64,000 nucleotides of DNA. Source: an archaeon. GTDB taxonomy: Archaea > Nanobdellota > Nanobdellia > Woesearchaeales > GW2011-AR9. Location: contig JAHFQW010000004.1 of NCBI GenBank assembly GCA_023259115.1, positions 12,768 through 76,767 on the forward strand, given 5' to 3'. Each line of letters starts with the position of its first letter. The stretch's first letter is position 1. The notes beneath the pieces are model-generated. The model did no database searches. It worked only from the letters and a program-made list of their open reading frames with translations, and had not been told where the DNA came from. Position numbers and translations under genes: made by a program. Of this stretch, positions 1-64,000 are shown piece by piece.

Positions 1-527
1 AAGAAATCATACTAGAACATTTCACCCTGCGTAAACTAAAGTATTCTGATGCATCTTCTATCACAAAACACATCACAAGAGATATTGTTCGCTACGTTTC
101 AAATATTCCCTACCCCTACACAGAACAGCATGGAAAAGACTTTGTACAACGTAGCAGAAAAAACTGGAAGAATAAAACAGAACTAGTGTATGGCATTGAA
201 ATCAATAACCAGATTGTTGGAATTTGCAGTCTTACAGATATCAGTCAAACAAATCGCCATGCAACAATAGGCTACTGGCTCGCCCAAGAATATTGGGGGA
301 AGAAGATTATCACCCAAGCCGCCACAAAAATCGTGGAAATTGCTTTCATAACTTTGAACCTTCACCGTATCACTGCTGAATGCTTTGAAGAAAATCTTGC
401 CTCAAAGCACATCATCGAAAAACTTGATTTCAGCTACGAAGGAACAAAACGAGATGCCCTCTACCGAGAAAATCACTGGCATAACATCTTGTGCTATAGC
501 CTGCTAGAAACAGAATATAAAAAATAA
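1..527 (+). CDS. GNAT family N-acetyltransferase (RimJ/RimL-like). The 5' end is truncated by the window edge: the reading frame is open back to base 3.
   Basis: The frame containing ORF 186..527 has no stop upstream to position 3. GNAT motif A region YWGKKIITQAATKIVEIAF and RimL-like C-terminal motif HRITAECFEENLASKHIIEKLDFSYEGTKRD. Confidence 0.65.
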   Translation, partial: EIILEHFTLRKLKYSDASSITKHITRDIVRYVSNIPYPYTEQHGKDFVQRSRKNWKNKTELVYGIEINNQIVGICSLTDISQTNRHATIGYWLAQEYWGKKIITQAATKIVEIAFITLNLHRITAECFEENLASKHIIEKLDFSYEGTKRDALYRENHWHNILCYSLLETEYKK

Positions 528-572
528 AGAAATAGAGATAAGATAATAAAGAACTTTTACACTCTTCATTAA

Positions 573-821
573 TTATTGTGTCACATTATCTAACTCATCC
601 AAATTAATATTCTGCTCTGAATCTGCTGATATCGTATCTAAATCATTTAAATCATTAACATTCTGTGTAATCTGCTGTTCTTCTACACTCACCGCCTCAC
701 CCGTTGCCACAGCTTGCGTATTTTGCTCAGGAGATGATTGCGCTCCTGGTTTTGAACAGCCTGCAATAAGCAGTAAACCCATCAGTAATCCAATCATTGT
801 TAATAGACATAATTTATTCAT
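573..821 (-). CDS. small lipoprotein with an acidic C-terminal tail
   Basis: Internal Met start MNKLCLLTMIGLLMGLLLIAGC gives a signal peptide with a LIAGC lipobox, and a GGTGA Shine-Dalgarno lies 6 nt upstream. The longer ORF start at 878 is probably spurious. Confidence 0.5.
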   Translation of the reverse strand: MNKLCLLTMIGLLMGLLLIAGCSKPGAQSSPEQNTQAVATGEAVSVEEQQITQNVNDLNDLDTISADSEQNINLDELDNVTQ

Positions 822-842
822 AATAATCACCCGTACATTTAA

Positions 843-885
843 TAGTAAACTGCCATAGAAATCAAGTATTCTAAGCAATTTCAGT
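843..885. repeat. degenerate partial copy of family 1 (left half)
   Basis: TAGTAAACTGCCATAGAAATCAAGTATTCTAAGCAATTTC. A further fragment lies at 30659..30690. Confidence 0.4.
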
Positions 886-918
886 AAAATTAAAAATAAA
901 AATATATATAAAACTTAC

Positions 919-2178
919 TTAACCCTGCGCAGTAGCACTAACGCTGACATTGGCTTGATGTTCATCAGACTCATTCTTTTCTCCTTGTTCATCAGCTTTT
1001 TCAGACACACCTGCCTTCTGAGCCAATTCTTTGTACAAAGACAAGAATCGTCGCAAGATTTCTTTAGACTGTTCCAAATCATCTTTCACTGTTGTTTGCG
1101 CCGCATGCCATGCATCACGTGCAGAATCTTTATTTTCAGCAGCTCTCCACGCATCCAACGAACTTGTTCGGTCTGCATCTAATTTCTTCTGCGCATCCAC
1201 AAACTCCGCTTTAATCTTCTCCAAATCGGTTGTATCAACACTTTTTGATTTCAAATGATCAATTCTTGTCTGCATGGATGTCGCATATTGCGCATGATTC
1301 TCCCCCACATGCTCCATCTTCGATGTTGTCAACTCACCAATAATTTTTCGTTGCGATTCAGTCACATCTTGCCATATTTTCTTCAATTCTTTAACTGCAT
1401 CTTTGAGTTGAACATTGGTAACATTAGCACTCTGAGCTAACGTTTGTACTTTCTCTTTTTCTACCGTTAACGAAACCTCAGATGCATCAATCTGCGCTAA
1501 AACTCGAGTCTTATCTGCATCATTCAACGTAGTGGACGCTTGCACATGCGCTTTCAGACGAGCCAAAGAGCTATCAATTAGATTAATTGTATTTTCAAGA
1601 TGTTTTAAAACGCCTTTCTTAACATCATCTTTCTTGGCTTTACAATCTGCACTATCTTTAGCGCATCCTTGTGCTTCATCACGCAACTTAAGCAAATTAT
1701 TGCGCTCTGTGGTATACTCCTCACGTATTTCTTTATGCTTTTCCACCGCTGTCTTGAACTCTTCTCTATACTTCTTCACGTTCTCTTTAAACGCATCCAT
1801 TTTTACTTTTTCATCATCTTTAATAGCTTTCAATGATGCTTTTTCAGCCACACGTTCTCCTTTTGTCTGTTCCTTAATTTTTTGCAACACGCTTTTCTTA
1901 TCCTCTTTACTCAAATTACCATCTTTAACCTCTTTCACCCCATCTAACTTGCGCATCTTAATTTCTTTAATTTTCTCTTTTTCAGTATTTATTTTATCTT
2001 TAATATCCGCTTTAATCACAGCTTTCTCATCCGCACTTACCCCTATATCTTTACTATTATAATTTGTATCACTTGCCTCTCTGCTCTCATTTCCTTCCGC
2101 CACCGCCATGTTCACAATACTTAATATAAATACTGCAAACACCGCAACCATAATTAAACGTTGTAATATTTTTGCCAT
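919..2178 (-). CDS. secreted Lys/Glu-rich coiled-coil protein (hypothetical)
   Basis: N-terminal signal peptide MAKILQRLIMVAVFAVFILSIVNMAVA followed by ~380 aa of charged, heptad-like, low-complexity sequence. Confidence 0.55.
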   Translation of the reverse strand: MAKILQRLIMVAVFAVFILSIVNMAVAEGNESREASDTNYNSKDIGVSADEKAVIKADIKDKINTEKEKIKEIKMRKLDGVKEVKDGNLSKEDKKSVLQKIKEQTKGERVAEKASLKAIKDDEKVKMDAFKENVKKYREEFKTAVEKHKEIREEYTTERNNLLKLRDEAQGCAKDSADCKAKKDDVKKGVLKHLENTINLIDSSLARLKAHVQASTTLNDADKTRVLAQIDASEVSLTVEKEKVQTLAQSANVTNVQLKDAVKELKKIWQDVTESQRKIIGELTTSKMEHVGENHAQYATSMQTRIDHLKSKSVDTTDLEKIKAEFVDAQKKLDADRTSSLDAWRAAENKDSARDAWHAAQTTVKDDLEQSKEILRRFLSLYKELAQKAGVSEKADEQGEKNESDEHQANVSVSATAQG

Positions 2179-2422
2179 TGTTTTTCCCCCATTTATTTTA
2201 TCATTTATTTATTCGACCATTCATTTGATGTACTCAATTCACTTAAAAGCACATCAAACTTCAAATCTCATACATCACAAGAAGCAAATTACTTTATAAA
2301 CATACTTTCACACACCCTTTAAAATAAGACAAATTATGACTTTTTAAACTTAATAAAGCTTAATTATAGCTTATTTTAAGAAATAAAGATAAAAAAATAA
2401 AAAAACATTCTCAAAACGACTC

Positions 2423-4390
2423 TTACGTATTCACCAGCACTTCCACATCTCGCCCAAAGATATCCTTCAGATTCTCGAAAATTGGTTCTTTGATAAACAC
2501 CCGTGGAGGGAATTTCAGACGCGCAATCTCTCGCTCCATCTCTTCCACCGAACTCTCTTCCAGTGTGCCTAAACTACCATCCGATTCAATAGGAGCTTTC
2601 TCAATACGCTGCTCTTTCGCATCCACGTCATGAATCACAAACGCAATTTTATCCAACAGGAGCACTTCGCCAAATTTGTTTCCATGCTTCACTTTAATAC
2701 GCGTTCTCTCAAGCTCACGTCCACGTTTGCGCTGCAAATACTCAACTAAAAACGTAATTAAGCCACTGCTGCCTTTGCGCGCATTCTCAACACCCACTTT
2801 ATCCAGTTTCTTAGTATCGTATTTCTTCTTCGCATCCACAATCTCATTCAAATCACGTAAATAACGATCAGGGATTTTACCCGTTGACACGAGCTCTTTC
2901 TCAAACAATCCCACTATTTCCGAATCATTTGCCCGCTCAACTCCTTCGAGCTTCAATACATCACGAATAATCGTGATAATCTCATCATAGAGCACAACAA
3001 TACTCTTCTCATTGTGTCTATTCTCAATCTCTTTAAACAATTCGCCAATGCGCTTCAAAAACTTCTCCGCATTGGTAATCAACTCATCTAACTCTGTTCC
3101 CGTTAATTCTTTCTTATCCCCATGCTCGATTTTTTTGCGGATATCCACATTATTCTTCAAAATTGTAATGTACTCAGGTTCAAGCAATTTCTCTTTTTTG
3201 ACGAAAATCTCTTCCATCACTTCCGGCGTCTCTCGCGGCGTGGGTGGCGGCAGACCATATAACATAATTGCTGCCTGACTTGGCGTCAAAATCGCATAAT
3301 ACGTATCCTCCATACCCATATCTTTCAACCGCAGCTTGAGGCGTGAAATACTCTGCTCTCCCGTGCTCATGAATAAATCAATCGCTTCTCGTGAAGGCTT
3401 GATTCTGCCCATGCGCAGCAGCTGTTTCCAAGGCATAAAAATACCCCGATCATAAAACGGCACCCCATCCCGCAGCAACGTAAAAATGATGGGATTTGCT
3501 TCTTTGAGTGACTCCCAGAAATCTGTTAAGATATACACTTGAATATTTAACTTATTCTTAATTCCCGTAATCTCTCCTGCTTCCGCACCCATGCCAATAA
3601 TAATTGCGCGCAACTTATCTTTCAACTCCACACGTGTCATCTTCTTGACATCTGTATCATCAATCACAATCCACACATCAATATCAGAAGTTGCCGTAGC
3701 CCGGCCCTGTGTTAAACTGCCCGCGAGCACATAACTCAGAATATACTTCTCAAACTTTTTAATCACCATACTCTTATGAATCTCTGCAATCTTAATTGCC
3801 GCAAGCATGCCTGAATCATAAATCGGCGCCCCCAGCGCAATCATTCTATTCAAATCATACTTTGCATCATAACAATTCTGCCACAAATCTGTAAGCAAAA
3901 TACTCTGCGGTACTAAATCTTTATCCACATCTTCCCCTATCTTCTTAATAATCGTTGAAAATTTCTGATACAACTCATCTTTCGTCATCGTCTTTGATGT
4001 CGTATCATCCACCACCACAAGCACATTAATCTTTTTCTCATCAATTGGCTCTTTCTTTGCAGGTTCAGCGCTCGCCATCTCAGCGCCACGTTCTCCTCCC
4101 TCACTACCTGCTCCCTCTCTTTCTTGTGGCACTGCTTTCTCCGGAGGTAATAACGTAATTCCCACAATATAATCACCAAACTTCTCAAGCACTTTCTCTT
4201 TAAATACATCCAACTTCTCTTTGAGAACTTTAAGCTTCTTCTCTAATTCCGGTGGCAACTTAGGCATTGGCGGCATACCCGGCATTGCTGCCTGCTCTGG
4301 TAACCCACTACGAACTGCACTTCCCCCTTCCTCCTCTTGCTTTCCCACTGCTTTAATCGACTTTGGTTGCATTGATGTTTTCTTTGCCAT
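2423..4390 (-). CDS. protein with tandem nucleotidyltransferase (Pol-beta superfamily) modules and a Pro-rich N-terminus
   Basis: Canonical NTase motif LAGSLTQGRATATSDIDVWIVIDD, plus an upstream degenerate duplicate INVLVVVDDTTSKTMTKDEL. Both are followed by similar LTD(L/F)W... segments. Confidence 0.5.
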   Translation of the reverse strand: MAKKTSMQPKSIKAVGKQEEEGGSAVRSGLPEQAAMPGMPPMPKLPPELEKKLKVLKEKLDVFKEKVLEKFGDYIVGITLLPPEKAVPQEREGAGSEGGERGAEMASAEPAKKEPIDEKKINVLVVVDDTTSKTMTKDELYQKFSTIIKKIGEDVDKDLVPQSILLTDLWQNCYDAKYDLNRMIALGAPIYDSGMLAAIKIAEIHKSMVIKKFEKYILSYVLAGSLTQGRATATSDIDVWIVIDDTDVKKMTRVELKDKLRAIIIGMGAEAGEITGIKNKLNIQVYILTDFWESLKEANPIIFTLLRDGVPFYDRGIFMPWKQLLRMGRIKPSREAIDLFMSTGEQSISRLKLRLKDMGMEDTYYAILTPSQAAIMLYGLPPPTPRETPEVMEEIFVKKEKLLEPEYITILKNNVDIRKKIEHGDKKELTGTELDELITNAEKFLKRIGELFKEIENRHNEKSIVVLYDEIITIIRDVLKLEGVERANDSEIVGLFEKELVSTGKIPDRYLRDLNEIVDAKKKYDTKKLDKVGVENARKGSSGLITFLVEYLQRKRGRELERTRIKVKHGNKFGEVLLLDKIAFVIHDVDAKEQRIEKAPIESDGSLGTLEESSVEEMEREIARLKFPPRVFIKEPIFENLKDIFGRDVEVLVNT

Positions 4391-4419
4391 AATAACTTTC
4401 CCCCTTCAAATATGATTTA

Positions 4420-4510
4420 TAGTAAATTGCCCTGAAACCAAACATCCTAGGCAATTTCTATATATTGAAATTCGCAACATTTTGTTCGATTTCTTGCGAA
4501 TTTCACTATA
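4420..4510. repeat. intergenic two-hairpin repeat, copy A (family 1)
   Basis: TAGTAAATTGCC...GGCAATTT forms hairpin 1 (4424..4457). GAAATTCGCAA-cattttgttcgatttc-TTGCGAATTTC forms hairpin 2 (4467..4504). Ends CACTATA. Confidence 0.7.
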
Positions 4511-4665
4511 ATTATAGTAAACTACACAGTTACGCGTCAAACAATACCTACTGCGACAATTATATCATTCAATACATCACATGATTTCTCAACTTATAAT
4601 CTTATGCTTTATAAAGCCATCGTACTGAGACATTTTGGTCAAACTACCTTTTTCAAATTACAGTA

Positions 4666-4718
4666 ATCACTTTAAAGTAACAAAATAAACGAAACATTTA
4701 TATATAAGCCTCACTTTT
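4666..4718 (+). promoter_or_regulatory. shared promoter module, copy a (upstream motif plus BRE/TATA)
   Basis: TCACTTTAAAGTAACAAAATAAACGAAACATTTATATATAAGCCTCACTT. The TATA box TTTATATA is preceded by BRE-like CGAAA, ~80 nt upstream of the 4790 ATG. Confidence 0.6.
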
Positions 4719-4789
4719 AGGACAATATCAAGATAAAAACATCAAAATACCATAAATTATAAATACACAAAAGAGAGGTATACCCAACC

Positions 4790-5368
4790 ATGTCCGTAAC
4801 AGACTATCTTACCGCAAGGAGAACAGGAGAAGTCCTCAACGACACATTACTACACACCGCAGTAAGCGCATATGTCAAAGCAGAAGAAGCTCTCATCGGT
4901 GCAGACGGCTTAGTTGATAAATCAAAACTCAAAGATCCCTCTACTCGTAAAAATATAAGTTCTATTGTATATAGCTCATTAGTAGGATTCTCTCTTGCCT
5001 ATTTTGGTGCCACCACCGCAGACGAAACACGTCAAGAACAACTTGCATTTGGTTTATTTGGCATGAACACATCTGCCATTGGAAAATACGTGGATGACAA
5101 TCAAGAAAAAGCAGGTATTTTCGAATTCCTCAATTACGCACAGCGCAACACACCTTTTGGCTACTTCATGCGCCAAAACAGCAGTGATCGACCAAAAACC
5201 AAATTAGAAATGAGCGACGCAGATGAAGTAGTAACCATCACAAAAACAACAGGCGTAGTTGATCCTACAAAATTAACTCTTGATGAAATGGTAGAACTCT
5301 TAGATGAGCATGATACCCAAGGTGCCATTCGCCCTGCATTTTTGAAGGGCAAGCACTACGCCGTTTAA
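4790..5368 (+). CDS. hypothetical protein
   Basis: ORF with a GAGAGGT Shine-Dalgarno 8 nt upstream, preceded by the shared promoter module (4666..4718). Confidence 0.5.
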   Translation: MSVTDYLTARRTGEVLNDTLLHTAVSAYVKAEEALIGADGLVDKSKLKDPSTRKNISSIVYSSLVGFSLAYFGATTADETRQEQLAFGLFGMNTSAIGKYVDDNQEKAGIFEFLNYAQRNTPFGYFMRQNSSDRPKTKLEMSDADEVVTITKTTGVVDPTKLTLDEMVELLDEHDTQGAIRPAFLKGKHYAV

Positions 5369-5396
5369 GAACTAGAAAAAACCTAGAGGAAAAAAC

Positions 5397-6374
5397 ATGG
5401 CAACCCTCTATGGTATTCTTTCTGATTTTCATCGCACCTCACCAACCACTATAAACAGGGCTCTAGAATCCCTAAAAACCGCAGGAGCGCAATATCTGAT
5501 TCTCAATGGAGACTTAACCGGTGAACAGAACGCCCACAAGATTCCCCCTCCGCAGTACCTCGACTACCTTCTCAAAGCCGCTGCCGATACCAATTTAGAA
5601 ACCTACGCCCAATTTGGTAGCCACGAAGAATTTTTCTCAAGTGAAGAAGTCATCAGACAAAAATCCAGATTGTATGGCAACATCATCCACATCAGTAGCC
5701 AACAAACAATAAAAATCAACGATCATTATCTCTTATTTCTCCCCGGTTCCGATGTGAATAGCGGAGGTGAATATACTCTAGGTACCGATTTACCTTCAGG
5801 AGTGTATCTCAGAACAAACAAAGGATTACAACAAATAGAAAGTAAAGAACACTACGCCACCTGCCAACAACTCATCCAAAACAAACAAGCCCAAGGCATG
5901 CTCCACTATGAAAACACCAACGACCTAAAAGTCCACGCCACAGATCCAGAAAAAACAATTCTCATCTGCCATATACCTCCATTAAGTTCTGGCAAACTCG
6001 CCATCGATCGAGCCCAATTTGGCGTAGCCAAAGAATCATTCACATTAGATAAACGACCCATCCATGCAGGAAGTATTTTCCCCTATCCCACCGCCAGAGA
6101 TCTCATAGGATACGGCGCCCCTATCGAAATGAAAGATGAAAACGTCGGTAATAAAGAACTCTCAGACATCATGCAAACACTAGGAATCACCAAAGCCATC
6201 TGTGGCCACATCCACGAAGCATCGCAACGCGCCCACGACACCCAAAGCAACCCTATTCCCCAACACACCTACACTCCCTCCTTACTCTGGAACGCCAGCT
6301 GTATGGACAAATCACGAATAGGTCTCCTCACCGTCCAAGACAACCAAGTATCCTATCAAAATAGTACATTCTAA
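5397..6374 (+). CDS. metallophosphoesterase (calcineurin-like phosphoesterase)
   Basis: Motifs LILNGDLTG, ICHIPP and ICGHIHE (GDxx, GNHE-like and GHxH). GAGG Shine-Dalgarno upstream. Confidence 0.6.
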   Translation: MATLYGILSDFHRTSPTTINRALESLKTAGAQYLILNGDLTGEQNAHKIPPPQYLDYLLKAAADTNLETYAQFGSHEEFFSSEEVIRQKSRLYGNIIHISSQQTIKINDHYLLFLPGSDVNSGGEYTLGTDLPSGVYLRTNKGLQQIESKEHYATCQQLIQNKQAQGMLHYENTNDLKVHATDPEKTILICHIPPLSSGKLAIDRAQFGVAKESFTLDKRPIHAGSIFPYPTARDLIGYGAPIEMKDENVGNKELSDIMQTLGITKAICGHIHEASQRAHDTQSNPIPQHTYTPSLLWNASCMDKSRIGLLTVQDNQVSYQNSTF

Positions 6375-6472
6375 ATAATTTCTTAAACCTAGCATCGCTT
6401 AACCATCTCAAAAATCTATCTTCTCCCCTTCCGAAAAGCTTATAATACTCTCTTGCCCATCTCCCAAATTAG

Positions 6473-7111
6473 ATGGCAAAAAAAGAGGAAGAAGATAAAA
6501 CACCCTACATTACCAAGCACAAGAAACTCTACCAAAGTGCCACAAAACTTCTCGATACCATCTCCCACGCTCATACCGAGGCATACGTAACAGCCGTCAA
6601 CAAACACCTTCTTGATGAAAACGGGCAAGTTATTTACGACAAACTTCTCGACAACACCATTCAACAACAATTCACCAAAACCATGTCTGATTTTTATCTA
6701 GGCAAAGCACAGAAACATTTCAAAATTGAAAAAAATCTTGATGATTTAAGTAAAGACCTCTTAATGCAAGCATATGCCGGAGTAACCAGTAGTACACTAA
6801 AAGATCTCGTCACAAGATACAATAAACGTTTAACCCATCAGCAATTTGAGCAAGTGAAGGGCCAAATCCAACAACGCATCTCCCAACAACTCTATGGTGC
6901 AGCGGGTTCCCATCTTGAAACCTCAAACATTCCCGACATTGTCAAACACGTAGGCCTAGAAGCAAAAGTCAACAGCGATAAATTAGATATCGAAGAAGCG
7001 CGCCAACTCTTGCAAGTCTTCCATGAAGAAGGTAGTATTACCGATAATACTCTACGACAAATTCTCCCATCCTATAAAATAGGTAGCAAGAAAAAAGAAG
7101 AAAGAAAATAA
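6473..7111 (+). CDS. hypothetical protein
   Basis: 212-aa ORF with no recognisable motif. Confidence 0.4.
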   Translation: MAKKEEEDKTPYITKHKKLYQSATKLLDTISHAHTEAYVTAVNKHLLDENGQVIYDKLLDNTIQQQFTKTMSDFYLGKAQKHFKIEKNLDDLSKDLLMQAYAGVTSSTLKDLVTRYNKRLTHQQFEQVKGQIQQRISQQLYGAAGSHLETSNIPDIVKHVGLEAKVNSDKLDIEEARQLLQVFHEEGSITDNTLRQILPSYKIGSKKKEERK

Positions 7112-7141
7112 ATAAAATAGAAGTAAAACTCCTTCTTCAAT

Positions 7142-7459
7142 TCACTTCTCTCTCGGCCGAACATAAAATCTATCCACCCTACACTCATATGCACAACCTG
7201 TTGTCATAGACCACCCTTTATCCTGATAGGGTGCATATTCCCCCCTCCACCCTAACTTCGCTAAATAGTCATCTATCACCGGCAAATCATCCTGACAAAA
7301 CCCCATCAAACAGAACTCCCCTTCTAAATAAGTAATTCCCCCTATCCGTAGAGCAAAATCAATCTCCCGCTCTAATGATTGCACCTGTTTCACTCGCAAT
7401 TCTGTTGCTCTTTTCTGTTCAATATTTTGGTCTAAATCCTTGGGTAATGCAACTACCAT
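7142..7459 (-). CDS. hypothetical protein
   Basis: 105-aa ORF. Confidence 0.35.
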   Translation of the reverse strand: MVVALPKDLDQNIEQKRATELRVKQVQSLEREIDFALRIGGITYLEGEFCLMGFCQDDLPVIDDYLAKLGWRGEYAPYQDKGWSMTTGCAYECRVDRFYVRPREK

Positions 7460-7476
7460 ATTCTCAATCCTCCAAT

Positions 7477-7524
7477 TATAGAGGACTTTGAATAACCCAT
7501 ATACTCCTCAAAATTCAAAGTCCT
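7477..7524. mobile_element. related short palindromic element (variant core), immediately adjacent to the previous one
   Basis: TAGAGGACTTTGAAT ... ATTCAAAGTCCT forms a 12-bp perfect inverted repeat. A second copy lies at 62678..62726. Confidence 0.55.
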
Positions 7525-7575
7525 TCTTAGAGGGGTTTGACAAGTTTTATAGGGTTAATCAAACCCCTCTATATC
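7525..7575. mobile_element. short (~50 bp) internally deleted MITE derivative
   Basis: TAGAGGGGTTTGA...TCAAACCCCTCTA is a perfect 13-bp inverted repeat flanking CAAGTTTTATAGGGTTAA, the same internal ends as the full-length element. Confidence 0.65.
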
Positions 7576-7769
7576 TAGCATCTCAATCAACACAAAACCA
7601 AAAAAACAGAGTGCCCGCCCTCTCTTGCAAGAGAACGGACACCTTCCTTGGCGGAAGTGGAAACTATACTCACTCGCATAAATAATTGAGCAATACTTGC
7701 TCGTTCGTAATAAGCAAAGAACATATCTATTGCTCAACTATTTGTGTTCTTTGCTATAATAATAAAGTA

Positions 7770-8480
7770 TCAACTAATCTTTGGCAATTCTTTTTTCACG
7801 TAATCAAGCAACGTCACAAACCCCGCCGCTCGTAATTTTCTCCCCTCCTCACGTTCAACAATATACGGCGGATTGAGCAAAAACAATTGCTTCTTCCCAT
7901 CATAGCCTAACTCGCATAACGTCTGCGCCAAAAATTTCACATCCCTCAATTCTCGTGCCACACCCTCCGTCACCGCTGCCTCAACACGATAATCTAATCC
8001 AATAAAACCACTCTTCATATCACCCACATTAATCCAGCGCACCGCATTGCCAAACACCTGCACATTGTTCTCAGGCTCCCACATCACACCGTTAAACTGC
8101 CCATCCATCGCTTCAATATGATGTGCCGTACTGCCCGCAATCATCAGCGTTCGACCAGTCTCACGTTCTGTCACACCTTTCATAAACGACATCTCGATAT
8201 ACATATCAAACGCCCGATCATTACGTTCACAACGCATCAGCACTCGTCTGCCATCAAGATTGTATCCTAGCAAATTGCCATCAATTTTATACAACCGCTC
8301 AACTCGCTCCAATCGTCTACTACGCGAAACCTCTCCGCCTTCTATTCGTCCCACTAACGCCACCAAACGTCCTTCTTCACGCACCACCGGTGGACGATAT
8401 ATCTCTCGTGGTGGTTCATAACTCACTCCACCTCCTCGCCAATCTGATTTGAAAACCATGGTAATCTCCCCATCCGCCAA
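7770..8480 (-). CDS. hypothetical protein with a C-terminal NPPY motif (possible methyltransferase-like)
   Basis: LFLLNPPYIV resembles the catalytic motif IV of N-methyltransferases, but no clear GxGxG SAM motif is visible. Confidence 0.35.
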   Translation of the reverse strand: MADGEITMVFKSDWRGGGVSYEPPREIYRPPVVREEGRLVALVGRIEGGEVSRSRRLERVERLYKIDGNLLGYNLDGRRVLMRCERNDRAFDMYIEMSFMKGVTERETGRTLMIAGSTAHHIEAMDGQFNGVMWEPENNVQVFGNAVRWINVGDMKSGFIGLDYRVEAAVTEGVARELRDVKFLAQTLCELGYDGKKQLFLLNPPYIVEREEGRKLRAAGFVTLLDYVKKELPKIS

Positions 8481-8509
8481 AGAAAAGAGACAACACCCCC
8501 AAAAACCAA

Positions 8510-9523
8510 TTACAACCTATGCCACTCTCCTTCGCGCGCCATCTCCACATTGACTGCTCTCTTGCCTAATTTTCCCGCAATCTCAACCGCAGCTGTTTTA
8601 GCCCGCTCAAACAATCCATCATAATACATATCACTCATCTTTGGTTCATAATGTGTCAACATCAGCGTATCTACTCCTGCCATTGTTGCCATCATCAAAT
8701 CCGTATAGTAATCACTATGTCCCCACGTTGGCATAAATTTATTTTCCGTATACGGCGAACCTCGTGGCTCATATTGTGCATCTGCAACAACCAAATTTGC
8801 GCCGCGCCAAAACTCAATTACTTTCTCATCAAACCCATTCTCATCCGGTTCAAAATCTGTTGAAAACACCATCATTTTCTTTGAACCATCGTTTTTCTTC
8901 TCCGTCAATCGATACGCAATACTATTTCCCGGATGATTCAGCGCTAACGTATCAATGCTCAAATTCCCTTTTTCATATATTTTCATACCTGCAATAAAAT
9001 CATTGTACTGTTGAACTCCTCGCAGTGCTTCAAGTGGTGCCGGAAAATTTCGAAAACTCTGTTGATTCTGTAGCACTTTCTGTAAGCCCTCTCCCTCAAC
9101 ACACAACAATCCAGGAAAATAACCCGGCTGATCAGAATGCTCCCGAATAGCCGCTTCTAACGACAACTTCACCCCATCATGTACACCTCGCACTTTCGCC
9201 TCCCCAAACACCGTAATCTTATTGCCAGGAACATACGCTGGTCCAAAAAAAGGTATTCCTTGAATATGATCCCAATGTGTGTGCGTAATATACAAGTTCA
9301 ATTCTCGCCCTTGCCCATTAAACCCGCCTTGTGATGCCAAATACACCCCTAAATCTCGAATACCCGTTCCCGCATCAAGAATATGTTGCGACCCATCATC
9401 TGCCTCAACATACACGCACGTCGTATTTCCACCATATTTTGACGTCTCCACCCGTCGTTCAAACAACGTATTTCCCGTAGGTGTTGGTATAGATCCTCTC
9501 ACTCCTGCAATGCCGATTTTCAT
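8510..9523 (-). CDS. metallo-beta-lactamase fold hydrolase
   Basis: HxHxDH motif in YITHTHWDHIQGIPFFGP. Confidence 0.65.
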   Translation of the reverse strand: MKIGIAGVRGSIPTPTGNTLFERRVETSKYGGNTTCVYVEADDGSQHILDAGTGIRDLGVYLASQGGFNGQGRELNLYITHTHWDHIQGIPFFGPAYVPGNKITVFGEAKVRGVHDGVKLSLEAAIREHSDQPGYFPGLLCVEGEGLQKVLQNQQSFRNFPAPLEALRGVQQYNDFIAGMKIYEKGNLSIDTLALNHPGNSIAYRLTEKKNDGSKKMMVFSTDFEPDENGFDEKVIEFWRGANLVVADAQYEPRGSPYTENKFMPTWGHSDYYTDLMMATMAGVDTLMLTHYEPKMSDMYYDGLFERAKTAAVEIAGKLGKRAVNVEMAREGEWHRL

Positions 9524-9625
9524 AGTCGTCTCCCTCCCGCCAAGGTATAATTTTTTTTGTTTTCATATAATTTATTTTTATTTCTTGTTTGTTTCATGTT
9601 TGGTATCTCTGGTGTTGTTATTCTA

Positions 9626-9716
9626 TAGTAAATTGCCATAGAAATCGAACATTCTAGGCAATTTCTATATCTGAAATTCGCAACATTTTGTTCGATTTCT
9701 TGCGAATTTCACTATA
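9626..9716. repeat. intergenic two-hairpin repeat, copy B (family 1)
   Basis: Same termini and an identical 47-nt right half. The hairpin-1 stem AAATTGCC/GGCAATTT is conserved with a different loop. Confidence 0.7.
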
Positions 9717-9848
9717 TTTATTCTGCTTATTCCATTTGTTTCATTTCTCATAAAAACAGATAAGCATCAGAACTATATAAAACAAAACACCGCAATATTA
9801 GTAAAAAAACACAATATTTATATAATAAACCATCTTTTTTACCATAAC

Positions 9849-10862
9849 ATGCGCGTCCTAGCCCAAAAAAGTCCTAAATTATCCCTTGACATGAAAGATT
9901 GGCGTATCTTAAAAGAGCTCATTTCCAACGTCCGCCAACCTCTATCGCAAATTGCTCAAAAAACCCTGCTCAGTCGTCAATCTGTGGAATATCGTATTAA
10001 TCAACTCTATGAAAATCAATTAATCATCGGCTCACGCACCATCATTCACACTAAAAAAATCGGCTACAAATCATACCACATCTTCATCGAAGTGCACACA
10101 CCCAAAGACGAACAGCTCCTCATCACCCGCTCATTAAAAGCACAATATGTCAACGCCATCATCGTCTATAGCGGAAAATATAATTTAGAAATCTCCCTCA
10201 TGGCCCAAACAGAAACAGAATTTCTCACATTATATCATGAGCTTACATCAAACATCAACATTCGTAACGACGCCACATTAATCTTGCTTGACACCCTGCG
10301 TAGCGAAGTCCTCCCCCAAAACTACTTCCCTAAACTCAAAGAAACAAATAAATTAATCCAAGAAACCAAAACCACAACAAAATTAAAACCCGAAAAACCA
10401 CTTGACCACTTTGACACCACTCTTCTCTTTGAACTATCCAAAAACGCCACCACCACTAACATCGCCCTCGCCCATCAGCTTAAAAGCTCCAAAGACACCA
10501 TTGCCCAACACATCAAATCACTTGAACAACGACGCTACATCGTGCAATACCGTCCCGTCATTAACTACGCCGTACTTGACCTCTCCATCAACTCCGTCTT
10601 AATCAAAATCAACCCCAACCCCAAAAGCACAGAACAATTTGAACAATTCCTCAAAACCCACGGATCCATCTTATGGGCCACCAAAACATTTGGTCATTTT
10701 GACTACTTAGTCTACATCATCACCAAAAACCTCGACGAATTCCACGACGTCATCAACACCATCAAAGAGCAATTCCAAAACCTCATCAAAACATATGAAA
10801 TTTTATTCGCATTTAAAGAGATGAAATACGACTTCATGGCCGAATCCATTGTAAAGAAGTAA
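9849..10862 (+). CDS. lrp: Lrp/AsnC-family transcriptional regulator with two tandem HTH modules
   Basis: Two Lrp-type winged-HTH segments: DWRILKELISNVRQPLSQIAQKTLLSRQSVEYRINQL and DTTLLFELSKNATTTNIALAHQLKSSKDTIAQHIKSLE. A TATA box (AATATTTATATAA) lies ~28 nt upstream of the ATG. Confidence 0.7.
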   Translation: MRVLAQKSPKLSLDMKDWRILKELISNVRQPLSQIAQKTLLSRQSVEYRINQLYENQLIIGSRTIIHTKKIGYKSYHIFIEVHTPKDEQLLITRSLKAQYVNAIIVYSGKYNLEISLMAQTETEFLTLYHELTSNINIRNDATLILLDTLRSEVLPQNYFPKLKETNKLIQETKTTTKLKPEKPLDHFDTTLLFELSKNATTTNIALAHQLKSSKDTIAQHIKSLEQRRYIVQYRPVINYAVLDLSINSVLIKINPNPKSTEQFEQFLKTHGSILWATKTFGHFDYLVYIITKNLDEFHDVINTIKEQFQNLIKTYEILFAFKEMKYDFMAESIVKK

Positions 10863-10947
10863 AAAGTATACCTTCACCATTCCAAACCCCTAAATTCCCA
10901 AAAAACCAACAGACACCCTTAAATATCTCCCACAAAAAACATCTCTC

Positions 10948-11910
10948 ATGTACCCATTTCTAGACGAAACACAACTCCACCGCAACGCCGCATTCTACAC
11001 CCCCTTCGATAATGGTATCTATCAAGTCACCGCCGGCCTCCATAAACATCCAACCAACTTTGGCAACGGTATAATGGACAATCACACATTCCAAATCGAT
11101 TCATTATTCCCGCAATACCACAACGCCAAACTCGCCTGCCGAACCGAACGCATCACAAAATACGTCCAGCAACACAACCTCTCAGAAGACATCCAACACC
11201 AAATCGCCCAATACCTCATAACCACACTCACCACAGAATACCCTCACTACTTCCAACAACACAACAACACCCTCAACTGCACACTCACCCAAGAAACCAT
11301 CCACTGGTACAACAACTCCCTACTAACTCAACCCACAAAATACCTCTCCCTGCTCGACGCACTTGCTTCCCAAGTGCAAGAAGACATCTCCATTCTCTGC
11401 AAAAACAGCCACACCAATTGGATTAGCTACCTCCACTTAAGCTACCCCAACCACTGGTCCACCGAAGAAAAAATAGGCAAAACATTCCAACACGCCCACA
11501 ACCCCGTCGCCGGATTTCAAAAAGCCAATCCCCACATTGACAACCTCATCAACGCCATCATACAAAGAGGCCCCTATGTCCGCTTCGCCTGGGGAATCAC
11601 AACCGACACCAGACTAAACCATCACCCCATCCCCCCAATATTTATTCATCATCAACAATGGCCAGAACAACCATTCAACCCAGACAAACCCAAAGCCTAC
11701 CTCCGCATCGAACGCCAAACACTTCATCCTTTTCCAGAACTACAATCCTCCTTATTCACCATCCGCCCCTATCTCACACCATTACAAACATTATCAAAAG
11801 AACACAAAACGCTCCTCATACACGCCATCCAATCCATGACTCCAGAACAAAAACAATACAAACGACTACAACACTCAGAAAAATTAGTAAAGTGGTTAGA
11901 AAAAGAATAA
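10948..11910 (+). CDS. hypothetical His/Gln-rich protein
   Basis: 320-aa ORF immediately downstream of lrp. Confidence 0.4.
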   Translation: MYPFLDETQLHRNAAFYTPFDNGIYQVTAGLHKHPTNFGNGIMDNHTFQIDSLFPQYHNAKLACRTERITKYVQQHNLSEDIQHQIAQYLITTLTTEYPHYFQQHNNTLNCTLTQETIHWYNNSLLTQPTKYLSLLDALASQVQEDISILCKNSHTNWISYLHLSYPNHWSTEEKIGKTFQHAHNPVAGFQKANPHIDNLINAIIQRGPYVRFAWGITTDTRLNHHPIPPIFIHHQQWPEQPFNPDKPKAYLRIERQTLHPFPELQSSLFTIRPYLTPLQTLSKEHKTLLIHAIQSMTPEQKQYKRLQHSEKLVKWLEKE

Positions 11911-11939
11911 ATAGAAATAAAACTTCTTACAATCTAACC

Positions 11940-12542
11940 TCACTCCGCTCCCTCTCGTATCTCTCGCTCGATCTCACCTTCCATCTCTTTACGAATCTCC
12001 GATTCTGGCACGTACTTGCCCGTCTCAATCTTATACGAAGAAAATAAATTACGTATCGCACTCACCACATACGCCGTATCCTCTACCAGCTCATTTTTTG
12101 CCCCACTCTCAATAGGCCACGTATACAAATACTTATTGATCCACCCTTTCAGAAAAAATGCCACCGGCTTCATCCCCCAACGATGCTGATACTCCGTGAG
12201 CATCCACGCATCAAACACAATCTCCACATCGCCTTGCTGAAACTTCTTACGAATTCCCTTCACCTCTTCCGTCGTCTCCGTCACATGATCTAGTAAAATC
12301 TTAATTTTAATCATCTGAATTAAATAATTCGTCTTCTCTTTAAACGGCCTCAACTCAATATACGACCGTCTTCCCGCATCTGTCACTAACTCTTCTGTTT
12401 TCTTCTCCCGCTTCGTATACCCTCTATCTTCCAACGCATTATTAATAACATGAAACAGTTCATCTGCTCTAAAAATCCCTTTATACCTAAACTCCCGATT
12501 ATTAATCACTAAATTCTTTTCGTATTGTAAATCCACGTCCAT
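11940..12542 (-). CDS. hypothetical protein, paralogue A of a tandem pair
   Basis: Shares ELF..VINNALEDRGY, ELVTDAG and FDAWMLTEYQHRWGMKP blocks with the adjacent 170-aa ORF. Confidence 0.5.
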   Translation of the reverse strand: MDVDLQYEKNLVINNREFRYKGIFRADELFHVINNALEDRGYTKREKKTEELVTDAGRRSYIELRPFKEKTNYLIQMIKIKILLDHVTETTEEVKGIRKKFQQGDVEIVFDAWMLTEYQHRWGMKPVAFFLKGWINKYLYTWPIESGAKNELVEDTAYVVSAIRNLFSSYKIETGKYVPESEIRKEMEGEIEREIREGAE

Positions 12543-12578
12543 TCTTATATCACCAATAATCTTTCATAATTTATCTTT

Positions 12579-12613
12579 AACATTTTGTTCGATTTCTTGC
12601 GAATATCACTATA
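12579..12613. repeat. partial copy of family 1 (right half only)
   Basis: AACATTTTGTTCGATTTCTTGCGAATATCACTATA, between the tandem paralogues. Confidence 0.55.
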
Positions 12614-12621
12614 CATTCCTA

Positions 12622-13134
12622 CTAGTACTGATACGTATACTTAAACACATTCAAATACGTCTTAATCTTCTGATGCAAATCATCAATATCACTCTTAATC
12701 CACGTCTCAAACTTCTCATAATGTGTTCGAAAAAAATACTTCTCAATCATATAACTCATAAACCACCACAACGGCTCACTCGTCCACTTACCAAACCTAT
12801 CACTCATCACATACCCATCAAACGTAATACGCACAACCCCATGATGTAATCGCAGCTTCTGCCCGTTTTGTTCCACTTCAACCTCTTTAACATCAATCAT
12901 ATTAATCTTGATACGCACCGTCAGCTTATAATAATCAGATGAACTCTTCCAAGGCTCCAAAACCAGCTTAATTTGTTTCCCCGTCGGCGTCACAAGCTCC
13001 TGATTCATCTTCTCATACCAATCCCATCCTTTCTCATAGAAAAAACCCGCAACTAAATTATACAACTCAGACGCATTAAATAACCCTTCATACCCCAACT
13101 TCAAATGATCCACTACTAATGTACGTTCAGCCAT
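12622..13134 (-). CDS. hypothetical protein, paralogue B of a tandem pair
   Basis: ELYNLVAGFFYEKGW, ELVTPTG and FDGYVMSDRFGKWTSEP align with the neighbouring ORF. Confidence 0.5.
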   Translation of the reverse strand: MAERTLVVDHLKLGYEGLFNASELYNLVAGFFYEKGWDWYEKMNQELVTPTGKQIKLVLEPWKSSSDYYKLTVRIKINMIDVKEVEVEQNGQKLRLHHGVVRITFDGYVMSDRFGKWTSEPLWWFMSYMIEKYFFRTHYEKFETWIKSDIDDLHQKIKTYLNVFKYTYQY

Positions 13135-13426
13135 TCTATTCCCCTTTTTTCTTAACTCCCATCTCTTCTTAACAATCCCTAAAATATTAACTTTCCCTAA
13201 ATATCATATTTTCTTTCTTCTGCCCAAAGAGCACCCAGTATAAACACAAATTCCCAATAACTATTAAAAAAAGCAACAGCCAAGGGCTCATAGTAAAATA
13301 TAATCGTATAAACCTTATAAATTATTCTATTAAGATCCTCCCCCATAAACCTCCCTATACTCCATAACCAAAAACTTTAAGAACTACCCCTCCTCTCCCC
13401 CACACAGCAAAAAGCGGTGTAATCCC

Positions 13427-14065
13427 ATGGTAAAATCACTATTAAGATCAATTCTACAAAAACTAACCGCTAATCCCTTTAGTCGCAAAAGCCATGTCAA
13501 ACTCGGCTTATACGGTCCCCCAAATGGCGGAAAATCAACATTAGCCAATCGCATCTGCACCGACTGGTTAGGCGAAGAAATGTCCTCCGTCTCTCATATC
13601 GCTCATGAAACTCGCGAAATCGTCATCAAAGAACAAGTCACCATCAAAAACAAACGTGGCAAAGAATTAACCTTCTCACTCGTTGACACCCCCGGAATCG
13701 CCACCAAAATTGACTACGAAGAATTCTTACGCAAAGGCCTCAACAAAGTCGAAGCAAAAAAACGCGCCAAAGAAGCAACAAAAGGCGTCATCGACTCCAT
13801 CAAATGGCTTGACAACATGGACTCCGTTGTCGTCGTCTTAGACGCCACAATCGACCCTTACTCCCAAGTTAACATCACAATTATTGGCAACCTGCAAGCA
13901 AGAAACATCCCTGTTATCATCGCCGCCAATAAAGTCGATCTCAGAAAAGCCAACACCGACCTCATCAACGCCGCCTTCCCGCAATACCCCGTCATTGGTA
14001 TTTCCGCAAAATATGGCAAAAACGTTGAAGACTTTTATGAACAAATCTTCAAAGTCGTAAAGTAA
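13427..14065 (+). CDS. small P-loop GTPase
   Basis: G1 GPPNGGKST, G3 DTPG, G4 NKVD and G5 SAK. Confidence 0.75.
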   Translation: MVKSLLRSILQKLTANPFSRKSHVKLGLYGPPNGGKSTLANRICTDWLGEEMSSVSHIAHETREIVIKEQVTIKNKRGKELTFSLVDTPGIATKIDYEEFLRKGLNKVEAKKRAKEATKGVIDSIKWLDNMDSVVVVLDATIDPYSQVNITIIGNLQARNIPVIIAANKVDLRKANTDLINAAFPQYPVIGISAKYGKNVEDFYEQIFKVVK

Positions 14066-14199
14066 AAATCACCCGTCGCAAAATAAGAAAGATATAAATA
14101 CCATTAAAAAAACAAATACTCTCAAAAACAACATCTATTAGTAGCAAAAAACAATTAGTAACAAAAACAGATAATAAAAAAAGAGGCAAAACGTATCAG

Positions 14200-14610
14200 A
14201 TGGTTACATTTCAATTCATACCCTATCAAGACATTGATACACTCACCTCCGCCAAACGTATCAACAAACTTCTTAATATTGTCAAAGACAACCGCATTGT
14301 CATCATGGAAGGTCGCCTAACTAAACAAGAAGAAGCCGACTTAATCGAAATCACCATGGAAGAAATTGGTCCAAAATTCAAAGGCATTGAACTCAGCGTC
14401 ATCTACCCCGACAAAAACACCCAAGACGTCGGACAAAAACTCAAAAACACCTTTGCCAGCATTCTCTTAGGCGACCGTCTTGGCTTAACCATAATTGGCC
14501 CAGCATCCATTGTCAAAAAGATTGAAAAAAATCCCGATAAAATCGAATTATTCACCAAAGAACTCTCCGCCAACATCGGCCGCTTCACCAAAAAAGCCAA
14601 GTATGGTTAA
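14200..14610 (+). CDS. conserved archaeal hypothetical protein (DUF2073-like, by recollection)
   Basis: Small ORF between a GTPase and a Zn-ribbon protein. This gene order is, as I recall, conserved in archaea. Confidence 0.4.
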   Translation: MVTFQFIPYQDIDTLTSAKRINKLLNIVKDNRIVIMEGRLTKQEEADLIEITMEEIGPKFKGIELSVIYPDKNTQDVGQKLKNTFASILLGDRLGLTIIGPASIVKKIEKNPDKIELFTKELSANIGRFTKKAKYG

Positions 14611-14755
14611 TTTGAACCATCTGTATAGTAAATGTGTGAAATAATCGAATAGTAACCCATTTACTTACTAGTAATAGTAAACAAGCATTCCAAAATTATT
14701 CACCATTACTATATAAACCAACTAAATTTATATAGTACTTCACCAACCACACACC

Positions 14756-15136
14756 ATGCCCCACCAATGCGTTCGTTGCAACAACTTCTATGAAGATGGC
14801 TCTCAAGAAATTCTAAAAGGTTGTCCTTGTGGCGCAAAATTATTCTTCTACATCAAAAAACAACAACTAGACAAATCCACCAAAGAATTCATCACCAATT
14901 TCACTGACGAAGAAAAACAGCAAATTGAACACGACATCAAAGAAATCCTCCACGTCAAAGAAGAACTCGATAATCCCGTTGTCCTTGATCTAGAATCCAT
15001 CCGCGTTCTCCAGCCCGGAAAATATGAACTCGACCTCGTCCACCTATTCAAAAAAGACCCACTAATCATCAAATTAGACGAAGGAAAATATATGATTGAT
15101 CTGCCTCAGGCATTTAAAAAAGAAGAAAAGAAATGA
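14756..15136 (+). CDS. Zn-ribbon protein
   Basis: N-terminal CxxC...CPC pattern (HQCVRCNNFYEDGSQEILKGCPCG). Confidence 0.5.
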   Translation: MPHQCVRCNNFYEDGSQEILKGCPCGAKLFFYIKKQQLDKSTKEFITNFTDEEKQQIEHDIKEILHVKEELDNPVVLDLESIRVLQPGKYELDLVHLFKKDPLIIKLDEGKYMIDLPQAFKKEEKK

Positions 15137-15341
15137 ACAAACAAGTAAAAATCCCAATCACAGCAAGCTGTGGAGTATTAGACCCATTTTCATTGAATCA
15201 AAAGATTCAAACAACAAGCCCTATTAATTCCCAGAAGCGAAATGCTGAGAAGACAGCGAACTTTAGGGGCAAAGCGACGAAGAATTTTTTGTTTTTGAGA
15301 AAATATTGTATCGAACACAGTGAGTCTATAACTTAAAGCCC

Positions 15342-15761
15342 CTATCGTCTAGATAAATTCAATTCAGCAGAATCTCCAATTTCACACACACTCATAACTA
15401 CATTTGCAAGAAGCAAACCTAAATCTAGATCAAATTCAATCTTATAAGGCAAAGCACCCCATTGACCAGTATACTTTCCAGAAAAATCATCAGACTTCGA
15501 TTTTTCCAATTGATATGCCAGATTTGCTAAATTAGCACTTGGAGGATACTTAAAAAATTCTAATCTTGTAATCTCTCCAATATTTCTAATTTGACCTTTG
15601 AATATTTGTTCTGGAACTCTTGACATATGATCGGTAATTATACTTTCAAATTGACCGTTAGAATTTAATTCTATTTCTCCCGTGAGTTTTCCTCTTGCTC
15701 CATTATACAAATAGAATCCCTCAATCAGATATGTATCCATCGTCATAATGTTAGTATTCAA
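15342..15761 (-). CDS. hypothetical protein
   Basis: 139-aa ORF. Confidence 0.35.
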   Translation of the reverse strand: MNTNIMTMDTYLIEGFYLYNGARGKLTGEIELNSNGQFESIITDHMSRVPEQIFKGQIRNIGEITRLEFFKYPPSANLANLAYQLEKSKSDDFSGKYTGQWGALPYKIEFDLDLGLLLANVVMSVCEIGDSAELNLSRR

Positions 15762-15835
15762 AGGTAGTTTATAAAGTCTTTGATAGGAGCGTTATAGTTC
15801 TCAAAAACAAAAATTACAATTAACAATAATTAATC

Positions 15836-16534
15836 CTAAACAATCATTTTTCTAAATACCGTTGGCCCCGGATTCACCCAAAACCGTTCATACCTCCTTG
15901 CTTGGCATGTTTGTTCAACATCTTCTTCAAGACCTCGAGGTATATCACAAAATCGTGGTTTACCATAAAAACGATCCTGCGTAACATATAACAAACCACC
16001 TTCAACCAAAAGTGTACTCACAGAAACAAAATCCTCATAAATTTGCGCAGGTAATCTCTCAACACCCGAACCCAACACATTAGACAGATAAATTTTAGTA
16101 AACTCTCCCCTCTGCTGTCGCAAAATATCACCAACACCAAATTCCATTTTCGAAGCATTCTCACAAATAGTAGACAATTTTCCCTGAACCGAAAAATACT
16201 CCCGATTCACTGTATTTTTTTCACCACGGCCACAATCAAAAAACTGAAAAAAAGAGTGTAAATCATGCAGCCCTAACTTTTGTAAACGCCATCTCGCATA
16301 CTCCACTTGCAACCCATTTATATCAAGAGCAACCACTTCTGCCCCCCTCTCCACCATCCCAAACGGCACATCACCCGAACCACACACCGTTAACACCCTA
16401 TCCTGCGACGTAACATCAAGACCACGAACTACCGCTTCAACAACTTCATTTGTAGCTAAATAAAGAATATGTGATCTAAATTGCTCCTCCGTAAAACTAT
16501 CTAAATTCATGTAATCTCCAACACCAAAAACCAC
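15836..16534 (-). CDS. class I SAM-dependent methyltransferase
   Basis: Motif I-like RVLTVCGSGDVPFGMVERGAEVVALDIN. Confidence 0.55.
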   Translation of the reverse strand: MVFGVGDYMNLDSFTEEQFRSHILYLATNEVVEAVVRGLDVTSQDRVLTVCGSGDVPFGMVERGAEVVALDINGLQVEYARWRLQKLGLHDLHSFFQFFDCGRGEKNTVNREYFSVQGKLSTICENASKMEFGVGDILRQQRGEFTKIYLSNVLGSGVERLPAQIYEDFVSVSTLLVEGGLLYVTQDRFYGKPRFCDIPRGLEEDVEQTCQARRYERFWVNPGPTVFRKMIV

Positions 16535-16630
16535 TTCACAACCAAAGACTTTAAATCAATTTAAAACACACTTTCTAAATCATAACGATGATTAAAATAA
16601 TCCATTTTATTTATAAATTCATCTAGAATA

Positions 16631-16957
16631 TTAATCAAAGTCCAGGGGAGGATCAAAAAAAGTAGCAAACTCATCTAGGGCATCATAAGCTGATAAATAC
16701 TTTCCTTTTTTATTCGGAAAAAAAATATCTCCATAATCACCACAACCCCTCTCCCCAGAACCTTTTAAAACAACAGAGACCCATCCTAACTTCTCACCCA
16801 AAGATATATCCAAAGACCACCCAAATAATTCAACATTTTGACCAACTAAATCTTTTAAATTCATAGCTTGAAGTGTATCTAAAGAAACCGATTTATCACT
16901 TAAATAGACGGGATTATTCCCTAACTTATATTCTAAATCCAGTATTTGAGAAAACAT
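16631..16957 (-). CDS. hypothetical protein
   Basis: 108-aa ORF. Confidence 0.35.
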   Translation of the reverse strand: MFSQILDLEYKLGNNPVYLSDKSVSLDTLQAMNLKDLVGQNVELFGWSLDISLGEKLGWVSVVLKGSGERGCGDYGDIFFPNKKGKYLSAYDALDEFATFFDPPLDFD

Positions 16958-16969
16958 AGAAAGTATTAC

Positions 16970-17494
16970 CTACAACTTCCCTCTCTGCGCTTTCTCCGAA
17001 ATAATCGCACTATGCCCCGTCGGATCTTCTAAAATAATCTTCAGTGAATCTCTGCCTAACATCACATTATTCAACTTCTTAATCATCGTCTTGGCCTTCT
17101 TGCGCGCAGAATCATCATCCTCTTCCTCATCATCTGAATCAATGGAAGACTCTATTACCTTCTTCACCCGATCCAATAACCCTTCAATATTAGTGACATA
17201 CCCCTCCGATGCCGGTCCTGGTTCCATAGTAATAATATGCGGAATCTTAAGCGTCGCCTCACCAGACTTCACCACTCGAATATTCATATCTGCCTCCGTA
17301 GACACCTCAATGGTATATCGGCATGGCTCTTTCTTCTCCGCGGGCTCCACATCACCCTTGCGATAACCACACCCCTCACACTCCATTGAAAACACAAACA
17401 CTCGTCCAAAATAAGGAATATCCACCTCATCCTCTCGAAGAATCAACTTCTTCTCACCGCAAAAATGACATAATTCGCCTTTGATTTCTGACAT
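16970..17494 (-). CDS. ZPR1-type zinc-finger protein
   Basis: CHFCGEKK...IPYFG...CEGCGYRKGDVE matches the ZPR1 C4 pattern. Start moved to the internal Met MSEIKGE because a TATA-like TTTATAAAA lies only ~12 nt upstream of the 17587 ATG. Confidence 0.5.
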   Translation of the reverse strand: MSEIKGELCHFCGEKKLILREDEVDIPYFGRVFVFSMECEGCGYRKGDVEPAEKKEPCRYTIEVSTEADMNIRVVKSGEATLKIPHIITMEPGPASEGYVTNIEGLLDRVKKVIESSIDSDDEEEDDDSARKKAKTMIKKLNNVMLGRDSLKIILEDPTGHSAIISEKAQRGKL

Positions 17495-17630
17495 AACCCT
17501 AAAAAAGAATCCAGCTTTAAAAAGATTACGTTTCACAACATCCCATGAACCTAGATAACCTACAATAAATCCCACAAAAGCAAACAAAAAGCAAATTTTA
17601 TAAAGAAATCACCTCCCTAACCCCCTAAAT

Positions 17631-17799
17631 GCACCGGTTGTATAATGGCTATTATGCCGGCCTTCCATGTACGAAGGCCCGACTGCCTAACTGAGGCAAG
17701 CCGGTGATCCGGGTTCGAAAGAAGAGGTTTCGCGTAGAAAATCCAATTGGTTAGCATCCTAGATGTCGTAAAACCTGTCTCGAAAGTCCCGGCCGGTGC
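17631..17799 (+). tRNA. tRNA-Gly (anticodon TCC) with two introns. Intron 1 is at the canonical 37/38 position (17668..17698). Intron 2 is in the T-loop after position 60 (17721..17786).
   Basis: Acceptor GCACCGG/CCGGTGC plus A73. D-arm with GG. Anticodon stem CCGGC/GCCGG with loop CTTCCA|A. T-stem CCGGG/CCCGG with T-loop TTCGAAA. The 3' T-stem strand only appears 66 nt downstream. Confidence 0.7.
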
Positions 17800-17929
17800 A
17801 TCATTTTACATTCATCTATTTCTAAAAACACTCCTCTCAACAAACCTCCCCCAGATTCTTTTAAATAATACCCACTTCAGAATAAAAACAACCACATTTA
17901 TATACTAATAGTTATTACTCTTAAAAAAA

Positions 17930-18778
17930 ATGGCAGACAAAAAAATTGATATAGGCTTCGACAACAACCGCCGTGTAATTAACATCGAAGGTCAACGTGA
18001 AGGTCCTATATTAGACCAAGAAATCAGTATTAAACTTCGCCCAAGATTAATCATTAAAAGTCTTCTCATCCTCGCTTTTCTCTTAATTATTTTCTTTGCT
18101 GGTCGCTGGAGTATTGATGCACCAGACTTCAGTTTACCAGATCTTCATGTATCAGGAATATTAAGTACAACCACCAAAGCCAACACCAACACAACCTCTA
18201 AAACAGAAGTAAAAGTTGAAGCAGCAAAACCCATAGAAACAAAAACCGTGAATCAAACCCCCACCGCCGCAGTCGCCGCAAAAACCGAAGAACCAGCTGC
18301 TCCTGCTAAAGTAGAAGCAGTAAACACATCAACCTCGGCAACAACAGAATCAACATCTACCGCAGATGGCACTGACTTCAGTGGAAAATACACTAAAGTA
18401 GCCCTCTCCATTGGCAACGTCAAATTCGATTGGAAGAGTTCCTGGGGAAAAATCACCCAACTAGAATACACCATCAAAAACAACGAAGATGGCACCATTC
18501 ACCCCGACCATGTTAATATGATAGTCGAAGGCTACACTGATGAAAATGCCAAAAAAGTCGTCCCACTTCCCAATTCCGCCAAAAAGATCCTTCCAAATCA
18601 AGCCCTCTCCAGCGCCGTAAATATTCCCACGGGTTTCGCTTACAGTGAATCAACCGCTGGACGACTTGATAGTGTGAACATTAACTTCATTCTCTTTGAT
18701 AGCAAAAACCAAATGATGACCTCATATAGCAAAGAATACAACATTGGTGGCACCCCAACCCCTGCAAATTCATCATAA
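17930..18778 (+). CDS. membrane-anchored Thr/Ala-rich extracellular protein (hypothetical)
   Basis: N-terminal TM helix IIKSLLILAFLLIIFFAGRW followed by a T/A/P-rich low-complexity linker. Confidence 0.5.
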   Translation: MADKKIDIGFDNNRRVINIEGQREGPILDQEISIKLRPRLIIKSLLILAFLLIIFFAGRWSIDAPDFSLPDLHVSGILSTTTKANTNTTSKTEVKVEAAKPIETKTVNQTPTAAVAAKTEEPAAPAKVEAVNTSTSATTESTSTADGTDFSGKYTKVALSIGNVKFDWKSSWGKITQLEYTIKNNEDGTIHPDHVNMIVEGYTDENAKKVVPLPNSAKKILPNQALSSAVNIPTGFAYSESTAGRLDSVNINFILFDSKNQMMTSYSKEYNIGGTPTPANSS

Positions 18779-18882
18779 ATAAAGAATAATCAAACAGATC
18801 TATATTCTTGTTCTCGTCATCAAAAATAGTAATCTTTATATACCATCTCACAACCAACAACCACTAAAAGAGGATCATATCG

Positions 18883-21800
18883 ATGACTAAAGTTAAACGC
18901 ATAACTATCCACGGATTCAAAAGTTTTGCTCATAAAACTGACATCCCTTTTAATGATAAATTCAACTGTATTCTAGGTCCAAATGGTTCTGGCAAAAGTA
19001 ACATCGGCGACGCCCTCTGTTTCGTGCTTGGCAGACTCTCTGCAAAATCCATGCGTGTAGAAAAAGCCTCAAACCTCATCTTCAACGGCGGAAAAAATAA
19101 AAAAGCTGCCTCTACCGCCATGGTCGAGATCGTCTTCTCCAACGAAGATAAAATCTTCCCAATTAATGCAGACGAAGTTGCCGTCAGCCGAACCATCCAA
19201 GAGAATGGCAACAGCATCTATCGCATCAACGAAAAAAAGATGACCCGCACCGAAATTATCGATCTCCTCTCCCACGCACGTATCAATCCCGATGGCTACA
19301 ACATCATCCTTCAAGGCGACATTACTCACTTCGTTGAAATGTCTCCCCTAGAACGCCGTAAAATCATCGAAGAAATCAGCGACGTCTCCCTCTATGAAGA
19401 AAAAAAACACAAAGCCATGCTTGAACTGCAAAAAGTCGAAGAACAACTCAACAACGCCGAAATCATACTCAAAGAACGTAAAACCTACTTAAAAGAACTC
19501 AAAAAAGACCGTGATCAAGCTCTGCAATATAAAGAAACACTTGATAAAATTAACAGCCTCAAAGCCACTCACACCCATCACCAAATCACTCAGAGAGAAA
19601 TCATCAAACAAAAATACGACCAAGAAATCACCGCACATCAAGAAAAAATAACAGACGCCGAAACCAAAATCAAGGTACTCAAAGAAAATATAACCTCTCA
19701 CAAAACCGAAATCACAAACATCAACCATGAAATCGAACAGAAAGGCGAGAAAGAACAGCTCAAAGTTCACAAAGAAATCGAAGACCTCAAAGTCAATATC
19801 GCCAAAGACAAAACCCGCGTCTCAACCATCAAAGACGAACTAAATAAGATCCAATTGCGTCAAGACCAATTTGAAGAAGAAATCAAAGAACTCGGACAAA
19901 AAGCCAGCCTCATCAACCAGAAACAAAAAGATCTTACCCTAAATATTAACAACAAATCTCGTGACATCGCCGAAGTCGAATTGCGTATCTCCGAATTCAA
20001 AAAGAAACATAACATCGAATCATCTCAAGAAATCGAAAAAGATATCGAAGAAAAAGAAAAAATCATCGAACAATCACAAGAAGAAGTCCAACAAATTCGT
20101 CTCAAACAACAAGAATCTTTACGTGAAAAAGACAAATTAGAATTTCAACTGCAAAGCATCGACGAACGTATCAAAAAAGTACATGAAGTCGAACAAAGCA
20201 ATCAAGCCCAAGTAAAGCAGCTGCAAGAGCAAAAAACTAACTTCAAAAATGCCACCCTGCGATTAAACCAGCTTCTTGACCAAGATAGCAGTTTTGCTTC
20301 TCAATTATCAAACGCGCGAAAAAAACTCACCGAATTACAAGAACAATACGCCAAACTCAACGCCAAAAGCATGTCCATTCAAGCTGGCGTCTCTGCCAAC
20401 GAAGCCATCCGCTCCATTCTCGAAAACAAAAAGAAATTCAAAGGAGTATATGGCACCATCGCCGAACTGGGTCAAGTCAATAAAAAATATGCTCTTGCCC
20501 TCGAAGTCACTGCCGGAAACCGTATGCAAAACATCGTTGTCGAAGATGATAAAACTGCCGCCGAATGTATCGACTACCTCAAAAGCAATAAACTAGGAAC
20601 CGCCTCATTCATACCGCTAAATAAAATAAGAACACAAGAAATCACCAAAGAAGATAAAATCCTCCTCAAACAACCAAATGTCCATGACTTCGCTCTAAAC
20701 CTCATCACTTTCCAGCCAAAATACGAAAAAGCCTTTGCCCACGTCTTTGGCAATACCCTCATCGTAGAAAATATCGAAACCGCACGAAAAATAGGTATAG
20801 GCCGAATCAAAATGGCCGCCATTGATGGCAACGTCGCCGAAGCCAGCGGTGTTATGCGAGGTGGATTTATCTTCAAAAAATTATCATCTGGCTTCATGGA
20901 AAAAGACTCTTTAGAAGAACTCGGAAAAGTGGAACAAGACATTGAAGAACTGCAAAGTGTACTCCACAACATCGAAATTAAACGAGAAACCAACGAACAA
21001 GAGATCTCCGCACTTCGAACCAAAAAAGCCGAACTCGAAGGAGAAATCATCAAACTCGAAAAAACACTCCATCTTGGGACAGAAGATTTAGACGCTTCAG
21101 AAACTCTCAAAAAAGATATCGCTCAAAAACTCAAAACGATCAACGAAGACTTAAGCCAAATCAGTAAATCCATTAACCTAATCAACCACAATTTAGCCGA
21201 CATTAAAACCAAAAAACAGATCTTACGCTCTCAAGTAAACGCGCTGCGAGACCCCCGACTCTTGGCCCAGCTCAGCGCTTTTGAACAATCCAAACAGCAA
21301 TATCGTGAAGATCTGCTGCATCTCGAAAACGAGCAAAAAAATAGCCAACAGCAGATAGATCAAATGATTAATCCTGAAAAAGAAAAAATCCGCGATATTC
21401 AGAAACAACACGAAAAGGAATCCAGCCAATTCAAAGAAGAAGCACAAATTCTAGCCACATCTATCACCGAAAAAGAAACCCTCCTGGAACAAAAAGAAAA
21501 AGAAAGCCGTGAATTCTACACCAAATACAAAGAAATGTTCAACCGCCGCGAAAAACTCTCCGCCGAAATTCAAAAAGCAGAGAACGACATCGAAAACATC
21601 CGTGAAAAATCACGCACCCATGAACGAGATGCCAACTTAATCTCACTCAAAAACGCCGAAATAAAAGCCAAACTCGCAGGGCTTCAAGAAGAACTGCAAA
21701 AATACAACAATGCTGCTATCTTAGAAAACAAAAACATAGAAAAACTCCAAGAAGAAATCATTGACGCCGAAAAAATCCTCTCAGAAATGTCCGCCGTCAA

Positions 21801-22374
21801 CTTAAAAGCCCTCGAAATATATGAACAGATCGAAATTGAATACAATAAACTCATTCAAAAGAAAGACAGCCTCGAAAAAGAAAAAACTGATGTCTTAACA
21901 TTGATGAATGAAATTGAAACAAAAAAGACAGAACAATTCCTCAAAACTTTTAAACAAGCCAACGACAATTTCCAGCGCATCTTTGGCAACCTCTTCAAAA
22001 AAGGCAAGGCCTACCTCGAATTAGACAACCCCAGCCAACCTTTCGAAGACGGCTTAAGCATCAAAGTCAAATTCATTGGCAACCGTTTCTTAGACTTAAA
22101 ATCCCTCTCAGGTGGAGAAAAAACCATGACTGCTCTCTCATTTATTTTTGCCATCCAAGAATATCAACCCGCGACATTTTATATCCTCGACGAAATTGAC
22201 GCTGCCCTAGATAAACAGAATTCAGAAACGCTAGCCAAATTAATCAGCAGCTACTGTGACCGCGCCCAATACATCGTCATCTCCCACAATGACTCTATCA
22301 TCTCTGAAGCGGATACATTATTTGGCATTAGTATGGTTGATGGTGTCAGTAAAGTAACTGCTCTAAAAATTTAA
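18883..22374 (+). CDS. smc: chromosome segregation protein SMC
   Basis: Walker A GPNGSGKSN, long coiled coils, hinge GVYGTIAELGQV, C-terminal signature LSGGEKTMTALSFIFA and Walker B YILDEIDAALD. 1163 aa. Confidence 0.95.
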   Translation: MTKVKRITIHGFKSFAHKTDIPFNDKFNCILGPNGSGKSNIGDALCFVLGRLSAKSMRVEKASNLIFNGGKNKKAASTAMVEIVFSNEDKIFPINADEVAVSRTIQENGNSIYRINEKKMTRTEIIDLLSHARINPDGYNIILQGDITHFVEMSPLERRKIIEEISDVSLYEEKKHKAMLELQKVEEQLNNAEIILKERKTYLKELKKDRDQALQYKETLDKINSLKATHTHHQITQREIIKQKYDQEITAHQEKITDAETKIKVLKENITSHKTEITNINHEIEQKGEKEQLKVHKEIEDLKVNIAKDKTRVSTIKDELNKIQLRQDQFEEEIKELGQKASLINQKQKDLTLNINNKSRDIAEVELRISEFKKKHNIESSQEIEKDIEEKEKIIEQSQEEVQQIRLKQQESLREKDKLEFQLQSIDERIKKVHEVEQSNQAQVKQLQEQKTNFKNATLRLNQLLDQDSSFASQLSNARKKLTELQEQYAKLNAKSMSIQAGVSANEAIRSILENKKKFKGVYGTIAELGQVNKKYALALEVTAGNRMQNIVVEDDKTAAECIDYLKSNKLGTASFIPLNKIRTQEITKEDKILLKQPNVHDFALNLITFQPKYEKAFAHVFGNTLIVENIETARKIGIGRIKMAAIDGNVAEASGVMRGGFIFKKLSSGFMEKDSLEELGKVEQDIEELQSVLHNIEIKRETNEQEISALRTKKAELEGEIIKLEKTLHLGTEDLDASETLKKDIAQKLKTINEDLSQISKSINLINHNLADIKTKKQILRSQVNALRDPRLLAQLSAFEQSKQQYREDLLHLENEQKNSQQQIDQMINPEKEKIRDIQKQHEKESSQFKEEAQILATSITEKETLLEQKEKESREFYTKYKEMFNRREKLSAEIQKAENDIENIREKSRTHERDANLISLKNAEIKAKLAGLQEELQKYNNAAILENKNIEKLQEEIIDAEKILSEMSAVNLKALEIYEQIEIEYNKLIQKKDSLEKEKTDVLTLMNEIETKKTEQFLKTFKQANDNFQRIFGNLFKKGKAYLELDNPSQPFEDGLSIKVKFIGNRFLDLKSLSGGEKTMTALSFIFAIQEYQPATFYILDEIDAALDKQNSETLAKLISSYCDRAQYIVISHNDSIISEADTLFGISMVDGVSKVTALKI

Positions 22375-22559
22375 CGCATTCAATCACAAATCCTCTCTTC
22401 TCAAAAAATATTTGACTACATCAAAAATATAATAAGATTCACTTCTCAATGAACCTAAATATTTATAAATCATAAAAATTTACTTTTTAATACAAATAAT
22501 ACAAAAATAAAAATACAAAAGAGTAAAAAAGTAAAGCAAAGTGATAGTGGTAATATTCC

Positions 22560-22889
22560 ATGGTAAAAAAGAAAAAAATATCTAAGTTTTCAAAAAACGT
22601 AACTAGGACAAATCCTTCCCTAAAACCACTTTTTACCCCTTCCTTACGTCTAAGTCAATTTAGCTTAGCATACAGCTTTTCTATACTCTGTGCCCTCTTC
22701 ATATTTATATTAAGCCTAACCGCAAAATCAACCGCCTACGGGCAAGACGCCGTAAAGATCATCCAACCCTTCTTCTTTACATTTACCAGTCTAAGTGCAT
22801 TTAGCATCATCAGTGCCATGGCCGAAGCCGCGATTCATGGTTTAATCATTGGCTTCTTAGTAGCTTGGTTGTACAACAAGTTAAGTTAA
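22560..22889 (+). CDS. small membrane protein (hypothetical)
   Basis: Two hydrophobic segments; Lys-rich N-terminus. Confidence 0.35.
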   Translation: MVKKKKISKFSKNVTRTNPSLKPLFTPSLRLSQFSLAYSFSILCALFIFILSLTAKSTAYGQDAVKIIQPFFFTFTSLSAFSIISAMAEAAIHGLIIGFLVAWLYNKLS

Positions 22890-22938
22890 TTGTTATTTAT
22901 TCAATAATTTTAAAGAGAAATAGTTTATCTAATAATAA

Positions 22939-23070
22939 AGAGGAGCTTCACCTATAAAAATCACTTGCCTATTTGAACACTTGAAACGATTTTTAACCTT
23001 GAAAATGGTTTTTTGCATTTTCATAAAATTGGATATAGTTATTCAACCACTTTATAATATCAAAAGAAGA
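22939..23070. mobile_element. second full-length but degenerate copy of the same MITE-like element
   Basis: Cargo 22965..23035 is ~90% identical to 62899..62970. The left TIR is degenerate (AGAGGAGCTTCAC) and the right end is eroded. Confidence 0.55.
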
Positions 23071-23080
23071 TAAACAACCC

Positions 23081-23317
23081 TCACAAAAACTTCTTCGCTC
23101 TCTCCATCAGTGGCATCACTTTCTCTACTTCTTCTTTTGTCATTCGTCCAAGTTTTGCAAATGACAACTCTCCTGCCGCATTCTTTGTCTCTCGACCAAT
23201 CTGCAACTTCGGCGTACCATTATTATATGCAAACACCGCAACCGTAATCTTTGATCTCTCAAAATCTAATGATTCTGCAAATAACTCTTTATCCAAATTT
23301 TTATCAAATCCTGCCAT
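23081..23317 (-). CDS. small protein, possibly a PC4-like ssDNA-binding fold
   Basis: KITVAVFAYNNGTPKLQIGRE...GELSFAKLGRMTKEE resembles the PC4/YdbC pattern (beta-strand, IREY, KGISL). Confidence 0.3.
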   Translation of the reverse strand: MAGFDKNLDKELFAESLDFERSKITVAVFAYNNGTPKLQIGRETKNAAGELSFAKLGRMTKEEVEKVMPLMERAKKFL

Positions 23318-23365
23318 ACCTAGGCGTTTAGAGAGTGTATTTAAAAAGATTATGGAAAAATTAGC

Positions 23366-24247
23366 TCAATTTCTTGTCACAGCCAAGAAAGTACACTGTA
23401 AATTGCCCTGTACTACACATTGAGATTCTCCTTCCCAAGTATGCAAAACACCGCAATTCTTTACTTTAGACTGTTCACAAGTATATGTCACAGTCCCATT
23501 CGTATTTTGTTGATATTCACAATCTTTAAATCTAATATATTGAGTAATAGACGCAGCAAGCAGTAAAGAAAAACTCGCCAGCATCATACCGCCAAGAGCA
23601 CCACTATATAACCGATTTATGGGTTTATGTTCAACTGCAACCCTATGTCGATGTTCAATTAAATCGAGTGCCTCTCCCACATTTTGTGCAATCACAAACT
23701 GACCATGCGTTGGTAAAGTAACATACGAACTGCATCGTAACGCATTAACCACTTCACAAGCTTCTTTTACATTGGCAAAGAAAATAGGAATTGAAGTTGT
23801 CTTTGAGCAACCATATTTTAACGCATCTGCATCATGTGTATGAATCACAACATTAACCTGCGGAAACGATTTGTAAATTTGATCATGGATAAGTGTTTCA
23901 CGTGAAGGTCTTGCTTTACCTGCCATAAAATACGTCCCTTTCTCATAATCAATGTTCTGAATATAAACCAAAGAATCTTTAGACAAATCTACCTTGTTAA
24001 CCCCGCTTCCCGTTATTAAAAAACCTCCTTCAGGCACTCTAACACTATAATTACCCGTAGTAGAATACTGTCCTAATTCTTTCATAAGAGGAAAAAAATC
24101 ATCACCAAGCATTTTTCCAATCGGCCTCAAAAATTCAGAAAAATACCTATCAATCAAAGAATCAACTGTTTCATTATTCAAAGAAGAAATTTCAATCTTA
24201 TAATCTCGAGGATCGCCTAATTTCATAAGACAATAAAAATAAAGCAC
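23366..24247 (-). CDS. class II aldolase/adducin N-terminal domain protein with a C-terminal TM and Cys-rich tail
   Basis: ITGSGVNK and VVIHTHDADAL motifs. The true start may be the internal Met at 24226 (MKLGDPRDY). Confidence 0.5.
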   Translation of the reverse strand: MLYFYCLMKLGDPRDYKIEISSLNNETVDSLIDRYFSEFLRPIGKMLGDDFFPLMKELGQYSTTGNYSVRVPEGGFLITGSGVNKVDLSKDSLVYIQNIDYEKGTYFMAGKARPSRETLIHDQIYKSFPQVNVVIHTHDADALKYGCSKTTSIPIFFANVKEACEVVNALRCSSYVTLPTHGQFVIAQNVGEALDLIEHRHRVAVEHKPINRLYSGALGGMMLASFSLLLAASITQYIRFKDCEYQQNTNGTVTYTCEQSKVKNCGVLHTWEGESQCVVQGNLQCTFLAVTRN

Positions 24248-24484
24248 AGATTTAAATCTTTCTCAGAAAAAATCCTCAAACCTTCCTCAACACTAACAAC
24301 AATAACTCACCTCTCTGCCACGATATTAATACGATTTGCCTGCCGTTTTTGTTTTGCCCCTCATCAATTCAATATCACACATCCCATTAGGAATTACCAC
24401 ATATCCTTTTCCCACACCAAAACAAGTTCAGCCATACAAGTCCGAAAGTACTACTAGTAGAATGAGAGGGAGAGCTATAATAAT

Positions 24485-24529
24485 TACTAAAAAGTAACAA
24501 AATAAACCAAAGATTTAAATATAAGTGAC
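24485..24529 (+). promoter_or_regulatory. shared promoter module, copy b
   Basis: ACTAAAAAGTAACAAAATAAACCAAAGATTTAAATATAAGTGACT, followed by the leader AAAAACAAACAGAGAAAAACAAAA-ATG (24594). Confidence 0.55.
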
Positions 24530-24645
24530 TAATTTAAAGAATAATCAGAAAAAAATCATCTTAATTATTAAAAACAAACAGAGAAAAACAAAAATGACAC
24601 AACTACCCCCCCTCATTAGAAATTCTTGTAGCCTCAGATGTACAT

Positions 24646-24969
24646 TTGCTCTTGTTAGGTAGAAGTGATATTAAGACGCTTAAAGTTGGTTTTGGTAAAA
24701 TTGGAGAAGATGGAATAGAATGTTATCACATTGGACCTGTTCAAGGAAAATTAGATTTTGAGTATTCCGCCGGTAAAACTTCAGATAATTTTTCATTAGT
24801 CCAAATGATGACATTCGGTAGATTAGGATTTACAATACTATCTCTTAAGACGGGGGATAGATACGCAATTCATCAGAATACAGAATCATTACCCCAAAAT
24901 ATTTCTTACCAACAAGTTCCCACATTAGATTATATGACTAGACGCTATGAATTAACTCAAGGAAAATAA
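24646..24969 (+). CDS. hypothetical protein
   Basis: 107-aa ORF downstream of a shared promoter/leader copy. The leader's ATG (24594) is in a different frame; see findings. Confidence 0.3.
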   Translation: MLLLGRSDIKTLKVGFGKIGEDGIECYHIGPVQGKLDFEYSAGKTSDNFSLVQMMTFGRLGFTILSLKTGDRYAIHQNTESLPQNISYQQVPTLDYMTRRYELTQGK

Positions 24970-24998
24970 ATTGTTATTAATTATTTTTTGCACATATT

Positions 24999-28295
<3,297 letters not shown>

Positions 28296-28366
28296 TTATC
28301 GTCGATAAAGAACTATTATTTAGAGAAGTTTCCAGTATATAAATCTATCGGTATTCGGTGATAAAA

Positions 28367-28415
28367 ACTACTAAATAGTAATTACATTATAAGAAGATTT
28401 ATAAAGATATGGCAC
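28367..28415 (+). promoter_or_regulatory. diverged copy d of the shared promoter module
   Basis: ACTACTAAATAGTAATTACATTATAAGAAGATTTATAAAGATA, then the same leader as copy b upstream of the 28491 ATG. Confidence 0.4.
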
Positions 28416-28490
28416 ATTTGAAAAAAAAGAGATACAAAATATAAAACGATTTTTGGAGAAATAAATAAAAACAAACAGAGGAAAACAAAA

Positions 28491-28760
28491 ATGCCCATCT
28501 CCCCACGTAATCTACCCCAGACAGACTATAATTTAGATGAAAAAGTGAGACAACTAGAAGCTCAAATTGATGCAAAACTAAGTGAGAGAAAACTAGAGCC
28601 AGGTGTTCTTCGATTATTTGATCTGCCCCCTTCTTATGATTCTCAACAACTCATTGAGATAGTCATAGCAGATTATCGTGCACAAGGCTGGGAAGTCACC
28701 TATCATGAAGGAAGCGCGACAAATCCTGAATCCGCTCTAGGATTTAAATACCAATTATAG
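28491..28760 (+). CDS. hypothetical protein (first gene of a three-gene operon)
   Basis: Leader AAAAACAAACAGAGGAAAACAAAA-ATG is shared with 24570..24596. A diverged copy of the shared promoter module lies upstream. Confidence 0.45.
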   Translation: MPISPRNLPQTDYNLDEKVRQLEAQIDAKLSERKLEPGVLRLFDLPPSYDSQQLIEIVIADYRAQGWEVTYHEGSATNPESALGFKYQL

Positions 28761-28763
28761 AAC

Positions 28764-29723
28764 TTGAGAAATACTATGTCTTTAAGCAATTGGGTAACCA
28801 TGGCTTTTGACACCCATGGAAAACCATGTGATGGTTCTATCTCTTCTCAGAACGGAACTAGTGTAGAAATATACAAAAACTTCTTACAAATAGGTTTTCC
28901 AAAATATTCAAAAACAGAAGAAGCAACACCCCCATGCGAACCAACCTACGCTCAGATGTACAAAGGACATATAGAGATAGGGAGTATAACCATCCACGCC
29001 TCCCGCTATCAACAACAGGATGCTATTTTTACCTTCGTCAATGACCAGCATGATATGGACAATAGAAAAATCATGTGCGGCATTGGTTGTTCAGAAACAC
29101 TAAATAGTTTTGAATGGCTCAAAAAGTACCATGCACAGGAATACGCCAAAATACCACAAAAATGTCTTCAAGAAAACAACTGGTCAATCACCCAAAATCC
29201 TCCCAAAATCATCATCGGAAAAGAACCAGGTACAACCAAATGTATTAAAGATAATAGCTTTGACCAACTAAAATATACAAAACTACATTTTACTCAATTC
29301 GATTTAAGCGTAAATGCACCTCATCAATCCATTGTTCTAGACGAGTTTGAGATACTATTAAACTGTTCTCTCCCATCGCACGATATAAGTGTAGGAATTG
29401 AACCAGACCTCTTTGAAGCCTTCAAACAGTGGCTCGTAACATTAGATGAAAAAGAAGACCTCAACATTGGTAAGGAATACATTGAAAAACTCAAATACCA
29501 AGACGCCATTCGGTTTAACCAAGGAGACGCTTTTTTTGCAGAACACTATGGCACACCCATTCCCGCTCAAAAAGCCACTTTAGAAACAGATACCCCCTAT
29601 ACCCTACAGAGCAACAACCCATCACCACTCCTCCTAACAGAAGAAAACATCACCTCTGCTCAACAAAAATTAATTAAAATATTGAAACTCAGAAAAACAC
29701 AACTAACATCACACCACAAATGA
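28764..29723 (+). CDS. hypothetical Cys-containing protein
   Basis: 319-aa ORF 3 nt downstream of the previous gene. Confidence 0.45.
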   Translation: MRNTMSLSNWVTMAFDTHGKPCDGSISSQNGTSVEIYKNFLQIGFPKYSKTEEATPPCEPTYAQMYKGHIEIGSITIHASRYQQQDAIFTFVNDQHDMDNRKIMCGIGCSETLNSFEWLKKYHAQEYAKIPQKCLQENNWSITQNPPKIIIGKEPGTTKCIKDNSFDQLKYTKLHFTQFDLSVNAPHQSIVLDEFEILLNCSLPSHDISVGIEPDLFEAFKQWLVTLDEKEDLNIGKEYIEKLKYQDAIRFNQGDAFFAEHYGTPIPAQKATLETDTPYTLQSNNPSPLLLTEENITSAQQKLIKILKLRKTQLTSHHK

Positions 29724-30628
29724 AATATGATACCAAAAATAAAATGAAACTTTCCCATATCGCAAAATCTCTTCTCCTCACAACTCTACTCAGTACCCCC
29801 TCCCTTGCCACAACTGAAACAGAACTATATCAAGAGGCTCCTCCACTCATCAAAAAAATTGTACAACACGATATAGAGGGCAGAATAGCTGTTCTGGGAT
29901 TCAATATTACTGTGAGCTGTCTCAAAGGAGGCATCACTGCACTCCTCCGACAGGAATCATTTTGGAAAAATTGCAGCAAAGCCAGTATCGGAGGCATAAT
30001 TACATTTACCGGTGAAGAAATCGCCACCCACAACAAATATCCTTTTGTTGGTCTTGCCGGAAAACTCATTCATGACACCGGCATTTCTATCTCTGATAAT
30101 ATCATGCGCGGAGAAGAATATTTCTCGCAATACCAAACTGATTTTGGACCTATCAACTTCACATTTAGAGGAAGCTATACCCCCACTATCACCTATACTC
30201 TAACGCCTCTCTACGCCATAACCCGAAACATTATCCAACATCATTCCTTTGATCTAAAAAACTCCCTCTACAACCTCACCCCTATATTCCAAACAAACGA
30301 CGCACCAAAAATGCTTCAAACCTCGCCAGGAGAAACCATGGCCTCAACCATCGGAAACGTAACACAGTATAATCCCACCATCACAACAGAAGATACACCC
30401 CTTTATCTCTCCCATGAGAATAATCATGCCCTCTTTTGGAGTAAATTACGCTTCACGAATAATATCGGAAATAAACTTGAATTTCTAGGAGAAATCGGAA
30501 AACACTGGGATTACCAGCAAGACCTCAGTAAAGCGATCTTTAACCTGCCCGGAATATTTATGAATGACACCAATCGTGCCATTTTATCCATCCCTGAACT
30601 AGAAGCATATTCCATGCAGCGGCCTTGA
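29720..30628 (+). CDS. secreted hypothetical protein
   Basis: Signal peptide MKLSHIAKSLLLTTLLSTPSLA. ATGA overlap with the upstream gene indicates translational coupling. Confidence 0.5.
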   Translation: MKYDTKNKMKLSHIAKSLLLTTLLSTPSLATTETELYQEAPPLIKKIVQHDIEGRIAVLGFNITVSCLKGGITALLRQESFWKNCSKASIGGIITFTGEEIATHNKYPFVGLAGKLIHDTGISISDNIMRGEEYFSQYQTDFGPINFTFRGSYTPTITYTLTPLYAITRNIIQHHSFDLKNSLYNLTPIFQTNDAPKMLQTSPGETMASTIGNVTQYNPTITTEDTPLYLSHENNHALFWSKLRFTNNIGNKLEFLGEIGKHWDYQQDLSKAIFNLPGIFMNDTNRAILSIPELEAYSMQRP

Positions 30629-30917
30629 AATTGAGATTAAAATAAAAATGAGGCATAATAAATTACCATAGAAACCGAACATTAAAAAGAGACACAATTC
30701 TTTTTTAACATAACAAAAAAAGACACTTCATTCAACGGGCAATACTTCATCAACGAAGTAATCTGGCAGTTTCAACACGGCAATAGCTGGATTGTCTTTG
30801 ACGTAGAAAAAATGCTGCAAGAATTAAAAAAATACCTCTTCATTGAAGAAAAATATTTCAAACAATTATATTTCTTAAAGCCTAAAAAATAACAACAACA
30901 CCCCGCCAGAACAACCT

Positions 30918-31883
30918 TCACACTTCATCCGTTCTCCAATGCGGCTTCACCGAAATATTCCCATACGAACCACGTCGTAGATAACCTTCCCATGCAATCA
31001 TCGCCCCCTGATCACCCGCTAAATCCATAGGCACTTTAAAGAATCGCGCTCCTCGCTGAGCACACATAATATCTAACATCTCACAAAAACGTGTATTTGC
31101 ACCCACTCCCCCAACTAACAATAACTCTTTCTTTCCCGTATGCGCCATCGCCCGCTCCACCACTTCAGCCAACATCGCAAAACTCGTCTCCTGCATCGAA
31201 AAACATAAATCCTCACGCGATGCTATCCCTCGTTTAAATAATTGATCCGCTTTCGTTAAAATCCCCGAAAAAGACGCATCCATCCCCTTCACCGTATACG
31301 GCAGCTCCACATACTTCCCCCTCTTCGCCAACTCCTCAATCTTTGCACCCGCAGGAAATCCCAACCCTAAAATCCGTCCAAACTTATCCAGCATATTACC
31401 TAAACCAATATCAAGTGTCTCACCAATAATTTGATACTTCCCCTCACTCAATCGCTCCTCAACAATAATCTGCGTATTCACCCCCGACACATACAAATAA
31501 CACGGATCATCTAACTTATTCCACACTTTTCCAATACTCAAATGCGCACAACAATGATTCACCCCCACCAACTTCTTCCCCTCGGTTGAAGCCCACGCAG
31601 ACACAATTCTATAGCCCGCCCACAACGCCGGATCCAATCCAGGCCCCGCCGAATACGCAATAAAATTCACATCCTTCCAAGCTATCCCTGCAACTCGAAA
31701 TGCCTCCGCTAAAATCCGCTCCGCCACTTCTTCATGATGCTTCGCCACTTTGTCTGGAATCATCCCTCCATCCGCAGAGCTATAACTATCCTTCACATTC
31801 GCCAGCACTTCACCCTGTGAATTCATCACTCCCACACCAAACGTATGAGCCGTACTCTCAACCCCGATAAAGATCATATGCAT
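30918..31883 (-). CDS. kae1: tRNA N6-adenosine threonylcarbamoyltransferase Kae1 (t6A synthesis)
   Basis: FIGVESTAHTFGVGV N-terminus, HCCAHL metal-binding motif and ASKH-fold length. Stand-alone, not fused to Bud32. Confidence 0.9.
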   Translation of the reverse strand: MHMIFIGVESTAHTFGVGVMNSQGEVLANVKDSYSSADGGMIPDKVAKHHEEVAERILAEAFRVAGIAWKDVNFIAYSAGPGLDPALWAGYRIVSAWASTEGKKLVGVNHCCAHLSIGKVWNKLDDPCYLYVSGVNTQIIVEERLSEGKYQIIGETLDIGLGNMLDKFGRILGLGFPAGAKIEELAKRGKYVELPYTVKGMDASFSGILTKADQLFKRGIASREDLCFSMQETSFAMLAEVVERAMAHTGKKELLLVGGVGANTRFCEMLDIMCAQRGARFFKVPMDLAGDQGAMIAWEGYLRRGSYGNISVKPHWRTDEV

Positions 31884-32139
31884 CTATTTTCTCCACCAGT
31901 TTTATAAATTATGCCATTTATAATTCAAATTCATTAACAGGTAAAACCTATTTGCCAATGTACCTTGAGGCGCACGTATAAATGCAAGTGGGTTCTGCAT
32001 TTTTTCTACAACACCTAATTTACCCCACACGATACAGAGCCCAGAAGTTAAGTTTGAGTTACTAAAAGCACAAAATGGGCTGCATTTTAAAGCATTCTTT
32101 CTATTTTTATTTTTAGTAATGATAGAGTTCAAACACCTA

Positions 32140-32475
32140 TCAATCCGAATAACGTTCATAGAGGGTTCCATCAGGAGCAACTAATTTAATGGGGTGTTCA
32201 AAATTAACAAAAAGTATTGTTTCGCCAAAGCGTGTTTCTTTATTTAAAGGTAATTCTCCACAGAAACCGGTTTTTCCCCCTAGAAAAAATTCTATATGAT
32301 TGCCTCTCATCTTATAGATAGGATTTCTATCTTCGGCTTCGTAACTATTTTTATCCCAAAATCTTTTTAATTCATTATGATGACCTTGGGTTGTTTGAAT
32401 TTCTTCTTTAATTTTAATTACTTTTTTATCTCCATCCCAGAGGTCATACTCAATTAACCAAGTTTCTAATGTCAT
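32140..32475 (-). CDS. hypothetical protein
   Basis: 111-aa ORF. Confidence 0.35.
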   Translation of the reverse strand: MTLETWLIEYDLWDGDKKVIKIKEEIQTTQGHHNELKRFWDKNSYEAEDRNPIYKMRGNHIEFFLGGKTGFCGELPLNKETRFGETILFVNFEHPIKLVAPDGTLYERYSD

Positions 32476-32571
32476 ATTCTACTTAGAGAATGGTTTTTAT
32501 TTAAGTTATTGTAGTATTATTTTTAACGACAATAGAAAAGTTTAAATAGAAAATGTGCTTTAGGTAATAGA

Positions 32572-33306
32572 ATGGAGAAGATAGAAGCACTAAAACAATT
32601 TGGACTAACTGAAAAAGAAATTAAAGTATTTTTAGCTAATTTAGAGCTAGGACAGGCAACAGTTAATGAAATAGCAAAGAAGTCTAATACGTTTAGAACT
32701 TATTCTTATGATATCTTAAAATCGTTGATGGAAAAAGGATTAGTAATATATTTCATTAAATCAGGAGTTAAATATTTTGAAACAGTTAAACCTGAAAAAT
32801 TGATTGATATTTTACATGAAAGAGAAGATCAAATTAAAGCAATTTTACCTGAATTAACATTGTTAAGAGCAGAAACAACAGAGAAGCCAAAAGTAGAATT
32901 CTATGAAGGAAAAGAAGGAATAAAGACAATCCATGAGGATATTATTAAAACGAAACCAAAAGAAGTTTTGGTATATGGAAACACAGAGAAACATTATGAA
33001 GTTATGCAGTGGTATTTTCCTCGTTATATAAAAGAAAGAGTCAAGAATAATATTAACGCTAGAGTTATTACAGAAAAGACGAAATTTACAAAAGAAAGAA
33101 TAGGGGGCACTAATAGAAAAGAACTTAGAAAAACAAGATTTTTTCCAAAGGGATTTATATTTCCAACTTTGAAGTATATTTATGGTAATAAAGTAGCAAT
33201 GATTTCTTTAGGTAAAAATATTGTAGGTATAATTACAGAGAATAAAGATGTCGCACAAACAGAAGCAATGACATTTGAACTCTTATGGAAAAATGCACAG
33301 CAGTAA
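32572..33306 (+). CDS. TrmB-family transcriptional regulator
   Basis: N-terminal winged HTH LTEKEIKVFLANLELGQATVNEIAKKSNTFRTYSYDILKSLMEKGLV typical of TrmB. Confidence 0.65.
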   Translation: MEKIEALKQFGLTEKEIKVFLANLELGQATVNEIAKKSNTFRTYSYDILKSLMEKGLVIYFIKSGVKYFETVKPEKLIDILHEREDQIKAILPELTLLRAETTEKPKVEFYEGKEGIKTIHEDIIKTKPKEVLVYGNTEKHYEVMQWYFPRYIKERVKNNINARVITEKTKFTKERIGGTNRKELRKTRFFPKGFIFPTLKYIYGNKVAMISLGKNIVGIITENKDVAQTEAMTFELLWKNAQQ

Positions 33307-33430
33307 GAAAGAACGCCATCATCATTAGCCCAAACTCAATTAGACATAACTATTATTATTGTTCTAATAGTTGACTTTTCCCGTAATTGTGTAATAAAAC
33401 ATATGGTCAAAAGTAGAAAAGAGTTATTTG

Positions 33431-33480
33431 TCACTAAAAAGTAACAAAATAAACGAAACATTTATATATAAGCCTCACTT
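33431..33480 (+). promoter_or_regulatory. shared promoter module, copy c (identical to copy a over 43 nt)
   Basis: TCACTAAAAAGTAACAAAATAAACGAAACATTTATATATAAGCCTCACTT, ending 12 nt before the methyltransferase ATG. Confidence 0.6.
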
Positions 33481-33491
33481 TACATCTAAAA

Positions 33492-34109
33492 ATGACATAC
33501 GCACTAACCGTTTTAACCGACACCGCAGAAATACAAAGACGTGGAAAACAAATTGATCCAATAGGATATAGCACTATCGCCCAAATATTTCACGCCAATC
33601 TATTGGGATTAGAAGAACAAACCAACGCTCGCGTACTTGAAATCGGCGGAGCAAAATATGAAAACCTCGCTCTATATTTTCAAAAAAGAGGAGCACAATA
33701 TCATAACGTAACGCTCGATCGAGAATGTCAAAATATGCCAAATACCACCATAGACAGCTACACTAAATACTCTCCTTGCAAACCTTTTGATTTAATCCTA
33801 TCCAACGGTGTCTTTGAACAATATGCATTAGATCGTAGCCTTAGCATGGATCGTTTAGAATATCAGAACTGGATGGCAGGGATCAAATACAGAACCCCCC
33901 AATATAATCTGCAAAAACTCCAAAAACTCTACCAACTCACAAAACCGCAAGGAAGAATTATCATCAACACTATTGCCGACCCCTGTATTTTTTCAAGCGA
34001 CGAAATACGCACCGCCGGATTTCACATCGCATATCGAGAAATCAAAAACATATATAATCCAGATTCCTCATGCAGCGAAGGCGAACTACTCATCCTCCAA
34101 AAACCATAA
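33492..34109 (+). CDS. class I SAM-dependent methyltransferase
   Basis: Motif I RVLEIGGAKYENLALYF, motif DLILSNGVFE and LTKPQGRIIINT. Shared promoter module ends 12 nt upstream, so the transcript is probably leaderless. Confidence 0.6.
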   Translation: MTYALTVLTDTAEIQRRGKQIDPIGYSTIAQIFHANLLGLEEQTNARVLEIGGAKYENLALYFQKRGAQYHNVTLDRECQNMPNTTIDSYTKYSPCKPFDLILSNGVFEQYALDRSLSMDRLEYQNWMAGIKYRTPQYNLQKLQKLYQLTKPQGRIIINTIADPCIFSSDEIRTAGFHIAYREIKNIYNPDSSCSEGELLILQKP

Positions 34110-34126
34110 ACACACCACCACCAAAA

Positions 34127-34597
34127 ATGAACACCTTCCAACAATGCCTGGACCAAAAAAAAGTACAATATAGTGTCAGCGGCTCTTCATTTTATCTGCC
34201 TGCAGAAGTCAATTTAGAACAAATTCTCCAAACAATCAATGGCCGATACGAAAGTACAAGTGAATTTGCCGTAGCAGAAAAAAATACCATGGATGTATAC
34301 CGCATTACCAACCCGATTGAAACAACTGATCATGGTCTCAAAACCTCAGAGATTCAAGTTATAAACTACCTAGAAAGAGGCCGTAACCAAAGTCTTATTG
34401 ATGAAAAAGTAGGAACAGACCTAGTTGTAAAAACAGAACTAAAAATCCACGCGGGCTATGGAGTACACAGCACATTGGGAGAAAATATAGCTCTCACCAT
34501 TATGGAAGAACTTCTAAAGCAAAATATACCCGCCACCTACATCACAACCATCGATTTAGTCAGAGGAAGAATCACTGCGTATCACAAGAAACCATAA
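34127..34597 (+). CDS. hypothetical protein, tandem duplicate 1
   Basis: MNTFQQCLDQKKVQYSVSGS... ~75% identical to the next ORF. Start set to the internal Met that matches the paralogue start. Confidence 0.55.
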   Translation: MNTFQQCLDQKKVQYSVSGSSFYLPAEVNLEQILQTINGRYESTSEFAVAEKNTMDVYRITNPIETTDHGLKTSEIQVINYLERGRNQSLIDEKVGTDLVVKTELKIHAGYGVHSTLGENIALTIMEELLKQNIPATYITTIDLVRGRITAYHKKP

Positions 34598-34614
34598 ACA
34601 CACAACCACCAAAA

Positions 34615-35076
34615 ATGAACACCTTCCAACAATGCCTGGACCAAAAAAAAGTACAATATAGTGTCAGCGGCTCTTTCTTTTATTTGCCTGCAGAAGTCAA
34701 TTTAGAACAAATTCTCCAAACAATCAATGCTCAATACGAAAGGACAACTACAGAGAGTAACCGAACCATAAACGTATATCATGTTACCAACCCTATTGAA
34801 ACAACTGATCCTGGTCTAAAAACCTCACAGATTGCAATTATAAACTACCTAGAGAGAGGCCGTAACCAAAGTCTCATTGATCAAACAGTAGGAACAGACC
34901 TAGTTGTAAAAACAGAACTACAAATCCACGCGGGCTATGGAGAACACACTACATTGGGAGAAAATATCGCTCTCACCATTATGGAAGAACTTCTAGAGCA
35001 AAATATATCCGCTGCCTATATCACATCCATTGATTTAATGTTAGGAAGAATCACTGCGTATCACAAGAAAGAATAA
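34615..35076 (+). CDS. hypothetical protein, tandem duplicate 2
   Basis: Near-identical N-terminus and an identical ribosome-binding region (ACCACCAAAAATG) to the upstream paralogue. Confidence 0.55.
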   Translation: MNTFQQCLDQKKVQYSVSGSFFYLPAEVNLEQILQTINAQYERTTTESNRTINVYHVTNPIETTDPGLKTSQIAIINYLERGRNQSLIDQTVGTDLVVKTELQIHAGYGEHTTLGENIALTIMEELLEQNISAAYITSIDLMLGRITAYHKKE

Positions 35077-35108
35077 GTAAATAGAATTATGTAAAAAGAG
35101 CAATTAAA

Positions 35109-36650
35109 TCACACCTTCTTATCCCTCTCCATTCTCGCCTTCACCTTCCCCCCAATCATCGGCAGATACAACTCCAACATCAAATCTTTCTTTGCATCTT
35201 TCACAAATGGCAAAAAATCCGCAATCATCGCTAAATATCCCACCCGAAAATCTCCCCCCTCATCCAACACCCGTCGTTCAATCTCACTCACTTCACTCTT
35301 CTCAAACTGCTTTGCAAACACCACTTTATCCATTATTCGATGATAGGTTTTCTTATGATGAATCCGAATCTCTTGAAATTCATTAAAATCATTATTTATC
35401 TCATCAAAAGATTTTTGTGCAGTTCTTTTCTTTCTCAACAAACACCTAGCCTTATTTTCATCAATTCTCTCAAATCGACCATAATGTCGAAACACAGCTC
35501 GTCTATACTCTTTGACTTCATCATCTAATACATACAACTTCTCCAATCTTTCTCGTAAATACCCATCCCTCTCCGCTTCAGAAAAAACATACTCCCTATC
35601 CAAACTCGCACTCTCATACAACGTTCGCACTACTCGCATACCTCGCAACTTCTCCTGTTCCTCAACTGACAATTCTTGCCATAAACCATCAACAATATTA
35701 AGTAATGACTTTTTTTCATCATCTTCTAATTTATTCAACCCCACCACATACCGCTTCTGCGCTCGTGCCAACTTCCCAAAATGTGAATTTAATAACATAT
35801 ACTCAGACAAACCTAGTCGCACAATCGTCTTCTCCTCCTCCACAAAATTCCAATAATCATCTTTTCCAACTGCTAAACGTAATGACTTATCACAAACACC
35901 CCCCGAATCATCAAACCCTATCCGCCCATACACCACTTTATTCTGAATTCCTTTCTGTGGAATAAACACCCGAACTCTCATCGCCTTCTCAGTGTCATCA
36001 TAATAGACCATAGATTCACAAGAAACAGCATTATATCTCTCTTTGTTAAACCTCTGCCCCGCAACCAACACATCAAGTGAATCGGTAGGTGTATGCAATC
36101 GCTCCATCATCGCAGCAAATTCTTCCGCAGAATAATGTACCATTGATCTAAACTCTCGCAGAGAACTTCTATTATTAGGATAATTCCTTAATTTCATCAC
36201 ATGCCCCTCTTGTGCAGTAATCGCACCAAATTGTTTCCAAAATAAGTCACATAAATATCTCTCAGGCTTCCCCACATCTAAAATCAACGCAAAATGCGAC
36301 GCCTCCTGGAACAACTTCTGCTTCGTATCATGTTTACTGGTATCCCGCCAATCAAAAAACTGCACAATTTCCGGCTTCACCCCAAACGCTTCAAAATAAG
36401 AATACAGATAAGGGATAATCGTTGTACAATTAAACCCAGAAATATTCTTTTCCTGCATTTCATGATACCAAGGGGCATAATTCCCTGTATAAAATTGATG
36501 CGTAAATCCATAATGTATTTGTTCACGAAAACCATAATATAACATGTACGCTCTCTTCATCAAAGAATCTTTTGTACCCTGCATTTCAAAATAACGTGAC
36601 GCCATTGTTCGCGCCGTCTCCAATGATTTTTCCGGAAATGCATGTGCCAT
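35109..36650 (-). CDS. large hypothetical protein, possibly with an N-terminal transglutaminase-like Cys-protease domain
   Basis: GFNCTTIIPYLYSYFEAFGVKPEIV ... HFALILDVGK ... YLCDLF resembles the TGase-like Cys/His/Asp arrangement. Weak. Confidence 0.35.
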   Translation of the reverse strand: MAHAFPEKSLETARTMASRYFEMQGTKDSLMKRAYMLYYGFREQIHYGFTHQFYTGNYAPWYHEMQEKNISGFNCTTIIPYLYSYFEAFGVKPEIVQFFDWRDTSKHDTKQKLFQEASHFALILDVGKPERYLCDLFWKQFGAITAQEGHVMKLRNYPNNRSSLREFRSMVHYSAEEFAAMMERLHTPTDSLDVLVAGQRFNKERYNAVSCESMVYYDDTEKAMRVRVFIPQKGIQNKVVYGRIGFDDSGGVCDKSLRLAVGKDDYWNFVEEEKTIVRLGLSEYMLLNSHFGKLARAQKRYVVGLNKLEDDEKKSLLNIVDGLWQELSVEEQEKLRGMRVVRTLYESASLDREYVFSEAERDGYLRERLEKLYVLDDEVKEYRRAVFRHYGRFERIDENKARCLLRKKRTAQKSFDEINNDFNEFQEIRIHHKKTYHRIMDKVVFAKQFEKSEVSEIERRVLDEGGDFRVGYLAMIADFLPFVKDAKKDLMLELYLPMIGGKVKARMERDKKV

Positions 36651-36760
36651 ATGATCAAGTAATTATATTCACCAGTATACAAATTAACTCAGAACCTCAA
36701 AAACCACTCATAAAAAGATAAAGTAAAATAAAAAATAGATATAAAACAGAGTAATTTTAT

Positions 36761-37159
36761 CTACATCAAATCCGTCAAACTTCCCGTTCTTCCCATGGAA
36801 GGTCCAGCACCTGAAGGGGAACCTTTTTGTTCAGACACAGCTGCTTGATTCTCAACAAAATCATATACTCCTACAACTTTAAGCCGATGAACATCTGGAT
36901 TATATTCTGTAATTCCTGCAACTTCCAATGCCGATTGATACGCCCGCTCTAAGCGATTCAAAGTCACTCCATTCACAAAACTCTTGCCGCTTTTAACTCG
37001 AACTCCCACTGTATAATCCATTCCATGTACATCTATATCTTGTTTGGTAGGAAGCTGAAAATAATTTCTCTTCTCCGCCGCACCCTGCATTGTTGCATAC
37101 ATATCATCCATCGCATCCTCTAACGAATTTCCTTTTCCTTCAAATGTATATTTTGCCAT
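36761..37159 (-). CDS. hypothetical protein (dodecin-like N-terminus?)
   Basis: KYTFEGKGNSLEDAMDD pattern. Weak. Confidence 0.3.
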   Translation of the reverse strand: MAKYTFEGKGNSLEDAMDDMYATMQGAAEKRNYFQLPTKQDIDVHGMDYTVGVRVKSGKSFVNGVTLNRLERAYQSALEVAGITEYNPDVHRLKVVGVYDFVENQAAVSEQKGSPSGAGPSMGRTGSLTDLM

Positions 37160-37245
37160 AATAATTCCTCCTATTTATCGTAAAATCAATCAACTAACAC
37201 CCCAAATCGCAGTCTATTTTTAAAGCTTATCAAACAATAAAAACA

Positions 37246-38223
37246 TTAGCTTTTAACAACATACTGTAATATCTCTCGTGGAAATCCCGCATACAACGGC
37301 TGCAACTTTTCCGTCGCCTGATCTAAAACAGTAGACAATTTCTGCTCCAATTGTACCATCCCTGGAACAACTTCCGACAACTTCTCTACATTAGAAATAT
37401 CTTTAAGACATACATTATACTTAGAATTAAATTGCTCCCACCCCTGCCGTAACGAAGAAGCTTTATCCTGAACGTTTCTTGCACAAACCATCATCTCCGC
37501 AACCTCTTGCAACAATGGTGTATGCCCCTCAACAAAATGTTTCATCTCCTGCGCACATTTAATTGCTCCCTCCACACGAGACGTAAGCGGATTATCAATC
37601 AACACTCGCGAATTATCACTATAGATGTTACCTCCATAGATAAGCTGTTCGTGACCGCCTTTTTGCCAAGAAGACGTAAGTAAAATAACACTCACATCAT
37701 TCAACATAATCTTTTTCTCTTGCAGCAACGCATTAAACACGGGTTGGGTATATTTTGCCCAATATACTTTACCCTCTGAAAACGGCACAGGTGGAATATT
37801 CACAAGCGCATTAAACCGTAATCCCGTAATATCACACGTGGGATTACCACGAACATGATTAAATGAAACTTCTGTATCCAGAACTGCCTCTGCTTGTCTT
37901 GTAAAGTTCAAAATTTTTTTAGAGTCAGTAATCTCATAATCTGCAGCCATTTGTGGACGAGAAAAAGTTCTCCCAGCATACTTTTCACAATAGTTCTTAA
38001 GAACAGTATCAACACTCTGAGACAAATGTTCATAAGTAAATAAACGAGATTTCCCCCAATCATGTTTGCCAGACCCAAATGAAACAGCAGGATCAAACAA
38101 AACAGAAACTACTCCCGCACTATGAGATAGACGTGCATCAGGTACACCAGGCAACTTGCCAGAGATAAGCCATGCATCAATTCCCTCCCTATCAATAACT
38201 CCCCCTGATTGTATTGCCTTCAT
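37246..38223 (-). CDS. hypothetical protein occupying the position normally taken by EF-2 downstream of rps7
   Basis: 325-aa ORF with no translation-factor motifs. Confidence 0.4.
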   Translation of the reverse strand: MKAIQSGGVIDREGIDAWLISGKLPGVPDARLSHSAGVVSVLFDPAVSFGSGKHDWGKSRLFTYEHLSQSVDTVLKNYCEKYAGRTFSRPQMAADYEITDSKKILNFTRQAEAVLDTEVSFNHVRGNPTCDITGLRFNALVNIPPVPFSEGKVYWAKYTQPVFNALLQEKKIMLNDVSVILLTSSWQKGGHEQLIYGGNIYSDNSRVLIDNPLTSRVEGAIKCAQEMKHFVEGHTPLLQEVAEMMVCARNVQDKASSLRQGWEQFNSKYNVCLKDISNVEKLSEVVPGMVQLEQKLSTVLDQATEKLQPLYAGFPREILQYVVKS

Positions 38224-38324
38224 GTTGTTTTCCTCCCAAATAGTTCATATACCAATACCAAACAAGTAACAATTAAAACACTCAAAATCACCACACCAAA
38301 AAATAAACTAAAAACAGTAACTAT

Positions 38325-38924
38325 CTACTTACTACTCGCCGCCTGTCGCTCTAAATCCCGTTTCTTAGCCACCGCATTACTCCGTCCACTGCACTGCGCT
38401 GCAAACACAACCTCATCACAAAGCGCATCCTCAATCTTCTGTTTCTTATTAAACGACTTTGCATACGCTCCTTGTGTCATATAACGCAGAGCCAAATCAA
38501 TACGTCGCTGCGGTGCCACATCAACTGCTTTAGGATAACGCGCTCCCCCATACTCAATAGCAATCACTTCTTCACGTGGAGCAGCATTTTCAACCGCCCT
38601 AACAAGAATAGCAACAGGATTCATCTTCATCTTCACTTCAGCCTTAGCCAACGCACTCTCAACTACTGCCAAAGCTTTATTCTTCTTACCCGTATTATGA
38701 CCAGAACTCATAAAATGTTTTTTCGACTTATGACCAGAACCCATAATTTTAACAGCCAATCTCTCCACAATAGAAGTATACGACTTATGAAACCGATTAC
38801 CCGCATACCGCGCCCCTGTTTTGGGCATAAATCGCGGATTAATCGTCAAATACTTCACAAGACCTTTATCTTGTACCACCACATCTTTGGTATCCCATCG
38901 ATTAAAAAAAGTAATATCTCCCAT
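38325..38924 (-). CDS. rps7: 30S ribosomal protein S7 (uS7)
   Basis: C-terminal NAAPREEVIAIEYGGARYPKAVDVAPQRRIDLALRYMTQGA matches archaeal S7. Start moved to the Met at 38924 to avoid overlap with rps12. Confidence 0.85.
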   Translation of the reverse strand: MGDITFFNRWDTKDVVVQDKGLVKYLTINPRFMPKTGARYAGNRFHKSYTSIVERLAVKIMGSGHKSKKHFMSSGHNTGKKNKALAVVESALAKAEVKMKMNPVAILVRAVENAAPREEVIAIEYGGARYPKAVDVAPQRRIDLALRYMTQGAYAKSFNKKQKIEDALCDEVVFAAQCSGRSNAVAKKRDLERQAASSK

Positions 38925-38934
38925 AGTCTCACTC

Positions 38935-39354
38935 TTATCTTCTTGCTTTCTCCAATTTTCCATGCAATAACGCATCTAAACTCTGATCATTAACCATAAT
39001 GACCTGCCAGCGAATACAAGGTAAATCTCCTTTTGCCCGGCCCATCTTGCCACCAATACATTCAATAATAACTTCATCGTGCTCATTAATCAACTTCTGT
39101 GCACCATCACCAGGCATAAATGCCGTTATTTGCTTGCCATTCTTCACCAACTGCACACGAGCACATTTTCTCATCGCTGAGTTTGGCTGTTTTGCTTCAA
39201 CCTGAATTTTCTCAAGAACAATTGCTTTCGCCTGTGATGCTCCCGCTAACGGATCATACCGTCGCTTAAGCTTTGAACGTACACCTAACTTAAACTGTAC
39301 TCGTCGTCCACGCAACTTCTTTGCTGCTCCCAATCCTTTTGTTTTTTTACCCAT
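38935..39354 (-). CDS. rps12: 30S ribosomal protein S12 (uS12)
   Basis: [43 protein letters not shown]. Confidence 0.95.
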
Positions 39355-39413
39355 TCTTTTAACCTACAACACGATTTTCAATAAATATAGTATAAGCCAA
39401 ACATAAACCCCTA

Positions 39414-39833
39414 CTACATCACCCTCACATCAAGAGGGAAAAAACGCTTCACCGCTCGACTAATAACACGTAAATTCTTGCTATCGCGTCCTATTAATAA
39501 ACTTTTTGTTTTTTTATTACTATCCTTGATAATAAGCTCAGATCCTTGCACCACAATCTCCTCAACAACCAGAGGATAAATTACATTACGCACAAACAAA
39601 ACAACATCCTCACTATGCTCAATAATTCGCACCCGCTTGTTAAATTCCATCTGCAATTGCCGAATATTTACTCCTCCCTTGCCTATTGCTTTACCTACTT
39701 CACCTACACCAACAATAAAATAAAGTGTTTCTCCCTCATCATCTTTAAAACAATCTTTAACTTTAACATGCGTTACACGCTCCACTACAGAACTCAGGCC
39801 CAGTGCATCCGAATCTAACTTTAATCGACTCAT
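39414..39833 (-). CDS. nusA: archaeal NusA-like transcription termination factor (two KH domains)
   Basis: GVGEVGKAIGKGGVNIRQLQMEFNKRVRII and LLIGRDSKNLRVISRAVKRFF KH motifs. Confidence 0.8.
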   Translation of the reverse strand: MSRLKLDSDALGLSSVVERVTHVKVKDCFKDDEGETLYFIVGVGEVGKAIGKGGVNIRQLQMEFNKRVRIIEHSEDVVLFVRNVIYPLVVEEIVVQGSELIIKDSNKKTKSLLIGRDSKNLRVISRAVKRFFPLDVRVM

Positions 39834-39836
39834 GCG

Positions 39837-40127
39837 TTATGCGCTTATCGCTAATATGGCAACAAAAAAGTTTTTCTTACAAAAAACACCTAATTCTTCA
39901 TTGGTATAATTCATAGAAATAACCGGTATGCCCCCCAACTTAGCGTAATACTCCACATCCTCTTTTACTTTCATCGGACAATTCTTTGCCAGATACACAC
40001 TTGCCACTTGCCGTGCCTTAACACCTTTTAACACACGTTCAGCTCCAATTACTACTTTTTTATCTTGAACTTTAGAGCGTAAATCTTTAAATTCTGTTTC
40101 CATTTCTGTTTCTTGTACCATAGTCAA
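39837..40127 (-). CDS. rpl30e: 50S ribosomal protein L30e (eL30)
   Basis: KVVIGAERVLKGVKARQVASVYLAKNCP. Confidence 0.8.
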   Translation of the reverse strand: MTMVQETEMETEFKDLRSKVQDKKVVIGAERVLKGVKARQVASVYLAKNCPMKVKEDVEYYAKLGGIPVISMNYTNEELGVFCKKNFFVAILAISA

Positions 40128-40248
40128 TCCTGTTTTACATCCCCTTTAAAAACTTTGCTCTTATGAAATATGTTTAATCTCTCTTTAAATATATTTGATT
40201 GTATCAATTATCTCCAGACAAATTATTTCTTTATCGATTTACTTCATC

Positions 40249-41391
40249 TTACTTCATCTTCGTCACAAGACCAGGTAAACCCGTTCCCAGAGGCACTGGC
40301 TGGTTAATCATCACATTCTCAACCACCGACGTTAAATGGTCAACTTCTCCTTCTAGAGCCGCATTAATTAAGTGTTTGATAGGCGTCTCAAATGATGCGC
40401 GTGCAAGTACACTTGCCTTCTCGCTCACCACACCATAACGTGTAATCCCTTTCAACACGCCCGTTGCACACATGATATCCGCAACCAGCATAATATGTCG
40501 AATATCAATATTAAGACCCTGTGCTTCAATAACTTTGTATACTTCATTAATAATCGCCTGTCGTGCCGCCTCAACTCCCAGTACGTGATATACTTCATTA
40601 ATATCATTGCACGTCGTTCTCTCCGCATCAACTTCCGCAAACTCTAAAACGTCTTTCAAATTAGTTCCAGACGTCAAACAAACATATTCCTCCCCTCGTT
40701 TAACCGGAAGAACTTGTTTGATCCCCTTCAATCCTTTAATTTTCACAGATCTAATCTTCTCTTTGAGATTATACAACTCTTTAATCTCTTCTGGTTTTCC
40801 TTTGTGGACAAAAATAAGTTGATTCTCTTCAACATCCAGTGTAAACCCCTTGGACTTTGTCTTAAACAACTTAACCAATTCTTTAGTAGACAAATCATAC
40901 TCTTTCAATAATGCTTTATTCAATACGACTCGCAGCGTTTGTTCAAAAATATTAAGCGCATACTCCTCTACAAGTTCACCTAATAAAGTCTCTTTGATTT
41001 TAAGCGCAAACTTTTTGATATTATCCAGTGAATTTTGAGACGCTTTCAAATACACTTCCATCATCGGTGTTTTAATCTCTTTTTGCGCATCAAAAATCTC
41101 AATGATCCGCGGCAGACCCGTGGTAACGTTCATCTCCGAAACCCCTGCAAAGTGAAACGTGTTTAATGTCATCTGTGTACCTGGTTCACCAATACTCTCT
41201 GCACTCACAAGCCCCACACACTCACCCGCATTAACCCGCGCAAGCATATAAGCATCAAGTGTTAAATCCATAATTTTATGCAATTTCTCTTTAGTAATAT
41301 CCGCAGGCACACTTTGCTTAACCTCTTCTAAGATTGCCGCAGATAACTTATCTTGATAGCTATCAATGAATTCTTCATGTTCTTTCTTCAT
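40249..41391 (-). CDS. rpoA2: DNA-directed RNA polymerase subunit A'' (Rpo1C)
   Basis: Conserved Rpb1 C-terminal segments [29 protein letters not shown] and [14 protein letters not shown]. Confidence 0.95.
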
Positions 41392-43961
41392 TGGACATCC
41401 TCCACAACTTGCTGCACAATTCTCTTCACATCAAGTACCCCATTCTTCGTCTTGGAAACATCCATGCCATCTTCACCAAACATAAACTGTACCACTTTTC
41501 CGCTTGCATCTCTCACCGTACCATCGTATTCCACCTTCAAATCCTGCATAGCGTTAGATAACCGTCGATAAAGATATCCCGATTTAGGTGTACGCAATGC
41601 CGTATCCATTAACGCGTCTCTTCCCGTCATTGCTCCAAAAAAAAACTCATAAGGCTGCAACCCGCTTTTGAAATTATTTTTGATGAATCCTCGAGCTTTG
41701 GGACTCAAATCTTTCTCTTTAAAGTAAGGCAGTGTTCGTCCGCGATAACCCGTATCAATACGTCTTCCTCGCAACGCTTGCTGACCAACAATCGCCGTCA
41801 TCTGCGCAATGTTCAACGCATTTCCTCGCGCCCCACAACGTGCCATAATAAGCGCCGCACTATAGTGAACTTGTTTCATTGCTATATCCCCGCTCTTATT
41901 ACGTGCTTTATTCAATGATTCAAGTATACGCAGCTCCAATGTTTCCTCCAGTGTTCTTCCTGGCAGCGGCTCCAATTGGCCTTTGTGATATAACGAAATC
42001 AACTTCATTGCTTCTTCTTCAGACTTCTCAATCGTTGAATGAATCTCCTCAACCGTCTCAGCCGAGAGATCCATGTCCCCAATACCAATTGAAAACCCCC
42101 GTCGAGAAAGTACGGCAATTCCTAATTTTGAGATTTTACCCAGCAAATCCGCCGTAAACGATTCACCATATTTCTCATAAATATTACGCAGCATAAGTCC
42201 ACTTTCTTGCCCCAAATTCGACTTATCCATTGAACCCGTTTTCAATACTCCCCCCACAATCTTAACTTCATTGCCACTTTTATCTTTACCCACAAAAAAG
42301 AAATCTTTAGGCAGCAACACGGAAAACACCTCTTTGCCATCTAACTTTTCCTTGTTCGGCAATCGGCTGAAATCATCAACACCGCAAGTATAAAGCATAT
42401 CCACCGCTTCTTCACGTGATAACACTAATTCTTTGGTTAACAAATAATTCCCTGTAATCGCATCATGAATTCCACCCACCACACTCAAACCATAACGTGG
42501 ACTAATCAATTGCGTCTCAACTAACATCAAAATCCGAGCTTCAGAACGTGCTTCTTCCGTCTGAGGAATATGTAAATTCATCTCGTCACCATCAAAGTCT
42601 GCGTTATATGGATTACAAACCGCCGGATTCAATCGAAATGTACGGCCAGGCAAAACTTTCACTCGATGACACATCATACTCATTCTATGCAAACTTGGCT
42701 GTCGGTTAAACAACGCCACATCCCCATCCATTAAATGACGCTCAATGATATATCCCACTTCAATCTCTGCCAAAATTTCATCTTTAGTCTCAGAAGTAAT
42801 CGTCTTACGCTTGCCATCCGCTTTGATAATATAATTTGCCCCAGGATACTTCTTCGCCCCATTTTCCACAAACTTCTTCAAATGTTCTTTGTTCCACTCT
42901 GTCACTCTCTCAGGAATTGTCAGCGTCATTGCCATATCTTTAGGAATTCCAACTTCATTAAGGCTAATTTGTGGATCAGGACTAATAACCGTACGCGCGG
43001 AAAAATCCGTTCGCTTACCCGCCAAATTATGACGAATACGTCCTTCTTTACTATTCACCCGATTTGCCAGCGTCTTTAAAACTTGCCCGCCTCTATGTCG
43101 TGCAGGTGGCAATTGTGGCACTTCATTATCAAAAAACGTTGTGACATGATACTGCAATAAATCCCATAAATCTTCAATAATCACTTCTGGCGCTCCCGCA
43201 TTAATATTCTCAAATAATCGCTGATTGATTCGCACAATATCTCCCAATTTATGAGTTAAATCATCTTCACTTCTCTCACCAGACTCAAGCGTAATACTTG
43301 GACGCATCGTCACCGGAGGAATCTGCATAACCGTAAGCACTAGCCATTCTGGTCGAAACTCTGCCATATTAAACCCAAACACTTCCAAATCTTCATTAGG
43401 TATTTTTTCTAAACGTGCTCGAATCTCAATCGGGCTTAAACGCACTTCCCCTTCGTAAAAATTATACGGTTTTTCTAATTTCAACTTCTCTTGCTTCGTA
43501 TTACAATGTGGACAAGTCTCTTTGAGTTTATACTTTGCCACAATCTCCCTAATTTTACGTCGGCGAGATTCATATCCTTCTTCCGCCCCTAAATTATTCA
43601 GAAAAATAATATATTTCTTGATATTCTCATCAGGAATTAAAACCCGTGCACAAGATCGACAAGTAGATCGTAAAATATCATACACCTGTCGTACAAATTT
43701 AATATGAATAACTGGCCGTGCCAATTCAATATACCCAAAATGCCCTGGACACTCTTTCAACTTCTGCCCACATAACTTACAACGCAACCCTGGATCAATA
43801 ACTCCTAAACGTAAATCCATCAATCCACCATCAACCGGATACCCCTCTCGGTCATATAACTCGGGTGTCACAACTTTCGCCGCAGCACTATCTACTATTT
43901 GCTTTGGAGAAAAAATTCCAAACGAAATACTGATAATTTTCTTGTGAACTTGTGGCATCAT
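41388..43961 (-). CDS. rpoA1: DNA-directed RNA polymerase subunit A' (Rpo1N)
   Basis: Zn motif [20 protein letters not shown] and the catalytic [10 protein letters not shown] motif. Confidence 0.95.
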
Positions 43962-43970
43962 AGGGTAACC

Positions 43971-45776
43971 TCAATACTTGTTTTTCAAATTCAATTTCGC
44001 ATACAAACCTAAACTGCGAATTTCATCCAGCAGTAATTTAAACGCGTAACTAACCTCAATATCCGACATATCTGAATTCTCTCCATAGAGAGGCGAAATC
44101 GATCGGCCATTTTTGCGGAAATCGTAATAACCCATCAACCCTGACTTCTCACACACCGGCACAACAATACGATCCGCATCAAATCGCTCTTTGAGCAACA
44201 ACGACGCACCGTGTGCTATCAACGTGTCTTTCTCCATCTCTCCTAAACGTAATCCACCTTCTTTGGCCTTACCCTCAGTTGGTTGTCGTGTTAATAATTG
44301 AATTGGACCACGCGCCCGAGCCTGCATTTTATTAGCAACCATGTGTCGCAATCGCAAATAATACATATTACCAACATAAATTTTTGCCAGCATCTGCTTA
44401 CCCGTTCGACCATCAAAAAATATTTCCGTTCCATCTTCACGAAATCCTAATCCTAACAACTCTTTTCGTAAATCTGCTTCTTTTTCACCTTCAAATAACG
44501 TTCCATCCACAAATCGTCCCGCCAATGCTCCAACTTTAGCGCCAATCAATTCAATCAAATGTGAAATCGTCATCCGTGAAGAAATACCATGCGGTGTAAA
44601 AATTAAATCAGGCACAATCCCTGATGTAGAAAAAGGAATATCCTCCATAGGCACAAGAATTCCTGTAACTCCTTTCTGTCCATGACGTGACGTAAACTTA
44701 TCCCCAATCTCTGGAATTCTCTCTTCACGCAATCGCACTTGCACAAGCTTATTTCCTTCCTCATTTTCGGTTAACACAACAAAATCAGCAATACCATGCT
44801 CACCATGTTTCAAAGAAACAGAACTTTCACGTCGTACAGAGGTAGATAAATTATATTCATCCAAACTACTCAAAAATCGCGGTGGACTTGTTCGACCAAT
44901 AATAACATCGCCTTCATCTAACTTAGCTTCCGGATAAATAATACCATCTCCTTCCAAAAATCGATAATCATGCTCAGAACGATATCCTTTTACATCTTTA
45001 TCAGGAACTGATATTTCATCAATTAAGCCACCAGAATAACGCAGCTCCTCAGCGCCAACGGGTCTAAAATAAGTACTTCGCGCCAAACCTTTTTGTACTG
45101 ACGCCTTATTAAGAATAACCCCGTCCTCCATGTTATACCCATCATAACACATAACCGCAACAATCATATTTTGGCCTGACGGATGCTCATCATAATCAAC
45201 CACTTCATGAATTTTCGTCTTCACAATAGGAAAATGCGGATAATGCAGTACATTCGCATCCATATCCATACGCAAATGATAATTTGCCGCATAAAAACCC
45301 AACGCTTGCTTCTGGTTTTTACTCCCAATAATTAAACGAGAACTTTGATTATAATTTCCAAAAGGCACAAGCGATGTTGTCAAACCTAAAATCACTCCTG
45401 GAGCAATTTCCAGATGCGTATGATCTTTTGACAACTCTTCTTCACGATACGCAACAAGTGCATTCTCCTCCTCACCCGCATCAAGATACTCAATTACTCC
45501 TTGACGCACTAAATCCAACCATGTAATTTCAGAATCTTCCAATTGCTTAATATGTTTCTCTGTTAACAATGACTTGCCATCTCGTACCATAATCAATGGT
45601 CTTCGCGCACGGCCTTCATCCGAAAACAAATGAACTTCCGCCGCCGTTAAATCATAATGAACATTAAGACCCTCTGGTAATGTTCCCCTTCGACGTAAAT
45701 CTTTCACATCATCAACAAAAGATTTAATCTCTTCTACTGAACCAATAAACCGCGAATTTAAGTATACATCTGCCAT
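43971..45776 (-). CDS. rpoB1: DNA-directed RNA polymerase subunit B' (Rpo2C, C-terminal part of B)
   Basis: GDKFTSRHGQKGV, GEMEKD and the C-terminal Zn ribbon CEKSG. Confidence 0.95.
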   Translation of the reverse strand: MADVYLNSRFIGSVEEIKSFVDDVKDLRRRGTLPEGLNVHYDLTAAEVHLFSDEGRARRPLIMVRDGKSLLTEKHIKQLEDSEITWLDLVRQGVIEYLDAGEEENALVAYREEELSKDHTHLEIAPGVILGLTTSLVPFGNYNQSSRLIIGSKNQKQALGFYAANYHLRMDMDANVLHYPHFPIVKTKIHEVVDYDEHPSGQNMIVAVMCYDGYNMEDGVILNKASVQKGLARSTYFRPVGAEELRYSGGLIDEISVPDKDVKGYRSEHDYRFLEGDGIIYPEAKLDEGDVIIGRTSPPRFLSSLDEYNLSTSVRRESSVSLKHGEHGIADFVVLTENEEGNKLVQVRLREERIPEIGDKFTSRHGQKGVTGILVPMEDIPFSTSGIVPDLIFTPHGISSRMTISHLIELIGAKVGALAGRFVDGTLFEGEKEADLRKELLGLGFREDGTEIFFDGRTGKQMLAKIYVGNMYYLRLRHMVANKMQARARGPIQLLTRQPTEGKAKEGGLRLGEMEKDTLIAHGASLLLKERFDADRIVVPVCEKSGLMGYYDFRKNGRSISPLYGENSDMSDIEVSYAFKLLLDEIRSLGLYAKLNLKNKY

Positions 45777-45819
45777 AGTATTTCAAAAGAGTTTTACCCT
45801 CAATAGAGTATGTTAACTC

Positions 45820-47292
45820 CTATGCCTCCTTCAACGAAAGCGTCTTTAATTTTTCTAACACATCATGTTCATCTGCCGTTTGCGAAAGCGAACATAACAT
45901 AGCCATATTCTTACGTAACCCAATGTTTGTACCTTCTGGCGTCTCAATGGGACATAACCGACCAAGATGAGTACAATGTAACGCCCGTGCCTCAAAATTC
46001 TCCTGCGAACTCGATAATGGACTTACAACTCTCTGTAAATGAGAAACCATCGCCAGATAATTTGAACGATCCATTCTCTGAGATACACCTTGTCTTCCGC
46101 CAACCCACTCTCCCGTTGCCATAGAAGAATAAAGACGTGAAGTTAACAATTTATCGCGAATAATTACACGAATGGAAGGTAACTTACCCCGCTTGATAAT
46201 TCGCTGAAAATTGTATAAAATATCACTAACTAAAACTTTAAAATTCACACGAAATAAATCTAACAACAAATCCCCGCTCATCCTAATTCGCTTATTCATA
46301 TAATGGTCTTTATCATCTTCCGGACGTGTCCCATTACTCACTTCAATAAATTTTTTCAGCATCTTACACAAAGACTTAGCCTTTGTTAAATGATCATTTC
46401 CATCCATGCCAATATTAGGGAGCAAATATTTATCAAGTAACTCTTTTGCACGTTCCATGCGAATCTCTCTTGCCTGTGCAATACCTACACGTTTCGCGAT
46501 ATAATCAATCGCATCTTCTTCTGTCTTTATATCGACAAACTCAAATAAATTAAGTAGTAATTCCTCATACGTTTTCTCAGCCGAAATTGCTCGCATAATT
46601 TCTTCATCTTTCAATAAACCTAATGCTTTGAGCACAACCACAATCGGCATTGACTTAACCCGTGTAAACGACATATAATAAAGCCCATCTTTCTTGCGTT
46701 CAAATTCATGTGGAATCTTGTAGGAACCACGAGATGCAAAGAATCGTCCAGAAAAGTTGCCTTCTCCATCACTCTCCACCATAAACATATTACCCGCCAA
46801 ATCTTCCACATTAACAATCACTCTCTCCGTACCATTAATAATAAAATAACCGCCCGGATCCGTTGGATCTTCCCCATGCTTAATCAGATCCTCACGCTTC
46901 ATACCATCCAAATGACAATGTTTGCTCCTAAGCATAATAGGCATTTTTCCCACTTCCGTCACAAAATTTTCACGCTGCACATCATTAACATACGAGCTTA
47001 CCTCTAAATAGATAGGTGCATGATAAGAAATTTTTCGCAGTCGTGCCTCAATAGGATAAATCGGCCTCTTGCTGCCATCTGCTTCTGTAATCTCTGGCTT
47101 TCCAATCGTAATTCTCCCAAAACGAATCTTAAACTTCTCAATATTATGAGGAATAATGGTCGGTTCCGCCTCTTTATTCTCCTCAATAACTTCTTGCAAT
47201 CCTTTCTCCAACAAATGATTAAAAGATTGAATACTACTCTCAACAAATTTTTTCTCTTCAAAATATTTTTTAACTAAAATTGACCTATCCAT
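45820..47292 (-). CDS. rpoB2: DNA-directed RNA polymerase subunit B'' (Rpo2N, N-terminal part of B)
   Basis: Rpb2 N-terminal protrusion/lobe similarity; split-B organisation. Confidence 0.9.
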   Translation of the reverse strand: MDRSILVKKYFEEKKFVESSIQSFNHLLEKGLQEVIEENKEAEPTIIPHNIEKFKIRFGRITIGKPEITEADGSKRPIYPIEARLRKISYHAPIYLEVSSYVNDVQRENFVTEVGKMPIMLRSKHCHLDGMKREDLIKHGEDPTDPGGYFIINGTERVIVNVEDLAGNMFMVESDGEGNFSGRFFASRGSYKIPHEFERKKDGLYYMSFTRVKSMPIVVVLKALGLLKDEEIMRAISAEKTYEELLLNLFEFVDIKTEEDAIDYIAKRVGIAQAREIRMERAKELLDKYLLPNIGMDGNDHLTKAKSLCKMLKKFIEVSNGTRPEDDKDHYMNKRIRMSGDLLLDLFRVNFKVLVSDILYNFQRIIKRGKLPSIRVIIRDKLLTSRLYSSMATGEWVGGRQGVSQRMDRSNYLAMVSHLQRVVSPLSSSQENFEARALHCTHLGRLCPIETPEGTNIGLRKNMAMLCSLSQTADEHDVLEKLKTLSLKEA

Positions 47293-47521
47293 CGATTACA
47301 CCTCGATAATAGAAAGAAACACCCGCAGTCTTACTCTCTCTCTCTATTTTGACAATATCTCCCGACTTTAAACTCAATTTAGCGACCGCAGGATCGGTTT
47401 TAAGAATTTTTGGTAAATCACGAATTGACACAACATACTGCTCAAATAATTTAGCTTTTTCCGCCTCGCTAAGCTTTGTATGCTTAGGAACTAGTTGATG
47501 ATGATTTGTGGTAAATGCCAT
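47285..47521 (-). CDS. rpoH: DNA-directed RNA polymerase subunit H (Rpo5)
   Basis: 78 aa, HTKLSEAEKAKLFEQYVVSIRDLPKILKTDPAV. GGGAG ribosome-binding site upstream. Confidence 0.85.
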   Translation of the reverse strand: MAFTTNHHQLVPKHTKLSEAEKAKLFEQYVVSIRDLPKILKTDPAVAKLSLKSGDIVKIERESKTAGVSFYYRGVIDG

Positions 47522-47539
47522 TTTTTATCTCCCTACACG

Positions 47540-47600
47540 TTCACTCAACGTTGACTAATCTCAACATTAACTTCACTCAACTCTAACTTCTTTCACTCAA
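47540..47600 (-). promoter_or_regulatory. three direct repeats (TTGAGTGAA on the coding strand) in the rpoH upstream region
   Basis: On the plus strand, TTCACTCAA occurs at 47540, 47572 and 47592. Each is followed by a TAACTT-like half-site. Confidence 0.35.
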
Positions 47601-47682
47601 ATCTTAACTTCATTTAACTCCTCTCGACAAACTCTTCTCACCATCAAGCTAAATATTTTTTTTCCAATAAAGGAAAAATGGA

Positions 47683-47834
47683 CGGGCCGGACGGGACTGT
47701 CTCAACACGTCGCAATTGCTCCATGCTGTTTCGAACCCGCGACCGCTTGATAGCTTCTGTCTGTTATGACATCTCTGTCACAAGACCCACTTGACGTAAA
47801 AGTCAAGCGCTCTACCAAGCTGAGCTACCGGCCC
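47683..47834 (-). tRNA. tRNA-Lys (anticodon TTT) with two introns. Intron 1 is at 37/38 (47752..47796). Intron 2 is in the T-loop (47696..47728).
   Basis: Acceptor GGGCCGG/CCGGCCC plus G73. D-arm GCTC-AGCTTGGTA-GAGC. Anticodon stem CTTGA/TCAAG with loop CTTTTA|A. The intron carries GTCAAG, which can pair with the anticodon region. T-stem GCGGG/CCCGT (G-U) with T-loop TTCGAAA. Confidence 0.7.
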
Positions 47835-47837
47835 ATA

Positions 47838-47986
47838 CGCCTTGGCCGGGACTTTCACACCAACACATTAAGTGTAATAGGTATTCGAACCCGGGTCGGG
47901 GCCTTTCTTAAGCAGCATGGAAATAAGTATGAACCCTTCCACCCACCTCGACAGGGCCCCATGCTAGGCCGCTACACTACCAAGGC
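47838..47986 (-). tRNA. tRNA-Asp (anticodon GTC) with two introns. Intron 1 is at 37/38 (47905..47948). Intron 2 is in the T-loop (47851..47882).
   Basis: Acceptor GCCTTGG/CCAAGGC plus G73. D-loop AGCGGCCTA. Anticodon stem GGGCC/GGCCC with loop CTGTCG|A. T-stem CCGGG/CCCGG with T-loop TTCGAAT. Only 3 nt separate it from tRNA-Lys. Confidence 0.7.
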
Positions 47987-48490
47987 AACACTGACAGCAT
48001 ATCCCCTATCGACGAAAATCCTATGAAAAAGATAACTCGATGTAGAATAGCGTGGCCATGTTTGAACGTAAAAACGGGGGTTTACTTATAAAGCTTTCGC
48101 TCAAACATTCAAAATACATATACTGCATTATAGTAAATCCCCCCAGCGTTCAAACAAAATCATCAAATCTATCGAACATCAACCAAACAAAATTTAAAAA
48201 AGAGGAAGAGATGAAATCATCATCTTCCTCCCTGAGTCCCCCCTCCCAGAATCGAATTTCCCAAACAATACCAAATTTTTTTATTAAATTTTGTTAAAGT
48301 TTACCGGGGATCTCTCGGTCTCAGCTGACTCTTAATCATCACAGTCATTGACATATCATAAGAGTTTCTACAGCCGAGCGTTCTAGCCGCTAAACTAAGG
48401 GGGGATACTCGATAAAAACAAGAAATGATTTATAAAACTTTGTATAGAGTACTTTAAATAATTCATTATTTTATCAAAATTGAAAGTACT

Positions 48491-48542
48491 TCTTAGAGGG
48501 GTTTGAAGAATTTTAGATGGTTAATCAAACCCATTTATAGAG
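48491..48542. mobile_element. short MITE derivative with an eroded right terminal inverted repeat
   Basis: TAGAGGGGTTTGA-AGAATTTTAGATGGTTAA-TCAAACCCATTTATA. Confidence 0.5.
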
Positions 48543-48588
48543 AAGAAAACTGATTCAAAAAAAGTAAAAAGAAATTAAACCAACAGAT

Positions 48589-49575
48589 TTATTTCTTATC
48601 CTCTAAAAACGCACTCAACGCCGCCGCTCCCGACGGAACCATACTCTGCCCATACTGACTCAAAAAATCAGATATCTCAGACATTCTATGAAAAGAAAGA
48701 TTACGATGTTCAAATTTACCAGGAGCTTTCTCCCTCCAACGTTGCTCTAACTCTGATTGCGAAGCATAAATCGGAATACCGCAAATCACTTCGGGCAACC
48801 GTGACGGAATTTGTCGTATAATACCATAAAATAATGGTTCACCCATCTGTGTTGCATCCAAACCCATCTCCTCACGTAATTCCACTTTTAAATGACGTGC
48901 AATATCAATATCACGGCCATCTTTAGCCACATCAATAACCCCGCCAATCACGTGATGTACATTAGGATAAATCACCACCTTATCCGAACGCATACCAATA
49001 GGCACATAGATACTGGATTCATCTCCCAACACATTATAGCCATATAACACAGAACACACCGCCAACGCATTCGCAAAATAAAAATTAGGATCCGCACGAT
49101 CTTGCATACCACAATCCATGAGCTTTGCTCGAAATTCCGGCTCACGAATTGCCCTCTCATTTGTCCCAGAAAAATGCATATAATCCGTAACGCTCAACGC
49201 CAAATACAACTTTTTATCCTCTAGAACTGCTCTTGACAAACGATACTTCTCATTTACCCCACCTACTTGTTTCAACATACGTCCAATCTTAGATTCATCA
49301 CCCAACGCAATAGCTGAACTAAATTCTCCACTTCTCGCTATAAACATACGCTGTTGTACTGTATCCCAATACTGAAATATCCCTCGTGTAATCTCCGCCC
49401 GTTCCAGTGGAAAACTCAAGGGTTCTCCTTGCGTCACCACAACTTCTAACTCAGAAAAAGAAATAGGTGCAGCTGGTTTTACAATATATTCCCATGTCTG
49501 TTCTTCAACCATAGAAACTACTTTAAAGTGATGATATATAAATCTTTCCCTCATAACTCTGCAGAAGAATCTCAT
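48589..49575 (-). CDS. hypothetical protein with a degenerate Nudix-like segment
   Basis: IGGVIDVAKDGRDIDIARHLKVELREEMGL loosely resembles the Nudix box (REx2EExGu). Confidence 0.3.
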   Translation of the reverse strand: MRFFCRVMRERFIYHHFKVVSMVEEQTWEYIVKPAAPISFSELEVVVTQGEPLSFPLERAEITRGIFQYWDTVQQRMFIARSGEFSSAIALGDESKIGRMLKQVGGVNEKYRLSRAVLEDKKLYLALSVTDYMHFSGTNERAIREPEFRAKLMDCGMQDRADPNFYFANALAVCSVLYGYNVLGDESSIYVPIGMRSDKVVIYPNVHHVIGGVIDVAKDGRDIDIARHLKVELREEMGLDATQMGEPLFYGIIRQIPSRLPEVICGIPIYASQSELEQRWREKAPGKFEHRNLSFHRMSEISDFLSQYGQSMVPSGAAALSAFLEDKK

Positions 49576-49623
49576 TTAAAACAAAAAAATTTATTAACAC
49601 CTCGCTTTCCCCAATAGATATAT

Positions 49624-49771
49624 GCGGTAGTAGTACAGTGGTTAGTATACGGCCTTGCCATAGACTAATCTTACACAGACTACAAACAGGCTGTGACCCG
49701 AGTTCGAATATGTCACGTGAACAAAAGTAATCATAACAGATCACGCCACATCGACTGTCTCGGCTACCGCA
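49624..49771 (+). tRNA. tRNA-Gly (anticodon GCC) with two introns. Intron 1 is at 37/38 (49661..49687). Intron 2 is in the T-loop (49710..49758).
   Basis: Acceptor GCGGTAG/CTACCGC plus A73. D-arm GTAC-AGTGGTTA-GTAT. Anticodon stem CGGCC/GGCTG with loop TTGCCA|A. T-stem CCGAG/CTCGG with T-loop TTCGAAT. Confidence 0.7.
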
Positions 49772-49816
49772 TCATTTTTTTCTTGAAGAATCTAAATAAA
49801 AAAAAGTAATAATCTC

Positions 49817-50665
49817 TTAATCCAATAAAACCCATTTCTTCTCATCAATTTTCAATCTAATATCGTCATGTAACAAAGAATCATGCTTCACTAATCTTTC
49901 ATTAATACAAACTTCAAGTTCAAGACCCTCTCTCGCTACTTTTCTTCCACCATAAACTGCAACCATCGCAGCAATTGCATCTTTTGTTCTATCCATTAAT
50001 ATTGGATATTGTTCATAAAAATTCTTCCGAACATCTAAAGAAGTATACTCTGGATGTGTAACAGCCATTGCTAACCAAAAATAACTGCCCGTACAATTCA
50101 TCTTTTTTGAAAAACTTTTCCATGTTTTATTTTCAAGCGCAAAATTCGCATATTCTTTATACCCACACCAATAAACAGGTCTAGTAATCACAATATCTGC
50201 AGCTAACCACGGATCATTAATTAATTCCACTTGATTTGCAGCATAATCACTTCTTATACTATCCAAAAAATATAAACATTGTTTTAATCCACTCTCTCGC
50301 TCATCTCTCTCTAAGCTGGGATAAATCATTCCTAAAATATCCAACAGAGAACCAGTCCACTCCGGTTTAGGGCCACCAGCTAAAGACTCATAATATCGTT
50401 GAGGATTTGCCTCTCGAACTTTCTCAATAAACTCAGGTAACCGCAATACAACTTGATTTGGATTTTGTAACATCAACTGATAATATTCACAAATAACCTC
50501 ACTTGCTCGCCGCTCTATTAACGCTAATTGACTAATAACATCATCAAAACTGCATTTATTAATAGCTTCTAACTTTCGCACATACCTCTCCTTAACTGCT
50601 TTTTCAAAATCAATTAAATCGCCCATATGAAACACCAACAAACCATGAAGAACATCTATCAACAA
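49817..50665 (-). CDS. hypothetical protein
   Basis: 282-aa ORF. Confidence 0.4.
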   Translation of the reverse strand: MLIDVLHGLLVFHMGDLIDFEKAVKERYVRKLEAINKCSFDDVISQLALIERRASEVICEYYQLMLQNPNQVVLRLPEFIEKVREANPQRYYESLAGGPKPEWTGSLLDILGMIYPSLERDERESGLKQCLYFLDSIRSDYAANQVELINDPWLAADIVITRPVYWCGYKEYANFALENKTWKSFSKKMNCTGSYFWLAMAVTHPEYTSLDVRKNFYEQYPILMDRTKDAIAAMVAVYGGRKVAREGLELEVCINERLVKHDSLLHDDIRLKIDEKKWVLLD

Positions 50666-50829
50666 ATTATTACGGATTCACCATAAACTAATTAATACAC
50701 TAATTAATACTAAAATAAATCCTAGTCCTTTTATAATTTTCCCTCAAAAGAGATCAAATCAAAACTCATTTAATCATTTTTTTTCTCAATTCATAACATT
50801 TTTAAAGATTAAACAGCCATACAAATCAT

Positions 50830-51738
50830 ATGCCACAACAAATCCCGCAGCAAAAAGACAAAACAAGCTCTGCAACAACAGATATTGATCAAGAATATTT
50901 TCTTCAAAATACCATTCTTCAAACTGATTTTCTCTGCGATGCCGCAAGCCTCCTCTCACCACGTAGTACAAAAAGTCAATTTCTCGTAGGAACATTTGGC
51001 AGCGAACATCTTGAACTCCTTGTCCCTGTAACAAAAATCGATCATCTAGACCAAAAACCCATGAGCCCTGCAATCCCCTATCCCATGTATCGTGCTGACC
51101 TTGAATCAAATCTTGCATTAATGTACACAATACAAATGCACCACCCCCTCAGTCCTGCACCAAAACTTCAAGAAGAAAGAGATGAACTCCTGCGCCGATC
51201 AGAAAAACGCTTCAATGATTTAGGATGTGAATATGGTACAGTAAAAGGGTTATATTACAAAGCGATGGCAGCATATTTTCCTGCCGCCTGTTCTGCCATG
51301 CAAATAAAAGCAAAAACACAACAAGAAACAGAAGAAATGTGCAAACTACTCACTCAAGCTATAAATCTCTTTGAACAAACAGCACAAAAAGCAAAAGAAT
51401 ATCACGAATTATACCACACATTTGCATTATATAATTTAGGCCGCTCTCATTTTACCCTTGGCCAAAAAGAATTGGCTCAAACCTATTTTAACCAAGCAAA
51501 ACAAACACCTCTAATCAAAAGAATAGAGAGAGTAGAAAAACATTATGTTAATCAACTCATCAACTGGCATCTAGAAAATATTGACAGTTCATTTTGTGGG
51601 GTTGTTCTTCCAGACCAAGAAAAAATAGAAGAAAAAGTAAGAACAGAAATAAAAAATGTTTTTGTAGGAATATATGGTGGAGGAAATATTGGAGAAGAAC
51701 TCTTCAAATATAGAATAGAGACACAATATATGATATAA
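50830..51738 (+). CDS. hypothetical protein
   Basis: 302-aa ORF. Confidence 0.4.
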   Translation: MPQQIPQQKDKTSSATTDIDQEYFLQNTILQTDFLCDAASLLSPRSTKSQFLVGTFGSEHLELLVPVTKIDHLDQKPMSPAIPYPMYRADLESNLALMYTIQMHHPLSPAPKLQEERDELLRRSEKRFNDLGCEYGTVKGLYYKAMAAYFPAACSAMQIKAKTQQETEEMCKLLTQAINLFEQTAQKAKEYHELYHTFALYNLGRSHFTLGQKELAQTYFNQAKQTPLIKRIERVEKHYVNQLINWHLENIDSSFCGVVLPDQEKIEEKVRTEIKNVFVGIYGGGNIGEELFKYRIETQYMI

Positions 51739-51800
51739 AACAGAGATCACAGAAAAACAGAAAATATTATTCGCTCTATTTCAGTCTCTCATCCAGATAT

Positions 51801-52187
51801 CTACTCCAAAAACAGCACTCCTTTCTCCGACTTAAAATGCGGGTCCCCTGTAACTATTTTTCCTCCCACCCTTCTTGCTAATACTAAGACAAACGCATCC
51901 GCAAGTCCAAACCCCGGAACTTTAGCACGAGTCTGGGCATGAATTAATCCCACTTCTTTGCAAAAATCAGCATCAGCAGGAATAATTTGAGATAATCCTT
52001 GTATCGCTCGAAAAGCAGCTTCGCCATCAAAACCTTTTCTTTTTATTCGACTCACCACCTCAGCCATAGTTACCGCATGTGTGAGAATTTCATGGTTTGA
52101 AAACAGCAATCCTTTTACAATATATCCCTGAGAACTTCCTTCCAAATATTCTATCCAAGCATAGGCATCAATGACAAATTTAGTCAT
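51801..52187 (-). CDS. vapC: PIN-domain toxin VapC
   Basis: N-terminal FVIDAYAWIEYL (conserved Asp) and C-terminal DAFVLVLARRVGGKIVTGDPHF. Confidence 0.75.
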   Translation of the reverse strand: MTKFVIDAYAWIEYLEGSSQGYIVKGLLFSNHEILTHAVTMAEVVSRIKRKGFDGEAAFRAIQGLSQIIPADADFCKEVGLIHAQTRAKVPGFGLADAFVLVLARRVGGKIVTGDPHFKSEKGVLFLE

Positions 52188-52377
52188 GCGTAATCAACTC
52201 ATCTTCTGCGCTGAAACGTCCCACACCTTTAAATTTACCAAACCAGTCTTGTTTTACTTTTACTATCTCGATACGCACAACTTCATCCGACTGGATATGT
52301 TCTAGTTCTATTATCTCTGGAGGGATACGTACCATCATTGAACCCCCCACTTTTCTAGTTGTGACAAGCGCTTCCAT
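52180..52377 (-). CDS. vapB: AbrB/SpoVT-type antitoxin VapB
   Basis: TRKVGGSMMVRIPPEIIELEHIQSDEVVRIEI swapped-hairpin motif. 8-nt overlap with vapC. Confidence 0.65.
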   Translation of the reverse strand: MEALVTTRKVGGSMMVRIPPEIIELEHIQSDEVVRIEIVKVKQDWFGKFKGVGRFSAEDELITHD

Positions 52378-52477
52378 TTTTATTTACCCAAGATATAATT
52401 ATATTAACAATAAGTTATATTTAAATGTTTTGGCAAAAATTAAGAAAAATCAGTAAAAATCCTCAAAACAAACAACT

Positions 52478-54235
52478 CTACTCCACCACTGCTTTAATCC
52501 TTCGAACCCCTGCAGCACACGCTTCTTCTTTTAAAATCTTAAATGTTCCTATCTGCCCCGTATGTTCTACATGCGGACCCCCGCAAAACTCTTTGGAATA
52601 ATCCCCCACAACATACACCGACACACGATCAGGATACTTCACCCCAAACTCCGCCTGCGCACCCAACTTCTCCGCATCTGCTTTAGCCATCTCTGTACGC
52701 ACAACCCCAAGATCAAGCCCAATCACTCGATTCACCTCATTCTCAACTCTCTTCACTTCATCTGCGGTCAATTTTCGTTCAAAACTAAAATCAAAACGCA
52801 ATCGCTCCGGTGTAATATTCGAACCACGTTGATGAATATCTTTAGAAATCACCCGTCGCAAAGCCTCATTCAATAAATGCGTTGCCGTATGCATCCGCAC
52901 AACCACTTCTGAAGTATCCGCAAGTCCTCCTTTAAACTTCTTCTCCGCACCCACTCGAGATAACTCTTTATGCTTTTCATATTCTGCTAAAAACTCTTTG
53001 ACATCAACAGAAATACCCTTCTCCTGCGCCAACTCTTCTGTCATCTCCAGAGGAAAACCGTATGATTGAAACAACAAAAACGCATTTACCCCACTAATTG
53101 CACCTAACACCACCATCTTCTCAAACTCTCGCAGCCCATTCTCAAGTGTCTTCTCAAACTTCTCTTCCTCTTTATGCAACTCATCCAAAATTTGTATTTT
53201 ATTCATCTCAAGTTCCGGATACATCTCACCATAATCACAAATCACCACTTGCGCAACCTCTCTCAAAAACAATCCCGAAATACCAACCATCTTCCCATAT
53301 CGTATCATCCGTCGAATTAAACGCCGTAGAATATATCCTCGATCAACATTTGATGGCAGCACCGCATTCTCATCTCCTAACACAAACACCGCCGCTCTGA
53401 TATGATCCGCAATAATTCTCATCTCTCGTAAATATTGAGCATACTTCTTCCCACTCAACTCCTCAATTTTAAAAATCAACCCAGAAAATAAATCCGTTTC
53501 ATACGCACTCTTCTTACCATTCAATAGAGCCAATGTTCTCTCTAAACCCATACCTGTATCTACATTCTTTCGAGTAAGCGCAACAACCGACCCATCAGCT
53601 AATTTATTATAGCACATAAACACATCATTCCAAATCTCCACCCATCGAGTATCCTGCGCATCAAACTTCTCTGGCGCATCTCCTTCGCCCTTCCAGTAAA
53701 ACATCTCAGAACTCGGCCCACAAGGGCCAGTATCACCTGCAATCCAGAAATTATCTTTTCCTAAAAACGCAATTCGCTTCTCCGCCACTCCCAAAGACCG
53801 CCACATCGCATAAGATTCTTCATCACGTGACACATTTTTATCACCCTCATACACGGTAAACGCCAGCATTTTAAGTGGAATATGCAGCCACTCTTTCCCC
53901 GTCAAAAATTCAAAACTCCACATAATTGCTTCTTTCTTAAAATAATCTCCCAAAGACCAATTTCCCAACATCTGAAAAAACGTATGATGGGTATTATCCC
54001 CAATATTCTCAAAATCAACCGTACGTAAACATTTTTGCACATTCACTAACCGCATCCCTAATGGGTGAGACGTACCAGATAAATAAGGTACAAGTGGCTG
54101 CATCCCCGCCGTATTAAATAACACACTCGCATCATTGCTTGGAATCAACGACGCTGATGGAATAATCGCATGCCCTTTTGACGTAAAAAACTTCAAATAC
54201 AAATCCCGCAGCTCTTTAGCTTTCATCATAACCAT
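52478..54235 (-). CDS. alaS: alanine--tRNA ligase, short bacterial-type form (585 aa) lacking the C-Ala domain
   Basis: FTSKGHAIIPSASLIPSNDASVLFNTAGMQP, WSLGDYFK, the editing-domain HTATHLLNEALRRV motif and the CGGPHV Zn site. Confidence 0.85.
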   Translation of the reverse strand: MVMMKAKELRDLYLKFFTSKGHAIIPSASLIPSNDASVLFNTAGMQPLVPYLSGTSHPLGMRLVNVQKCLRTVDFENIGDNTHHTFFQMLGNWSLGDYFKKEAIMWSFEFLTGKEWLHIPLKMLAFTVYEGDKNVSRDEESYAMWRSLGVAEKRIAFLGKDNFWIAGDTGPCGPSSEMFYWKGEGDAPEKFDAQDTRWVEIWNDVFMCYNKLADGSVVALTRKNVDTGMGLERTLALLNGKKSAYETDLFSGLIFKIEELSGKKYAQYLREMRIIADHIRAAVFVLGDENAVLPSNVDRGYILRRLIRRMIRYGKMVGISGLFLREVAQVVICDYGEMYPELEMNKIQILDELHKEEEKFEKTLENGLREFEKMVVLGAISGVNAFLLFQSYGFPLEMTEELAQEKGISVDVKEFLAEYEKHKELSRVGAEKKFKGGLADTSEVVVRMHTATHLLNEALRRVISKDIHQRGSNITPERLRFDFSFERKLTADEVKRVENEVNRVIGLDLGVVRTEMAKADAEKLGAQAEFGVKYPDRVSVYVVGDYSKEFCGGPHVEHTGQIGTFKILKEEACAAGVRRIKAVVE

Positions 54236-54297
54236 AATTACAAACTAACATCTCAACAGATTTTTAATACTTTCGGCAAAATAATTTTTCCATACCC

Positions 54298-55581
54298 CTA
54301 AACTCTAACAAGTACCCCTCTCAACTCCATCTTCCCCCCTGGTTTAATTCTCACCGTCACAAACTCCCCTATTCGACAATTCCCCTCCACAACCACCAAC
54401 TTATACGCCGCAGTTCGTCCAATCCACTCCCTCTCATTCTTCTTGTCTGAAATAAATACTCGACCCTGCCATCCCCACCACTTCTCATTACGTAAAATCA
54501 TGCCATTATGAAACACCTCATAGAGCACCGCTGCTCGTTTACGAACCTCATCAGCATCTTTAGCCGCACTCGAAATCGTTGCCACCACCATCTCATCTGG
54601 AACTATTGCACGAATCATAGACAGCGTCTTAAAATGATCATCCTCCGTTTCATCCGGAAACCCTACCAACACAGAAGTCGAAATGACCGCATCAGAAAAT
54701 CTCCATCGAAACTTATTCACAACATCCGAAAAATCCTCCGCCCCATACGAAAATCCGCAGTTCTGCAAAATCCGCGTACTCCCACTAAACAGCGGCACAT
54801 TCCAATAACGATACAACTTCTCGCTGGTATACACATTAATTAATTCATCACCAAACCCTCGCATCCCCTCCACACTCATCCGCTCAACCAACACATTAAA
54901 ATCCCCTGGGACCCGCACCACTTCTCGCAGCAATCGCGCAAGATTTATCCCAATATCTTTGCCATACTGCGCACAATCAACCGAACTCAACATGATCTCA
55001 CGCGCCCCCGCCTCTACCGCCACTCTCACGGCATTGCAAATCTCCTCAATCGGATACGAAACAAGCTGTCTTGGCCCTCGACGTTGCGACAAAAAAACAA
55101 ACAAATCATAACATCCCCGCGTAATTGGAATTATTTCTACAAAACTCTCTTCACTCCATTTTCTCCCAAGCAACAACGACGGCATCTCATCACGCTGTAA
55201 ATAATTCAATTTATTGTCATGCAATAACTCTTCCACCACCTCCACAATATGATGAAACTTACGTGACGACACTAAACAATATCCTCGCAATCTCTCCACC
55301 TGTGTATGATCAAAACACCCAACCACAATAACCATTTTATAGGGATATTCCTTCTTTAATCTCTCAATCTGCTCAAAAAAGTCCCTCTCCGTATCCATAG
55401 TAACTAAACACACCGAATAAATCAGAACATCCGCTTTCTCAACCTCTAAAGCACACCCAAACTTTGCCTCCATAAGCAACCCCGTCATCTGCTGCGCATC
55501 CGCAATCGTATGGCTATTTCCCAGAGCCACAATCTGAAATGAAGTCATAGCCCTCTTCAAGACATCTCCATATATAAACAT
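54298..55581 (-). CDS. MiaB/MtaB-like methylthiotransferase homologue with a degenerate radical-SAM cysteine motif
   Basis: MTTase N-domain (YSVCLVT, VVGCFDH), radical-SAM core backbone (SYPIEEICNAVRVAVEAGAREIMLSS, WNVPLFSGSTRIL) and TRAM-like C-terminus. The CxxxCxxC site reads RGCYDLFVF and the first N-domain Cys is GNSHT. Confidence 0.6.
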   Translation of the reverse strand: MFIYGDVLKRAMTSFQIVALGNSHTIADAQQMTGLLMEAKFGCALEVEKADVLIYSVCLVTMDTERDFFEQIERLKKEYPYKMVIVVGCFDHTQVERLRGYCLVSSRKFHHIVEVVEELLHDNKLNYLQRDEMPSLLLGRKWSEESFVEIIPITRGCYDLFVFLSQRRGPRQLVSYPIEEICNAVRVAVEAGAREIMLSSVDCAQYGKDIGINLARLLREVVRVPGDFNVLVERMSVEGMRGFGDELINVYTSEKLYRYWNVPLFSGSTRILQNCGFSYGAEDFSDVVNKFRWRFSDAVISTSVLVGFPDETEDDHFKTLSMIRAIVPDEMVVATISSAAKDADEVRKRAAVLYEVFHNGMILRNEKWWGWQGRVFISDKKNEREWIGRTAAYKLVVVEGNCRIGEFVTVRIKPGGKMELRGVLVRV

Positions 55582-55625
55582 TTATCCACACAAGAATAAT
55601 CATATTACAATCCATAACCGTCATA

Positions 55626-57071
55626 TTGCAATCCACAAATCTTAAAAAACAAGCCCTCAAAACGAATTACATGACCCGTGGCATCATCGAAAAATGGGGT
55701 GGCACATCTCTTGCCACAGCACAACAAGACCTTCTTGCCCTAGAGCATACCCTCACCACCCACCAACCTGACAGCTACACCATTTTCGTTCCCTCCGGTC
55801 CTGGAAAAACAAATAACACCAAAGAAGGCAGAAAAGCAACCGATCACGCCTACGATATTGTCAACAACATCAACCGCGATACAGAATGGCACATCCTCAC
55901 ACAAATCCTTCAAAAAAAAATCAATGACCACAACTTGCCCAAAGAAACCCTTGACTCACTCCTAACAGAAATATCAACCATTCTCCAAAGCGCAAACATA
56001 GATCAACAAGCGCAAGCAAAAATAATTGGTGTACCCGAACGCGCCCAAGCAAAAATAATATATGAACTAGGTATCAGAAATTACCCTCAATACTCCTTCG
56101 CCCTTCTCGACTACAACCAAAATGGCATGATTGGCGATTCCTCATGTTCCTCAAATCGTGATGTACCAATAGACCACCATAACACACTCAAAACCATTGC
56201 ACAACAAATCAAAACGCACAACCTCAAAGGAAAAATCGCCATCGTCCCCGGCTTCATTGGCACAAAATCTGGCACAGATCAAATGGTCACTCTAGAACGT
56301 GGCACGTCCGATGGCACCGCCACCTATTACGGAGCAGCTTTATATGCAGACGAAGTACGTATCTTTAGCGACCAAAACGGCATTCTTCCCGTAGACCCAG
56401 ATATAATAGACAACCTCACCCCATTAAAAGAATTAACCTATCGCGAAGCTGAAGCATTTGCCGGCCTAGGCGCAAAAATCATCAACGATGTAGCCATCCG
56501 TCCTGCCAAAGAGCGCGGCATACTCGTGAGAATTCTCAACAGCCTAGATCTCACCCAGCAAGGCACAAACATTCGTGCCAACCCCTCAACCGACCACTAC
56601 GGAGTCAAAGCCATTGCGAACGTTCCCGGATACCAATTAATAACCGTACATGATATGCGCATGAACCAAAAAGGCATCGCCGCCAAAGTATCCTCCCTCT
56701 TCGCAGACTACGACCTAAGTATTGACGCTGAAAGTGATGGTGACTCTTGCCGCACGTATGCCATTATCCCAAACGACAACACCTCAAAATTAATCAACCA
56801 ACTCGCATCCCTCGAACATCGTACAACCATCATCAATCGCATGGCCCGCATCGCTCTCATTGGCGAAGGCATGGAATACATTCCTCACAGTAACGCCAAA
56901 ACCGCAGACCAAATATTACTCGAAACCCTCAAAACCCAAGGCATTCCCCTAGAAATGTATACCCACACCAAAAATTCAGTTATCCGTTCATTTTTCATAC
57001 CCCAAGAACACACCCATCAAGCCATAACCCATCTTTACCGCGCTTTTGAATTCCACAGAAATGGAAAGTGA
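55626..57071 (+). CDS. aspartokinase-like amino-acid kinase with C-terminal ACT domains
   Basis: IEKWGGTS N-terminal motif and PGFIGTKSGTDQMVTLERGTSDGTATYYGAALYADEVRIFSDQNGILPVDPDII (GFIG...LGRGGSD...TDVDG...DP pattern). Two ACT-like repeats follow. Confidence 0.6.
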   Translation: MQSTNLKKQALKTNYMTRGIIEKWGGTSLATAQQDLLALEHTLTTHQPDSYTIFVPSGPGKTNNTKEGRKATDHAYDIVNNINRDTEWHILTQILQKKINDHNLPKETLDSLLTEISTILQSANIDQQAQAKIIGVPERAQAKIIYELGIRNYPQYSFALLDYNQNGMIGDSSCSSNRDVPIDHHNTLKTIAQQIKTHNLKGKIAIVPGFIGTKSGTDQMVTLERGTSDGTATYYGAALYADEVRIFSDQNGILPVDPDIIDNLTPLKELTYREAEAFAGLGAKIINDVAIRPAKERGILVRILNSLDLTQQGTNIRANPSTDHYGVKAIANVPGYQLITVHDMRMNQKGIAAKVSSLFADYDLSIDAESDGDSCRTYAIIPNDNTSKLINQLASLEHRTTIINRMARIALIGEGMEYIPHSNAKTADQILLETLKTQGIPLEMYTHTKNSVIRSFFIPQEHTHQAITHLYRAFEFHRNGK

Positions 57072-57147
57072 CCTTATTCAATAACACGTAACAGAACACG
57101 TAGCACTTTTCAAAAACAAATATCCCGAAAACTGATATCAAATAGAA

Positions 57148-57429
57148 CTAATATCGAATAGGGCTTGTAAAATAACAATCACCTTGCGGCTCGCCACGTT
57201 TCTCATGATTAAGCGCCCAACCGAAACCTCGAAGATACTGAGAATCACCTTGAAACTCTTGTGAAGAAACACGTTCAATTCCTGTAGCAATAAGCCCCAA
57301 TTCTTGCATCCTGATCATCACCGTTTGCTCATCCGTTGCAAAACAATGAATCTCTTGCCGTGAACCCCCATCATTAACCGTAACCCGAAACGAAGAACAT
57401 CTGCCAACCAGCATATCTAAACCTGCCAT
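57148..57429 (-). CDS. hypothetical protein
   Basis: 93-aa ORF. Confidence 0.3.
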   Translation of the reverse strand: MAGLDMLVGRCSSFRVTVNDGGSRQEIHCFATDEQTVMIRMQELGLIATGIERVSSQEFQGDSQYLRGFGWALNHEKRGEPQGDCYFTSPIRY

Positions 57430-57517
57430 AACAAAAGAAAGTCATAGAAATATATAAATTCTTCGAAAAAAAAGTACGCCCAAAAGATTTATATATACAT
57501 AAACATATATATACCCT

Positions 57518-57730
57518 ATGAGCGAAATAATAAGCATATCTGATGATGTATATACAGAACTCACCAGAATCAAACAACAAGAGAGCTACTCAGTTGTCAT
57601 TCGTAAACTCCTTCATAATCAAAGCAATAAAGAAAAAATCCTCTCATTTTACGGTAAAGGCGGTATCGAAAAAGAAAAAATAAAATCACTAGACAAAGAG
57701 TGGCAACAATGGTCAAAAAAATATGTCTAG
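57518..57730 (+). CDS. vapB: VapB-family antitoxin (PF02697-like)
   Basis: ISISDDVYTELTRIKQQESYSVVIRKLL. A TATA box (GATTTATATATA) lies ~25 nt upstream, so the transcript is leaderless. Confidence 0.6.
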   Translation: MSEIISISDDVYTELTRIKQQESYSVVIRKLLHNQSNKEKILSFYGKGGIEKEKIKSLDKEWQQWSKKYV

Positions 57731-58086
57731 ATTCTGACATCATTATAAACCTCCTCCATGGAGAGCCGAAAACCAAACAACTTCTAGAAAAACTAGACGC
57801 AGAATTTTTCATGACCACCATCAACTCATTCGAAATCTGGCAAGGCCGCAAAAATAACGAACTCATCTTTGAATTTTTAGAAAGTACCCCTCTTCTTGCA
57901 TTTGATCAAAAGGCCGCATTAAAAGCCGGAGATATAACCAAAGATCTCAGAAAACAGGGCAATCCCCTTGAAATACGTGATGTGTTTATAGCCGCCATTT
58001 GCATTACGCAAAACATTGAATTACTTACCCTCAACAAAAAACACTTTGAACGATTAGAAAAATATGGATTAATACTAACAAAGTAA
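57700..58086 (+). CDS. vapC: PIN-domain toxin VapC
   Basis: KICLDSDIIINLL and DVFIAAICITQNIELLTLNKKHFERL. The true start is probably the Met at 57709; it overlaps the antitoxin end. Confidence 0.7.
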   Translation: MATMVKKICLDSDIIINLLHGEPKTKQLLEKLDAEFFMTTINSFEIWQGRKNNELIFEFLESTPLLAFDQKAALKAGDITKDLRKQGNPLEIRDVFIAAICITQNIELLTLNKKHFERLEKYGLILTK

Positions 58087-58102
58087 AAGATACCACCAAA
58101 AT

Positions 58103-60832
58103 TCACAACCCCAATCTCCCCAGAATCACATCCGCATCAAACTTCTCTAAATCTGTATACTCCTGACCTACACCTAAAAATAAGATAGGCTTCTTAATTG
58201 TATATGCAATCGATAATGGCGCCCCACCTTTCTCATCCACATCTACTTTTGTTAAAATTGCCCCATCCATCTCAACCAAAGAATTAAACTGGCGTGCCTG
58301 TTCAATACAATCATTTCCCGTAATACTCTCACCTACAAAAAGCTTCAAATCTGGCTTCACCACTCGAATAATCTTCCCCAACTCCGCCATTAAATTAGTA
58401 TTCGAATGCAACCTTCCCGCCGTATCAATCAACACCACATCAATCTTATTCTTAATCGCATACTGCACCGCATCAAATGCTACTGCCGCCGCATCACTTC
58501 CATAATCCTGTTGAATCATCTTCACTCCCAGCTTTTTCGCATGTTCACCTAACTGCTGAATTGCTGCTGCCCGAAACGTATCACACGCCGCAAGCACCAC
58601 AGAAAGACCTTGCTGCTGCAAATGATACGTCAACTTCGCAATCGACGTCGTCTTCCCCGTTCCATTGATACCAAAAAACGCAATAACATACGGCTTCTGC
58701 TTTTTCGCAGCTATCCTCTCACTCAACTCTGTAGATTCAAACGCTAATATTTCGCGTAACGTCCCCTCTAGAGTTTTATGAATCTTCTCACCCACATCCC
58801 ACGGCAACGGCTTACCTACCAATTCATGGCCCAAATCAACTTTAATTTTCTCTATCACTTCAACAGAAACATTATTCTCAAGTAACGCAAGTTCCAAATC
58901 CCAAAACAACTCCTCAAACTTCTCCGAAGAAATCGTTCGAGACGTAATCGTTTCTTTAATCTTGCCAAAAATAGTCTTCTTCTGTGGTTCTTGCAAAATC
59001 TCCCCATCAACCTCTTTAACTTTAGAATCTTTAACTTTAGACACATTAAATTCAATATCACTTTTCTCAGGGAGAGAAACTGGTTTTTCTTTTATGTTCT
59101 CTTCTTGCATCCTCTCATCAAACTCTTCCTCAACATTCTTCTTAAAAGAAAACGTCTCTTTCAACTTCCCCAAAAAACTTTTTTTCTGCTCACGAACCTC
59201 TTCTCTTTGTGCAATCCCTGAAATATCTACTGTATGTTCAATAGCATAATCCCACCCTAATTGAAATGCTCTTCGTAACCTCCAATCTTGGGCAATCGCC
59301 TGCTCCCACGTTTTCTGCTTCAACAAAACATCCAATGCCAACTGCGGTGCCTGATGCGCCACAATCGCTACATGCTTCCCATAATAATTCTCAAATAGAA
59401 AATTAACAAACTCTGCCATTCTTTTCTCTACATCATGATAACTCTCCCCGTTTGGAAATGTTTCACCAACATACTCACCCATCCTCTCTTTAAACAAACT
59501 CGCTTTCTCACCGTTAAAATCGCCATAATTTGCCTCTCTCAAACGTGCATCTTCAATAATAGGAATATTTCTGTCCGGAAACATTAATTTGGCAGAATCA
59601 ACTGCTCGTTTCAAATCAGAACAAAACACCACCTCAAAATTGTGACTTCGTAATTTTATTGCTGACTCTTTTGATTGTGTAATTCCTAATATTGAAAGCT
59701 CACCAGGATTCCAACCTGTTGCGATATCCCGTTCATTATCCGTTGTTGTACCATGAACAAAATACGTAATTTTCACACCATTGATTTCTTCAGAAACATG
59801 ATCCTCCCCCGTTTCTTTCATAGTTTCTTGACTGACATCTAATGATTTATTTTTTTGAACAACCGCTTCTTTCTTCTCACCTTTTTCTCGTTTTTCCTGC
59901 TCTCTCACCTTCGCAAAATGCTCCATCTGTTGAGCTAACACACTTTTCTTATCAGACAATTTTGAAGAATGAGTAATTTCTTTTTCTTTATGATCAAAAA
60001 CGCCAACTTTAAAATCTCGTGCAAATAATTCTTCTAAAATAGCCAATCTTTTTACACCTTCACTCTCAGTCATATGAGCATAGTTCTCAAAAACTTGAAT
60101 TTCTGCAACATCCTTGAATGAATTGATGTAAAAATCTCTTATTTCATCCGTAATCCACGGATCTTTTAGACCAAAAACAAACGCCATTTCATCTACATTA
60201 TTTTTTATTTTTTTAAAATCCAATCCTCTATCTTGGAATTCTCTAAAAACACGTAATTCCTCTGAATTCAGATTCTTCCCAAATAATTTAAAATAATCTT
60301 GAGACGGTTTTGCGCCAACGGGAGCCACCATGATTAACTTTTTTACTTTATATCTCTCGGCTAATTTTAATGCCAGTAGGCCCCCCATACTATGTCCCAC
60401 CAGATTTAAGTTATCTTTATTTGCTTGAACAATCTTTTTTTCAGCAAAAGAAAACCATTTTTCAAAAGTAGGTTTATCACTATCTGGCTGGTCAAATGAT
60501 TCAGCAACATACTCTTTTTTATGTAAATATTCTTTTAATTTTGGGATAAAACCAGATTGAGAATTATCATCCCACCCATGAAAAATTAAAACATGTTCTC
60601 TTTCCTTTTTTCCACCAGATACCCCCTCATTTTTTTTAACTGGAGCAACAACCTTCTCTTCTTTTTTGACAGATTCAACTTGTTTCACAACTTGTTTCTC
60701 AACAGTTATAGGAATCTTTTCCTCAGAAACTTCTTTCTCCACTTCCCGCTGCGTAACTTCCGCCTCTTCCTCCGCCTTGCGAGAAAAAATCGACAACGCG
60801 CTCTTCAGCTTATCTTTGAATTTACCAAACAT
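58103..60832 (-). CDS. ftsY: signal recognition particle receptor FtsY, as a single 909-aa ORF. The N-terminal ~550 aa contain an alpha/beta-hydrolase (esterase) domain and a histidine-phosphatase (PGM-family) domain.
   Basis: C-terminal NG domain: IAFFGINGTGKTTSIAKL, DTFRAAAIQQL, LIDTAGRLH and TKVDVDEKGGAPLS. N-terminal part: LIFHGW...VGHSMGGLLALKLA (GxSxG esterase) and ITYFVHGTTTDNERDIATGWNPGELSILG...VFCSDLKRAVDSA (RHG-phosphatase-like). Confidence 0.8.
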   Translation of the reverse strand: MFGKFKDKLKSALSIFSRKAEEEAEVTQREVEKEVSEEKIPITVEKQVVKQVESVKKEEKVVAPVKKNEGVSGGKKEREHVLIFHGWDDNSQSGFIPKLKEYLHKKEYVAESFDQPDSDKPTFEKWFSFAEKKIVQANKDNLNLVGHSMGGLLALKLAERYKVKKLIMVAPVGAKPSQDYFKLFGKNLNSEELRVFREFQDRGLDFKKIKNNVDEMAFVFGLKDPWITDEIRDFYINSFKDVAEIQVFENYAHMTESEGVKRLAILEELFARDFKVGVFDHKEKEITHSSKLSDKKSVLAQQMEHFAKVREQEKREKGEKKEAVVQKNKSLDVSQETMKETGEDHVSEEINGVKITYFVHGTTTDNERDIATGWNPGELSILGITQSKESAIKLRSHNFEVVFCSDLKRAVDSAKLMFPDRNIPIIEDARLREANYGDFNGEKASLFKERMGEYVGETFPNGESYHDVEKRMAEFVNFLFENYYGKHVAIVAHQAPQLALDVLLKQKTWEQAIAQDWRLRRAFQLGWDYAIEHTVDISGIAQREEVREQKKSFLGKLKETFSFKKNVEEEFDERMQEENIKEKPVSLPEKSDIEFNVSKVKDSKVKEVDGEILQEPQKKTIFGKIKETITSRTISSEKFEELFWDLELALLENNVSVEVIEKIKVDLGHELVGKPLPWDVGEKIHKTLEGTLREILAFESTELSERIAAKKQKPYVIAFFGINGTGKTTSIAKLTYHLQQQGLSVVLAACDTFRAAAIQQLGEHAKKLGVKMIQQDYGSDAAAVAFDAVQYAIKNKIDVVLIDTAGRLHSNTNLMAELGKIIRVVKPDLKLFVGESITGNDCIEQARQFNSLVEMDGAILTKVDVDEKGGAPLSIAYTIKKPILFLGVGQEYTDLEKFDADVILGRLGL

Positions 60833-60838
60833 AATAAA

Positions 60839-61246
60839 TCACCGTATGTGTTCTTCCACTTCTTTATAAACTTTCATCGCTTGATTCGTCAACTGCTGCA
60901 ATATTTCTTCTGCTTCTACCAAACGTAGTGCCAATTCTTTTTTTTGCTCTTGCAACAACTCTAACACTTGACCGGAATTCTTCTCAACCACCGTATTAGC
61001 TCCCACATTCACAAGCAGCGTTGTGCTCTCCTGTAATGTTGCTTTCATAAAAATCCCATTAGCAATTGGCGCCAACACCTCTCCCCCAACTTGCGCAATC
61101 GCCAACTCCTCAATTGCCGCAGAAGATTCCTCTAGATCAACCGTATGCTGTTGCATCAGCTCCACTTGCTGTGTAATCTGTTCAATCTGCTGCTGCAGCA
61201 TCTGGAAATAAGCATATTTTTGTTGAATCTCTTCTTCACGAACCAT
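60839..61246 (-). CDS. pfdA: prefoldin alpha subunit
   Basis: Coiled coil, central beta-hairpin VLAPIANGIFMKATLQESTTLLVNVGANTVVEKN, then coiled coil. Confidence 0.7.
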   Translation of the reverse strand: MVREEEIQQKYAYFQMLQQQIEQITQQVELMQQHTVDLEESSAAIEELAIAQVGGEVLAPIANGIFMKATLQESTTLLVNVGANTVVEKNSGQVLELLQEQKKELALRLVEAEEILQQLTNQAMKVYKEVEEHIR

Positions 61247-61303
61247 TCTCTCCTCAGAATAGAGCTATTTTATAAGATTTGTGGAGAAAATAACTCTTTA
61301 ATC

Positions 61304-62533
61304 TCATTCCACACCCAAAACCCCATTTGTACTCTTCGTAATCACAAAATCTAATTTACCAGACAACCGCTCATCTCGTTTTTTCAAAAATTCAGAAATC
61401 GACTCACCTACCTGATTACAATAAAACGCTTTAGCTAACACATAATTCAACGAAATCACGCTCATCCAATCACTATGGCTTTTATAATACCCCTCCGATT
61501 TTTCAGGCAACGTATCCGAAAACAATGTCTGAACCCCTGCTCTCCTCATCCTCTCTTCAGCAGATATTCCTCTCTTAGGACTCAGTAACGCATGGGTTGC
61601 ACAAATATAGACTTCAGCTTTCCTATCATCACGTAAATATTGCACCGGACCAATTTTATTATTCTCAAACTCTCCCACAAGCGTACTCCCCGAATCAATA
61701 ATATCATCAACCAAAATAACTTTTTTTCCTTTCACATCAGATGGTAAATAAAACTGATGTTCCGCCTCACTATGCCCTGTTCGATGCTTCTCAAGCACAA
61801 TATTTTGCACTCCTAACGCTTTAGCCAACGTTCGTGCCCTCTTTGCCCCACCTGCATCAGGCGAAATCACCAGCACATCAGCCCTGCCTGATGCAAAAGA
61901 ATCTTTAAACAAATCACGATAATACGCCGCAAAATCCGGAATCGCACTTAATTCATCCAGTGGCCCATTAAAATATCCCTGCTCTTGTTTTGCATGTAAA
62001 TCAAATGTCACAATCCGCTTCAACCGATGGCCAAATGCCGATTCCACATCATCATAAAACTTGCGTGCAGAAATAGACACTCGCCCATCATCCTTTTTAT
62101 CTTGGCGTTGATACGGTATAAAGGGTAAATATAACGTCACCGAACCAACTCCTGCTCGTTTCAACGCATCACCAAACTCCGTTAACTCCTCTTTACTCAA
62201 ATTTGGATCAGAAAATTTATGAAAATAATGTACATCTTTCTCTCGAACATTTTCTTGTACTTGTACAAAAATTTCTCTATCATTTTGTTGTTTACTAATT
62301 TTATTGACAAATCGTAAATTTGTCTTCTTCATTGCCTCAATAATCTCTTGTTCTTTATCAGTTGGTTCTTTAAACTCTTTATCAATACGTTCATGAATTT
62401 TCTCTTCCAATGATTCCTGAGAACCAGCATATGCCGAATTACTCAACAGCACCACTTTGCGTAAAGCGCCAAGCTTAAGAAACCTATCTAACTCTTCTAA
62501 TGCCCCAAAAGTCATACTCCAAGAATTATTCAA
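61304..62533 (-). CDS. prs: ribose-phosphate pyrophosphokinase (PRPP synthetase) family protein with an N-terminal insertion
   Basis: DVLVISPDAGGAKRARTLAKAL and the PRPP-binding KKVILVDDIIDSGSTLV motif. Confidence 0.6.
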   Translation of the reverse strand: MNNSWSMTFGALEELDRFLKLGALRKVVLLSNSAYAGSQESLEEKIHERIDKEFKEPTDKEQEIIEAMKKTNLRFVNKISKQQNDREIFVQVQENVREKDVHYFHKFSDPNLSKEELTEFGDALKRAGVGSVTLYLPFIPYQRQDKKDDGRVSISARKFYDDVESAFGHRLKRIVTFDLHAKQEQGYFNGPLDELSAIPDFAAYYRDLFKDSFASGRADVLVISPDAGGAKRARTLAKALGVQNIVLEKHRTGHSEAEHQFYLPSDVKGKKVILVDDIIDSGSTLVGEFENNKIGPVQYLRDDRKAEVYICATHALLSPKRGISAEERMRRAGVQTLFSDTLPEKSEGYYKSHSDWMSVISLNYVLAKAFYCNQVGESISEFLKKRDERLSGKLDFVITKSTNGVLGVE

Positions 62534-62677
62534 AACCTATATAATCATTTATCTTCCTAAAGACAATATATCTAAAACATCTATTTGAAAACACACATAA
62601 TTGATTCAAAAACACAATCACAACAGTTTCAGGGAATTAAACCCATTTTCATTGAATCAAACCTCTTCCTTTTCTCC

Positions 62678-62726
62678 ATAGAGGACTTTGAATAACCCAT
62701 ATATTCATCAATATTCAAAGTCTACC
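62678..62726. mobile_element. short palindromic element of variant type 1
   Basis: TAGAGGACTTTGAATAACCCATATATTCATCAATATTCAAAGTCTACC is near-identical to 7479..7524. Confidence 0.55.
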
Positions 62727-62877
62727 AAAAGACCTAATTTCTTATAATGATAGTTATGTCTTTTGTAGATACGAGAAAATAAGAAACAACTTATTTTCTG
62801 TACAGAAAACAAATCGTTTTTGTTTTCTTGTACAACGGACAGAACTATTGATATTATTATTTCTGTCCGTTGGTATC

Positions 62878-63000
62878 CTTCTTAGAGGAGTTTGACAAGT
62901 AAAAATCACTTGCCTATTTGAACACTTGAGGTGATTTTTACTCTTGAAAATGGTTTTTGCATTTTCATTGAGTTTTATAGGGTTAATCAAACTCCTCTAT
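62878..63000. mobile_element. full-length MITE-like element (~123 bp) with 13-bp terminal inverted repeats and a structured internal cargo
   Basis: The TIRs TAGAGGAGTTTGA (62883..62895) and TCAAACTCCTCTA (62987..62999) are a perfect inverted repeat. The cargo 62899..62970 contains the AAAAATCAC...GTGATTTTT hairpin. Confidence 0.7.
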
Positions 63001-64000
63001 AAAAACTCATCTCATCGGTCTTCTCATTAACATATATCTTTTCATTATCAGACACAATGCCTAACCCAAACTTCTCCCTCCACTCAGGATGCTCTTCCAA
63101 AAACCGCTTGCGCGTCAATTCTGGCATATAATCAATCGAACCTTTGCCCGATAACCCCGTCTGTGGTGTCTTCTTCAAATAATCATCCACTCCAAATTCT
63201 TTACCTGAATTAGCCAGCTCCGCAAAGCGAGGAAAATCAATCCATGTATACCAGCCATCTACTTTTTTAAACTTTTTCTTCGCAAACAACACCACACGTG
63301 ACGCAATATGTTCCGACATAATCTCATATTCAGGTAAAAACTTCGCAAATATAAGACAAAACGCCACCACTTCCTCATGCAACGCCATATTATCCTTGCT
63401 CAAACGCTGTTGTGACGGACCAACATGCATATATGATTTCACTTCAATAAAATCAGGACTCCCCATCTCAACAAGCCCAGCATACTTATCCAAATCAACA
63501 TCATTAATTCCTTTAATGAGAGTCATACGAATACACGTTCGCTGCTTCTTCTCAGATAAATACTTCAGAGATAAAAGCATCCGCTCCCAATAATCAGAAA
63601 ACAGCGGCACATCCACCTCTTTCAATAACTCTTTGGTTGGCGCATCCACACTGCAATACAACTGCGTAATCGGTTTCAGATTCTTAATATGTTCGGGATA
63701 CTGCGAATTCGTTACTAAAAACGTCGAAATCCCCTGTGCATGAAATCCATCAATGAGCTCATTCATCTTAGGATACGTAATCGGTTCCCCCGTCAACGAC
63801 AACGCCACATGCTTCACCTGTTTTGACTTCTCATAGGACGCCTTGTTCGCCCGATGCGACCCGCCAAACCCTACCAATAACTTATGATGCGCTCGCAAAC
63901 TCTCAGTTAAAATCATCTCTGGCTCATCAACCTTCCACATCCACTCTTTTGCCACAGGCGCTTTATACCCCCGCCAGCAAAACGTACATCTATTCGCACA
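62987..64000 (-). CDS. taw1: tRNA 4-demethylwyosine synthase Taw1/TYW1 (radical SAM). The 5' end continues past the window edge.
   Basis: The frame is open to position 64000, which encodes CANRCTFCWRG (CxxxCxxC). SLTGEPITYPK, ISTFLVTNSQYPE and QLYCSVDAPTKELLKEVD match TYW1. The last four codons and the stop lie inside a MITE terminal inverted repeat. Confidence 0.8.
   Translation of the reverse strand, partial: CANRCTFCWRGYKAPVAKEWMWKVDEPEMILTESLRAHHKLLVGFGGSHRANKASYEKSKQVKHVALSLTGEPITYPKMNELIDGFHAQGISTFLVTNSQYPEHIKNLKPITQLYCSVDAPTKELLKEVDVPLFSDYWERMLLSLKYLSEKKQRTCIRMTLIKGINDVDLDKYAGLVEMGSPDFIEVKSYMHVGPSQQRLSKDNMALHEEVVAFCLIFAKFLPEYEIMSEHIASRVVLFAKKKFKKVDGWYTWIDFPRFAELANSGKEFGVDDYLKKTPQTGLSGKGSIDYMPELTRKRFLEEHPEWREKFGLGIVSDNEKIYVNEKTDEMSFYRGV

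Follow-up and report, generated by a model that had tools for sequence, protein, structure and literature searches.

The last codons of taw1, the gene for the tRNA-modification enzyme 4-demethylwyosine synthase, lie within one arm of an inverted repeat in the 64-kb stretch of DNA analysed here (in the following, the window). This raises the questions of what kind of repeat has reached the end of a conserved gene, what could have moved it there, and what the gene looked like before. Homologues of Taw1 place the window in a genome of the Woesearchaeota (DPANN), with the nearest relative being 71% identical. As argued below, the repeats of this locus are very probably a MITE that derives from both ends of an insertion sequence (IS) of the IS5 family of ~1.2 kb.

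The arms of the inverted repeat at taw1 pair perfectly over 13 nt, and similar pairs are found at two other places in the window, one of them with two mismatches in one arm (Table 1). Occurrences of the motif with up to two mismatches number 18 in the window against 5.9 expected, a count that was reached in none of 100 shuffles. A second type of hairpin (TAGAGGACTTTGAAT...), which corresponds to positions 7477-7524 and 62678-62726, always abuts the first, and the real unit is thus a 97-nt pair of hairpins, H1 and H2. Read on the minus strand, it consists of TATA, H1 (TAGAGGnnTTTGA-TTAACCC-loop-TCAAAnnCCTCTA), H2 (AGAAGGACTTTGA-loop-GGGTTATTCAAAGTCCTCTA) and again TATA. In its general form, the outer ends are TATA followed by GAGG..TTTGA(A/T)TAACCC at H1 and GGGTTATTCAAAGTCCTC followed by TATA at H2, while the middle is made up of a loop and an inverted copy of the first 13 nt, joined to an inverted copy of the last 13 nt and a second loop. 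Three such elements of ~97 nt and one decayed single-hairpin copy are present in the window, all four in the same orientation, and no further copies were found there in an HMM search. Copy 2 is older than copy 1, with which it shares 80% identity across all 97 nt (repeat finder), and one of its H1 arms has decayed (TAAATGGGTTTGA). Copy 3, taken as 328 nt, folds far better than its shuffles (z = -12.5 as DNA), and the solo H1 no longer forms a stable hairpin (z = -0.24). The MITE has no coding capacity: the unit measures 87-97 nt and the longest window copy 325 nt, and the sole ORF in copy 3 (62754-62990, 78 aa) crosses the hairpins and overlaps the stop of taw1.

Table 1. Positions of the MITE copies, their parts and the affected gene in the window
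Feature	Position	Strand	Details
Copy 1, intact 97-nt two-hairpin unit	7477-7573	minus	nhmmer 60 bits; DNA fold z = -6.1
Copy 1, core	7481-7569		TATA flanks 7477-7480 and 7570-7573
Copy 1, H1 (= IS left end), arms	7559-7571 and 7528-7540	minus	13-nt inverted repeat TAGAGGGGTTTGA (7528-7540) / TCAAACCCCTCTA (7559-7571)
Copy 1, H2 (= IS right end)	~7479-7527	minus	
Solo H1 with the same 71-nt loop module	22939-23046	minus	arms decayed (TAAAGTGGTTGA / TGAAGCTCCTCTT)
Copy 2	48443-48539	minus	nhmmer 43 bits; DNA fold z = -3.1; TATA flanks 48443-48446 and 48536-48539
Third inverted-repeat pair	48494-48506 / 48525-48537		two mismatches in one arm
Copy 3, split, swollen to 325 nt	62677-63001	minus	two nested insertions
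Copy 3, core	62681-62997		flanks CATA 62677-62680 (minus strand TATG) and TATA 62998-63001
Copy 3, H2 outer part	62681-62722	minus	93% identical to copy 1
153-nt hairpin-rich module inside copy 3 H2 inner arm	62723-62875	minus	direct repeat TC at 62721-62722 and 62876-62877
Copy 3, H1 (the 125-nt element first noticed)	62883-62999	minus	fold z = -5.8
Copy 3, H1 arms, perfect 13 nt	62883-62895 and 62987-62999		TAGAGGAGTTTGA (62883-62895) / TCAAACTCCTCTA (62987-62999)
71-nt module inside copy 3 H1 loop	62900-62970	minus	direct repeat AG at 62898-62899 and 62971-62972
taw1, 3' part (runs off the window)	62987-64000	minus	Pfam Radical_SAM + Wyosine_form; 100% identical to P0001
Relic of the former taw1 3' end	62657-62677	minus	(G)GA GAA AAG GAA GAG GTT TGA = G/R-E-K-E-E-V-stop

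The original prediction, made from the sequence of the window, had recognised a MITE family, and this is borne out by the terminal inverted repeats, a 4-bp target duplication, the dispersed copies and the termini of an IS. The copies that it had listed do sit at their positions, but the half at 48443-48490 had been missed, and the copy at 22939 has decayed arms. Its reading of the element has to be turned around: the ~50-nt pieces that were taken for deletion derivatives are instead the halves of the ~97-nt unit, of which 99 full copies have a modal length of 96-97 nt, and the 125-nt form that was taken for full-length is a derived form with a 71-nt insertion in a hairpin loop, the true full-length element being the 1.2-kb IS.

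For both modules within copy 3, the sequence that they interrupt runs continuously in copy 1. The 71-nt module consists of two small hairpins (AAAAATCAC/GTGATTTTT and GAAAATG/CATTTTC). A 29-mer from this cargo occurs exactly twice in the window, at 22956 and 62901 (0 expected), and the two cargo copies share 91% identity over 70 nt, close to the ~90% given at first. The presence of a solo H1 with the same module at 22939 indicates that H1 and module were copied as a unit. Outside the window the cargo was found only in L001, which is another assembly of the same locus; an Rfam match is also lacking, and nothing supports the earlier suggestion that the cargo could be a small RNA. The 153-nt module has the termini TACCAA...TTGGTA and is single-copy in all sequence data examined.

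Two-hairpin modules also occur in long variants of the MITE elsewhere (L014, L024, L013/L022, L035:1517-1654, L063, L099, L108, L153, L064 and L112), at a single point of the H2 inner arm (AGAnnA^nTTTGA) and with direct repeats of 2-3 nt on either side; in L014, L024, L013/L022, L035 and L063 it is the point that the 153-nt module occupies in copy 3. They comprise several distinct sequences, and one type of module defines a propagating subfamily. We had considered five independent module insertions at this H2 site but rejected them, since L035, L063, L099, L108 and L153 share one homologous module, which implies fewer events. In another variant (L028:6704-6799), H1 keeps its place but points the other way with respect to H2 when compared with an otherwise near-identical element in L020, which suggests, as far as the two sequences tell, that H1 may have been flipped by recombination between the hairpin arms.

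How the element has affected taw1 can be read from the end of the gene, TAT AGA GGA GTT TGA (YRGV-stop), whose stop codon (62987-62989) lies inside the repeat arm. The last codons fall into the duplicated TATA and the MITE terminus, with the right-hand arm of H1 carrying R, G, V and the stop, much as the original prediction, which had counted YRGV and the stop, had stated for the right terminal repeat. Woesearchaeal Taw1 proteins have in common a ...FVDEKTxELxFY motif that is followed by a variable, mostly acidic tail of 0-20 residues. When the element and one tetranucleotide are removed in silico, ...AGT TTT TAT is joined to (A/G)GA GAA AAG GAA GAG GTT TGA, and the restored tail, ...SFY(G/R)EKEEV-stop (EKTDEMSFYGEKEEV-stop), resembles those of homologues after the conserved FY (for example FYGEK). 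Since such a tail is typical of the homologues, the insertion has swapped seven codons for RGV-stop, and the earlier claim that it re-terminated the gene holds; the conserved tyrosine was kept because the target itself supplies TAT. The element-free allele is predicted to read ...AGTTTTTATRGAGAAAAGGAAGAGGTTTGA, with one TATR. A scan of metagenomes for an orthologous empty taw1 site gave 0 hits; relatives have ~70% Taw1 identity and the synteny downstream of the gene is not conserved. The insertion is shared by two other assemblies of the same population.

Two further candidates at this gene end were discarded. The distant homologues P0039 and P0048 also end in RGV, which is a coincidence, as their DNA is without a matching element. 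A location of the restored stop in the arm of an older MITE was likewise rejected: it overlaps the start of a different repeat of ~60 nt (62590-62660, just downstream of copy 3; minus strand TTGATTCAATGAAAATGGGTYTAAT...CTGYTGTGATTG), which is found again at 15150-15215 between convergent genes near 15.2 kb, with a 26-nt core that is 96% identical.

Re-termination is not limited to taw1, as in other genomes eight more copies of the MITE provide a neighbouring gene with its stop codon, a TAG or TGA from the terminus; gene and element overlap there by 5 or 15 nt. With TAG and TGA in two of its three frames, the terminus closes, within five codons, any reading frame that enters it from outside.

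The original prediction had also called for a genome-wide count of copies, and the family turned out to be multi-copy well beyond the window, with ~100 further copies of the same architecture across groundwater metagenomes and genomes of DPANN archaea. A collection of one genome per species was scanned with a single-hairpin pattern in which any base was allowed at the two central positions; this gave 38 genome loci, ~30 of them in MAGs labelled as Woese-, Pace- or Aenigmatarchaeota or as 'uncultured Methanosarcinales archaeon'; in most of these a second hairpin directly abuts the first. The MAG JACRKK01 has five loci with identical 87-nt copies on different contigs with unrelated flanks, and in general copies are near-identical within a genome and more alike there than between genomes. 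In PEYS01, three single-hairpin copies are without matching 4-nt flanks. A census of 166 loci (1.04 Mb) yielded 114 element hits, among them 99 full pairs with a modal length of 96-97 nt, a second mode at 87 nt and long forms of 130-151 nt; the outer ~22 nt are present as terminal inverted repeats (TATAGAGGnnTTTGAATAACCC and its complement) in the 99 full copies. All copies are intergenic, the flanking proteins are unrelated and none recurs beside the elements, and no transposase was detected among the ORFs adjoining the element at 10 loci, whose products are AAA ATPases, a ribosomal and a lipoprotein-like protein and the like. Orientation relative to genes is mixed (~6 copies in the same direction, ~5 opposite, ~10 between convergent and 3 between divergent genes). 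Scanning viral contigs with the hairpin pattern gave 0 hits. These are the marks of a dispersed, recently copied and non-coding repeat.

The target-site duplications that had been proposed as a check were found: outside GAGG...CCTC, 91 of 98 copies are flanked by TATA on both sides. One copy is flanked by TACA/TACA, for which a 4-bp direct duplication is the only explanation. In addition, the MITE of L084 interrupts a repeat of ~75 nt that is intact in L105, a paralogous empty site (a repeat copy) rather than an orthologous locus; it holds a single TATA that aligns to both flanks, and the overlap of the two gap-free BLAST pieces consists of just these four bases. Insertion of the element thus duplicates a 4-bp TATA target. 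The flanks of the taw1 copy are TATA/TATG, and the duplication there is imperfect by one base. Duplications of 4 bp are typical of the IS5 group, whose reported target is YTAR. Since every copy is flanked by TA, and the TATATA-like context recalls the preference of Tc1/mariner elements, one might think instead of a Stowaway-like MITE that an IS630/Tc1-mariner transposase inserts at TA, duplicating these two bases; a superficial likeness to the TA-flanked Correia and ERIC elements (PMC3184786) would go with this. Either 2-bp model, however, needs a 2-nt indel at the paralogous empty site where 4 bp fit without gaps, the TACA/TACA copy fits only a duplication of 4 bp, and the partner described below belongs to IS5 and not to IS630, so that we regard a Stowaway-like origin as extremely improbable.

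The transposase that would act on these ends was sought through the termini. As had been predicted, none is present in the window: among its 68 ORFs scanned there was neither a transposase domain nor a copy of an IS. When metagenomes were scanned for the outer 22 nt (TATAGAGGNNTTTGAATAACCC), at least 120 loci matched, and among the matches listed many lie ~100 nt from contig ends, as expected for a repeat that breaks assemblies. At one of these loci (L117), two facing termini enclose, at a distance of 1206 bp from one another, a single ORF of 331 aa (L117:7725-8720), which matches the IS5 family transposase model of NCBIfam (NF033581) with 190 bits (cut-off 140) and contains the Pfam domains DUF772 (PF05598) and DDE_Tnp_1 (PF01609). 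Homologues of this ORF (61-77% identity) adjoin the terminus in 16 of 120 loci among the matches listed, and ~14 of these 16 show both ends, TATA followed by GAGGGTTTTGAATAACCCC at one side and GGGTTATTCAAAGTCCTC followed by TATA at the other; an IS5-family partner gene in the source genome would be expected between TATAGAGG and TTTGAATAACCC. The outer 22 nt of H2 are identical to the IS right ends (GGGTTATTCAAAGTCCTCTATA) in copy 1 and decayed in copy 2, and in copy 3 the H2 outer end with its flank (62677-62680) agrees in 21 of 22 nt, the sole difference being the final base of the flank (TATG instead of TATA). In copy 1, 20 of the outer 22 nt of H1 are those of the IS left ends. A parent that carries a transposase, as had been asked for, was thereby found in metagenome contigs. 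These are archaeal and come from other species (archaeal RNA polymerase genes are present in L117, and a protein of L157 shares 66% identity with a protein from a Woesearchaeota MAG), and none of the 16 IS loci with MITE-like termini is from the genome of the window itself. A search for relatives of the transposase gave 1966 proteins at E <= 1e-30, named 'IS5 family transposase' by JGI, and many of their contigs measure 1204-1206 nt, just as long as the IS; the IS itself behaves as a multi-copy repeat.

In its single DDE transposase of ~330 aa with DUF772 and DDE_Tnp_1, its length of ~1.2 kb, its termini that begin with GA/GG and contain GAATAA, and its 4-bp target duplication, the parent resembles the IS5 group (e.g., IS5 of E. 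coli), from which it differs by its target (TATA, once TACA) and by its DPANN hosts. Like MITEs known to derive from IS5 elements, the repeat is a non-coding derivative that keeps only the ends; unlike them it is not a simple internal deletion, as each end forms a perfect hairpin of 12-13 bp by itself. From the common termini we infer that an IS5-type transposase moves the MITE.

The hairpins call for an explanation of their own. In 18 distinct copies, 94.7% of the stem cells are paired, and the pairing in H2 is unbiased because H2 lay outside the search pattern. Six pairs have changed on both sides (28 cells), and the observed covariation score was reached in 0 of 500 shuffles and by far not in slid controls. 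Real stem mismatches comprise 3 G-T against 2 A-C, and there is thus no wobble bias that would mark a transcribed strand. The left and right ends of the IS differ at two free bases (GT vs. AC), and each inner arm of the MITE complements its own outer arm; to judge from these bases, each IS end might have been copied back on itself to make its own hairpin (fold-back copying). Covariation between hairpin arms is unneeded for ordinary terminal inverted repeats and counts against a plain MITE; something additional maintains each hairpin.

Covarying arms are also expected for elements of the REP/REPIN type, pairs of inverted palindromes that transpose as hairpins of single-stranded DNA through the action of a HUH tyrosine transposase present in one copy (RAYT or IS200-type TnpA). 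The parallels go further, as each unit here is a hairpin, the units are mutually inverted and can form two separate hairpins or a single long one, a behaviour known from REP dimers (PMC3733652), nested insertions are hosted, and the copies are extragenic and often between convergent genes; the single orientation of the four window copies, in a window with uniform and strong GC skew, would also fit. HUH elements make no target duplication, however, whereas a 4-bp duplication was found here, and the termini are common with an IS5-family DDE element. No Y1 transposase or recurrent gene is near the copies in the loci examined, the head of the MITE is TAGAGG and not GTAG or CGTC, and at the other loci, with a skew too slight for a test, orientation shows no link to GC skew. 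No RAYT class has been observed in archaea, from which only the IS200-type subclass 1.1 is known (PMC6006769), and no RAYT was found beside these archaeal repeats in the loci examined. The target duplication and the DDE partner largely refute a REP/REPIN nature, which we consider very improbable.

Compensatory changes in stems across genomes and folds that are strongly non-random could equally be signs of a structured RNA or a cis-regulatory hairpin pair (a terminator, stability element or small RNA) that was spread by selection, or of a MITE that was domesticated for such a role. Many copies follow directly after stop codons, and hairpin modules are found at one fixed H2 position in several lineages. 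Nevertheless, gene-relative orientation is mixed, the almost perfectly Watson-Crick stems are free of wobble bias and loops vary freely among genomes. Termination in archaea relies on T-runs and is not known to depend on hairpins. Rfam 15 gave no hits at the gathering score across the whole window, and its E-value mode brought up sub-threshold, generic hairpin hits only, i.e., nothing above chance. A functional RNA as the nature of the repeat therefore appears improbable to us. A somewhat better case can be made for a function of the hairpin that is added to the IS5-derived MITE, with either the hairpin or cruciform form of the DNA or its transcript being used, as a folded-end intermediate of the IS5-type transposase or as a domesticated element that acts on the 3' ends of genes beside it in these tiny genomes: stems have remained paired through compensatory changes across DPANN lineages and a fixed point of H2 has repeatedly hosted hairpin modules. 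We still find this unlikely.

For the IS5-derived MITE, the following course of events can be proposed. Both ends of the IS would have been turned into hairpins of their own and joined as a unit of ~97 nt, whose common termini of ~22 nt would be recognised by an IS5-type DDE transposase encoded elsewhere. The element would insert into a TATA-like tetranucleotide that is then duplicated. As TATA-like sites are common between genes in this AT-rich genome, copies land in intergenic regions and often against gene ends. In taw1 it landed seven codons before the original stop, exchanging G/R-EKEEV for RGV and leaving the old tail ~320 nt further downstream. Afterwards, two unrelated small hairpin modules were probably inserted into copy 3, and the form with the 71-nt module may have been copied once more, to 22939.

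The Correia elements of Neisseria, ERIC, the Sulfolobus elements SM1-SM4 and haloarchaeal MITEs are comparable in their size of ~100-150 nt, terminal inverted repeats, AT-rich duplicated targets and intergenic locations, often touching gene ends with reading-frame fusions possible, but differ from our elements in sequence, parent IS family and hosts. Reviews of archaeal MITEs deal with Sulfolobus, haloarchaea and some further groups but name no DPANN lineage, and a bulk census gives 105 MITEs per Mb for one Woesearchaeal genome without describing families (PMC11602168). A description of a DPANN-specific MITE was not found in the literature searched, and the motif appeared in no relevant paper of our search. 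The family is thus newly characterised, while the kind of element is ordinary and our thinking on how such elements work is unchanged by it. It provides a clean archaeal case of a MITE that rewrites the C-terminus of a conserved tRNA-modification enzyme, and a parent transposase family can now be named for an abundant small repeat of DPANN archaea. Their genomes are nearly all fragmented MAGs, with many contigs breaking at the MITE, and masking of the family should improve the calling of gene ends and assembly.

Some other features of the window and of related loci deserve mention. GC skew amounts to -0.22 to -0.46 in every 4-kb bin of the window (1-64000), far stronger than the replication skew typical of prokaryotes. 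The skew of the coding strand at third codon positions ranges from -0.70 to -0.83 in plus-strand genes and from +0.65 to +0.88 in minus-strand genes, which means that the plus strand is C-rich whatever the direction of the gene. Two independent assemblies (L001 and L002) show the skew as well, and the relatives L003, L004, L043 and L045 are free of it (|skew| < 0.07). Its sign is constant across the window, and Pfam identified the origin-associated OapB and OapC among the ORFs of 573-24969.

Three tRNA-like genes at ~47690-47992 (minus) and ~17633-17808 (plus) are missed by ARAGORN and Rfam and were read by eye; they apparently have several introns, one of them inside the T-loop right after GGTTCGAA and before AGTCCCGG, and one gene has a Lys (TTT) anticodon stem-loop. 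A repeat of ~90 nt with AAAGTAACAAAATAAACGAAACATTTATATATAAG (4659-4748, 24476-24565 and 33423-33512) looks like a shared strong archaeal promoter (BRE and TATA box). A tandem duplication of ~480 nt at 34101-35064 (89-95% identity) spans two adjacent paralogous ORFs. The stretch between copy 1 and the upstream gene (7574-7770, minus) is relatively GC-rich, ends in a hairpin and a T-run (GTGTCCGTTCTCTTGCAAGAGAGGGCGGGCAC TCTGTTTTTTT) and has no Rfam match; by these features it could be an unannotated small RNA.

Finally, a small repeat family with internal inverted repeats (TGAAATTCGCAACATTTTGTTCGATTTCTTGCGAATTTCA) that is unrelated to the MITE occurs at 837-887, 4434-4515, 9620-9721 and 12569-12618. 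Another TATA-flanked hairpin repeat of ~100 nt (TATAGTAAAAGACAGAAATTTTTCC...GTCCTTGACTATA) is present in L063:1-560, on both sides of the MITE, and in L099:~1000-1120, and DPANN genomes may hold several small families that target TATA.
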